Source: Callorhinchus milii
Lineage: Eukaryota
Length of the DNA stretch: 64,000 bases
Direction of reading: 5' to 3'
Assembly: GCF_018977255.1 (NCBI RefSeq)
Contig: NW_024704742.1
Span: forward strand, 61,878,001-61,942,000
In this document: in pieces, positions 1 to 64,000 of the stretch
Position numbering within the stretch: position 1 is the first letter of the stretch
Layout: each line of letters begins with the position of its first letter
Made by a program: the position numbers and the translations under genes
The notes under the pieces: generated by a model
Seen by the model: the letters and a program-made list of their open reading frames with translations, nothing else
Database searches by the model: none
Told to the model about the DNA's origin: nothing

Positions 1-496
1 CTGAGCTATTGAAGAGGTTTTTATATTTAATATACATAGTCTGAAGTGTAATTAAAACATATAAAAATGCCTGAAGCCAGATAATGTTATTGCTTTTCTT
101 GGCAATGCACAGGCAAGATAGAACAAGTGCTCTTGGTTTAGTGAAGTGCTTTGTCGATTTCAGCTTGTCATAAAAAAACACTCTGAACAGCAAGTAAAAG
201 TATAGGAGTTCACTTCTATTTGGCAGAGTTCTCCAAAGGAATATTTAAGACAATCCACTTACACTGTTTAAAAAGAACATCTTTACAGTAATCTCAAACC
301 ATTCAATATTTTTTGTTTTCTTTTTCTTTTCCACTTTTCTCCTCCATCTTTCTTGAAGATGCTAATGCTTATTATTAGATTATTATGATTATTATGATTA
401 TTATTATGCTCTCTAGTAGGATTGCTGTAAAGTGTAGTGACTGTATTTTGTAGGTTGAACATGGCAGTCCATTTGGGTGCGGCAATCTGCCATGAA

Positions 497-800
497 ATAA
501 ATAATAATAATCCTTGCATTTGATATAGCGCCTTATCACATCTTCGAGACTTCTCAAAGCGCTTCACAGAATATATTGTAAAATGAATTGACTATATATT
601 TTTGTGGATGAAACACTGCAGCCAATTTTGCACAACAGTGTCCTACAACCAGTCGTGGATTGAAGTGACCAAATTATTATTTTTTTTTGAAGGAATTATT
701 ACACCCGGAAAAGCAATCTACCAATCAACTAACAACCGGGTTCCTACTTACTGCTAGGTAAACAGAGGCTTGTGGAGTAAGGAAACTTGTTTAACATTTC
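497..800 (-). mobile_element. tRNA-derived SINE (Deu-type 3' core, L2-derived tail), head truncated
   Basis: Reverse complement of the family body seen at 1090, 11313, 26072 and 47845; starts with the (AAT)n-CCTTGCATTTGATATAGCGC tail. Confidence 0.9.
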
Positions 801-818
801 CTTTAACAAGAGGCATGT

Positions 819-1078
819 CACCCTCCAGTCCATCGCTCGAATGTCCATTCTTGATGTATGAGTATGGACCCTGATTTTCAAATAGCAGCTCAATCATCGC
901 AACTGAGCCTGATCTTATCCTGACTTAAATACACATTCTGTCAGGAGTTATGGATGAAGGTAGAAACCTTCTCCTCACCTGCCAAATGAATACAGAGGCC
1001 AATTTCAGACTCAGAGGCCGACTGCTGGGCTACCTGAGATGAGCTAAATTTAGCTAAGTCCAGGGACCTTCTGAATCC
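819..1078 (-). mobile_element. AmnSINE2-like ancient SINE
   Basis: Colinear blocks CCATTCTTGATGTATGAG, CTGAGCCTGATCTTATCCT, GAGGCCAATT, CTGAGATGAGCTAA and GGGACCTTC resemble the reverse complement of the AmnSINE2 consensus as recalled. Confidence 0.65.
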
Positions 1079-1089
1079 TGTAACAGATT

Positions 1090-1448
1090 GGAGTCCCATA
1101 GCATAATGGTTAGCGAGCTCGCCTCGCAAGGGAGAGGACCCGAGTTCAATTCCCAAGCGGGGCGAAGTCTTAAGCAAGTTTCCTTACTCCACACGTCTCT
1201 GTTTACCTTGCAGTAGTAAGAATTCGGTTATTAATCAATTGGTGGATCGTTTTCTGGGGATAATCATCCCTCAAAAAAAGAATTTGGTCATTCCATCCAC
1301 AACTGTTTGTGGAACACTGCCTGTGTACAATTGGAGGCCTCGTTTTGCACACAAATTACAGCCAATTCACTTTACAATACATTCTGTGAAGTGCTTTGAG
1401 AAGTCTCAACAACGTCATAACACACTATGTCAAATGCAAGGATTATTA
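1090..1448 (+). mobile_element. Full-length tRNA-derived SINE
   Basis: GGAGTCC start, A-box-like TAGCATAATGG, B-box GAGTTCAATTCC, family core and CAAATGCAAGGATTATTA tail. Confidence 0.9.
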
Positions 1449-3049
1449 GGCCTTATCAACCAAGATCACAAGTTAGTTTTCATAATATCTTATGATGATC
1501 TTATGGACATTTCAACTGCAATTTCTATTCCAAGTGAATGTGGACACTTGCATTAATATATCCTCATCTGCCTGAGTAACTGAAATGATTTCTTCGAAGG
1601 TCAAAAGAAACAATATTTTTTTAATACAGTAAAAATGAATCAAGTTTGTTCACTGAAACACTGAGGTGAACATTACAACCTTTGATATATTAATTAACAC
1701 TGGTCTTAATTATCATATTATTGCACTTGGTGTGTAAGATTTAAATCGGAGAAGCACTAAACAACAACAGTTTACATTTATATACATTTATTCATTTCAC
1801 ATCAGGCAGGCATCTCACAGCAATTCACACAACTTACAATGCACTCAAGATGGAATTGGGGGAGGGGGAAAGGGGAAGAGCTGAGTAGTGTTCATGAGGG
1901 AGGGGAAAAATAATAATAATCTTTGATATAGTTAAATCACAGTCAAAAAGACATGACAAAAAAGTAATATGGCCAAAAGGTACAAAAAGTGCCCTGCACA
2001 CGCCATGTAACAGATCTGTTAGTACATTTAGTAAAATATTTATAAACAAATGTAAATTTATGAATAAATGTACATTGAGAAGTAAATGGACTGCAATTTT
2101 AAATTATAAATACTGTGAATGGTGGTATCAACATACAATGCAACATTATTTTCATAATAGCTTTACATACATCAAGACCGGGTCATCAAACGGAGCAGAA
2201 TAAACCCTTGCAATGTACCGTAGAATTTAGATTTGTACTTGGTTGTCTTGTTATTTAAGAGCTCCAAGACATGAAGGATACTTTATCAATGAAAGTTGTT
2301 GTTATTGCTGTTATTACCCAAATCTTTCTTTTTTCTAATCTACTGTACATAAATGGAATATAATACCGATCTACTGTACAGATGGAGTCATTGTTAATTC
2401 CTAAAACACTGATGCTTGAAATCAGAATTAAGACAGAAGGCAGGATTACATAGGTGTTGGTTGATAAAAGGAAAATGGATGCTTAAAAAGATAGCTTAAA
2501 CGTTATTTATGATGCATATGTAGCTCCAGAAGCTCAATGGTATATCACAATGACAGGAAGCTTGAAATGTTACTTCAAAGGACACATTCATCTGTTGCAG
2601 TCTCACTTAGTTCAATTTAGTAAAATATTATGGCTGGTGGAATTTCACAGTATTTTAATAAATTGGACTAAATTACAATACTAAGAATTGAAAGGAAAAA
2701 CAGCCATCTTTGATGCCTACAACAAATGTTTTAATTTGTACATCTTTTTTCAATCAGTATTAATTTAGTTGCCTCTACAACCATTTGCTGTCCACGCGTA
2801 TGAACATATGTGATCCCTCTCCCCGATGTGCATGGGTGTTCCACTTTCCCTCCCCCCCATCCCAACACTGTGCTCTGATGTTCCTATCCTAAATACAATG
2901 ATTGTTTCCATACCTAGACCTAACCATTATTGGACTTGCCAACCACAGATTTCAGTGCCGGATTCTGCAATACCAGATCATCTCTCATTTTCATTCACAG
3001 GTGATTGCTGCTAAGTTTAATGACTGGTTCTAGTGGCAAACATAGCAGC

Positions 3050-3325
3050 TGTTTATGCAACCCAAGACTGCCAAACAGCCGTGTGGTAAATTATCAATGA
3101 ATTATTTTTGACTAGTTTCATAGGATTTTTAATGTCCATTTAATACTGGCGGATGGGAGTTCTTGTTTTAAGGTCTTATCTGAATATGGCACTCCAGACA
3201 ATGCAGCACTCCCCTGCATTTAAATGTTGCATTTAAATGTTGCCCTGGATAGTGAGTTGAAAGTCCTGATGTGAGTCTTGAATCTTCAACCGTTTGTTTC
3301 AGAAGTGAGACCGCTTACCAACTGT
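3050..3325 (-). mobile_element. Old Deu-domain SINE (SacSINE1/AmnSINE1-like), 5' part
   Basis: GACAATGCAGCACTCCC ... CTTGAATCTTCAACC ... ACCAACTG matches the Deu core and head seen at 48167, 51108 and 44105. Confidence 0.7.
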
Positions 3326-3894
3326 TTGCTTTGCTAAAATTCAAGATTTTAAATGGCACATTGTTTGCTTTGACTTTTCCCCCAAAATAGGATTAGACCA
3401 TAAGAAATCATGTTGAGACAAAGCTACTTGATCACTAAATTAATGGTAACCTTATGAAGTAGAAAGTACTTGTTTACCTAGTATCTCCCACCTACCACCC
3501 ACTCAAGCAGAATCTGTATTAACAAGTCTCATTCATTAGGCAAACAGACTGTTCAACAATGAACACTTTGGATCACTGTGGATCTGCCTGTCTTAACCAG
3601 TTCAACCCCAGGAAGATCTTTTCTTCTTTAAGAAATAATTTAGCATTCGATCGTCAAATCGAATTTGACTGAGATCATAGCAGATAGTTATTCAGTTCTC
3701 AATCTCACTAAACTTCTTACTACTGTAAATTTGTAAGCATTCAACGAGAAAGTGGTACACTTTCCTGTGAAGTTCTATGAAACGTCCTACAAAGAAGAAA
3801 GCTACAATATCAAATAGTCATTATTATTCATGTATATTATTATATAATTTCAAGAAACATATATAGTTCGAGCTGTTGTTTTACAAACGATTCC

Positions 3895-4200
3895 TGGCAG
3901 GGTGGATTTTGGCAAATTTCCTTACTTCACACGCCTTTGTTTACCTAGCATTAAGTAGGAATCCAGTTGTTAAGTCGATTCGCAGATCGCTTTGCCAGGG
4001 TTAATAATTCCTTCAAAATAAGTTTAAAAAATAACTGATCACTCAATCCACGACTGTTTGTGGGACACCTGTACACAATTGGCTGCAGCATTTCATCCAC
4101 AAAATATACAGTCAATTCACTTTCCAGTATATTCTGTGAAGCGTTTTGAGACATCTGGAAGATGTGATAAAGCACCGTATCAAATGCAAGGATTATTATT
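3895..4200 (+). mobile_element. tRNA-derived SINE, 5' truncated
   Basis: TTTCCTTACTTCACACGCC..., family core and tail. Confidence 0.9.
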
Positions 4201-6174
4201 TTGAATTAATGAATGCTGACTGCCTGAATCACTTGCCCATCATGATTATTCTTTAAGCTACATGACAGTCTGGAGCTAGTTTTAAGAAATGCAGAGTTCT
4301 AGAGAGCCATATGAGCTTAAAGACTTGGCCAATAATGGTGGGTAAGTGAGGAACAAACTGTAGACCAGTGTAAGAGGAGTGGAGGTTATGGGCAGGAGGA
4401 CAGGGATTGGAAAAGAATGCAAAGGTAGGGAGGGAAAAGATTCCATGGTTTATTGATATTATCCCATGAGAAGCAAAATATTGTGCAATGCTGTTTACAA
4501 AAAGACTGAAGCTTTGAAGGAAAGCTCTGATTCTGTTGGTGGTTCTACTAAAACTTCAAGTCAGTTTGGATTTTAATTTTAGTGTAAAATCAAAGGACTT
4601 GCACAATTTCTGAAATAATCACCACTGCAGTATTTAACAATAAAACAGTTGGTGGTCTTTTCTGATTGTGATAAGCACCATGTTTGCTACCAATTGTGTT
4701 TTAAATGATGAGTATCATAGAATACATTTAGAATTAATTGCAGAGCATACAAAACAGTCAGTGTTCATAGCACTCTGAAGACATTCAATTCAAATCTAAA
4801 CATATTTAGTAATAAGATGCAGTAACACTATTTCAGTCCCCGAAGGGTTAATAAGAGCTAACTTTCTATCTGTAGCGATTCTATGTGTCACTGACTCAGA
4901 AAGCTGATGTTTCCAGTAACATCTGGCTCTTATATTTTCCCATTGGAATATGGTTTAGTGGTCACGATATTTGTTGATCAAGTCAGAAGTGCAATATTGG
5001 AAAGAGCTGCCAACAAGATCTTGGATCAAGCACCAATGCAAGTCTAGCAGTACTTTGAAAATGAGTCAGTTCCTCTGGCCTTCGGACTAAAATAATATTC
5101 AGTGGCTCCAGCTTCAAGCCTGTTTAATGCATCTGTCCAAATCCCATAATTACTTGGTCATAACATTGCCCGGCCAGTATCCAGCAAATGCGCCAGACTT
5201 CTAAGCTTGTTTTATTGTATTACTGTTTGATCTTTAGTTAAAAACATTTTTTTATTTTGGGTAGGAACAAAATCCTTGATAAAGAACAACAATTTGGAAG
5301 CATTTAATTTCAACTGTTTATCATGGAAATTATGTTTGAAATAACTCAGAGATAGAGAGAGGTATTTGAAAAATCGTGAAATAAAGGATGGAGGATATGA
5401 TCTCTTTTAGTTACTTTACATTATGGCAGATCTGCTCCAATTAATGCTTGTATCCTAATTTCAGAAGCTATATTTTGTGGATAAGCTAATTATCATTTAC
5501 TGGTACGTTTGTAAACACATTCTAGGAGTATGGCTTTAAGCAACGAGCTCCACAGTTACAGACCCTGGATTGGTGCTGCAAGTTCCTGGGTGTTCTTCCT
5601 GGTCTCTCATTACTTTGATTGCTGCTGGCTGATGAGTTATCCATCTTGTGGTTACACCAGGTCAGAGCCTGGCCATTTCCCACAGGCCCCCACAAGGCCA
5701 TCCTGACCCCACTGACAAAGTACAGGTTAGGCGTCAACTTAACTCCCGGGAGGAAAAAAAATTCAACCATCTATCCACTTTATTGGCTCCAGCTTTTTCA
5801 GCTGAGATGAGTTACAACTTCTTAAATACCACGTCTAAGGTCTGTATCAGGAGGTATAAATCAAGCGGTTGCACATCGATTTTCCCTTTCATTATAAACT
5901 AACCTGAATCTTAGCCTCATTGATTTGGTGCAAATTCCAAGCTAACAGGTTCGGTGTGAAAAGTATCCATTGATTTCAGGCTAAAATAGTTTTGTTCACA
6001 ATTCCATAGCTGAGCAGACAAGTAACTGCTGATGAAGTTCTGCCAATGTTATTCATAATGACAAGAGCATAAAAGATGTGAATGAAGATTGATGGACCTG
6101 GAAATTTAGATTCATGTCTCAACTCAATACTAACAAATGAGCTTTTCTGTCATGTAACAAACACAATTCCTGGA

Positions 6175-6481
6175 TGGGGCGAAACCTTAGGCAAGTTTCC
6201 TTATTCCACATATCTCTGTTTACCTAGCAGTAAGTAGGAACCCGATTATTAGTTAATTGGCATATCGTTTTCAGGGCGTCATTATTCCTTCAAAAAAAAT
6301 AATAATTTGGTCACTTAATGCATGACTGTTTGTGGGATATTACTGTGCGCAATCGGCTGCTGCTTTTCACCCACAAAATATACAGTCAGTTCAGTTTGCC
6401 ATATATTCTGTGAAGCGTTTTGAGACATCCCAATGACGTGATAAAGCGCTATATTAAATGCAAGGATTATTATTATTATTT
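6175..6481 (+). mobile_element. tRNA-derived SINE, 5' truncated
   Basis: GGGCGAAACCTTAGGCAAGTTTCC ... GGATTATTATTATTATT. Confidence 0.9.
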
Positions 6482-7411
6482 GGGACAAAGCACAATTTCC
6501 TATTCAAGACCATGCTTAAAGTATTACTTTTCTATTTGGCCAGCATGTAGGCATAAATTGCTTTTAAATTTATACAAAACACTTTCTAGGGTTCTTTAAA
6601 CTTTGCCATTTGGACAGATTTCATTGAATAGATATAATTATGTAAGTGGCCCATCAAAATTCAATGTGAGAAAATAGCTTGGTTTTGCCAGTGGTAATTG
6701 TTGGATGTAACTGTTGTTTGTAATGATGTTACCAGCACTTCCGCAAATTGAAGTTCTTCTGTGGAAATACTCTAACAAGCTCCAGCCATGAGTCTGACTG
6801 AAGCAGATGCCAGACTTTGTTTATTTAATAGTAATCAACATAGTAAATTTAGAATTGACCAGAATTAATTATAATATATTTACTCTTTAAAGGGGAAGAG
6901 AGGACATGGTTCTTGAACAAAACTGTCATGCAGCAGGAGAAAAAAAGGTTCATTTAATTATCAACCATTTTTGTCTGTCTGTATGGGTAGATCAATGTGC
7001 TGCAGTAATTCTATGCAATTCTGAATGATACATAAAAATCATGACAAGTAAATTAAAAAAAAGGAACCACATTTTAACAGAACTACCCTTCTTTCTCCCC
7101 AAGACTGCACAATTTCTGACCAAATATGGTGTGTCTACCAAGAAAGAAGAAGATAAAATATTATACTAGACCAGGAGGAAACTATCAGGGTAGTAGAAGT
7201 CTGAATAAGCAGGATAGTTGAACATCTATAAACAACATATTATTTATTTCAATTAGAATTTTAAAACATATGAATTTATATTTTCAGTGCCTTTTTCTGT
7301 TTATAAAGATGTATAGGTTTGAGACCATCCAAATTAATTTCATGCAGGATACTTACAGTGGTTAGAGAGTGGAAACTAATTTCATTATTCTATCTTCAAT
7401 TTTATCTCTGA

Positions 7412-7610
7412 TGATAATCCTTGCATGTGATATAGCACCTTATCACATCATCAAGACATTCTCAAAGCACTTCACATGATATGCTGTAAAGTGAATTGAT
7501 TGTATATTTTGTCGGTGAGGTGTGGCAGCCAATTACGCACAGCAGTGCGTAACAAACAGTTGTGGATTGAGTGACCACATTTTTTTTAAGGATTATTACT
7601 AGGTGTAAGC
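7412..7610 (-). mobile_element. SINE 3' half
   Basis: Reverse-complement tail and core of the same family. Confidence 0.85.
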
Positions 7611-8144
7611 ACGCATCATCTCGGTGGCTAAACTTTGGGGTAGGAAATGTTTTAACCAAGGGTTCATAGTATCCTTAATGTGATCCTGTTATTCCTTATT
7701 CAATTATTCATAAACTTCTTTTAATTTTACTTTACCTTTAATTTTTCATTTTGTTTTTGCTGAATTGTCACCATCAAGTAATGTCAGCACTGGGAATAAT
7801 GTTTATTTTTAATTTTTACCAAGTGTCTGAATGATGCACTCAGAGACAGCATGAGTTAGGTTCAAGTTATCTTTCCATCCTCCATAATACACCGATTCCA
7901 GTTATAGTTCAGCAACCTGGCTGAACTTTGCAGAGCTTCCATGCTAGTGGTTATTCTAGTATCATGGATTCTTTAAAGTCCACCTGAATAGGTAGATGGG
8001 ACCTCAATTTAACATCTTCTCTTAAGAATTTCATCTCTGACAATGCAGTGCTCCCCCAATATGTCACTGGAGTGTCAGCCTAGACTGTTGCAGTGGTGAA
8101 CTACACAAATATCAGGATGGTTTTATTGCAAGATAGCCGAAAGC

Positions 8145-8295
8145 ATGGTCAAAAAGGAAGGTCTTGGGCTGAACCTTGAAGGATGCGGAGGATGAGGCGA
8201 ATTGAAGGGATGGGGTCCTGGGTGCAGATACGCTGAAAGATGTCGACGGTAGATTTGATGGTAGGGTGGAATGGGGCGTGAAGTAAGCTGGTACC
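8145..8295 (-). mobile_element. L2 LINE 3' fragment
   Basis: Homologous to the L2 ORF2 end at 11040-11160 and 53702-53780. Confidence 0.7.
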
Positions 8296-9986
8296 CTCTG
8301 TTATTATTGTTCTCATTCTTTGTTTTAACAACATTAACATTTAAGCTTTTTTTAAATGAAAACGTTTGGATTGAATAAGTTACAATGGGAGTCTAAAACG
8401 CGGTGATTTCTAATACCATTCCTTGAAAAGGACGCCTTCCAGTAACTGTAACTAAGTCACCCTGACCCAGGGGATATCCACTACAGAAGTAAAATATGTC
8501 AGAATAGAATTCTCGTGGACCAAGATAACGTAATAATGGAAAGAATTCCCCTTCGCGGCTCTTATTTCAGATTCCTATTAGAAAGCACTGAATTTTAGAC
8601 CCCAATACCTGTTGCTGCATCACTAACTTGCTGCAGGAACCAAATGGGTGGTACGACAATGGAGTTTTGGCTACTAACAGCATGGCCTGAACAATTTGTT
8701 TGAAGTATGTTGAATTAAGAGACGTGAGACAGAATGTAACAGTTTCTGGGCTTCATTTCAGGATGCTGTAAGCGATCATATAGAAATTTATTTGAACCTA
8801 CGTGTTTACATATTAAAAATGGAATAATGTCATATATATGAAATTAAATTACAAAATGTGCTTCTACGTTCAAGTTTGCCAAGTTTATCTCAGTTTGATT
8901 GGAAACAGGCTTTAGCACAACATGAGCCAGCTAGCAATTACCTAATGACAATGGGCTCTATATTCTGATCATCGGGCACAAAGCCTGTCCGTCTGGCCAA
9001 GTAAGCCTGGGTCTTCACCCAGGCTATCTTCTGTTTAGTCGCATGACCCAGTTACTTAAATATATGAACCTTGGGAATTAGGTGTTTATGTATTTTCAGT
9101 GCTGTTAAAACTTCCTTTGAGTTTGAAATGAAAACAGAATTGCGTTCCAATGAATGGTCATGCTGCAAACGGTAACTGATCTTTCTATTTTAGGTGGGTG
9201 GATATCCAGCATTTTGGGGGGCGGGAGTGGGTATTGTAGATTTTCAGTGTGTTCAGTTTTTCCATTCTATTTCGACTCTGTTAATTTGTCTCTGACACTG
9301 CTGCACATGACATCATGGTGAGCAACAATTGCAGCCCAGCGACCCACACTTCAAATAAAACAGTGAAGAGTGCAAGTGGCAAGTGAAAAATGTCATTTTC
9401 GACATCCACTGCCTGACATTGATGTGGCAATAACCATATTGTTCATCTTCTTTTACCCAAATAATCTCATCCTCTTTCAATAAGTCTAGAAGTTCCCAAA
9501 ATATTATCGTTAATGTTTCCATGGAAATACTCATCAAGTTGGTGATCATCAAATCATCAAGCACTCATCAAATTGGCCGGACAGTAGGCTGAGCTGATGG
9601 TAGACAAACGTGCTTGTTTGATGAATGTATTCCAACTAATTAAATAGATTTATTGTAGCTCACATTACTTCATATGGTGGTATTAGTATTAGATTTCAAG
9701 AAAAGTTCAGATGTAGAAGCCCATTTGGTTTCATTCTTCCATTATACCAACTCTACTGTCTTCTCAGTAAGGTATCAAGCTGAGTGCAGTTTAATGTCTT
9801 GACCTTATTCCTCTTTCCTGGAAGTTCATTCCAGCTGCTGATTGCTCTAACTTTTAAAGAAATGCTTCCTAGCTTCTCTACTACACTTTCATGAAGTTAA
9901 ACTTAGGACTTCTTATTCTATAGGCCAAGTGGACGAGAGGACTCGGTCAACAAATATATTTTGCCCCAGGTTAACTGAATATTTTG

Positions 9987-10280
9987 GTAATAATAATCCT
10001 TGTATTTGATACAGCGCTTTTCATGTTTTCTAAATGTCTCAAAACGCTTCACAGAATATACTGTAAAGTGAATTAACTGTTTATTTTGTAGGCAAAGCGT
10101 GACAGCCAATAGCGCTCAGCAGTGTCTCACAAACAGTCATGGATTGAAGCGACCAATTTATTTTATTTGTTTTCTTGAGGGAATGGAGAATGGAAACTTG
10201 TCCACGGTTTCACCCTGCCGGGAATCGAACCCAGGTCTCTTGCTTGTGAGGCAAATGCTTCAACTGAGCTGCAGGACTCC
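9987..10280 (-). mobile_element. tRNA-derived SINE with internal deletion
   Basis: Tail at 9987; head ends ...CTGAGCTGCAGGACTCC; contains the B-box reverse complement GGAATCGAACC. Confidence 0.9.
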
Positions 10281-10299
10281 TAACCAGAGGACACGGCCT

Positions 10300-10490
10300 G
10301 CAATTGAAGGGGGGTGAATTCAGAACAAATCTGCGGAGACACTACTTCAATGAGCACCAGAAGTAGTAAATGTATGGGAAAGGCTCCCTACGGAGAGGGT
10401 GAAAGCAGAAATTGTCAATTCTTTCAAGAACAAATTAGATAGATTTCCATCAGGAAATAACATCATGGGATACAGTATATAGTTTGGGGC
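10300..10490 (+). mobile_element. CR1 LINE 3' ORF2 fragment
   Basis: Broken translation EFRTNLRRHYF..VVNVWERLP..VNSFKNKLDRF, the typical CR1 ORF2 C-terminus. Confidence 0.85.
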
Positions 10491-10779
10491 ATGACAGTTT
10501 TATATAAAATATATATAATATATTATATCATATGTAACAATATATATATTGTTGTATAGAAAGTAGATGCTATATTCTATAGCTGTCACAAGATGTGTTT
10601 TTCAGCTGGTTAAATTAGTGCCACGGAAATAGTTTGAGTTACAACATGAAACATTTTGGGCTCTGGGCCTAAGAAGAGAATTTCTGAATTAGTTCCAAAT
10701 CAGTCAATTATAATCTCTGGAGCCAAATATCTCTTCATTATAGAGTTGAAGTTAGTCGACAAGTTCAGGCTCATCATCC

Positions 10780-11292
10780 TGAAATATCTTGTCTTCTTCG
10801 TTACTTACACAATTAAGCTCCAGGCTCCATGACCCCATCACCCCCACCCTCGCTTGGCTCCACTGGCTCCCTATCCCCCAGAGGATAAAGTTCAAAATCC
10901 TCATTCTCGCCTTCAAGGTTTTCTATGGCCTTGCCCTCCCTACCCCTGTAACCAGCTGCCCCATATCAACCTGTAGCCTCCCTCCGCTCAGCAGGCTCTG
11001 GCCTGCTCCACGTCGCCCTCTTGGCCCACTCCACCATCGGGCAGTTGGGCCTTCAGGCTTCCTAACCCTGTCCTATGGAACTTCATCCCACATTCCTCGC
11101 TCCCTCGCTTGCCTCCTTCAAGGCTTATCTCAAAATCCTCCTCTTTGACCGAGCCTTCAGCCCCCTCCTACTCTCCCTGCCCTCCACCATCCCTGATCCC
11201 AGCCCCTAGCTTTGGTCCAAATTCCTGACTGTGCCTTGGGACATCCCACTGACATGAAAGGTGCCATACAAATGTAATCTTGTATTGTAATC
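10780..11292 (+). mobile_element. L2 LINE 3' end
   Basis: ORF contains PITPTLAWLHWLPIPQRIKFKILILAFKV (L2 HITP-L-LHWLP motif); ends in an L2 tail CAAATGTAATCTTGTATTG. Confidence 0.92.
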
Positions 11293-11312
11293 AAAGTTCA
11301 TTACTGTAGCTC

Positions 11313-11623
11313 GGAGTCCTGCAGCTCAGTGGTTAGAGCACTCGCTTTGCAAGTGAGAGACCTGAGTTCAATTCCAGGCAGGGCGAAACCTTGGGCAAGT
11401 TTCCTTACTCCACACGCCTAATAATAATCCCTCCAAAACCCAAAACAATAATAAATTGGTCATTTTCAATCTACAACTGTTTGTAGGACATTGCTGTGTG
11501 CAATTGGCTGCCGCGTTCGCCCACAAATATACAGTCAATTCACTTTACAGTGTATTCTGTGAAGCGCTTTGGGAAGTCCTCCCGACGTGAAAAGCGCTAT
11601 ATCAAATTCAAGGATTATTATTA
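11313..11623 (+). mobile_element. Young full-length tRNA(Ala)-like SINE
   Basis: GGAGTCCTGCAGCTCAGTGGTTAGAGCACTCGCTTTGCAAGTGAGAGACCTGAGTTCAATTCC head with intact A/B boxes; near-identical heads at 47845 (+) and 53471 (-). Confidence 0.95.
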
Positions 11624-12034
11624 CAGATAAATGCAAGGTGTTCCATGTATAAAGTAAAGGTAGAAATGGGGTAGAACTTGTCAAGGGAGTAATTGAAATA
11701 CCATGCAATACAATTTACATTTATAAAGCAACATTCACACGATGAAGACATTTCAAAGTGCTTAGAGAGTGCAGAGGGGAAAGAGATACACCTTGAGGTG
11801 GGCTTCTTCATTATCTAAACAATATAAGGTGCTGGAATTCATTACCGGATCATTTGAGTTCAAACCAGATTAAGGGATGAATAAAGAACCATTTTATACC
11901 ACATCCCCAATCAGGTATTTTATATATACTCACAAGCCAATTCCACATCAATGATACAACGCTTACATTAACACCATTTATTTTATAGCACAGAAGAAGG
12001 CCATTCGGACCGTCGTACCTGTTCTCGCTTTTTG

Positions 12035-12200
12035 GGGTATTTGGGGTGACGTAGGGTCGGAGGCAATGTGGCAGAGGTGGAAGAAAGCAGTCCTGGTTAG
12101 GAACCAAATGTGGGGTAGGCAGTCCATATTTAAGTGCAGAAAGTTGGAGCTTATCCTGGCCATGATGTCTGACAAGCAGGCAGACAGAAATCATTGGACC
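12035..12200 (-). mobile_element. L2 RT fragment, abutting a CR1 tail at 11982-12030 (-)
   Basis: SDIMARISSNFLHLN and TRTAFFHLCHIA resemble L2 WMxxNFLxLN and TAFFHLRNIA motifs. Confidence 0.75.
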
Positions 12201-12224
12201 TGGATAGACAGCTGGAATTAGGCA

Positions 12225-12475
12225 CCTGAGTTTAAAGATAGGTTACATAAAATTCAGATAGTAGCAGTAAAGAAAGAAGGAGTTTAAGAGGGTGGGGGAG
12301 AATCTGGAACTTGCTGCCAATAGCTGTGGTTGAAGCAAAATGCATCATATTTCAAAAGAAACTTGAAGCATATGTGAGAGAGAAGGGAATTAGAGTGGAG
12401 GAATATAAACATCAGCTCAGACTAGTTGGCCAAATGTCCTGTTTCTGTGCTATAACTTTCTATGCAGTTCTATGT
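12225..12475 (+). mobile_element. CR1 LINE 3' end
   Basis: IWNLLPIAVVEA..FQKKLEAYV followed by the 3' UTR GGCCAAATGTCCTGTTTCTGTGCTATAACTTTCTATG. Confidence 0.85.
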
Positions 12476-12934
12476 AAACTGTGTATGTTCACACTAAAGA
12501 AGAGAATGCACAGGAAGAGATCTTATTGAGTTCAAAGTCCAAATATGGAGGTTGAACCCTCTACCATCAACATTTTGATTCTGAGATGAGAGTGGAACCA
12601 ACTGAGCCAAGCTGTGCACAATCAGTGTGGATGTGTTTCAAAAATATGTTCCTTAAACTGCACTAATGAGGGCCATCTTATATCTGCTGCTGGCACACAA
12701 AATTATGTGTTAACGGCTGTCCAAATAAAGCCCTCAGGTTGAAATTTTGCAAAAAAATTCACCTAACATAAATACTTATTATCATTTCTGTGCTGGTGTT
12801 GCAATTATTTCTCGTGGCCTTTTAACCCTTTTCCTTCATGCAAAAACATTTCACTCAGAACAATTGTTCCAATGGGAAAGTTTCTCCAGTAAGAACATTA
12901 ACTTAACTGACGCAAGAACTAAATATTGATACTG

Positions 12935-13077
12935 GAAGAGAGTCTCCTCAGCTCCCGCCGATACCACCTCACTTCTGGTTTTGATTTCCTCAACCAACAC
13001 GGCCTCTCTCTCATCCTCATCCACCCAGTGCACAGCTTTGGGGTCTGGTTCAATTCTCAGCTCTTCTTTCTCCATCA
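12935..13077 (+). mobile_element. L2 RT fragment
   Basis: PVHSFGVWFNSQLFF resembles L2 VRNLGVxFDSxLSF. Confidence 0.6.
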
Positions 13078-13110
13078 ATAAACAACAACAAATTACATTT
13101 GTATAGCGCC

Positions 13111-13208
13111 TCAATTCACTTTACAGTGTGTTCTGTGAAGCGCTCTGGGACGTCCTCCCGACGTGAAAAGCGCTATATCAAATGCAAGGATTATTATTAT
13201 TATTATTA
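13111..13208 (+). mobile_element. 5'-truncated SINE tail joined to an antisense L2 tail
   Basis: TCAATTCACTTTACAG...(TAT)n directly follows AACAACAACAAATTACATTTGTATAGCGCC. Confidence 0.85.
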
Positions 13209-13330
13209 AGGTCACAACCAAACAGATGTATTTTCTGAATGGAAGAAGCAAATACAATACAAAACTAATTTACATTTATGTAGCTATTTTCATGTCAGAA
13301 GGATGGCCCAAGGTATTGGACAATCTAAGG

Positions 13331-13528
13331 CAGTGATGGCTCATCTTTTTTGATCGGCCAATAAAAAAAATTTTGTTGATTGAATATTTCTTGATTTATG
13401 CCATAAATCAAGAAAACCCGCAAACACTTTACTAATCGAACACAAACTTACCTAGACAAGTGCAAATATTGGGTGGTGGAGGGGTGCTCTTCTTGATAGC
13501 CCAGCAAGTCATAGTTTGACTGGCACTG
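13331..13528. mobile_element. Non-autonomous hAT (Charlie-type) DNA transposon
   Basis: CAGTG...CACTG termini; 8-bp TSD-like flanks ATCTAAGG (13323-13330) and GTCTAAGA (13529-13536), 6/8 identical and near the Charlie NTCTAGAN target preference. Confidence 0.7.
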
Positions 13529-14030
13529 GTCTAAGATTAGACAACAGAATTACTGAGTTTAAAACCTTATTTGTGCATGAAACATGATAAACAGATGGGC
13601 CGGAATTGCTAGACTTATCATGCCATACTTTGAATCACAGTAATATCTGATTTAAGATTTCCCCCAAAAATTGCATAATGGACACCTTAAGAATCTTAGT
13701 GTAATTTGGCATTGGTATGAGTATAACACATATTACATTATCTACAATGCAACTGTCTGTGAGTTCTATACCACTGGGATTGAGCTTCTGCAATTATGCT
13801 GGTATGAATCACAAAGGGAAATTGATGTTGTGTTATTTGTGTCAACCTCTATAAAGGCAGTTTACGCTGTTTTCCTGGGGGGAGAGTCGAATGTTCTAAA
13901 CTGCTGCGGAAAAGACATGCAGCCCAGGGCTGTAATTCAGGAGTTCCCATCAGATTCTTTTGCATGGGCCAAACCCAGATTAATAGGGTGGAAAAATTGG
14001 CAGATGAAATGCTGGATCTGCAGTGAATTG

Positions 14031-14312
14031 TTATTTTTGGTCAGCCTGGTGCCTGACACATGCGGAAACCCATCACATTGCTAAAGAGCATATAATGCAG
14101 GCCAGCAGTTTCACATCTACATATCACATGAAAATTTCCCATTCATCTTGAATGTTGTATGCACTCTCTATCTGGAGGGATGCACCCTGCTCACCTAATT
14201 CTGGGGATTGTTAGGTGCAGGTTAGCAAGACCCAGGTCTTGGGGACCCCAGAGTATAGGTTGGGGTAAATGCTGGAGATTAACTTGCTGAAACCACACAG
14301 CTTGTCAGTGAC
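14031..14312 (-). mobile_element. Unclassified dispersed repeat family A
   Basis: Homologous to 17851-18275, 34393-34605 and 60620-61270; shared end TTTTTGGTCAGC..GGTG.CTGACAC. Confidence 0.85.
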
Positions 14313-14879
14313 CTTTGATGTGTTGGAGTCAGTCTTCACTCTCCCAGATGTGAAGATGTGAAGCTTTCAGGATATCTAGATTGTGAAGTTGGAAGCTGAT
14401 ATTTCATTTCCCGATGTTGTCAACCATCAGCATCTGGTATCTTCTTCCACGATCAGTGAGGCATCTGCTTTGCCAATTATGGCAGCCAATATTTTTGAAT
14501 CTTGTGATCTCTTTCGTTCTCCTTTGATCTGTTTTTTTTTTTACATATTTTCCTTTCCTTTTTCTCTCTCTCATGCACACGTAAATGAGAGTTCCTCAGG
14601 AAACAAAAGCAGGAGATATCACCAGTCCTGAGATATCATAATGGAGCCACTCCTCACTGGTGATCACTGACAAATACAAAATAAATAGAGAAACTCAATC
14701 ACAAACCAAACTTCTAAAAAAGGCCTACGACAACTATAAAGGGAAGACAATTTTCTTTTAAAATTTAAGATTACACAAAATTGTGGAAAATTCTTGAACA
14801 GGAACCCAGCACGAAAGCATTTGTCTTATTGACATTGAGCTGCAGCAAGTCAGAACTCACCCAAGACTTGATGTATTAC

Positions 14880-16120
14880 AGGCAATCGATCAGAGTAGCA
14901 GTGGTCCTGGAATGAAGGATAGAGGCATAGAGATGGAATTGGGTGTCATCTATATATATGTAGAAATGGACTCCGTGCCTATGCTGATGTCACCAAGAAG
15001 GAGCATACAGATAGTGAAGAGGAGATAAACAAGGATAGACCCTGAAACACACTGACTGTGACTGTACATGTGCTAAAGGGGAATCCTTGGTGAAGACAGT
15101 GAAGATGCTGAATAGATAAGAATGAAACGTGGAAAGGACCGAGCAATGGGGGTGAAGTGGTGCAGTGAGGAGAAAGAGTGGAGGATGGAGTGGTCGATGA
15201 TATTGAAAGCAGCAGAGAGGTCAAGAAGGACAAGGAGTGCCCTGGCTACTCCTGGAGAGAACATTGTTGGTGAGTGGAGGACAGAGGGAGTGTGGAATGG
15301 GTAGTGAAGAGAGGTGGCAGAAGTAGCTAAGTGGATCTGCTTAATTTTAGATGCAAGGAAATCCATTTCCTCGCATTCAGAGTTTCAGTTGAGGATGGAG
15401 GAACCATAGAAGGACGGGCCGAGGAGGTGGTTGTTAGCGAAGAGTAGCCGGGGTTGTCTTTGGCCTTGAGGATGATCCTGGAGTAGAAGGTAAATTGAGT
15501 TGAGGTGACTGTAGACTTCAGTGTGGTCCATCTAGACCTAGGAATGAACAGTTATGCTAGATTATTATTAATATGGTCTTCGACTTCAGGGGGTGAAGGT
15601 GGCTGTTATACCAGAGGACCTTGAAGGGGTATGAGATAGTTTGAGATGAGATGTGATTGAGTGCACTGAGGATAGCAGTGAGGAAGCTGTGAAGTCAGTC
15701 AATCACGGAGGTAAGATCAAAGTGGGAGAAGGTTCAGAAGAGCAGGAGTTCAGCGAATTTGCAGTTATTTGTGAGGGAGTGAAGGGAGGATTTTATTCTA
15801 GGGCACTGAAATGATAGGGTGGGAGAGTTAATGGCAGGGAGGATAATGAAGGAGTTAAGGAAAATGAAGTGATCTGAGATGGCATTTGGAGATCACAGTG
15901 TTGGAGATGAAGAAATCTTAAGCACTGAGGGGTTTCCATGGATATAGGTGAGGGAGTTGATGTGAAGGGTGAGGATCAGGGAGGAGAAGAGGACAAAGAG
16001 ATCAGCAGAAATGGGGCAGGCAGGGGTGACATTCAGCCTGAAATCGCCTAAGATGAGATGTTTGGAGGGAAGAAGCTGAGGGAGGATAGGAGGGATGGCC
16101 AGAAGAATTGTGTTGTCCAC
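14880..16120 (-). mobile_element. Decayed L2 LINE ORF2 (APE endonuclease + RT remnants)
   Basis: Minus-strand motifs LILGDF (endonuclease), LLVLLDLSAAFNIIDHSIL (RT) and HGVHFYIYIDDTQ (YADD box); frameshifted and internally deleted. Confidence 0.92.
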
Positions 16121-16191
16121 CACAACCACCTCCTCCAGCCAGCCTCCTATGCTCCCTCTATCCTCAAGTACAAATAAAAATAACATAAAAC

Positions 16192-16874
16192 CTATTCACT
16201 GTTTTAGTGATTTAAGCGACTAAAATAAGCACAGACATCTCTGCAAAAGGCACAGTGGAAGTTTAAATATTTAACTTAATAATATCATGTTATAATAATA
16301 TAATAATTATTATAACTTAAAAAGTTTAGCATTTCTGCTGAAACACCTCCAAATACAAATGTGAGGAGATGATAGACTTCCTTTAGTCTAAAATCAAGGA
16401 AATCAAGGAGATTCACTCAGCTCCCCTCCCTCCTCTTCCCTCTTCCTTACACGGAATGCATTCCCATCCCTATAAAGTGATCTGAGATGTTATCCTTCGT
16501 GGAGGGCACAAAATGAATGCGTTGTTGTTGTTAGGGATTGTTGTTGTTGTTGTTGGGGATTGTTAGCATATAGATAGTTCACCATAAACGGCTGTTGACA
16601 CAATTTAATGAATAGTCTCCTTTCGTGCTGTGAACATTCTACAAGTCTGTGATCAGTCAGTTGAAGTCTGAGGCACATGAAATATGTGAAGTGTGGCAGC
16701 AATAAGTGATGTGTTGTGAATGGGATTATGAGCAGTGGATCTGAATGTGCTTCATCACAGCATCTTTCTTCATTCATTCAATTGCTTTTATGTAACGGAT
16801 TCAGGTTAGCGAAGGCAAACTGTGCCTTTTGCAGAAATGTCTGTGCTTATTCTAGTCTCTAAAAGAGTGAACAG
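16192..16874. repeat. Inverted repeat pair
   Basis: 16218-16256 vs 16819-16857 are 37/39 reverse-complementary; the match extends to 16192-16207 vs 16859-16874 after a gap. Confidence 0.9.
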
Positions 16875-17665
16875 CAACTGTTAGCTGGTGATTTTCACAG
16901 GTTGTTCACTAATTAAATTGAATCGCACGACTGCTTTCAAACAGTACAAGAGATTACAAATGTTGGTACAAAAGCAAGGGGAGAAATTCACTTGGGTCCA
17001 AATTCACATGATTTATATAGCATTTCAGAGTGTTCCAGAATTTGGCAAATTCTTAAATGATGTTTAAATTCTGAAGCTGGTTTTCTGCAAGTTTAGATTT
17101 AGACTCTAATGAAATTTCTCCCCATCTATCATTCAAACTCCTTTGTTTATCAAATGAATTTTACGTGGCTCCCAAAGAGAGTAGTAGGCCTGACATGTCA
17201 CCCTCTCTTTACTCATAAGACCATTTTGTCTTAAAATTTGAAATCAACAACAACAACTTGCATTTATGGTCGGCATCTCAGAGCGCTTCTGTAAATCATG
17301 CAGAATTGTGGAGATTTTTAAAATCTGGTCTTAATATGGAATCCAGTCCATTTTAAGAGGTGCGGAATGCTGACTTCCAAATTCAGATTGATCCTTCAGA
17401 TTTTCTACAATTCTACAGGGTCATAAATTTGAGAAGAGGCTAAGAGATTTGATGAGGTTCAACCCCAGCTCCAATTCAGCTTCACCACAAGCCAGAATCT
17501 CTAAAGCTCTCGATGGAGAAAATAACTTACAAGTTTTTTTAAAAAATGGGCCGTAAAATTGAATTTAAAAATGTTTTGCAGTATGGGCGTTGTCACAGAC
17601 GCTAGGCTTCAAATAAAAGATTTAGCTTAGAAAGAGCTCAAATTCAGTTTTGGAGATAACATTGA

Positions 17666-17684
17666 TCACCACTAGATGGCATCA
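17666..17684 (+). promoter_or_regulatory. Candidate CTCF site
   Basis: CACCACTAGATGGCATCA matches the CTCF core CCAC(C/T)AG(A/G)(G/T)GGC(A/G). Confidence 0.55.
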
Positions 17685-17850
17685 CTTCCCCCCATGATCA
17701 ACTTCAGGACATCAGCAATGAAGAGTCTTGGCTGATACTTAAAACCATGCTTCCTGATACTGTTGATCTGCTGTGGGTTTCCGGTGATTCTCTGTTTCTT
17801 TTTTATTTGGGTTGTTTTGTTCTTGTGATGCCACATTTATTTCAATAAGA

Positions 17851-18275
17851 TTTTTTTTTTGGTCAGCCGGGTGTCTGACACATGTGAAAACCCATCTCCA
17901 TGCTTACGAGTATCCAAACCAAGCTGAAATCTCCCTGCATCCCACCTACACATGGAAATCTCAGAGATAGATTGTTGGAATGGAATGTGCACTTTCTCCC
18001 TGGAGAGTCGCATCCTGCTTACATAATTCCGGGAAAATATTAGGCACAGGTTGGCAAGAACCAAGGCTTAGGGACCCCAGAGTGTGCGTTGGGGTAACTG
18101 CTGGAATCTAACCAGCTAAAACCACATAGCTTGCCATTGAAATTGCTATCTGGCAAACGTTCCTGCTGCTTGTCCAGCTTGGACCACCCTACCCATTAGG
18201 TCTTTGACTTGTAGGGTTAACAGGAACTGAGTGGATGTCTTCTTGTCCCCAGTGACTGATCTGCCCTTCCAGGTC
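17851..18275 (-). mobile_element. Unclassified dispersed repeat family A
   Basis: Well-preserved copy; the minus strand ends GTGTCAGACACCCGGCTGACC followed by an A-run. Confidence 0.85.
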
Positions 18276-19234
18276 TCGAAGATGAGCCAACACAATAAGA
18301 GAGTGGGAGTTCAAACTCTCCGAAACACAATGCAACTCCAGCAAGTGAGAACAACCCTCAGTAAGTAAAGGAACTTCAGCTCTGACAGAGGCACACACCT
18401 ATTGTTTCTATTTGCTGTATTCAGATTATCTTCCAGTTCTTTATTTAACAGTTCCTCAATGGACAGATATGAGATTTCCTTTTGCTCTTTCTTGCAGAAT
18501 GTGTAAATATCTCTTTTACATAATATTGCAGAAAAAATAACAAAACTGTATTTAATGTACCAAAATGCTTTAATATGGACTGACTTTTTAATTAGGGCTT
18601 TATGTTGTGAAGTCATGTTACAGAAGCTGCGAGTATAGACTACAGGAATGATGAGTAACATGTAATTTAGCAATAGTAGGATGATACATGGCAAAAACTG
18701 GATATCTGAAATAAAAGCAGAAAATGCTGGAAAGTTACAGCTGGAAATTCAACAAACATTTGTTAAAATCGAAGGGTGGTTGAAATGCAATGCTTTTTTA
18801 AACAGATTTGATGTGATAATCATCATATCGGATCTAATATGAAACATTGCATTTTTCACCCCAGAATAGGAAGGTTTATATCAAAGGTATTAATTTAGTT
18901 TTTTTCTCTCATATGCATATCAATCTGTTGTGCATTGTACATTTCTTTTATTAGGTTCCTATTAAAAAGAAATGAAAAATGTACAACAGATCAATATTAT
19001 GTATTATTATTTAATATAGCATTTTGTCATTGAAATGTCTCAAAGTGCTTCACAGGGAATTACAGACAAGTATAGTGACCGTATCAATATTAATCTAAAT
19101 GTGTTGTTGTTATGTATATGTGGGTAAACAAGGTAGCCAATTTGGCACAACAAAGGTCCTACGAAGAGCCATGAGGTAAATGACTTATTTGGCTGGAAGA
19201 TTGTTGGTCTGGTCCTTGGGAAAAAGTGCCTTGT

Positions 19235-19545
19235 GGAGTTCTGTAGCTCAGTGGTTAGAGCTCTCGGTTGCTGACAGTGTAAAATGTTGGGCAAGTTTCC
19301 TTACTCCACGCGCCTCTGTTTACCTAGCACTAAGTAGGAATCCGGTTGTTAAGCGATTGGATGGTCGCTTTTCCAGGGTAACAATTTCATGGCCATTTGT
19401 AAGCATTGCTTTGTGCAAATTGGCTGTTGCCTTCGCCTACAAAATACACAATCATTGCACTTCGTAATGTATCCCGTGAAGTGCTTTGAAATGTCCTCCT
19501 GAAATGAAATGCACTATATCAAATGTAAGGATTATTAGTATTTAT
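19235..19545 (+). mobile_element. tRNA-derived SINE, head-to-head with an older Deu SINE at ~19000-19220 (-)
   Basis: GGAGTTCTGTAGCTCAGTGGTTAGAG head, core and tail. Confidence 0.85.
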
Positions 19546-20133
19546 TGTTAGAAAGTATTCACAGGAATTTAGCCTTAAATTTCAGATGATTGTATAGTTG
19601 TACAATCGTGTGAAAACACAGCAGATGAGCAGTTATTTTCCTGTTTTATATAAAAAAAGCTTCTTCAAACTCTTTTTCAGCAAGTATGATTTTCTAAATG
19701 TAAAGGGTTGACTGCCATCTGGTAAATTGTCTTGCAAGCTGATATCGTTTGCCAGCTGCTTTAAAAAGAACCTCTGCATTAAAAATAAAATGTTGCAAAA
19801 ACACATGAGAAATTAATTGCTGGATCAAAGTTCCATCTGTTCTTGGAGTAGAAATGTTCTTGAGAGAAAATTTTGGTCCAGGTTGCGAGCCTGTCCCGAA
19901 AACTCTCAAAAGAGGTATCAATGCCCCTACAATAATCCTGCTTATGTTTTCAATCATCTTAAAAGCCAGCTACCCGCTTGGCTGGTTTTGGTGGTTATGT
20001 TTTCAAATGATCTATTTTAGCTAAAAACAAACTTTTCCATTGTACTCTGCTGAATGGAAATTGAAAGTAGCACTTTCGTAGAATAAGATGTACCAAAATA
20101 GCTAATTCTCCCCTTCTACTCTCTCCCCCCCCC

Positions 20134-20164
<31 letters not shown>

Positions 20165-21300
20165 GCACAAATAATTCATTGGTCTGTACATTTTGGAATA
20201 ATACCCCTAAGTGAAATGTTGGTCAGTTTTGAAAGTATCCACCCAAACCCCACTAACTAGGCTATAAATACCATTGCCTTTTCTGCATAAAGGAGACAAG
20301 GATATCAGCAACAAACAGACTCAGGAGACTGCACATTTTACAGACTTGTTATTGATGTTTAAACTTATCTTGTTCAAATCTGCACTGGAACTCTAGACCT
20401 TTAGGTCATCATAGTGATCATTTAAGTGATCTGCCAGGCAGGAATGAAACAGCAATGTCACGTAGACATGACTGGCCCTGCAAATGGGTTAAGGAGGGTG
20501 TTGTGTTGTAGCCTCAACAGGGAGTTTCCGGACAAGCTCGGACCCTGGCACAGGCAGGAACGAAACGCTCTGAAAAACATTACACTGCTCTGCTCTCATT
20601 TCATCCATCTTGCTAGTTTGCAATGCAGCAGATTTGATTCCTACTGCAATAATGTCTAAGTATTATTCAAACCGTTCCTTTTATTTTATGTTTGAGTATA
20701 CTGAATTTTTTTACAATAAATTTTGAAACATAACCCCAGATTTTAAATAAACAGTGACAGACATGTTCGTTACACTTTTTCTTGTTTGTAAATAGAGTAA
20801 CGTGTTGTGTGAAATGCTGGGCCATTGAATGAAAAAATAAACAAAAAATGTGTAATTTTTTCATCCTTTCACAATTAATAATAATAACACAATAATAATC
20901 ATCATTCTTACATTTAGTAATAACGCCATTCATGTCGGGAAGTTGTCTCAAAGAGCTTCTCGGGATTTACTGTGAAGTCCAGTGGCTGTGTATTCTGTAG
21001 GCAAACACAGCAGCCAATATGTGTACAGCTATTTACCACAACCAGACATAACCAATTTTATTGTTAGAGGATTGTTAGCTAGGACACCGACATCTCTAAT
21101 AATGTAGTTTTCCCCGATCTGAGTGTCACCCTGGACTGTGAGTTCAAAATTCTGATGTGGGGCTTGAATTTGTGCAATACATTCCCAAGTTGTGTTTTTT
21201 AGTGATTACTAATATAATTCACAATTTTTTCCATATAATACAAAACAGAATCAGCAAAGTGTGTTCTTAGTGATACTCTGGCATTTCACATTTTACCCAG

Positions 21301-21478
21301 GCAACTGTGTCCTTTGACAGAATTAAAAAGAGTTGTGAAGTTTTGAACTCAATCGGCTTTACCTTTGAGAAAATTGATTCTTTGCAACATTTTCCAGGAT
21401 TGAGTTCATCAGCGCACACAGGGAGGAGCAGTAATTCTACTCTTGACCCCTCCCCCCACCATCCTGCGTTATCAACAG
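21301..21478 (+). CDS. Weak candidate internal exon (178 nt, phase 0 to 1)
   Basis: Acceptor cattttacccag, donor CAG|gtaaat, open frame ATVSFDRIKKSCEVLNSIGFTFEKIDSLQHFPG...; product not recognised. Confidence 0.25.
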
Positions 21479-22199
21479 GTAAATGGATATTCCCACAGAG
21501 AAAATGATAGATTTTACACACTTCTGCACAATCTTAAATTTGAAGACAAAACTGGTTTACAGGCTAAGACCAGGTAGAATTTCAGGTTTCAAGTTTTCCA
21601 GACACTTTTTGATATAGTTGGTGCCCCATTGACAGAGTTTAGGTCATCTAATAATAATAATAATCCTTGGATTTGATATCGAGCCTTATCATGTATCAAA
21701 GCGCTTCACAGCATATATTGTGAAGTGTAGACTGTGTATTGTGTGGGTGATTCCAAGACGCTCTGTGGTTATCAGTGTGCTGTGGTGTAAATAGAAATAG
21801 AATAAACTACAGTCTATTAATTACCAATAGTTTGACGTATGATAAAATAATCGCTATCACAACGAAACATCTCAAAATACTTCACACAAGTGTGATTACT
21901 GTGTACTTGTAGGTGAACTAATTATCCTGATTATTACTGTGATGCTGCTGAGAAATAATTCCATTTTCATTCTCTGTTTTTCTCTATTTCTTTTCTCTCT
22001 TTGTGTCTATTTTAATTACAAAGCTACAGAACCAGTTCTGTAATAATAATAATCCTTGCAGTTGATATAGCCCCTCATCACGTCTTCGAGACGTCTCAAA
22101 GCGCTTCACCAAATATACTGTAAAGTGAATTGACTGTATATTTTGTGGGCGAAACGTATTCACGTGTGTTGAAATGAGACGCTCCATCAATGCCCTGCG

Positions 22200-25100
22200 G
22201 CAATCATTATTAACTCAACCTGATGTTAAGATTCGTTTTAACTCTGTGACATATGGGAGCATTTTGATTGTATAAATATAATAAATATTTGTGATGTTTT
22301 AAAATTCATTCAGGGCCTAATTGCAACCAGGGTTTTCTTTTTAATGAAATAGTAATGTTTTTTTTAGTGTCTACATTGTGAAATTCATCTGGATCCATTT
22401 TTTTTCTTCATGGTTGTATGTTCCAGTACAAAGACTCTGAAGCAGATCAACGATCAATTGCAATTCAGGATTCCATCCTTCTTTATTACTGTTCTTTATT
22501 CTTGTTTGGGCGGAATGCGATTTTCCTGTTGCAGTCGCTCAATTTGCAAATTTACAATGGAAGAAATGTAGTATCAAATGGCCCTTAATGATTATTACAA
22601 GCACGGCTTGGATTTGGCTGGCTTAAATCCCTCATGGNAAAAAAAAGACATTGCAAAACAACCATAGAACTTTTGGAAAAATATTTTGTGGGAGCCCACC
22701 CTCAGGATATTGCACAGAAATAACGATAAAGGAAGATAGTGAGCATAATATGCGCAGTTTATATAAAATAAAAGAAAGTTTTTTTTCATCAAAGTACATT
22801 TCACACAATCACAAGGTAGAATTACACATTACTTAGCATCAGCCGTTGGAAATTCTGGCATGAGTGATCATGTAGTCTGTTATGCAATCGGGTCTAAATT
22901 GCAGTGTTTCTTAACAGATTTCTTAACAAGTAATGTGTAACAATTCATTGTTTAGAAATCAATAATGCATTTGGTCAACACATTACTTAATTGTGCATTT
23001 TCTACAGGGATTTCTGTGAGGAAATAATGCAAGTTAGATCCAAATATTCCTTCTGTTTGCCAACCAATAACAAAGTAACTGTCTCTGTTAATGTCAAATA
23101 ACAATCATAAATCTTAAATGTAACTTTAACAACGNTTTTTCTCTTCTCTAAAGTTCTGGCTAGTGTCTTTACTGATTCAGTTTACATTATAAACATAGTT
23201 ATGGAAAGCCTGTTTGTAGCAGAGATGCCATACTATTTTGACTAAATGTACATCAAATATCTTAGACTTTCTTGGACCACTTGCCCGAACCAGCAATAAT
23301 CTTCAAGCTTATGCATTTGTTGTTTTCAAACATTTTCTTTAAAAAAGGAACATATTCAGCATCCCAACAAAAGTTATTACTTAGTTTTTCTAAAAATTTC
23401 TCAAGGTGGAAAATTTAAATATCGTATGAAAATGCATCCATAGTTTTATGGAGCCTTCAGCACCAGAATTTTGATCTCAGGGGTATTTGTCACAATCAAA
23501 ATGCAATCTTTTTTTAAATGTAATTTTTCCACAATTGCACAAAATATGAAAGAGACAAAGAGAGGAAAGAACTCTTCATTCTGAGGTAACAAAAGTGCAA
23601 TACTCAAACATTGTTTTTTCATATATTTAGGGCAAATTGTTATCCTTAATGTTCAATATTTTACTTTGGGAATTTTGTTTGTTTGCTGATTCCATGCGTT
23701 TGCTGCATTATTCTGTCCTTAAATATACACTTATTTCTTACCGGAAATTTTGCACATTGAGGGTTACAAAACTTGAAATTAACTTAAAATGTATTGTGAG
23801 ATAAAATTGAAGTTGCACATCGTTCATGTTTTCTGTGACTCCAACTGTGGAATTTATTTTGTTAAATCAATTCATAGGTTTGTACAATGTGGTCAAGAGT
23901 AAGCTGTGTTACTGAACATGCAAATAATAAAAACTAGCACAATAATGGTGATTGGCTACACAACTAAATGTTGCTTAACTATCCCCGTCCCAACATCACA
24001 CAGTATTATTTCATTCATTACAACTGTTGTACTAAAACACGTAAGTTTTAGAAACTTGAAAGAGAGCTTCGGTGCTAGGATTTCAGTCCTTTTGAAGCTT
24101 ATGTCTACGTCTGTTTTAGTGCAAATTACCAACAAGCCTCTTTGTACTTACCCCTTCTACAACGCTGGACCACCAACAGCTGAAGCCGGCTTTTGGACAG
24201 CCCATTCTTTATGGAAAAGAGTGAATACGGAACAAATGTAGCTGGCTACATCTTTACTTGGGTTACTGAACAGCAGTGCGCTCTACCCTTATCCCTGGAG
24301 GCCTATTAGAGCACACCAGAGTCTGGTGCAGTTGAAGAGTCCAGAAAGTTAGGCCAAAGCACGCTCGGGTCATTCTTTGTGTTTGTTTTTCTCAAAATAC
24401 ATCATCTATGCTTTATCATTTTGAGATTTTGTTTTAAACTGGTACCTTTTTCGAGCGTGAGCATCAAAGCTTGCCAGCCCCTGTCACAAAAAGCAGTTTT
24501 TAATCTGTTTGGAAACAAATAGATTGTGGACAGCTGTCACTATCTGAGGTAAAATGATGACTTAATGTTGATTAACCAAGTAGGCCTTTGAAGTGACTGT
24601 GTCAGGAGCCCACAGTATGTCTGAACTGATCACTATCAGTCTCTCTCTAATGGGCGACTTGGTGCCATAGGCTTTTTTCTCCAAGCTAGTTAAGGTAGAT
24701 ACAGGAGTCAATGGCTTTGTAAGTTTAAAAAGGCCTTCCCATTCACAGGCCTCAGACGTCTCTTCCTTTACTGAGGTTAATATCTGAGAATAAACAGATG
24801 CAGCCTTTTTCAGTGGTTAACAAGGCAGCGAAGCTTAGCTTTTCTGCCTCGACCACAGTAATATTTCCCTCCCAAGCAAGATATTTGCCTGTGCCATCAA
24901 AAGTAAAGCAACGTGAAGATATTTTTCATTGTTGATTGTAACTGAATTAAATTAATTAATTTTTAACATTATTTTATTCAACAACACAAATCGTTCTGAT
25001 AATTTTCCTCAAGATTATCAAGTGATTGCTTCCCCCTTTTTTTGGCACAGAGATCATTTTCAGGGCTTCTGTAGCTATAAAGCTGCAAAGGTTTTTCTAA

Positions 25101-25450
25101 TATGTTGCTTGTAGATTGCCACTCAACCTCTCATCATAAAATCCTTTGCAAAAAACATTGATTCAAAACTGCATTTCATCTATAATGCGGGACAGCTATC
25201 ATTCTTCTCAAATAGAATATTTTTGAATGAACCAATAAAATGTCTTGAATTCATCATATTTTGTATACACCGCACAAATATACCATTGTGGGACATTTAG
25301 ACATATATTATTCATATCCTGTGTTTGGGATGGATGGCGTTGCATTGCAGTACTTTAACTCAGTTTGGTTGTTAGTTTAATATTCTTTTGTTTCATTAGC
25401 ATATCTGATTTTATCGGCCTCTAAAGTCAATTGTATCACATTGTTAAACA
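22200..25450. promoter_or_regulatory. Repeat-free block, candidate conserved non-coding element cluster
   Basis: About 3.2 kb without recognisable SINE/LINE; TCF/LEF-like CATCAAAG (24462) and CCTTTGAAG (24585), MEIS-like CTGTCA (24481, 24534), many TAAT/ATTA cores. Confidence 0.5.
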
Positions 25451-26071
25451 CAGGTTTAGGCATTATTAAGAAAAAAATAATAATTCTTACCTTTAACATA
25501 CTGCTCCTTTCAAGTCAGGGGGATATCCCAAAGCGCTTCAGAAGATAAACCATAAAGTGTTGTGACTGTGTATTTTGCGAGAAAATTCCTATTGATATGA
25601 ATGCTGAAATTTGAATTTCATCTATGTGGCACTGAAAGACACACCATAGACTCAGGGTTTTAAGGTTTTCTCAGTTTGTAGCTCTTTTGTGGAGCTGGAA
25701 CTCAGGATAGATTATAAATGGTTTTGGCTTTTGTTTTTTGTGCATTATGTTAAAATCCAGAATCCGTTCAACCACCTTTCGGGGATGTTAAATTTTCAAT
25801 AATGTGTCTTTTCAAAATCCGATTGGATTTTCTTGTTCATAAGGGTCAGAGGGCTATGTCCACCACAGTAGTCATTATCTCTGCACTGTTTTTGACCCAA
25901 TTTGTGTCTGAGTATTATTAACAGTGATTATCATAACCAGTGACAATTATCACTGCTGAATGTTGCATCTCCTTTCCCCCTCCCCCTTTCTTTATTTGGA
26001 GTGTAATTCTTTTAAAAAAAAGATAATTTCACATTCTTTATTATTAAAGGATGTAAAAGTCCTGTAGGATG

Positions 26072-26650
26072 TGGATTCCTGCAGCTCAGTGGTTGGAGCG
26101 CTCGCCTCGTAAGCAAGAGACCTACGTTCAGTTCCCGGCAGAGAGAAATGTCGGGCAAGTTTCCTTACTCCACACACCTCTATTAAATAGCAGTTAATAG
26201 GAACCTGGTTGTTAGTCAATTGGCGATCGCTTTGCCGGGGATAATAATTCCTTGAAAAAAAATAATAATAAATTGGTAATTCAATCCACGAATGTTTGTG
26301 GAACATTGCTGTGTCCAATTGGCTGCCACGTTTTTCTCACAAAATATAGTCAGTTTACTTTACAGTATATTCTTTGTAGCGCTTTGAGACATCTCAAAGA
26401 TGTGATAATACTCTATGTCAAATGCAAGGATTATTATGATTATTATATTAAAAAAATTATTAAAAACCAAAATTAATAATTTGGTCCTTCAATCCACGAC
26501 TGTTTATGGGACACTGATGTGCGCAATTGGCTTCCAAGTTTCGCCTACAAAACATGCAATACACTTTATAGTATATTCTGTGAAGTGCTTTGAAACGTCT
26601 CAATGACAAGATAAAGCACTATATCAAATTCAAGGATTATTATTATTATT
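26072..26650 (+). mobile_element. Full-length tRNA-derived SINE followed by a second, truncated copy
   Basis: Head at 26072, tail at ~26446; second core and tail at 26470-26650. Confidence 0.9.
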
Positions 26651-27459
26651 TAGCAGTATATTAAAGTGAGCTTTTGTTGTTCAAGCAACTAGAATATCCG
26701 AATCTAAACTAAAGCTGTAGTTTAGATGTTTAACTCACCCATATGAAGGAATGCTGCACTATCAAGTTTTCAGTTGATGATTCTGATGCCACAGCAATCA
26801 AGCATCATCCACTGAAATCAGAGCAGTTCCGATTATATCTGGGAATGAAAGCAATTTGTCAAAAAAAACTACATCAAAGAGGACGGCTCTTTTATAAATA
26901 AAGCGGTTCCAAAAGGTTACAATTAACATCTTTTGATTATATCCATTTTGGTGGATTTTTGCTTGAATAATGTCTTCAGATAACACGCATTGAATATGGA
27001 GAAAGGAACAGGGAGGTATGGGAGAGGGGATTAGGAGGGGTGGAGGCATGTGTGGAGTATGAACACTGGTATGGACTAGTTGGGTCTGTTGCCGTGCCGT
27101 AATATGTAATACAACTTGTTTGGCAATTTGGTTAGGAGGATATACTAAGCCTAAGACAGTCAAGCTCAGAGGAGGGAAGGTGAACACAGTCAATAGATTC
27201 TACATCCTAGAACTGATGCACAGAGATGCAGTTCCTGCATCATGCATATTTTTTTGAGCAGAAAGGACCTAAATACCAGCTTTTTAAAAAGAAGCGACCG
27301 CATAATTGTTAGCCATAGTTGAACACGGATTCAAGTGTCTTTTTCGTGCCTGTGATGAGAACTGAAGAGAAACCGAGAATCAATAATTTTTATATTTTTC
27401 AAGGAATATAGTCCCCAAAAAATGGAACATGAAAAATCTGAATTAAGTAAGTGAGTAAG

Positions 27460-27715
27460 CCTAGCAGCCGGGCTTTCAACCTATCTGCCTTCATGCCCTG
27501 GAACTTCATCCCGGAGTGCCTCCGATTCATTCCCTCCCTCTCCTCGTTCAAGGTCCATTTCAAGACCAATCTTTTTCATCTTGCTTTCAATTATCATTCC
27601 TCTCCCCACCCCCAGGGCTCCCACCCTCAGCTCAGGTGCCAAGTAGGATTGTTAAATTCCTTCCTCCTGATATAAAAAGGTGCTATACAAATATAAATTT
27701 ATAATGTATTGTAAT
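27460..27715 (+). mobile_element. L2 LINE 3' end
   Basis: SRAFNLSAFMPWNFIPECLRFIPSLSSFKVHFKTNLFHLAFN is the L2 ORF2 C-terminus. Confidence 0.88.
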
Positions 27716-29539
27716 TATTAGTGTCCTTTAATATTTAATTGCAATATTCTGTGCTAAAGGATATTAACAACAACAACAAAAATTACATTTGTGTAGCCCC
27801 TTTCATGTCAGGAGGACATCCCAAGGCACTGGACAATCAGTGTTTCAGACCTGAGCTGGGGGTCTGAAATGTGTCTGGTATAAAATGCAGCATTAACTGC
27901 CTATTCCTTTAAACTCCCTGGATGAAAACACTTAAATCTGCGTAAAAAAAAGGAATTGGCAGGGTTGCAGATACTTTATAAACTTTTGGAACCAATTACT
28001 GGCATTTAGTAGCAGTGTGTTGTTTTACACTCGAGCATTAAGCCTTGTGCTACATGTTCTTAGAATTAGTTTGCACTTTAATGGTACATAAAAGGCAACG
28101 ATCCATTATACTGCTTCTTTGTATTTCCCTAAACGTGATGTGGGGCTAGGTGTACCAGTAAAAAACTGGTGAAGGAAAGGAGTTTAATTATTTACTCCAG
28201 CTACAATTCAAAAAGGAAAATATTTTTGGGATAACCCGGCTGGTGTTTTCAATCACACAATATGTGTAAGATAACACCATGTGCATTTATTTATTTACTT
28301 TCCAATAAAATGTATATCTGACAAAATATCAGCTTAATCACTGATGGATTTTACAGGAATAAATAAAGTATATGAATCCCAAGTTTGAAGTGAATCAAAA
28401 TAAGGACCTTTTAATTATTATTTTATAAAATTACACTTTATTTTACACACACAACTGTTTGGGACACTGCAGTGTGCAATTGGCTGCCATGGTTCGCCCA
28501 TAAAATACATGGTCTGCTACAGTATATTCTGTGAAGCACTTTGGGATGTCTCAGTGACGTGATGAGGCACTATATCAAATGTAAGGATTATCAGCAGTAG
28601 TCGTAGTTTAAAATTGACCATGTAAAAAGGTTCTCTGTTTGTCCAGACTGAAAATTCACAGTGAGTACTTTCTCCTGTTTGCTATCAACTCATGTGAAAG
28701 GTGGGTAGACATAATAGCAATAATGGTTGCCTTTGGTATATAGGCGCCTTTCACAACATTTACTGTGAAATGGAGCGAATATATTTCATAGGTGATAACA
28801 GCAGCCAATGTACACACAGCAATGTCCCACATACAGCCATGAAGTGAATGGCCAATTTTAAGTCAAGACTCAAAGATGAATAATTACGAATTGGCCAAGA
28901 TACAAGAGGACAGAGTAAAAGGAGCAAATACACTTTCAGACAAGTGGGGGGCAGATAAGAAATTTAATATAGAATCTCACTTGGCCATATTTGGTTATAA
29001 TAACAATCCTTGCATTTGTTATAACACCTCATCATATCAAAATGTCTTCATAGTTGATATTGTTAAGCACTTTGAGATGCTACCTTGCATGAAGGGTGTG
29101 ATATAAATGCAAGTTCTTGTTGTAGTGTGTATTGGTGGGCGAATGCGATAGTTTTCTAAAATCCCATAAGAAACCAGGAGGTAAATGTTCAATTCATTTG
29201 GAGGATTGTTGACAATGACACCAAGAAAAGCTCCCTTCTCTTTTTCAATAATAGTGCAAAATCTTTAAATTCTATATGAATAAGCAGACAGGACCTTGGT
29301 TTAGACAAACGACAGCACCTCCAACAATGTAGTCTCACATGTGACAGTGCCACCGATTGAATCAAGAAGGCATTTGGTTCTGCTTCATTGGAGTACATTC
29401 ATCAGATAGGCTGGGAGTTCAAGTACAAAAAGTGATATTCACAAGTTGCCTGTGATCATTGGTTTGCGAAATCCGAGGCATGTTTGGGAAATTGCATATT
29501 CCTATGCTGGCAAAGTCCAACACAAGCTAGTGAGCAAAC

Positions 29540-29710
29540 AAAACTGAGATAGATAGATTTCTTATTGCAAAAGGGATTAAGGGATATGGGGATAAGGCAG
29601 GGTTAGGTTATTAGCTGGAGTTAGATTAGAAGATCAGCCATGATTGAATGGCATTGCAGGCTCAAAGTGCCGAATGGCCTACTCCTGCTCCTACATGTTA
29701 TGTTATGTTA
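29540..29710 (+). mobile_element. CR1 LINE 3' end
   Basis: GATCAGCCATGATTGAATGGC...GCCGAATGGCCTACTCCTGCTCC + (TATGT)n. Other CR1 tails lie at 26995-27110 (+), 9705-9905 (-) and 29890-29955 (-). Confidence 0.85.
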
Positions 29711-30180
29711 AGATGAAAAAGGAATCCTCATCTCAAGTGGATGTTCCTTCTGGTGACCAGCTCCCGTGGAACCTGAGACAATTTCCCACAGGTCGAAGTA
29801 CCCCACTTTTAGTTATCAGGGACATCTCCACTTGCATCTCGGAATCCTTGTTGAGAAATACTGTCAGAAATTGACGTGTCTAAGACACCAATAAGAACAT
29901 AAGAAAACATGGAAAAGGAAAAAGGGGGAATTCAGCCCATCATGCCCATTTCTTCCCTAGATGTAAATGGTGTTCCATATGCTCACTTTATCTTCTGGGT
30001 ATAAAGGACAAAGATTTAAGTTGACATATTGTGTGGGAGAATGTTTCACAGGTAAAAGTGAGGTGTGAAACTTTCCTGCTAGCATTCTGCTCAGATTTCT
30101 TGGGAAATACAAAATGCTGAGCTGAAGCTGCAGTAGCTCTTGTGTTCCTTGCTCAAACACGGTGGTCTGTTTTGTTTTAG

Positions 30181-30329
30181 CACCAGTGACTCTTGCTGCT
30201 ATGGTTATAATCTTGCAAAGGCTGACAGTCCTATACATCTCTCTGATGTGTGGAGCCAGGCACTGAATAGGCCTTTGCTCATCAAATGCACTGCTCTACT
30301 GTTGAGTTTACGAAATCCTGGAGCAAGAG
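30181..30329 (+). CDS. Candidate internal exon (149 nt)
   Basis: Strong acceptor tctgttttgttttag and donor GAG|gtgagt; only one frame is open (phase 2 to 1): TSDSCCYGYNLAKADSPIHLSDVWSQALNRPLLIKCTALLLSLRNPGAR. Not recognised. Confidence 0.3.
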
Positions 30330-30348
30330 GTGAGTTTTCTCTGTATCA

Positions 30349-30628
30349 ATAATAATAACAATACTAATAATAATACAGGCATTTGATATAGTGCCTTATC
30401 ACGTGTTTGAGATGTCTCAAAGCGCTTCACAGAATATACTGTAAAGTGTAGTATCTGTATTTTGTGGGCGAAAAGCGGCAGCCGATTGCACACAGCAGTG
30501 TCCACAAACAGTCGTTGAGTGAGTGACCAAATTATTATTATTATTTTAAAGGGATTATTACCCCCCGGAAAGCAATCCGCCAGTTGACTAACAACCGGAT
30601 TCCTGCTTACTGTTAGGTAAACAGAGGA
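30349..30628 (-). mobile_element. tRNA-derived SINE, head truncated
   Basis: Reverse-complement tail and core. Confidence 0.9.
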
Positions 30629-31004
30629 AAAATACATCAAGCAACATACATCAGTATGTATAAACTGATGCGAGCAGGAATTTAAAAACAAAATATAAAG
30701 CATGGAAAAGGAAAAAAGAAAATGTGTTGATGAGATACATCAGTTATCGATAGATTTCGGACTCACATCTCATTTAATAATAATAATCCTTGCATTTGAT
30801 ATAGCGCATTTCAGAAGTGCATTTCAATACAATTATAATACAATTTACATTGATATAGTGCCGTTTATAACAGGAGGACATCTAAAAGCAATTTATACTG
30901 CTGGCTGGGCACTCAAAATAGGGTGGGAGTCGAAAAGTGTGGGGAGGAGAGTAAGTATTAAAAATGAAGAGAAAAATCTAAGATTATATTCTTTATACAA
31001 TAAT

Positions 31005-31270
31005 ATTTATATTTGATACAGAGTCTTATGTTATTGAAGCGTCTCAAAGGGTTTCACAGGATTTACTGTATAATGTGTGTATGCTTTGTAGGCTAAAGTA
31101 GCAACCAATTTGTGCACAGCAATGTCCTACAAACAGCCATGGAGTGAATGATCAATTTTATCTAGAAGATTGTTTTCCAGGGCACTAGGCAAAACTCCCT
31201 TCTCTTTTGAAATAGTATAATGCTATCTTCAATGTCCACCTGAACAGAAGGGCAGATGCATTTCATGCTG
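31005..31270 (-). mobile_element. Old Deu-domain SINE
   Basis: AACTCCCTTCTCTTTTGAAATAGT...TCTTCAATGTCCACCTGAACAG, the Deu core in reverse. Confidence 0.8.
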
Positions 31271-31279
31271 AGATAGGTT

Positions 31280-32945
31280 GCCCACCAGGAAGCTTGCAGG
31301 GAGTTCCTGGTACCTGCCAACCACCTAGTGAGCTCTCAAGCTCAAGCTTGTCAGATGTCAAATGACCAACATTCCTCCCGAGAGGGCAGGTAAGTATCTG
31401 GCCTATGTGTGAGCATGCGGCAGCCTTGCGAGATTGAATTCAAACCTTTCTGTTCCTATGAGGGGAAGCTGAATGCACTACAAGGTGACATGTTTGGCAA
31501 AGTAATGTCAGACTTGAACCAGCCCTCTGTGGTGGTCTCAGTACCTAAGCCAGGCAGGTATGAATACTCCAGAGTGACAGCACGGCCAGGCTGACTCATT
31601 AGCAGGACTTGGAAGGGCAGACCAGCCACTGCGGGAAGGGAATCATCCCACTCATCTCCTGTTAAACTCGCAAGGCAAAGCCCGATCGGCCATTGGCTGT
31701 GGAAGCTTTTTACAATGGGGGAGGGGGGTGAATACGAAGCCAGAGGTTGTGGGAGGATCCAAGACTATCTAGTGATTGATTGTGACCTCCTTTTTTGTGT
31801 GAATCTTCACCATCGAAGACAGCATCTTCTGGGTGAAAATGACCACTGCTGACTCCTGCCTAGCCCAGGTTAAAACAAAATCATCCCAAAAAAACGCAGT
31901 TCCAGGGACACGGAATGGTGGCTTACAAACTGGCTGCAGAGATGGAATTGTCTTGACTTGGAGTCTTGACTTGGGGTTCTCAAACCTTGTCGCAGTGAGC
32001 CTCCCTAAGCTAAGCTAAGAAAAAATACAATTGCACTTCTCCATATGAAAGAAAATGTATGGAAGAAAAAATTTAATTCTGCTCATATCCGGAGTCCCAT
32101 AATGTACCCTACCCGGGTTTGACTGCTTACTCCACACCATCACTTTCCAGAGGTAATAATCCTTCAAAAAAAATTTGGTTGCTCAATCCACGATTGTTTA
32201 TGAGACACTGCAATGCACAACTGGCTGTCACATTTCACCCACAGAATACACAGTCAATCCACTTTACAATATATTCTGTTAAACGCTTTGAGACATCTTA
32301 ACCACATGATAAGGCGCTAAATCAAATTAAAGGATTATTATTATTATTATCGCTCACTCCTTCCATAGTTCCCCCCTAAATTCCACCTTCATCCAATCTC
32401 TTCAGGAAAAAAAAACTCTGCCTGAAAACTCCCTAATCTGCAAAAGTATGCGACCAAAACTGCAGAATAGTTATCCATTTCCCCATATCCGCTGTTCAAC
32501 ATCAGCCTGGTTTAACTCCTGTCAATCTTGCTCATCCCTGCTATGCAAGGAACTAAAAATACTTACCTGTGAGTCTGGGAAGAAGCTGAGCTATGTGTGC
32601 CAGCCTCACCTGATCTTTCTCACAAGGCTGATGCATCCCAGCACAGAGCCCAGCCACTTCTCTCTTGACGCTGAACCAAGCTCACAATCAACATTGGAGG
32701 AGGTGGAAATATACCTCCACCCTCTTCCATTGTTTTTATTGGGGGACGTTAGGGTGATCCTAGCTGGACAAGCAGTGGGAAAGCCTGCTCTAATTGTCAA
32801 GCTATGCGGTTTTAGCTGGTTAGATTCCAGCAGTACCCCAACATACACTCTGGGGTCTGTAAGCCTTGACTCTTGCCAACCTGCGCCTAATACTTTGCGG
32901 AATTAGGTAAGCAGGACGCGTCCTTCCAGGGAGAGAGTGTGTATT
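31280..32945 (+). mobile_element. Family A copy interrupted by a ~1.05 kb insert that itself carries a SINE (32091-32349)
   Basis: 31440-31690 and 32748-32945 are reverse complements of contiguous parts of 60760-61230. Confidence 0.75.
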
Positions 32946-33599
32946 TAAAAAAAGCACAATTGTAACAATTCAGTAAGACTGACTACAAGAATTCTTCACA
33001 GTTTTGCACGTAACTAAATATTAAGACATGAGTATTATGACTTATAAAGGAGCTAAGATTAGGTAGAATTTTGGACAAATCTGTTTTACTCTCTGGCCTT
33101 TATTCGGCCTTTGCTAGCTCTTGGGATCAGCAATTTTGCCAAAATCACATATTAAATGCTTTTGATATTCGCAAACGCGAAGTCACACTCAACCCATTGA
33201 ATCCAATTTGCTCATATTGCAAAGTAGGCCTCACTGCATTAGTATTAGTATTGGGACTATGTCTGAATTATCTTGAGATTTCCTTTAACAGCAAAATAGT
33301 ACAGACAGCCTATTAGATTTCTGCCACCATGGGCTCTGCTGTATACTGAGAGCAGCACTCTTTTTGATAAATCTTTCTAATAAAAACCACAAATTGAACC
33401 AGGTGGTGATTGGATCACTATTCATACTTTTCACCATACGGCAGACCTCATTGGCTGAATTTTCAATCAACACAAGGGATATAAAAGTTTGTTTTGAAAA
33501 AACAAAACTGATCGTTTTAATTGCTTTTAATTGGTATTTGTGGTATGCTGTTAGTGGGGTGGGGTGGGGGGAGGAGGATTGTAGGAATAGCTCAAAAGT

Positions 33600-33813
33600 C
33601 AGAAGGCCACCCCCTCTGTACCAATGTGACATATTCATTTCCCACACCAACCGTCCTTATTTATGGCCTCCCTGAGTGAGCTTGCCCAATTAGTGCCACA
33701 TTATGGGTAGTTTTGGGCTGTTGACCTGAGTCCACTGGGAACTGTGTTCAGATTGCCCAAACTTATTTCATTTAGGACCCTTGACAGCTGTTGAAGAGGA
33801 GAGAGACAGAGAC

Positions 33814-33848
<35 letters not shown>

Positions 33849-33915
33849 GAGAATTTCATCGGATCAGTCTGGGCTGGTTTTGAATCTAGGCCCCAAGGGA
33901 GAGAGAGGCAGTGTT
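33600..33915 (-). mobile_element. LF-SINE-like element with an internal (GA/GACA)n microsatellite at 33797-33851
   Basis: CCAATTAGTGCCA, GTCCACTGGGAACTG, AACTTATTTCA and CTGGGCTGG.TTTGAA blocks are colinear with the reverse complement of LF-SINE as recalled. Confidence 0.7.
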
Positions 33916-34392
33916 GTTAAATGTCTTGCTGGTCAGTGAGTTCTCAGGTATCTTAAGTGCTTGGTGCAATTCTGGCAGAAATGTATCCTGAAAGTAGACT
34001 GGTGGAATAGATAAAAGCATGAAGTTTAGTGAAATCAAAGCAGCAGATATGATCAGCAATTTGAAAATAAAATGAGCACCACTCCCAATTCCTCTTATGC
34101 ATCTCTGTTCTCTTTTCCCTCATGCAAGCAAACATTCTCTTAAAGACATTGATGATACATTTCCCCCATGAGCAAGGAATAAACTCAGGGGGCAAGTCAA
34201 TGGTGACCAGTTCAAATGCAATAGAATAACACAGAAAAAGTTCAATGATGAAGGAAATTCCACATTGATTTGCAGCACATTAGTTCAGGATTGGCATATC
34301 AGCTCATATCTGTGTTTCCCCATATGTCATGGTCCCAATCTTATTGTGTCATTGTTTGGAAGCTCCAGGGCTTTTCCATAGGGAACAAGAGT

Positions 34393-34605
34393 TTCTTTTT
34401 GATTAGCCGGATGTCGTGACACCTGCCGTAACCTATCACCATGCTTAAGAGTATCCAAACCAGAGTTAGTCCATGTATTACCACCTACACACCACTTGTC
34501 TGGAAATAGAACATGTGCTCTCATCCTGGAGGGACACACCTTGATTACCTAATTCTGAGTAAAAGGTACAGGTTGGCAAGAGCCAAGGCTTGGGATCCCA
34601 GAGGG
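34393..34605 (-). mobile_element. Unclassified dispersed repeat family A
   Basis: CCATGCTTAAGAGTATCCAAACC and GGTTGGCAAGAGCCAAGGCTT are shared with the other copies. Confidence 0.8.
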
Positions 34606-34704
34606 AGGAAGTGCAATTGATATATCACGATCTCATGTCTGTTTTCAGGGAATTACAAGAGGGTCTCGGCATATGTTCCATGCCTACCCTTGTCTGGGAA
34701 GAGG

Positions 34705-35020
34705 TTCACAGAATCACAAGATTGTTTCAGAAGAAGTAGGCCCTTCGATTAATCTGATCTCATTCTCCAGAATACTCTCCTTACCTCAAGAATCTTTCCA
34801 ATACAACTTCAAATTGCTTTTTAAATGTCCCCATTGTCCTAGACTTTATCACCCTCCTGGAAATCTGTTGCAGTCATTAATTACTCTCTGGGTAAAGAAA
34901 CACTTCCTGGTAGTTGTACTGAAATTGCCCTTTGCAACTCAAAATATATGTTGTCTTGTTCTACTGTTTAGGTGCATCTTAAAGTATTGGTTTAAGTTTA
35001 CTTTTTCATTCCCATTTAAT
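34705..35020 (-). mobile_element. CR1 LINE 3' fragment
   Basis: ACTCTCTGGGTAAAGAAACACTTCCT is the reverse of the CR1 RKxFFTQRV motif. Confidence 0.75.
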
Positions 35021-36887
35021 TAAGATAGTAGCTTGGTGATCTTAATCAACAGGATATTAATGCCAAATAAAGATGATATCTTTTTCTCATATTATTATAA
35101 ACCTACAATACTTATACTGACTACCGGAGAGCTACAAAGGTTTTAATTCCCAGTGTGGAGATTTTGTGAACATACAATGTTTACAATAAAAAGGCTCACA
35201 TTTGTAAAGTAAATGACTTTAAACCACACAGGACTAACAAGCAAATGAATTATATATCATTAAGCCATAAGAATCTTAAACATTTATATAAATTTACAAT
35301 ATTCTGTACATTGTTGCACCATGACAAGAAACACAGTCAGATATGTTGCTTCAGTCTCCTGTTACTGTGGACCTTTAATACATTTTGACACAGCTGCTAA
35401 ACAGGTTCACCTAATGAAGCCATTTGGGCAGCATCCAGTTCTGTACGTCCAATATGCTGCATAAAAGTTAATATAACGGTTATTTGTGCAACACTGCTGT
35501 GTACAAAATTGGCTGCCGCGTTCCCTACAAAACACAGTCACTACACTTTGCAGTATATCCTGTGACCGGCTTTGAATTATCCTCCTGAAGTGAAAGACAC
35601 TATATCAAATGTAAGGATTATGAAGGATTATTATATTACCTTCAGAGTGAGGTAACCAGGGACAATGCCTCTCTGCCCAACGAAACAAATAGTCATACAA
35701 ATAAATCAGTATAAAGAATGCTTTCATCGTGTGGTTGGAGAGTCTAGGAATGTACATGTGGATCAGAAAAAAAAAGAGCCTGACTTTCATTAGTGATTGC
35801 ACTCTGCAAGCTTCTTTGTGCATCTTCCAAAAAATTGTTGACGTTTCCAGCCTTGTCTCCGACCTAAATCTTTGAAAGTTGCCAACTTTTCTAGTGCAAG
35901 CCAGCTGGCAAGCACTGAGGTGCTATATTCTAGCTGATCAGGGTAATTAACAGCCCTAGCTGTCTGAAGGTGACAGCAGGCAGAGAGGCCTAGCCCCAAG
36001 GGTCACATCTGTACCCATGTTGCTTGCTTCTGGTGCAGCCATTAAGTCCAGATACCTGGCACTATAATACTCACTTAACCATTTAAAAGGTAGACGCAGT
36101 GAGGTTTGCTGAAGTTACTTGCAATTTAGGAAGTAATATTAAAATGTTGCTATCTTGTTGAAATAATTGTAACTTAAATAGAAACGTGAATTCTGAACAG
36201 CATCCAATTGCAATGACTCAAGGTTACATAAATCTATGCTCTCAGTGAAATCCAAGTATCATTCCGCCTGTTACAATTTATTAGCAGATCCATAGATACA
36301 CTTATCAGTGAATATCACTAGGCCAGAAATCAAAGCCACAAAGAAAAACCTAAGAGACATTATAGTCATGTCATGTACTCAGAGCCAACACATCTGTGAT
36401 GAAATTCTGGATGGAGAATTTTTACCTTTATTGTGAAATACAGAAAATTAAGAATGATTCATTCATTAAGATTCCCTGGTCACGGAGGAGTTTGCTTACA
36501 AGGTTGTTTCATTTCTAAAAAAATGTTTTAATACTGATTTGCTTAATATAACCAGTCACTACACTCTACACAGTAAATCCTGTGAAGTGCTTTGGGAAGT
36601 TTCAATGATGTGATAAAGCCATACCATATCAAATGCAAGGAAATGCGAAGATTTGAAAATGTATGCATTATTTTACCAAGGAGTCTGTCACTGTACCTAA
36701 TTTTGAGGTGTCGATTTCATTGTCTCTGCCTTACGTGTCTGTCTATTCATTGTCTCTACCTTTGAGATAATAATAATAATAATCCTTGCATTTGATTTAG
36801 TGCTTTTCACGTCTACTAGACATCTCAAGGTGCTTCACAGAATATACTGTAAAGTGAATTGATTGTATATTTTGTGGGCGAGATGCC

Positions 36888-37375
36888 TGTTATGAAGGTA
36901 TAAAGTTGAATTATTTTGCTGTGTGACAGAGTGATGAGGTGTAACAGGCTTATGCCTGTGGTTCCCTCCCAACCTTAGCTGGACTATCAAACAAACCAGA
37001 CAGCTAGTTCTCTACAGACTGACTAAGAGAATTAGAGGGTTGTTCCATGTGCACAACTAAGCAGAATATTGTGGGTAAAGGTATGAATGAACGTAGGATT
37101 GTGCAGGACCAAAAAAGACAACTACTGTCCCTCTGGTTTGTTTCAAAGCATATATATATATATATATTAAATCGTACACCACTCTATATCTCCTATACTC
37201 CTCAATCAATCTTTTCACCAATAATGTATCCCAATTCTCACTCCTCCAATACCTCACTATGCAACGTATTCCCTGTTTTAATCACATTCTGTGTAATTCA
37301 ACTAAAAGTGAACTGTTTACATTCTCTCTTCTGGGCTTGTCTGTGTGTCGCCTTGTTCTGTACCTACATTTGACA
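36888..37375 (+). mobile_element. Possible solo LTR
   Basis: TG...CA ends (TGTTA / TGACA), TA-rich box, ACTAAA followed by a GT-rich 3' part; no convincing TSD. Confidence 0.3.
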
Positions 37376-39929
37376 GTGTACATTTATGTTGGTAAATCCC
37401 TGTTATAAACGCAAGCCATCAGGGTCAGTGAATTTATGACCAGGACAAACCTAAACCCCTTTAGTGTCCAGCACTGGATAGAGTTGCCAGCAGATTGTCT
37501 GGTCATCCGCTCAGTCAGGGAATGATCCCTACATGTGAAGTGCCTAAACTAACTAAAAGATGGAACTGAAATATAATTGGAGACAGCCGGTGGAGATACA
37601 CACCTCCATAGAATGGGTCAATGTTCACTTTCCCTTAAGAAAATTTGTGCAATCAATCTTCACTTCTTTTCCATATGTGGCTCATCTAGTGTAATTACTG
37701 TGGCTATTTTGCTTGTAACAGATAAGTAGAGAAGCAGGAATAATTATGTCCCTTGGCTAGTTGTATTGTTTGGGCAATGGTTCCTCAGTAGGAACTTATA
37801 AATTTGCAAAGAAACAGTCTCCCCACCCTCCAGTCAGTCTACCATTGGTGTCTAATTTGTGGTATTCGTTAACCAGATTTGTTGTGTTAATGGCAACTTC
37901 CGATTTGTAAAATGCACAACCGGTGAATTACGAATATTTGCCTATAAAATACAGAGTCAAAGCAGTTCACAATATATCCTGTGATACACTTTGAGACATC
38001 CTCCTGACTTGAAAGGCGTGATACCAATTGCAAGGATTATTATTATTTGATAATTTGAGAAAGCCATAGCCAGAAGTGAAATTAATGCAACAAATCTGGT
38101 TTGCGACCATCAAACTTCAGTTTCCATTATTCAATTTATTCTTGCTCACTTGTCTGATCTGATGTTGGCAGAGCTAAGACCAAAAGGATGCTTTTCCAAG
38201 ATGCTTATTTTAAAAAAGCTTTATTTTATCTGCTATTTGGATTTAGTATAGACTGAAGATATTTTCTGAAAACAAATGTACAGATATGATCAGCTGAAAT
38301 GCTCTTTAAACATGTAATCACTAACGCAATGTGCAAACCTACGCAAAATTATTACTAAGGCATTTAGCATTAAGCGTCATATAAAACAGACTTACACGTT
38401 TCTAACTCCATCATGAAGACACAAACCTGCAAAGCCTACCTTGGAATAATGTGAATGTGTAAATGAAAAGAAAACAATCTTTAAATTGTTTACCAATAGG
38501 AAGTGCTCCAAGACACTACCCCGCGTGAAGAGTGCAATATAAATGCAAATTGTTGTTGAAAGCAAAAGCTCAGAAGAAAACACACAACGGCAATAGAATA
38601 ATGTATAAAATTGTTGTTTAGTCATTATTCCGATCACACATGTTTAGTCTTAGTAAATTTACTGATACTCTGTGGTGTGTGATAGTATTTACTGGGAAAT
38701 GCTATGGAACAACAACAACTTTCATTCATAAAGCACCTTTCATGTAGAGTAATGTTTTGAAGTACTTCACAGGGACAGGATTGAACGCTAAACAAGGGGG
38801 AGAGGGGAGAGAGGGGAAGAGGGAGACAGTTTTGACATTAAAGGCGTTTTAAAAATGCAAATTGGTTTTTCTTTTTTGTGATTTTTTTAAAATAAGATTC
38901 ATGCAATAATTGTTGACTTCCAGTTGGAGACATTGAAAGCATTTAAATTGTGATATTCCCAAAACTGCTAATTACAGAAGCTGGAAAAGTATGAAGAAAA
39001 GCCAGCGAAGTCTCCAGTATATATTTTAGGAATTTGTCAGGTTTTGGGATTTGCAAGTTACTCTCTTCCCAAATTAAGCCCCAATTAAACACCATCAATT
39101 GTGTGTTTACATGTTTTAAGATATAGAACAAGCTCTGAGAATGAACCTGAACACTGCAGCTGAATCTTACAATACAATTGATGAAACTATGTAACACACA
39201 CCACTGTTATCCTCAGTCATACTACAACCTAGTGTTTAATTCCAGCCAAACTTATTTTATATCCATAAATTTATTGTTTGTAATTCTCTCCCAATTTCCA
39301 CAGTCCAAGCCAACTCGGTTCAGCTGGAAGAAGTGAAAGTTAAATACTGTACTGCGTGTGAACTGACTGATTGAGCAGAATAGAATATGTGCCAGAAAAT
39401 CCTTCCTTGTTTGTAGATTTTGGTTGCCAAGCATGCAATAAAATTACATTATAATCCTTGCATTTAATATAGCATCTTATCACATCGTTAAGACATCTCA
39501 AAGCGTTTCATGGGATTTACTGTAAAGAATAGTGACTGTATTTTGTAGGCAAAGACGTCAACCAATTTAAACATGGAAATGTCCCACAAACAGCCATGAA
39601 ATAAATGACCAATTTTGTCTGGGCAATTGTTGGCCAGGACACATTAATACGAAGTAACAAGTTTTTTGTGTCACCGTAAATGGCCGCTGGATTTATCTCC
39701 AAAAGCATCACTAAACTGTATAGTAATTACTTCTGAAATGGATGCAATGTTCGTCCACAAGGTACTATACTTCACAGTGAAGTGCTCTGAGATGTGCTCC
39801 TGACATGAAAGGTGCTATGTCAAATGTAAGGATTATTTTTATTCTAAATGCTTTGAGACAATTCAATGTGACAAGGCACGATGAAAAAGCAAGTTATTTG
39901 TCTTGGTTCAACTTAGTAAAATCGAACCA

Positions 39930-40470
39930 TTCTGTTTCCGATGCAGAGCAGAGAGAAGATACACATTATTAACAATGTCATCCTCCACCTCTTGCAGATT
40001 ATAAATCCTGAAAGTGACAAATGTAAATGAAACCCGAGCCACAGCTCGCTCTTAACGAATTCCTTGGCATTGAGAAGCATTAAGCAGTTTCAAACAATCC
40101 TCTCTCAGGACATTGGGAGGGCAGCTAAGCTCCGAAAGGACCTGTTATTAGTTTGAAACGTTGCTCATTTTTATCGGCGTTTGAGTCTGCTCATTATTTT
40201 TGATGGTCATTATTTATGTACATGCCTGTGTTTGCTTCTGTGTGGTTCGCTGGGGTGGTAGGTCTTGTCAAGACCAATCAAAACAGTGCAGAAAAAGTAA
40301 AAGCAGTTATTAAATGTAAAAGTGTTCCCAGTAGAAGTTAATCACAGCTTTTTTTCACCTTCAGTTAATTTAAGCTTCTGCGGGTGAGATTTATTTTTTA
40401 ATTAAGCCTCTCGATGTCCCATTTGTTCAGCGCAAACATTTTAGGTTCACAATTAACATTGTTTTCTTTT
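39930..40470. promoter_or_regulatory. Candidate conserved non-coding element immediately 5' of an exon
   Basis: Repeat-free, CpG-retaining, rich in homeobox-type cores (TTAATTAA, TAATCA, CAATTA). Confidence 0.45.
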
Positions 40471-40474
40471 GCAG

Positions 40475-40583
40475 GCACAAGTGTAGCCCTGAGAAAAAGC
40501 AGTGTGTTACTTCCATGGCTTCTCCTGCCTGGAACATTCATGCGGCCAAATGCTTTGAGTGTACTTTCAGGAAAGCCATTGAG
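40475..40583 (+). CDS. Candidate internal coding exon (109 nt) of an unidentified gene
   Basis: Acceptor ttaacattgttttcttttgcag with a branch-like ttaac, donor GAG|gtagtt. The phase-2 frame HKCSPEKKQCVTSMASPAWNIHAAKCFECTFRKAIE has coding-like third positions (A rare); the phase-1 frame is also open. Confidence 0.5.
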
Positions 40584-41715
40584 GTAGTTTCTCCATTTTA
40601 CAAAGTTTTAAAACACAGATAATCATTGCCAGCCAATAAATAAAATAAATACGATCATCCTTTTATGGCAAATACTCAATCTTATCTTTCAGCTTCTTAA
40701 TCGTATTTGTTGTGAACTTATCAGTCTCCCTACTTCTCTCCCATTTTCTAACAGGAACATGACAACAATAACAAATTAGATTTGTATAGTGCCTTTCACG
40801 TCGGGAGGACGTCCGCAGTTCTAACTAGGAGACATAGAAGTTCAGAGCACTGTCAGTGCCATGTTGCAGTCAAATCACCAGGAGGTGAGCTTGAGCAGAG
40901 CTGAAACACCTAATATTCCAATGAGGATGAGCAGAAAAGCACTCCCCAGGAAGGTGTCTAAATTCAAACCCATATTAAAATGAAAATAAGTCAAAAGTAA
41001 TTGCATTGTCCCTTAATCTAACTTCCCCAGAGGAATTGTGGACCAGGAATGGGTGTATCACTATGATGCATCTCAAAGTGGCAGCTTCAAACACTTTTAT
41101 GAGTGTGTGTTACCAGCGACAAGCTTTGCTTGCTCCTTTTTTCACTTTGGTAGTCTTAGAAAAATCACAATTTGCAGCTTTCGTAATATGCCAAATCAGG
41201 AAGTGGATCTAAGGCATAATTAAAACCTAGGAAATTATTATAAACGTGCCGCATAGAATCAGGATAATGTGATAGTTATCACAACAAATATCTAATAATA
41301 ATACTTACATTTCGTATAACGCCTTTCCCATCAGAAGGACGTCTCAAAATGCTTCACAGGATTTACTGTAAGGTGTGGTAATGGTGTATTTTGTAAGCAA
41401 ATGTGCGTTCAGGCTTTGTGTGGTTTTAAACTTTTTTAAAAAAAATTCTGTCAAAAGAAACCATCAGGCTTTGATCGGCTTTAATCTTGACGGCTTGTGT
41501 CCCGCTCATTTCCTTTTCTTCCCTAGTAATTGGTGCTCTCTCCATGTGTTTCTGGTCATACAACATCTGTTCATAGGTTTATCGGATTGATCCTGATAAT
41601 CAGAAAACTTACCAATAATAGACTCAGTGAACAATAAACCATGCGTGTGGTCACTCTCACTCACAGCAAGGTTAAATTGGTTGTTGTGATGGATGACAAT
41701 ATGAATGAACAAACA

Positions 41716-41968
<253 letters not shown>

Positions 41969-43673
41969 ATTCTTGCATTTAATATAACATCTTTCATGTC
42001 AGGAGGATGTTTCAAAGTGCTTCACATGATAACGTAGAAAGTGTAGAGCGCAGTGACTGTGCATTTTGTAGTGAAAGCAGTCAAGACCAAAAAAGATAAT
42101 AATAATAAGAATAAGAATCCTTGAATTTAATACGTGACTTGGAGGCCTCCCCCAATCAAAAGGTTTCGGACAGTGATGGACTGGCTTCCCGTAAAGGATC
42201 AGGATTGGGATTGTCATATAAAATGGGGTGGTGATTTGTGGAGGGTTGGGGGGAGGGCGCGGCAAAAAGAAAATTAGCCAAGTATTCCCTCCCCTCCCTG
42301 AACCCCTCCTCCTCCTCCTCACCCACCTGTTGGGAATCGAGAGGATCTTTCACAGCTTCCACTTCTGGGCTCTACACAACGACTGACTGGCTCCACCACG
42401 GCCCCTGGTCACATTGCCCAATCCTGTCTAGCAGTCATTGGCACGGCTGCCTTTTGATGTCAAGAATTACAGTCAGGGAGCACTCAGGAAATTTCCCGAT
42501 TACCCATAAACCCAATCCGCTCCTGGTTGTGGGTTCCAGCCCCAAGACAGGATTTGAGTTCACCATCAAGGTCCCCTCATTTGACAACAAAAATAGTGAC
42601 TTCACTTGACAGTATATATTTGTAATGTGCTGTCAGACATTTTAACATGGTATCGTCTAAAAATACATGTTCCTTCTTTCTTTGCTGGCTTCGGCTGACT
42701 GCGATACGGTATAAGAAAGCCGATTTCCAGGCATCCATAATCCATCCAAAATGTGACAATTCCAACAACGTCGCACATGCTCAATCGCCCTAGACAATAT
42801 GGGTTCCAAGTTCTGATGTGGGGTTTGAACCCACAACCTTCTGACTCAAGAGGAGAATCCTATCATTTGAGCCAGACTGATGCATACATAGATACTGTAT
42901 TTATTTTCTATATATATATATTTGTACACGTAGAGCATTGTGCTGGTCACGTTATGTCATGAGTAAACAGTGTCCAGACAGATCCAGACAAGTGGTAAAT
43001 GTTGAGGTTTATTTTAAAGAGAAGCTCCAGGCGCCAAACAACTTGTACTTAATACCCAGAACACTTCTCCAATATCTCGTTCCCAGCACTAATGAATTTT
43101 TATCATTTCCTCTGCATATTTGCAAATGAACTTTTTTTTGCTTACTGAAGGCAGTCATTGATTGAGGCGGCAAGATCATTTGTAGGCTGCTGTCACTGGT
43201 TGCTTACTAAAGTTATAATAATAATATAATTATAATAATAATAATCCTTGCATGTGATATAGTGCCTATCACGTCTTCGAGACATCGCTAAGAGCTTCAC
43301 AGAATACACTGTAAAGTGTAGTGACTGTATTTTGTGGGCGAAATATTACTTGGAAAATAATGGGAGTGAAAATCCTCTTGCTATTAAGTCACTGAGTCAA
43401 GAGAACATTGACTATCATAGAAGGAGTTCAGCCTATCATGTTTGTGTTGCTGCTAACTCCCCCATGTATAATGTAACGTAATTCTATCCTTCTGCACTGC
43501 GGTGATTTTTTTCTAATTTACATTTTTAATCCAATTTGCTTTAAAATGTTTTTATGGTATCACAATTCAGTGAATTTTTCTGAAACATTTGATGGTCGGT
43601 CAACTCAAAACATAACATAACAAAACATAACAAAACATACCATAACAAAACATTCTTCTAATCACCTATTTAG

Positions 43674-44412
43674 TAATAATAATCCCTGCATTTGGTATAG
43701 CGCCATTCATGGTTGTCTCAAAGAGCTTCACAAGATTTACTGTAAAGTGCAGTGTCTGTGTATTTGTAGGCAAACACAGCAGCTAATTTGTGCACAGTAA
43801 TAATAATAATCCTTGCATTTGATATAGCGCTTTTCACCTCTTCCAGAAGTCTCAAAGTGATTCACAGAATATATTGTAAAAGTGAATTTACTGTGCATTT
43901 GTGGGCAAAACACAGCAGCCAATTGTGCACAGCAGTGTCCCACAAACAGATGTGGATTGAAGTGACCAATTTTATTATTGTTTTTTATTTTTCTTAAGGG
44001 ATTATTATCAGGCTTGTGGAATAAGGAAACTTGGTTTCGGAATCTAACCCAGACCTCTCGCTCGTGAGGTGAGTGCTCTAACCACTGAGCTGCAGGACTC
44101 CATGAGCCTGTAATATCCCACAAGCAACCATAAAGTGAATGATCAATTGTACTTGTTGGCCAGGACACCTGGAGAAATGTCCTTCTCTTTTCAAATAGTG
44201 CCATGGGATAATTAGCATTCATCCAAACAGGGACATAGGACCTTGGTTTAACGCTTCAGCCAAAAGATTGCATCTCTAATAATGTATGATTCTCCAAAGT
44301 ACTGTATTGGAGTGTCAGTCTGGACTGTAAGTTCAAAGTTCAGATGTGAGTTTTAACACCTACAACCTTCTAACTCAGAGGCAAGAGTATTACCAAATGA
44401 GCCAGGCTGATA
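43674..44412 (-). mobile_element. Old Deu-domain SINE with a younger tRNA SINE (43799-44101) nested inside
   Basis: The outer element breaks at TTTGTGCACAG and resumes at TAATATCCCACAAG; the inner copy has a complete head and tail. Confidence 0.85.
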
Positions 44413-45230
44413 CCTAACCTTGATGTTGTGCTCTTAGAATAGGATTCTCCAGTTCTAATAGTGTCACAATTTGGTAAGTCTATCAGTAAGGGATGGACGT
44501 ACCTCTGGTTCTGTTGCCTGGTTGCATGTTCTTTTTTTCTTACGAAACAGATGGTCATTAACACACAAATGCCTTCTCTTCTCTTTAATCACCAGTAAAA
44601 CTTGTTGAAGCCTATGAAATCTTCCAATTAAAAAGTCCTCCTCTGTTGATAGTTTCAATTTCTTTACTTAAGCAGCATTAGCAGTGTATTGATAATAATA
44701 ATCCTGACATTTGATATAATGCGTTTCACATCAGGAGGACTTCTCAAAAAGTTTCACAAGATTTAAAGCAAAGTGTAGTGACTCTGTATTTCGTAGGCAA
44801 TAGTTTAACATTTTCATGTGGTAACAAAGCTGGAAACATCTGAGATTTTCTGCACTGATTACTCTCTGTTTATGTAATTCTGGAGAGTATTAAGCATGGG
44901 TTATCAAAACCGAAGGCTTGGGGATTCCAGATTGGAGTCCTAATGGAGTTCAACTGGATAAAACCTTATAACTTGCCTTTGAGAGCAGCACTGTCTGTCC
45001 CACGTGCAAAATATGCAGGTTGTGCTAATCATGTGCTAATGTTTACATATAGAGCAAATTACAAGGGGCCCTGAATGAAGTGATTAACAAACAATGTAAA
45101 GATTTCCAGGGGGTTTTGTTAATCTTTTTGTTTGTTGTGAATTACATCAATAAACTAACTTGGATGGGTGTATACACTGTTAACCCAACACACAAATGTT
45201 AGCCATGGGTTGCTGGTATCTAACTCAAAT

Positions 45231-46348
45231 AAATCTACTACAACGACAACTTGCACTTATACAGTGCACCTACACCTACACACGAGGCAGCGTCTCAGCA
45301 GCAGCTCCGAAAATAACTTTAATTAGAGCTCCATGGATAAAATGAAGAAAGTAATAATAAGTATAGCTAAGCGGTGCTGAAGGCTTTAAACAAATTGCTT
45401 AATGTTGCACTTATATTGTATGTATGGTTATGAATCATTCTGAGACACTACCCAGCATGAGGGGCGCTATATAAATCCAAGTTGTTGATAATTGAATCAG
45501 CTCAATTCTGGCTGCAACATGCAGAATATTAATTCCGATTGAGCCAGTACAAACTGTGGAGTCCAGCATCACTGCCAACACCACATAACACTTGATGGTG
45601 ATACACATATTGATACACATATTTGGTCTCCTTTTACTAATATCAAAAAGTAACATCGAGAGGGATGAGTGGTGTTACCTTAATTCAAACCCTGTACATA
45701 ATTCCTAATTAGGAATTATGTACAGGGTTTGAATTATGGTAACACCACTCATCCCTCTCGATTATGCTCAACTGAGCTGAGATAATAATAATACAACAAT
45801 AAAACTTTCATTTGATATAACGCCTTCTCACATTGTCAAGATGTCTCAAAGCACTTTACAAGAAAACCGTAAAGTGGATTGAGTGTATATTTTGTGGGCA
45901 AGATACACAGGATGTTATTGAGTATCATAGTGCAAACACACTCAGCATTGAGCACCTCCTCGCATGAGTTTGTAGCTGTGTATGTGAACAGTTTGTGAAA
46001 TGAACTTTGCACTATTCTTACAAACAGAGAAAGCTCAGGCCCATAAAGACCAAAGAGTAAATGAGTAAACCAAGGCATAAAGGCTGTTAGAACACTGCAA
46101 ATGACAAATTAAAAAATTAAACTTGTAATTTAAAATGTGCAGATAATTTTATCCTTAATATTGTCATTACCTGAGCAAAGTCAGGTTCTGTGTGTTTCAA
46201 TAATAGGATTTTACTGGAAGTCAAATTATCTGAGATATAGACTCTTCAGACTCTAATTAAAGTTATTTTCGGAGCTGCTGCTGAGACGCTGCCTCGTGTG
46301 TAGGTGTAGGTGCACTGTATAAGTGCAAGTTGTCGATGTAGTAGATTT
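45231..46348. repeat. 98-bp near-perfect inverted repeat pair
   Basis: 45231-45328 is the reverse complement of 46251-46348 with one mismatch; CAAAT flanks both outer ends. Confidence 0.97.
45655..45762. repeat. 108-bp zero-spacer palindrome
   Basis: Two 54-bp arms centred on CCTAA|TTAGG (45708/45709), one mismatch. Confidence 0.98.
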
Positions 46349-47844
46349 CAAATGAAGAAATATTGTCAAGGAATAATGTAATGGTCAACAGCCCAGAGCC
46401 CGACGGCAATTTCCTAATCACTGAAGAAAGCATCAGCGTGCGTTTAAATAAATATTGTCAGGACCGTCCTCTTGATAACAGCCATCGATAAGAAGCTTCT
46501 TTTATATAATGTGCATACAGTACCCAAGGCCTGGAGAGCAGCAATACAACAGGAAACAATAAATCACAACTGGAGCAACGATTGTGGTAACTAATCGGAT
46601 CACACTGCTCATTCATTCCTCATTGCCTCCATTTAATCCAATTTTCCAGCCAGCAGACTCTGTTAATTGCTGGTATTACGTAGTTTTAGCAAATAGCCAT
46701 CTTCAGTTAATTCTCCTGGTAAAAGAGTAAGACAAGAAGCACAGTATATTATTCAGCACTTGTAGATGAACAGTGACATTCACCAGATACCTGCTCCTAT
46801 GTCTTAATCCAGTTACCTTGATGTGCGTTAAGATTAGACTCGCGAGTGGGATGGTGTTTCGAATCATGTCTCAGCAATTAGATTTTGTGAGTTTACTTTG
46901 TGCTTTAAAGTTACCAAAGTGAAATGAACACAAAAGATAAAAGGACAAGGCAGCAAGAACTTCTATATTGTGCAAATATTGAGATCGACATAAGGAAAAT
47001 AAATATAAACATTGGGCTGCCATGAATGTGCATTTGGGTGAGCTGAGATTTCCCCATAGAAGCTCAATAGTAATAACGAAATAATAATCTTAACATTGGA
47101 TATTGTACCTTTCACGTAGGGAGGACATCAAACTGCTGTAAAAACTGTAGTGACTGTGAAGACGAATGCAGCATCCAATTTGCACGTAGTAATGTGTCAT
47201 AAACAGCCAGAAAGTGAATGAACAATTTTATCTGGGGGATTGTTGGCCACGAAGTCGAGAAAATCTAACTTCTCTTTTCGATTAATGCCCTGGGATTTTT
47301 AACGTTCTCTTGAACAAGCAGTTTGGACCTTAGTTTTGTGTCATATCTGAAGCACGGCACCTCCCACAATACAGAACAATGTACTTGTTGTGTACTGGAG
47401 TGCTGTACTGGAGTGTCAAACAAATTTCCACCCCTGTTAGATATCTGGCCACAGATGTAATAAACCCTTTACCCTCTGGCAACAGTTTGGTCCCAGCAGT
47501 TGTTGAACTCAGCCTATGGTCCCCATTGGAGTGTTGGTTCCATTGACATGACCTTAATTCAACCAAAAAAAGGGGATTTGAGTCACGATTCTGGGGACCA
47601 GCAATTTCATGGCTGAGAGGGTGATTGCCACAATAGGCTGGCTTTGGGCCCATCACATCCCATTTTTCACCCTGATATTCCCTCACAGTTTCAACCTAAA
47701 ATCAGACTCGAGAAATGCATCAACTTGTTAATTCACCAGGAAGCAGAGAATGAAATGAAACTTACAACTTGTGTACAATCTGTACGTACATTATATGTTT
47801 TGTTTTAAAATAGGTTAAAAAGCAAAACAATCTTAGAGGATGAT

Positions 47845-48161
47845 GAGTCCTGTAGCTCAATAGTTAGAGCACTCGCTTTGCAAGTGAGAGACCTGAGTTC
47901 AATTCCAGGCAGGACGAAACCTTGGGTATGTTTCCTTACTCCACACTCCTAATAATAATCCCTCCAAAAAAAGCAAAAACAATAATAAATTGGTGAATTT
48001 CAATCCACGACTGTTTATGGGGCACTGCTGTGCACAATTGGCTGCTGCGTTCGCCCACAAATATATAAGTCAATTCACTTTACAGAATATTCTGTGAAGC
48101 GCTTTGGGACATCTAGAAATGTGAAAAGCGCTATATCAAATGCAACGATTATTATTATTAT
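47845..48161 (+). mobile_element. Young full-length tRNA-derived SINE
   Basis: Nearly the same structure as 11313-11623. Confidence 0.95.
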
Positions 48162-48166
48162 GATGC

Positions 48167-48555
48167 TAGTAGTAATAATAATCCTTGCATTTGATATAGG
48201 AGGATGTCTCAAAGCATTTCCCAACATTCATTGTTAAAATCTGTGTACTGTGTATTTTGTAGGCAAACGGAGCAGTTAATTTGCAGAGCAATGTCCCACA
48301 AACAGCTATGAAGTGAGTGATCAATTTTATCTGGGGATTATTGGTCAGGACACTGGGAGAATACCCCCCTTCCCTTTTCTTTGTGGAATCATTAACATCC
48401 ACCTGATCAGGCAGATGAGACCTCAATTTAACATCTCATCTGAAGGATGGCACCTCCTACAATGTAGTTACACTAGAGTGTCAGCCTGGGGTATATGATT
48501 TCAAAGTCCCAATGTGGAGCTTTAAACCATAACCAACTGAGCCAGGCCAACACCT
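48167..48555 (-). mobile_element. Deu-domain SINE (SacSINE1/AmnSINE1-like), near full length
   Basis: CCACCTGATCAGGCAGATGAGACCTCAATTTAACATCTCATCTGAAGGATGGCACCTCC is the Deu core in reverse. Similar copies lie at 47080-47420, 20870-21170, 29170-29370, 39450-39645 and 7940-8085. Confidence 0.88.
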
Positions 48556-48656
48556 GAATGGCCAGGAGCAATCGTGCATTTTCTTGTGAATCATTGCAAA
48601 GCCACGTTTAAGGTGAAAGTTAATCTGTGATGTTCAATGTCGTTTAGCAGTTCCTG

Positions 48657-49045
48657 TTTGCATCCAGTCAGCTAAGAGAGGTGTTGAGTGGAGGTGAGGT
48701 CAAGGGAACTGCACCTCCCAATACAAGAGTGAGATTCAAAACAACCAGGAAACAAATGTGATCATTTGCAAGTGGAGAAATATATTTTATAGCGGGTTAA
48801 ATTAATGTAAAAGCTTACTTGAAAGTTTAAAGCTTTAAAATTTAAGTTTGCCTTTTCTTATCAGCTGGTTCCTGATTGCATTCCTTTATCGATGTGAGGA
48901 GGAACAACAACAACAATTTTTATTTACATAGTGCCCCTCATGGGGGTAGTGTCACAGAGCATTTGCTTCCAGTCTGCCAAGTGAGGTGTTGAGTGGTGGT
49001 GAGGTCAAGGCAACTGGTGCTGTTTACCTCCAATTCAAGAGTGAA
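48657..49045 (+). repeat. ~80-bp imperfect direct repeat
   Basis: 48657-48733 and 48962-49045 share TTTGC.TCCAGTC.GC.AAG.GAGGTGTTGAGTGG.GGTGAGGTCAAGG.AACTG. Confidence 0.9.
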
Positions 49046-49279
49046 AGAGCAATGTGCTTAAGAGGGATGGAAAAGCATACTGTGAAGCACCATGATCTCT
49101 GGAACTATCTCTGCTCGTCTGTTTCACAAGCAGCAAATTCCAAGAATTCCTTGTCGATTTGCAGAAAAATTTCTAACTATCCTGCTCACAGAACATATCA
49201 GTGAGGATCAAACAAAAAAACACAAGTGTAACCTCATGGAACGCAACATCAAGAAAGATTTCAGAGGTTTAAAACAGAG

Positions 49280-50350
49280 ATAGAGAGGCAAATAAAGAGT
49301 GGGATTCAGCTGTCACCGGCAGGCAATGGGCAGCTAAATTGTGTACTTAAACAACATATTGAAGACCGTGGGAATTGCTGCAGTAATTATTACACATACA
49401 AATCGAGGGCACATATTTTTATTGAATAAATCACAGATGTCACCATTACCAACTGGAAATGAATGATTCGCTAATGGCTCAAGCTTAGCAATTTGGATAT
49501 ATCTTGTTACATTCACACAGCAAATCTCAGGCCGTGTCCCACATGACAAACCTTTTAAGTATCAAATATGGTTTCCATTTGCAGCTTTCCCATCTGGTTG
49601 GCTCTACCCAAGCTCAGGTGCGCCGTCCATTGGTAATTAGCAAGTTGGTTGAACGCTTGGCGAGCTCAGCATGTTCCAAAGTACTTTATTGCTGCCCTTT
49701 TAAGATTATAGTTAAAAAAAATACCATTCCTAATTTTGAAATCAATTAGCTGTGTGGGCTGATGAGGTGTTGGCCCGGCTGAAGTTCACACCCGCAGTTC
49801 TCCCATTATTGTCAAGATTATTGAGGGCCTTTACATACAGCTCTGCTTATGTGCATCTGGCATGCATATGTTCCCTATCCCCCGACAAAGGCAAGCAATG
49901 CCGGCCCTTCAGGAGGGAGGAACAAATCAGCAGTGCTCTTGTCAGGTATTTCCCTGTTTCCTTGAACTTCAGAGTCAAAACTTTCACAACCCATGTTTTG
50001 CTTTTCTTCTTCCTGAGCCTAGTTTATTTGGCTTCTGCCTCACACTAGCAGCCCCCTTTATAAATACCCTCCTCTTTAGTGCAATGTGCAAGAGTGCTTG
50101 TGAATCAGCACGACTGAATCTTCCAAAAGAGAAAAGTATTTTTTCTGCCCAGACTGGAGTCTCTTAACACCTTCTGTGTAAGGGAAGAAAGACCTGGAAA
50201 AGCATGTGGCTGACATTTGTATTCTGCAGTGGGCAGAGAGCCAAAAAGATGTTGACAGCAATACATTTTAGCTGGATATATAATAACCAAAAAAGATTTT
50301 TACTCAAGAAGGGGAAAATTTACTTCTCAGTGAAGTACCTCATTAAAGAA
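49280..50350. promoter_or_regulatory. Candidate conserved non-coding element block
   Basis: Repeat-free and CpG-retaining; RBPJ-like CGTGGGAA, PBX-HOX-like ATAAATCA, MEIS-like CTGTCA, TAATTA. Confidence 0.45.
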
Positions 50351-50669
50351 GAGCAATATAACACCAGCCTTGTTGATCCTGATCTATAAATCCAGTCAAG
50401 ATAAGAATTGGCTGGTGACAGTTTGCCAAGAAATTAATCATGTCAGGATTAGGATTTTCCAGGGGCTACATGAAACAAACAATACTTAAATCTCAACCCC
50501 GTTCTGCAACTGGATTTAAGATAAATGACAAACAAAAAATGATATGATCAAAATACAGGGGAAAAAAACAATTTTGCAATTATCACACTTATCAGATTTT
50601 GGAATTATCTTAAATTTGATTTCAATTTGGAAACTGCTTTTCACTGCCTGCTTTATGCCCCTGCCCTGC

Positions 50670-50946
50670 CTGCCCCACCATCAGTGGTCAGGTTTTCAGT
50701 CTTTCTGACCCCACCCTCTGATACTCCATCCTAGAATCCCTTCCTTTGCCTCCTTCAAGGCTTGTCTCAAGACCTTTCTCTTCGACTGTGCTTTCTGGCA
50801 TTTTTTTCCACCATTCCCCCTCCCCCCCACCCCCTAAATCTAAACCCCAGCTAAGGTTCAAACCCTCGACTGTCCAGCACAATGAGAAATCCTCTCAAAG
50901 TACCAAAAGGTACTATGTAAATGCAATTTATTGATGCTGTTATTGT
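50670..50946 (+). mobile_element. L2 LINE 3' end
   Basis: CCTCCTTCAAGGCTTGTCTCAAGACC as in the other L2 ends, with an L2 tail. Confidence 0.75.
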
Positions 50947-51107
50947 TTAGTGATCTTGAAGCCAAAATCATTAATAATCTGGTGGCTAAGATCTTAAGAC
51001 AAAGATCATGAGGGTTTTCAGGCTTCAGAAAAGTTAGGATGTTTTTTCTGTATACTGAGGCATTTATTTGTGTTTTGGATACATTTTGATTGAAAGTTCT
51101 ACTTTTC

Positions 51108-51502
51108 TATAATAAGAATCCTTGCATTTGATACAACACCATATCACGTCATTGAGATGTCTCAAAGTGCTTCAAAGCGCTACAGTGAAGTGTATTTTGT
51201 GGGTGAAATCTGGCGGCCAGTTGCACAAAGCAATGTCCTACAAACAGCCCTGAAGTAAATGACCAATTTTATTTGGGGGATTGTTGGCCAGTAGACCAGG
51301 AGAAACTCCATTTTCTTTTTGAATAGTGCTATGGGATCTTTAACGTCCATCTGAACAAACAGATGGGAATTCAATTTAATGTTTCATTCGATGGTTGGCA
51401 CCTACAAAAATGCAGCACTTCCTCAACTCTGCATTGGAGAGTGTCAGCCTAGACTATATGAGTTCCAAGCCTCAACGTGGGGATTGAACCCATAACCTCT
51501 GA
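51108..51502 (-). mobile_element. Deu-domain SINE, near full length
   Basis: Tail, Deu core and head with GGATTGAACCC. Confidence 0.88.
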
Positions 51503-51944
51503 CTAATGGATCTCGATAATTTCCTCTGATTGGTAACCTGGCCAGAAAGGGAGGAGTCCCTTTTTTGTGTGGTACAGGAACTTGGCACTCATTAAAGACC
51601 AAGACCACTGCATTGCCACCCCTCTCAGAGGGTGATGGGCAACATCTGAGTTCTGATGTCTGTTCCAGTTACAGTTTCCAGTAGTAAAGCATTATAAATG
51701 AAGACTGTCGTGAATATAACCAGCATCACAAAAATATAAATCAAATTTATTTTCGTCATTGAAGAGGAGTTTCTTTTCCAATAACGAATGCCATTTATTT
51801 CTCTGAGCTGGACCTGTTCTCTCTCTCCATGTCTCAGTAGTTTTATATGGAGCACACTATGTACAACGTGTATGTGATTAGCTATTTGTCCAATACAGTG
51901 GGAGATATTTAACCCAAATTCAAATGTACCTCTTAGTACACAGA

Positions 51945-52055
51945 AAATGGCACAGAAAAGTTGAACTCTGTCGCCATAGATGCTGCCTGATCTGTTGCGT
52001 GTTCCCAGCGATTTCTGTTTTTATTTCACATTTCCAGCATTTGCATTATTTTGCC
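51945..52055. mobile_element. Shark Penelope-type repeat fragment
   Basis: AGATGCTGCCTGATCTG..CCAGC.ATTTCTGTTTTTATTTCA.ATTTCCAGCAT; related pieces at 17745-17810 and 18700-18755 (opposite strand). Family assignment is from recall. Confidence 0.5.
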
Positions 52056-52699
52056 TATTGTTTTTTGGCTTATTTTTTGTCAGGTCTATCCAATAGTGAT
52101 TGGTTTAATTGATGCTTTAATCATTACAGTAATTCCATGAGGAAAATGTGCAGTTAGGTTAAAGAAAAATCCATTTTTAATTGCAATTACACTTCTATAT
52201 TACAACACATGGAAGAATACTGACAAACTGTTTCAGCAATTAGTTTAAACATCTAAAAGTAAAAGAAAAGACTCATAAAATCATAATGTACCAGATCTGT
52301 TATTGTATTTTCACGATTATGTTCCTAACATATGCATATGTGCACTTGTTCTTAGTCTGCACACATTTTGCCCACAAATATAAAATCAATTCACTTTACA
52401 GTATATTCTCTGAAGCGCTTTGAGATATCTAGAAGACCTTCCAAAGCGCTGTATCAAATGCAAGGATTATTATTATTAAATATGTATGTGATTTCTTAAT
52501 GAAATCCACATTGAAAATAACTTGTATTTGAAGGCTTAGGTTGTGTGCATGCACATTGGACACAGTAAGCTGAGGGAAATGTGTGCAAAAGTTATTTTAA
52601 TGAATATTGTTCTTTGACAGATGTTAAATGTTATCAAGTTACTATCGACTACATAAGCTGCACTTTACAGCAGCGATTCTATTCAAGGTGCTCTGCCTA

Positions 52700-53165
52700 G
52701 TCAACAAATTACATTTACATAGCGTCCTTTTCATAGAGTAATGTCTTGGAGCATTTTCGAATGACAGAACGGACATCCAGCAGGGAGGGGCACGGTGGGA
52801 GGAAGGAGTTGACGATAGCCACAAGGAGGTAGGTTTTAAGGCAGGTACTGAAGACAGAGAGGGAGCAAGATGGAAGGGTCGAAGAAGGGAGTTCCAGAGG
52901 TTAGAGCTGAAGAATTGGAAAGCTTGGCCACCAATGGTGGCGCGGGCAGGACAACAACAACAACTTACATTTATATTGCGCCCTTCATACAGGCTAGTGT
53001 CCCAGAGGACAAGGGATCCCCAGCAAGCCTGAGTTAGTCAATCAGAGAGGGCATGCAGGGGAGTGGGGTGATAGAAGATCAGAGAGTTAGGGAGGTACCA
53101 GGACATGAAGGGATTTGTAAGTGAGGATGAAGACCTTGAAATCGATCCACTGAGAGACAGGGAAC
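52700..53165 (-). mobile_element. L2 3' fragments, one nested in another
   Basis: Two (CAA)n-type L2 tails; GAGGATGAAGACCTTGAAATCGATCCACTG is the reverse of a RIxFKxLIL-like motif. Confidence 0.75.
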
Positions 53166-53209
53166 TAAAATTAACATCAGGTTTTCTCACTCGAACGCCA
53201 ACATGCTAC

Positions 53210-53471
53210 CAATAATAATAATAATAATCCTTGCATTTGATATAGCGCTTTTCATGTCTTCTAGACGTCCCAAAGCGCTTCACAGAATATACTGTAAAGT
53301 GAATTGACTGTATATTTGTGGGCGAATGCGGCAGCCAATTGCGTACAGCAATGTCCCACAGTCTTGGATTGTGGAGTAAGGAAACTTGCCCATGGTTTTG
53401 CCCGGCCTGGAATTGAACTCAGGTCTCTCACTTGCAAAGCGAGTGCTCTAACCACTGAGCTACAGGACTCC
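53210..53471 (-). mobile_element. Young tRNA-derived SINE, short variant
   Basis: Head is the near-exact reverse complement of 11313-11412; central part deleted. Confidence 0.95.
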
Positions 53472-53701
53472 TACTGAGCCAGGCTGGCACATATTTTAAA
53501 ACTCAAGCAGTATCACAAGCCACTTGTTCTTGACAACCTTTCTCACTATTGCTGTTTTTAATCTTGGTCTTGTACTATTCAACGGGTCTTAATTCTCACG
53601 ATATATGTGGAAACTTGGATCATCTTGCCTCTGGTTCAGACAGTTGTGTATTTATAATAATAAACTAATAATCATTGCATTTGATATAAAGCCTTTATCA
53701 T

Positions 53702-53929
53702 CCCACAGTCCTTCCGCCTCGCCCCCTTCCTTGCCTCCTTCAAGACCCATCTCAAGACCCTCCTCTTCAACCGTACCTTAGGTCACCGTCCTACCCCTAC
53801 CCTCCCTGCCCTCCACCTCTCCTGATCCCAACCAGCAGCTCGGGTTCAGATCCCTGACTATCCAGCACCTTAGGAGGGATGTCCTCCTAATGTGAAAGGA
53901 GCTGTACAAATGTAATTTGTTGTTGTTGA
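53702..53929 (+). mobile_element. L2 LINE 3' end with (TTG)n tail
   Basis: Closely similar to 11085-11290. Further L2 pieces lie at 54560-54782 (-) and 58275-58490 (-). Confidence 0.88.
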
Positions 53930-55390
53930 TCACATTGTCAAAACATCTGAAATCACTTCATAGTATTTATTGTAAAGTGTACTGACTCTATATTTGTGGG
54001 CGCATTTGTGTGTTTGTATTTAAGTCTAACATTGGGACCCAAGATCACAGTGCAGTCTGTCATTCAGTGGTGAATAATCAAAAGTACCATCTTCTGGAGG
54101 GGATCTCAAACTGAGGTCTTCTCTGTTTTCAACTAGACACTGAAAATCTCATAGCGTCCTTTGAAAAGAAAAGTAAGTTTCTTCTTGTGTCATTCTCACC
54201 AGATTAATTAATAGATATATCCAATAGCTGTTAGTGGCACAAAAAAATGTTGTTCAGTTTGCCTGCAAAAAACAGTCACTGCTCTTGATACTGATTTCTG
54301 CACTTTTTGTCTTGAAAAGTTGAAAAAATTCAAATTGTTTCTTTTCACTAACATCGCCCACAAAACACAAAGTTACTGCACTTTACAGAATATCCTGTGA
54401 AGCTCTATACTGAAAGTAAAGATTACTATTTTGTTCCAACTTCACAATATAAAATATGCGGCTTAATTTTAACGACAAAATATGATTAAATTTCCACTCA
54501 GCTTTTCTAATTGCATTCAAACAAGTATCCTTTGGATTCGGGAAATACAAACAACTGCAATAATTCACATTTATGTAGCACATTTCACGATGGGAGGGTT
54601 GCAAGAGATCACAGAGGCATGGTGGGGAAAAGTCATAGGAGATTTTAATGTGAGGCTGAGGAACTTGAATGCAATCTTCTGAGGGTTGGGGAGCCAGTGC
54701 ATCTGAGCGAGGATGGAGTGGATGGACGCACGGAGCCTGGTGCAGGAAAGAACACAGGCTGCAGAGTTCTGGATGAATTGCAGAAATAAGTAATAATCAG
54801 CACTGTTAATAGCTAACAGTTGTTCAAAAATGAAGAAGAGTTGTTAGTGAATAATTGAAATGCAATATGGCTACATGTTATAGAGATTTCATAATTGAAA
54901 AACTCATCTAGGAAAATAGAATGTGTTATGGTCGCAGAAAAATAAATGTCACGTTTCAGCAGCTAAATCTAACACATGTCTCCAGCATCTTTTTTATATG
55001 CTATAGAATTATTTTTTAGTTCAAAACTCTGTTTTGAGTCTTTGTACTTCTACACCCACTAAAGTGCTGAGACTGGTAGTAGATTTGAGCACAAAGAGGT
55101 GCCAGTGTTATCTATGTTAGTCCAACAAAGGTTATGTTACACTAACAAGAACATCCTTAGTTCAGAGGTGACATGAACCAGCTGGTGTTTTGCTGTATGC
55201 TAATACCAGAAGGTTCCATTAAACACAGAGGGAGGTGTATTTGGGTGCTTCCATCACAAAGTCCATTGGCTGATGTAATAATAATAATCCTTGGATTTGA
55301 TATAGTGCCTTATCAAGGCTTTAAGATGTCTTCTGAAACAGAACCTATTTAAAGAGGCAGACCTCCCCATTTTCCTTAAATAATATTATA

Positions 55391-55894
55391 TCTATAATAA
55401 TAAAGACAAAATGCTTGTGTGTCGCAATAACCAATCGACGTAAGGACATGATTTATTCCTCATTGGAAAGGTCTTGCATGGGGGAGTGTCATGGGCATTT
55501 TGTCAGGAATCACCTATCCTTGATGAACTGTATTTAAAAAAAAATTTAATTAAGCCCCAAAATATGAGGCATACATGACGTTCTGCAATAAAGTAGGTAC
55601 AGAGGAGATTACACACCCTTAGAGAGAGATGCATCTATACTGATATATTCTGCAACAAAGTAGCACAGAGGAAAGCTATGATCTAAACAAGCTCATCACA
55701 CATATATGCACTCCAACAATAAGACCTCCCAACAGGAATCCTCCCACAGGAATCCTCCCAACAGGAGTCCTCCAAACCAGGTGTCCTCCCAGCTGATAAA
55801 GATGAAATGTCTGTCTGTGTGTCTGTCTGTGTGTCAATCTACATTCCATATTGGATCCTTTGGATGCAAGTGAAGCTGCAACGGATACAGCTAG
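55391..55894 (+). mobile_element. Non-autonomous Helitron
   Basis: 5' TCTATAATAATAAAG and 3' GCAAGTGAAGCTGCAACGGATACAGCTAG; inserted between A and T with no TSD; internal ~15-bp tandem repeats and (TGTC)n. Confidence 0.8.
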
Positions 55895-57344
55895 TAGTTA
55901 TTAGATATATTATTTACACATTACAAAAGACTGCAAGAATAGGGTAACCATGACAATCTGCAATCTTCCAGATTAATTCATTACTCACTTCATGGCTGAT
56001 TGCAGAACTTTGCTGTGTCCAAATCAGCTTTTATAATTGCTTACAAATATGAAGTCACTACACTAGACTTCCCTGTGAAGCACTTTGAGACATTACATTG
56101 CTATGCGCAAATTAGCTGCTGCATTCTCCTACAAATACATAGTTACTACACTTAACAGTAAAATTCTGTAAATGTCTCAATGGCATGATAAGACGCTTTT
56201 TCAAATGCAAAGAATATTATATACTATACTTCAACCTTAAAGGTAAATTAAAAGAAAGGATTATTATTATTATATCTGGTTACCATTAGAAGTCATTATG
56301 TGTAACTTCCTGCTGCAATTATTGTGGATAATTTTGACTCCCAGAATTCTACATATGTTCAACTCAATATGATTATGTTAGCAAAATCAGCTGATACTGT
56401 GTTAAAGTCTTCACACAAGGATCACATACATATCTGATTAGGAATGGGACAGGAGTTACAGAAATACGTATGGAGAGATACAGTGATTGGCCATGGAGCT
56501 TGATACTGTAGTTCTTGTGTTGCTAGGAAAATGGCAATCAGTTACAGTGTTAAATAGTGAAGATGTAAAGCTGTCAGTTTGTATCATTACCTTTGGGGGA
56601 CAGGGAGATAATCTTACCGTGGGCGACTATTTAAGAAGGTGGAATCTATAATAGATTGTACATGGTTCTTACTGGAAGCACATCAATATGTCACACCCTT
56701 CTATAAAATACAGTCGCTACACTTTCAAAAATAAAGATTTGTCATATTTCAGAGAACACTTTGCAATGTAACTAAAAAGGCCACTATAAAGAGATGTTTT
56801 GACAACCCATTAAAAGATGTTAATCTTGAAAACAGCAGTTTGTTATAAGAATAATTTCCTCCTTCTTTCCTTTGGGTACTGAATTGATGAATTTTACATA
56901 AATCCTGTGATGCGCTTTGAGATATCCTCCCAACGTGAAAGGTGCTACATCAACTGCAAGGATTACTATTATTATTAATATTTTATTATTATAATTTGTG
57001 TAAGACCTTGATGGCTGCAGTAACGCAGGGAAGTGAAACGTTTTTAACCAAGATATTACTCCAGTTCACAGCGACCAAATAGATGCACACAGAAGGACTT
57101 TGAGCTCATATTTTCAAGTTACCTAGACAATGCACTGTGGCTAAACACTGATCATGTATTACTGCAGTTCTTCAAGTCTCGAGGGTGCTTGATGGGTGAA
57201 AAAATATCATTTTGAAATAGATTTGTATCAGTGAACAAGCTTAATTTCTTGATTCTTTCATGCGAATTGAAGTGAATGAAATTGAATTGAATCTGAGAAT
57301 TTGGTGTGTGTCAGTTGCAATGAGACACATTTAATCTATGCTGA

Positions 57345-57700
57345 TACTCCCAATGCTCTGTTGAGGATGTGATACCATAGGCAGCGGTTCCCTCCTTTGG
57401 ATGAGAGAGTAAACCAGGTGACGAGGTCCCGTCTGACTGTCCAAGTGGATATTAAAGATCCCTTGGCACCATTCAAAATAGAGAAGGGAATTTTCCATGA
57501 TATCCTGGCCACAATCCACCAAATAAAATTGGTTATTTGCTTCATGGCTGTTTGTGGGATATTGCTATGTGCAAATTGGCTTCTGCATTTGCCCACATAA
57601 TACCCAGTTGCTACACTTTATTGTATGTCCTGTGAAGCACTTTGAGATGTTTCAACGATGTGATAAGGCGATATGCAAATGATAAAGGTTATTGTTATTG
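57345..57700 (+). mobile_element. Deu-domain SINE
   Basis: GTGGATATTAAAGATCCCTTGGCACCATTC core and tail. Confidence 0.85.
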
Positions 57701-58633
57701 TAGTATAGGCTGACACTTCAATGCAGTGCTGAGCATGGTGGAGAAGTTGACTGCTGCAAATTGGCATGCCAAGTGGTGCCACTGTAAAGTGAGCACTGCT
57801 TCCTGTCAAGACAAAACTCAGGCAAAGTCACAGGCAGCTGGCATCACTCCATTGCTGAGTGTTTATTGCTCAGTGAGAATTCAGGCTTGTAAAGTGCAAC
57901 ACACTGTCAGTTAATGAGATCCGTACACACCAATCACATTTAGCAAATATTCTAGCCAATGCAACGTGACTGCTAAAAACTACTGTAAAATGTAAAATAT
58001 TTGCATCCAAAAGAGATTATTCTTGATGCACTTTGACTGGGTTCCTTTTTGATATGTTTAATTGTTTCAAGCTCCACATTATTTTCTCATTGTTGCTAAT
58101 TCATTTCATGGCTGCCTTTCTGTGTGCCCAAATTGGCTGGTGTGTTTGTCTGCAAAACACACAGTCACTACACCTGACAGTAAATCTTTGCAGCGTTTTG
58201 AAATGTTTCAATGAGGTGATAAGGTGGCAAATACAAGGATTATTTACAATGCAATTTGCATTCATATTACTCTAATGTCAGGAGAGCAACTCACAGCATT
58301 GCTGGCTGAGGAGTGGGAGTGGGAGTGAAGGTGGATGGGGAGAGGAAAGATGACTGAAAGTATGGTCAAAGAGGTATGTCTTGAGATGGTGAGGGAGCAA
58401 GTTGGAGGAATGCCAGGATGGAGTTCCAGAAAGCAACGTGCAGAATGGCTTAAAGCCTGCCTGCCGATGGTGGGTTGGATAAGGTGGGGGATATTATTAT
58501 TGTTAAACATGATCTTTGCATAGAATTAAGCATTCAAGATCACAAGCTTATTTCCCACTTGCAAAGGAGAAAAGCAAACAAGGTAACACATTTTGGAGAG
58601 TGAACATTATTTATCAGGACTATTTTCCATCAG

Positions 58634-58709
58634 GAATTCATGCAGTACTGCATCCTGGCCAGAGGGGTCACTGGTAGCTCTATTACCTTACAGAGACAAT
58701 GAGCAGAAA
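58634..58709 (+). CDS. Candidate exon (76 nt)
   Basis: Acceptor tattttccatcag, donor AAA|gtgagt. Phase 0 reads EFMQYCILARGVTGSSITLQRQ*; phase 2 reads NSCSTASWPEGSLVALLPYRDNEQK. Both join in frame with 40475-40583. Confidence 0.35.
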
Positions 58710-59499
58710 GTGAGTCTTCCTCTATCGTTCCTTCACAGAATACTGGAAAACCTCTGGTTTTACTTTTGCAGGAGATTTTTTTAAGGAACTTCAAGGTCTT
58801 TCTGACAGACCTGAAAGCCGAACCGATCCCACTTTGTTACATTTGCAAAGTCCTTGCATTTGATGTAGCACCTTTTGCATACGGAGGACAACTCAAAGCA
58901 CTTCACAGGATTGACTGTAAAATTAAGTGACTTTATTCTGTAGGTAAACACAAAGCATAAGGAGAGAAAGAGGGAATGATCCTTATAACATTCTGCTGCT
59001 TTCAAGATTTTTTAATAAGGTGTCAGAAAAATCTCTGAAATATGACAAATGTTTTTGATACCGATGTGTACTTTTACTAATTTGCTGTCATTCACATTTC
59101 TCTGTTCAAACCAGTAATCGAATTGTTTCTCTACGTTGTACTCTCTCAAAGAGACATCTTATTTTTTATTTTTAACGTTGCAGTATATAGGTGATCTTCT
59201 TACAAAAGGTCAACCTTTTTTGAAGCTACTGAATGGAAATTTCTGCTCAGTATCTTGTTGGAGATCCAGTGCACTATATAATTAGCTCAAATATAATTTA
59301 AACAGAGATAATTGTGCCACATTAATAACCTGACAGCAGATTTCTGCATGGGCCTCAATGCAGCACTTATTGTTATGTACTTGAAACTGAGTGGAACAAA
59401 GCATGGGTTAAACATCAACAGTGAGCTTTGTATAACTTTCTGATTACTGAAAACAAATACCGTTATAACTAACCCCATTTATAAACAAATGCGAGAAAT

Positions 59500-59792
59500 T
59501 TGGCATAGTGCCTTTCATGGCAGGAGGATTATTCAAAGAGCTTCACAGGAGTTTCCTGTAAAGTGTAGCTACAGTATTTTGTAGGCAATCGTGGCAGCCA
59601 ATTTGCACATACCAATGTCCCACAATGTCCCATTTTTAAGTAAATGACCAATTTTATTTCAAGGACTGTTGACCAGGACACTGGAAGAAACTCCCTTCCC
59701 TTTACAAATGGCACCATGGGATCTTTAATGACTACTCAAACAGGCAGTCGGGATCTCGTTTTAATGTCTCATCTGAAGGACACCACCTCTGA
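59500..59792 (-). mobile_element. Deu-domain SINE
   Basis: Tail and Deu core in reverse. Confidence 0.85.
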
Positions 59793-60619
59793 TTATAACT
59801 GCTCAACTTTGTGCTTCCTGTTACCAATTCATTTAGTTCTCCCCCACCCCCCCATACACAAAAAGAGCAAAATGGCAGCTTGAATTTGTTTTAACATGTA
59901 AATTATGATTCGTTTTTTTCTCGTGAAGTGAAACAACAAGTGGTAGAGTGAGTTTAATGTCTGCAGCGAGGTAGGTTACTGCAGTCTTGAATGAGTGAGT
60001 GTCTGTGAGCCAGTGGGTCCTAGGACCACCGTTTTGTAAAGGAGGTACTATTATGTTGTCAGTCAAGTGATAATGGCGAAGGCTGTTTGTTTAGACTATG
60101 GTGCTCTTCACTTTAATTCACCCTGGCTCCAGTGTGACATGTTAAAACTGCTATCAACAGAAAATCCGCATTTTGAAGAAAGACTTAAAACAACAGCAGC
60201 CCCAAAGGCCAGAAATTACTCCTGTTAAGGTAATTATCTAAAAGCATTTAAGAAGCAATCTTTTAAAATTCTTTTCCTCACGAGCCCCAAACCCTTCCCC
60301 CTCTCCTTCTCCCCATCCCTGCCCCATTGCTATTTCCCCCCTTATTTTAGTGCCTTGTAAATTTTACCTTAATGCATGCACAAAATGTTTCTCACTTTAA
60401 ACTTGTATTTCTCAGGTAGCCAGTGCAAAATAAAATACAGAATAACAGACAGAGCAACAACATTCAGAAAAACTAGACTAGGTGCTTTTTGAATTTCCTC
60501 TGAAAGGTCAAGTAAATGACTGTTCTTACAAGGCCCTTAATATATACTTGTGTCTATTCTGTTGAAGGTATTCAGAGAACTCTGTGACTCTGGTAAAGGT
60601 ACTTTGCATCAGCCGGTTA

Positions 60620-61270
60620 TTTCTTTTTTTGGTCAGCTGGGTGTCTGACACATAAGGAAACCCATCTCCATGCGTAAAAGTATCCAAACCAAGCAGAGAT
60701 TTCAATGTATTCCACCTACACATGGAAATTACAGAGATAGATTGTTGGAATGGAATGCATACTCTTCCTGGAGGGACACATCATGCAGGGTAGCGCTTTG
60801 GGACTCTACCCCATGTGAAAGGCACTGTTGTCGCTTACCTAATTCTGAAAAGTATTAGATGCAGGTTGGCAAGAGCCAAGGTTCGGAGACCCCAGAGTAT
60901 GCGTGGGTACCAGCTAAAACCACATAGTTTGCAATTAATAACACTGTTTGGGAAGCTTTCCCGCTGCTTGTCCACCTGGGACCACCCTATCAGTTAGGGC
61001 TTTGGCTTGTAGGGTTAACAGGAGCTGAGTGAGAGGATTCTCTAACCCCAGTGACTGCCTTTCCAGTTCCTGCCGATGAGCGAGGTTGGCTGTGCTGTTA
61101 TCAGCAGTGATCTGGAATACTGCGGATCTGTCTGGCTCAGGAACCGAACTACTGAGACTGCCACAGAGGGTTGGCTCGATTTCGACATTCCATTGCCAGA
61201 CATGTCACCTTGGAGCCAGTTCAGCTCCAAAGAGACTCCAATTAGACTCGGTTGTAAATGCTGCAAAACA
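60620..61270 (-). mobile_element. Unclassified repeat family A, longest contiguous copy
   Basis: Covers the segments found in the other copies; carries a small L2-tail insertion at ~60785-60832. Confidence 0.85.
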
Positions 61271-62094
61271 TCTTAAAGACCTTCCTAACAGACCTCACAC
61301 TGTAGCCTTAAAACTTAAGAATGTGCATTATTTTGCAAAATTCTTCAAATGAATTGGAAGCCTGCTTTCCATAGAATTGCGGAAAAAAACTTCCAAAATA
61401 AACAATAACAAGAACAATCCCCAGTATATCCTGTGAAGCGCTTTAAGACGTCTCAATGACGTAATAAGGTGTCATATCCAATGCAAGGATTATTATAATT
61501 ATTATTATTTATAAGTAGTTAGTCCAGTGGTGGACAACAACAACAACAAAATTACATTTATAGAGCGCCTTTCACGTCGGGAGGACGTCCCAAAATCTGG
61601 AAAGTCAGGGATCGGAACCCAAGCATGGGGGAGGGTGGGGTTGTGGTGTAGGGGTGAAGGAAGGCAGAGAGGTTGGAGGGCGACTGAATGCATGATCGAA
61701 GAGGACATCTCCCCAAAAGATCTCAAGATTGTGAGGTAAAAAAGGGTTGCTGACTCATGGGAGGCACTCGGCAGCCAGGTCACAGGGTTGTTTGGAAGCC
61801 AGTTATGCGAGTGCTTGGAAAATTTCCCGATTTTCCATCAGCCACTGAATGGGCGCCATATTAGAGTGGTCTTAGTCATGGCATCATTGGGACCATTATT
61901 AATCCTCTACTGGTGTGAATCAGTCTATTGCATGTTGAATGTCTGAGTCTGCTCATTGATGTGCAATGGAATCTACATTGCTGCTTATGGATAAAAGGAA
62001 ACATTTTCATACATGTTTCAAGGGAATCAAGGGTTATGTGGGATGGGGTGGAGAGGAATTAGAAATCTGGGTGGAGATTCATGTGGAGTCTAAG

Positions 62095-62390
62095 ATGAGA
62101 TATTAAACCAAAATACTGTCTGCCTGTTCAGGTGGATGTTAAAGATACTATGGCATTATTCAAAAAGAGAAGAGAATTTCTCCTGGGGTCCTGTTCATCA
62201 ATCCCCCAGATAAAATTGATCATTCACTTCTTTGCTGTTTGTGAGCCAATGTGTGCCCAAATCGACTGTTGTATTCGCCCACAAACACACATTCACTAAT
62301 CTAAACGATAAATCCTGTGAAGCACTTTAAGACATTTTAACAATGTGATAGGGCTTCATATTAAATACAAGGATTATTATTATTTATTAC
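62095..62390 (+). mobile_element. Deu-domain SINE
   Basis: GATGAGATATTAAACC..CTGCCTGTTCAGGTGGATGTTAAAGAT core and tail. Confidence 0.85.
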
Positions 62391-63794
62391 TATTTTCTTT
62401 TACTGATATGTTCTCATAAAAACAGACACAGTAACAGCCGAATATGGTTCACGTCCACAGGTTGTATAAAATGTGAAATATACATTTTTCATAGGTTATC
62501 ATTGGATTATGGACTGTTTAAGACTCACAAACAATCCATGGTTTGCTTCTGCATTTGAGGCTCTTATTCTTACATTAACTTTTGTGATTTGAGTCAGAAC
62601 AATAAGAGATTTTAATGGGGAAAAATTAAAACTCCCAAGGAAAATCTACAATTATCCCATAAAACCAGCCATTTAACAGTTCAGCAAAGGTGTGGAAGGT
62701 GCCCTGGGCAAAACAAGGACTGTAAAAGAGGCAATAAATGCAACATCTTCTCGTTCATTAGCAGCTCATTGTACACAAAGCAAATGAGAACACGGACAGC
62801 TGTGAGTCAGAGTAGAATCACCCAAAGAAAAGTGAAGTATCCTTTAATAAATTAGACCAGATTTTATGACATGCAGTTGTGTGGTGCAAATGTCTGTCTC
62901 TCCTATAGGACAGTTTGGATCAAAGCACCAGTAAATATTCGTCCGGCCTTTCCTGCACTTCAAGTTTATTTAGGAAAGTATTCCAACAGTATGTCTCCAT
63001 GTTAAGGATTGCAAAGTAGCTTCAAAAGTCAATCAGGTAGCCACAGGCTGCAGGTGAGAGTCCCAAAACTATTTGCTCTAACTGAAATATGTCTCGTCAC
63101 TGTGAAAGAGGCAGCCTTTGCCTTGTTCCAAATTGTGCAGAATACCATCAATACAAGGACATAGAGCAAGAACCATATAAAGGAGTTTGCAAAGGCATAA
63201 GCGCATCAAAGGACAAAATGCTAGGAAAGAAAATAAAACTCATGCAAGTTTGTATAACTTAAGTGAAATTCCACTTAAAAATTATACAGTGAATAGGATA
63301 ACATCTTATTGGTCAGAGTGTTCAAATTCAACGCAGGATGAAAGACTTCATTATTTTAGGTCACTTGAAAGCAATTCCTTGTTGGATGCAAGTCAACAGC
63401 ACACACCATTTACTGCTGAGGACTAAATTGTCTGTCTCTCTCAGATATCATGATAAAATGGAGTAAAGTTTGTGTAGTGTACAGGTTATGTGGTAAAAAA
63501 TTTAGACTATCGACTCTCAGTTTATCTAGTATAAACATCCTGGAATTCGTTTGACACTAGGTAAAATTACATTTTGGGGGCAGAGTGCGAAGATTGAATG
63601 ACCCCAAATCTACTGGTCAAGGGAGCTACCACTGGCTTCACTCTCCTGTGTTAGCTGATCTCATCCAGGCAGCTGTCACTGCAGTTGAGGAAAAGTAGTA
63701 TTGAAAGTTATGGGGAAAGAACAAGTGGAATAGGTTTTGAGTTGATAGCTCCAGTAACAGAGTAACATCAGCAGAGACATCATCTTAATAAAAG

Positions 63795-64000
63795 CAATAA
63801 TAATTCTTGCATTAAATATAGCTCTTCATCATACCATCAAAAAAGCATTTCACAGATATTTACTGTAAATTGACTGTGGATTTGTAGACAAATAGAACAG
63901 TACATAACAATATCCCACAAATGGCTGTGAAGTGAATGACCAATTTTATTTGGGGGATTGTTGACCAGGATACTGGGAGAAACTCCCTTCTCTTTGGAAT
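63795..64000 (-). mobile_element. Deu-domain SINE running off the window end
   Basis: Tail and core in reverse. Confidence 0.85.

What the first reader, a model, noticed from the sequence alone, without database searches (positions are those of the whole stretch)
45226..46353. 1.1-kb unit with 98-bp near-perfect inverted arms, 5-bp flanking direct repeat and host-like interior
Seen: the arms are 97/98 identical, far more alike than neighbouring decayed repeats. CAAAT lies directly outside both arms (45226-45230, 46349-46353). The arms begin with what looks like a decayed L2-type tail, and the interior holds old SINE/L2 scraps, no ORF, and a second palindrome. Inference: either a young foldback/Pack-type element with a 5-bp TSD and atypical AAATC termini built from host DNA, or a recent template-switch inverted duplication kept homogeneous by conversion. 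If transcribed it forms ~100 bp of dsRNA.
Basis: partly seen in the sequence, partly recalled or inferred. Interest (0 to 1): 0.75.

Follow-up and report, generated by a model that had tools for sequence, protein, structure and literature searches.

The report
Young backwards copy, not a transposon
The matching ends of this 1.1-kb 'unit' exist because a 94-base piece of ordinary DNA was recently copied backwards into a spot 0.9 kb away; other samples of the species carry the spot without the copy, so this is a DNA-copying scar and not a jumping gene.

Summary
The arms (97/98), the flanking CAAAT and the inner palindrome are real. The element reading fails. Contigs of 2 of 4 laid runs join 46246 to 46345 with three other letters in place of the right arm. 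The left arm, interior and both CAAAT stay in place, so CAAAT is no target-site duplication. The arm body drew one contig per run, with no sign of a family. The right arm carries a left-arm allele that still segregates and looks derived, so it is probably a gain. Its junctions show a 3-bp loss, 4-bp microhomologies and four extra letters matching nearby sequence. Best reading: an inverted templated insertion by DNA template switching or break repair (0.57). The copy ends exactly at the end of a decayed retroposon tail (chance 0.45-1.6%, noticed after the fact), which keeps open a bolder reading: local retro-copying by LINE reverse transcriptase (0.16). No data seen show the arm-bearing allele, so an assembly artefact remains (0.12). 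The scan noted similar backwards copies elsewhere in this genome, but not this sequence.

The parts
45226..45230 (+). left CAAAT: resident flank, not a target-site duplication
   Evidence: inside X1 record 1, X4 record 18 and X5 record 23, which run on into the left arm
45231..45328 (-). left arm = donor; resident DNA whose outer two thirds are a decayed retroposon 3' tail ending at about 45235
   Evidence: continuous with flank and interior in X1, X4, X5; profile match 45297-45229, E 0.0018; one contig per run at 45272
45329..46246 (.). resident interior; present in runs whose contigs lack the right arm
   Evidence: X1 records 2, 3, 4, 7; X2 records 10, 11, 14; X4 records 18, 20
45417..45504 (+). 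second decayed retroposon tail of the same high-copy kind
   Evidence: profile match E 1.7e-15 (this copy helped build the profile); very high summed depth
45655..45762 (.). 108-bp spacer-less palindrome (53/54), older and shared; probably an earlier fold-back copy
   Evidence: contigs of X2 and X4 end at 45723 and one of X1 begins at 45694, the fold point of a 31-mer graph; X4 has A at 45680, which removes the one mismatch
45784..45901 (.). scrap of an abundant SINE-type repeat
   Evidence: about 30 similar places in the window at 68-79% identity; very high summed depth
46229..46245 (+). local templates for the extra junction letters: TCTGA at 46229-46233 (inverted) and AGACTCT at 46239-46245 (direct, ending in the CTCT microhomology)
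46247..46250 (+). four extra letters at the left junction of the insertion
   Evidence: absent from the X1 and X2 contigs and from the donor flank
46251..46344 (+). right arm = inserted reverse-complement copy of 45235-45328, one substitution at 46336; replaces three letters of the arm-less allele
   Evidence: joint 46246 to 46345, skips 98, one contig each in X1 (depth 11) and X2 (depth 8.53)
46345..46348 (+). ATTT: resident letters shared by acceptor and donor (4-bp microhomology); they lengthen the apparent arm to 98
   Evidence: present in the arm-less contigs; equals the reverse complement of 45231-45234
46349..46353 (+). right CAAAT: resident flank
   Evidence: inside X1 record 7, X2 record 14 and X4 record 22

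Best explanation
The right arm is a very young, polymorphic inverted templated insertion made during DNA break repair or fork restart. Shown: an allele exists with three letters where the window has 98; 94 of the 98 are the reverse complement of resident DNA 0.92 kb upstream; both junctions have a 4-bp microhomology available; the four extra letters match sequence within 25 bases of the junction. Inferred: a break or stalled fork at 46246 freed a 3' end, which made one or two tiny local re-copies, annealed by CTCT to 45325-45328, copied about 90 bases backwards, let go, and rejoined the far side through ATTT. This is order 3-2-1-4 in the four-point model, or an inverted TINS / MMB-TI. The template may have been the folded-back resected strand or the sister chromatid, and priming from the right end is equally possible. 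The 108-bp palindrome between donor and acceptor is an older event and may have provoked the break (inference). CAAAT on both sides is coincidence. No function is implied.
For: Arm-less bridging contigs in 2 of 4 laid runs, with long sides on both flanks (375 and 706 bases), 0-1 other letters. X4's contig stops at 46345 with 4 unlaid letters, which fits the arm-less allele (weak). Left arm continuous with flank and interior in X1, X4 and X5, and with the left flank in X2. Depth at 45272 equals the one listed contig in each run (9.31, 5.47, 8.82, 2) against 4216 in X1 at the repeat-tail position 45245. Polarity: at 45245 the paralogous tails mostly read A (3998.6 of 4216 depth in X1) and X2 and X4 contigs read A, while both window arms carry G; at all 3 in-arm variable sites the right arm follows the window's left arm. 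Junction words: chance 0.018 (direct), 0.040 (inverted), 0.0035 (both) over all 256 four-letter inserts (post hoc). X1 held 0.77 of sampled words; expected 0.797 without and 0.836 with the arm. The pattern fits published definitions.
Against: No read or contig seen carries the arm-bearing junctions; only 15 of 33 joints and 32 of 14,127 pieces were displayed. Contigs show presence, not absence, so X1 and X2 could also hold the arm allele; some depth on the right-arm bins is not explained by listed contigs (233 base-depth units in X2). The three laid whole-genome-sized runs come from one study. The polarity statistics are weak alone: 0.125 for 3 of 3 sites, and 0.31 for one mismatch or fewer at inter-allele divergence. 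A DNA switch has no reason to end at a retroposon tail end (chance 0.45-1.6%). A 0.92-kb jump is longer than the short-range events in the passages read. The polymerase cannot be named from sequence.
Confidence: 0.57

Rival explanations
1. Local retro-copy: LINE (L2-type) reverse transcriptase bound the decayed tail in a minus-strand nascent RNA, primed at a nick or break 0.9 kb away through ATTT pairing, copied 94 bases, fell off and was joined with four flank-derived extra letters.
For: The insert's 3' end coincides with the end of the tail repeats (chance 0.45-1.6%) and is 5'-truncated. Zebrafish L2 inserts show 3' microhomology in about 80% and 5' extra nucleotides in about 40% (PMC2666801); the extras often come from flanks, and short target truncations occur (PMC4245944). 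Elephant-shark SINEs share a tail with L2-2_CM and some copies are 0% diverged (PMC5499810). Unchecked scan notes describe tail-ended mRNA retrocopies and SINE inserts with local inverted DNA in this genome (leads only).
Against: Landing within 1 kb of the source needs tethering, which nothing here shows. The donor tail is badly decayed (E 0.002; 70-80% over short stretches to other copies), whereas such LINEs are described as stringent (PMC3747384). The microhomology lies just past the tail repeats, not in them. There is no TSD, while the L2 peak is 3-5 bp. No exon was found to orient a transcript. The coincidence was noticed after the fact. The same junction marks arise in DNA repair.
Confidence: 0.16
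2. Assembly or library artefact: the right arm exists only in the assembled sequence.
For: None of the displayed joints or pieces supports the arm-bearing junctions; X1 matches the window base for base over 44810-45473 yet its contig lacks the arm.
Against: A chimera would have to leave and return within 3 bases, add four locally templated letters and one substitution. The neighbouring palindrome, also artefact-prone, is supported in 3 of 4 runs.
Confidence: 0.12
3. Both arms are older and kept alike by conversion; the arm-less allele is a later deletion, for example hairpin resolution.
For: One mismatch in 98 is compatible with inter-allele divergence (P 0.31). Conversion could carry the derived G at 45245 across.
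Against: The deletion would have to remove exactly the arm plus the four junction letters and add three new ones. The arm-less allele sits beside different nearby alleles in X1 and X2 (46385). The junction words are explained by the arm-less flank as template.
Confidence: 0.1
4. Non-autonomous TIR element (foldback, Pack-type or Spy-type) of 1.1 kb.
For: Near-perfect terminal inversion with a 5-bp direct repeat outside; the ends can also be read as AAA and TTT flanks, as for Spy.
Against: Interior, left arm and both CAAAT remain where the right arm is missing; no empty-site joint among 15 shown; one contig per run on the arm body. The ends lack Spy's GGANNNNG. The arm is a retroposon tail.
Confidence: 0.03

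Closest known systems
Four-point template-switch mutation, type 3-2-1-4 (Loytynoja and Goldman 2017, PMC5453318, passages read; preprint 10.1101/2021.11.26.470150, passages read)
   Same: A reverse-complement copy of upstream DNA replaces a few bases and creates a new inverted repeat. This type and its mirror make up 31% of the filtered human-chimp events. Copied lengths near 100 bp and chained switches are reported.
   Different: The donor is 0.92 kb away rather than close by; four extra letters need further micro-switches.
Inverted templated insertions (iTINS) of polymerase-theta end joining (PMC13269935, passages and section 11 read)
   Same: Small deletion plus an insertion matching nearby DNA in reverse orientation, with patchwork letters and microhomology.
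   Different: Natural germ-line allele in a fish, 94 bp from 0.9 kb away; enzyme dependence untested. That paper argues for the sister chromatid as template; here the template is intact, so fold-back is not excluded.
Germ-line MMB-TI events, classical and complex (PMC8421209, passages and first part of section 10 read)
   Same: Templated insertion with microhomology at both junctions and several successive templates; about 100 such calls of 25 bp or more per person, of which 10-11 classical and 26-33 complex.
   Different: Different species; the donor distances of those events were not seen in the passages read.
Class 2 templated sequence insertion polymorphisms (PMC5110952, passages read)
   Same: Polymorphic patch without TSD or poly(A), with microdeletion, microhomology and extra letters; donor left intact.
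   Different: TSIP donors are distant; this donor is local and inverted.
5'-truncated L2-clade retroposon inserts (PMC2666801, PMC4245944, passages read)
   Same: Ends at a tail repeat, 5'-truncated, 3' microhomology, 5' extra letters from the flank, short target truncation.
   Different: The source is a decayed one-off tail 0.9 kb away, not an active family; no TSD.

Membership tests
TIR / foldback / Pack-type DNA element | terminal inverted repeats | tested here: met
   97/98 arms
TIR / foldback / Pack-type DNA element | flanking repeat made by the insertion, single in the empty site | tested here: not met
   both CAAAT words lie in contigs of runs with the arm-less allele
TIR / foldback / Pack-type DNA element | whole unit absent at the empty site | tested here: not met
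   only 46247-46344 is missing in X1 and X2; no joint near 45230 to 46349 among 15 of 33 shown
TIR / foldback / Pack-type DNA element | dispersed copies sharing the termini | tested here: not met
Spy (PHIS) transposons | insertion between AAA and TTT without TSD; GGANNNNG termini | tested here: not met
   AAA/TTT can be read at the ends, but the termini do not fit and the allele seen is not an empty site
Four-point template switch, 3-2-1-4 | inserted fragment is the reverse complement of upstream DNA, with return to the original track | tested here: met
   points 3 = 45231-45235, 2 = 45328, 1 = 46246, 4 = 46345
Four-point template switch, 3-2-1-4 | short range, within one fork; one event explains all changes | tested here: inconclusive
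   0.92-kb jump; four extra letters and one substitution remain
iTINS / MMB-TI | deletion with an insertion of 6 bp or more templated nearby in reverse orientation | tested here: met
   3 letters lost, 94 templated
iTINS / MMB-TI | microhomology at the junctions | tested here: met
   ATTT at the right; CTCT at the left after a local re-copy; 2-12 bp typical
iTINS / MMB-TI | dependence on polymerase theta or on break-induced replication | not testable with these tools
   needs genetics
Class 1 TSIP (L1-type) | TSD of 5 bp or more, poly(A), TTTT/A site | tested here: not met
   none around 46247-46344
Class 2 TSIP | donor from a distant genomic region | tested here: not met
   donor 0.92 kb away; the junction features are met
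L2-clade retroposon insert | 3' end at the tail repeats, 5' truncation, 3' microhomology, 5' extra letters | tested here: met
   the microhomology lies just past the repeats
L2-clade retroposon insert | intact tail recognised by a stringent reverse transcriptase | tested here: inconclusive
   donor tail decayed; fold z -0.29, but three other tail copies gave no signal either; the label 'L2-type' is recalled and was not compared with a library consensus
L2-clade retroposon insert | source is transcribed on the tail's strand | not testable with these tools
   no RNA data were laid

The most novel reading that the evidence does not exclude
A LINE reverse transcriptase of this genome primes on a dead retroposon tail embedded in a nascent RNA still tethered to its locus, and writes a backwards copy of that RNA into DNA within a kilobase. 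This would be a locus-tethered, tail-primed retro-copying route that seeds new inverted repeats. It could account for part of the many 60-200-bp backwards local copies that unchecked scan notes list in this genome, and this locus would be one caught with its pre-insertion allele.
Probability: 0.14. Interest if true: 0.72.

Novelty: new member of a known kind. Interest (0 to 1): 0.27.

Why it matters
As it stands it is an ordinary mutational scar, and a warning: near-perfect terminal inversions with a flanking 5-bp repeat can mimic a transposon. Its value is that both the before and after states are readable to the base, so it can calibrate how the many local backwards copies noted in this genome arise. 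If the tail-end coincidence proved general, dead retroposon tails would act as priming handles for local RNA-to-DNA copying, a source of new long hairpins in vertebrate genomes.

Tried and rejected
No whole genome is held, so copy number could not be searched directly. No RNA holder listed among 24 runs; this says nothing about expression, so dsRNA and editing were not tested. X5's small share came mostly from the common repeat scraps plus one contig over the left arm, not from a multi-copy arm. Parts without cover (X1 about 45474-45693; X4 45935-46159; X2 45335-45409) are not read as absences. Thirteen of the other 14 displayed joints have sides of 18-31 letters and one has 33, including 45486 to 46350 in three runs; I treated them as repeat matches from elsewhere. 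Other end readings (6-bp TCAAAT repeat, AT duplication, Spy-type AAA/TTT) were dropped once the arm-less allele appeared. A family tail grafted onto local DNA was rejected, because the insert's 3' end keeps the donor's own decayed letters. Gene context: 53 frames of 90 codons or more and a composition ranking gave 71 frames for Pfam; 0 of 71 reached a curated cut-off; short exons could be missed. Rfam gave 4 tRNA-like hits, none at the locus. Tail folding gave no signal in 4 of 4 copies. Scan look-ups by sequence, near place, words and relatives were empty. Searches for a locus-tethered retro-copy route listed 3 general RNA-repair papers (listing only) and 0 papers; the library lacks most subscription papers, so this does not show it is unpublished. 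No supplements were read; those of PMC8421209 and PMC5453318 may give donor distances that bear on how unusual 0.92 kb is.

Full report
1. Observation. The arms are 45231-45328 and 46251-46348, 98 nt with one mismatch, 922 nt apart, with CAAAT directly outside each. The inner palindrome 45655-45762 pairs 53 of 54 bases without a spacer. Among 7 local pairs of at least 35 bp and 90% identity within 12 kb, only these two reach 98%. The arms are far beyond chance. The flanking repeat is not: two random positions share a 5-mer in exact register in 0.15% of trials, and 5-10 letters with 2 bases of slack in 3%. About two thirds of the arm is a decayed retroposon 3' tail. It matches positions 53-114 of a profile made from 16 other tail copies in the window, E 0.002. 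Earlier unchecked scan notes call this genome elephant shark; I did not test that. No exon was found: 0 of 71 frames reached a Pfam cut-off.

2. Other samples. Eight of 24 listed runs hold the stretch or part of it. I laid four on 44810-47050 at 88% likeness: X1, X2, X4 (three samples of one study, about 900 million letters of contigs each) and X5 (2.7 million letters, another study). All are contigs; 15 of 33 joints and 32 of 14,127 pieces were displayed. In X1 and X2 one contig each covers 45872-46246, then three other letters, then 46345-47050, with 1 and 0 other letters. So an allele exists without 46247-46344. X4's contig stops at 46345 with four unlaid letters, which fits the same allele but does not prove it. 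X5 does not reach the site. The left arm is continuous with its flank and the interior in X1 (44810-45473, no differences), X4 (45187-45473, 7 differences) and X5 (45151-45478, none), and with the left flank in X2. Both CAAAT words are in these contigs. At 45272, in the arm body, the summed depth equals the one listed contig in each run, against thousands at 45245 in the common tail. X1 held 0.77 of the sampled words, nearer the 0.797 expected without the arm than the 0.836 expected with it. The transposon reading predicts loss of the whole unit, one CAAAT and dispersed copies; none of these is seen.

3. Direction of change. At 45245 the paralogous tails mostly read A, as do the X2 and X4 contigs, while both window arms carry G. 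At 45245, 45266 and 45272 the right arm follows the window's left arm. The right arm was therefore copied, or converted, after a still-segregating change arose. The statistics are weak alone (0.125 and 0.31), but a deletion would have to remove exactly the arm plus its four junction letters. I put gain of the right arm as a real allele at about 0.75.

4. Junctions. Three letters were lost. On the right, ATTT at 46345-46348 is resident and also matches the donor end, a 4-bp microhomology that lengthens the apparent arm from 94 to 98. On the left, four extra letters precede the copy. With their neighbours they form a 7-bp direct copy of 46239-46245 and a 5-bp inverted copy of 46229-46233; over all 256 four-letter inserts the chances are 0.018, 0.040 and 0.0035 for both (post hoc). 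The direct copy ends in CTCT, which is also the first four letters of the arm. CAAAT appears on both sides because the donor end is a short tandem and the acceptor a short palindrome around the same four letters.

5. The palindrome. Contigs end at 45723 (X2, X4) or begin at 45694 (X1), the point where a 31-mer graph folds at a palindrome centred on 45708/45709. It is thus present in 3 of 4 runs, including both with the arm-less allele, and is the older event. X4 has A at 45680, which removes the mismatch. Depth over it is that of single contigs, so nothing points to a MITE family. That it lies between donor and acceptor suggests, but does not show, that it provoked the later break.

6. Mechanism. 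Best: DNA template switching or break repair (0.57). The order of switch points is 3-2-1-4, a type that with its mirror makes 31% of filtered human-chimp events (PMC5453318, passages). Copied lengths near 100 bp and chained switches are known (preprint 10.1101/2021.11.26.470150, passages). A small deletion with an inverted, patchwork insertion is the iTINS scar (PMC13269935, passages and section 11). Germ-line events with microhomology and several templates are common in people (PMC8421209, passages and part of section 10). Class 2 TSIPs share the junction marks but have distant donors (PMC5110952, passages). The enzyme and the priming end cannot be told.

7. The loose thread. The copy ends where the donor's tail repeats end. 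With 27 tail-reaching or 51 total profile hits in the window, a random segment end does so in 0.45-1.6% of trials. L2 inserts are 5'-truncated, with 3' microhomology, flank-derived 5' extra letters and sometimes short target truncations (PMC2666801 and PMC4245944, passages). Elephant-shark SINEs share a tail with L2-2_CM and include undiverged copies (PMC5499810, passages). Against this: such enzymes are described as stringent (PMC3747384, passages) and this tail is decayed; the copy landed 0.92 kb from its source; no transcript is known; and I noticed the coincidence after the fact. I give it 0.16. Two searches for such a tethered route listed 3 general papers and 0 papers, in a library that lacks most subscription journals.

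8. Other rivals. Artefact (0.12): nothing displayed supports the arm-bearing junctions, but the junction anatomy is elaborate for a chimera. Old two-armed state with later deletion (0.10). Transposon, including a Spy-type reading of the ends (PMC4122938, passages): 0.03.

9. Consequence. In a carrier, a transcript through the locus would fold a 98-bp helix around the palindrome stem. Transcription is untested.

10. Verdict. It is a new member of a known kind. Unchecked scan notes list at least eight similar backwards local copies elsewhere in this genome; none of the excerpts shown mentions a pre-insertion allele. Interest 0.27.

Noticed in passing
window 16211-16256 and 16819-16864: A 46-bp inverted pair, 91% alike and about 560 bp apart; possibly an older event of the same kind.
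   Followed up: no
window 45092 and 45187-45473: X2 and X4 share a 15-bp deletion at 45092 and several substitutions; X4's contig differs from the window at 7 of 287 bases, so two quite divergent haplotypes segregate here.
   Followed up: partly
window 11315-11386, 47846-47917, 53398-53469, 10210-10278: Four Rfam tRNA hits; the first three lie in repeats, with 11313-11414 and 53370-53471 96% alike, probably heads of a young tRNA-derived SINE.
   Followed up: no
window 48131-48199: 30-bp inverted pair 9 bases apart, made of two repeat tails back to back.
   Followed up: no
window 13078-13207: A SINE-type scrap abuts a tail of the other kind in opposite sense, a composite junction.
   Followed up: no
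window 41723-41968: About 245 bp of an A/G-rich microsatellite with 12- and 28-bp periods.
   Followed up: no
window 1-64000: No exon detected in 64 kb (0 of 71 frames at a Pfam cut-off); at least 26% of the window is self-repeated.
   Followed up: partly
same genome, other windows: Unchecked notes list many 60-200-bp backwards local copies (MOB1B, PRAG1, TEX261, VAX2, SEL1L3, SLBP, TBC1D9, MAML3); whether this genome is enriched for them is untested.
   Followed up: no
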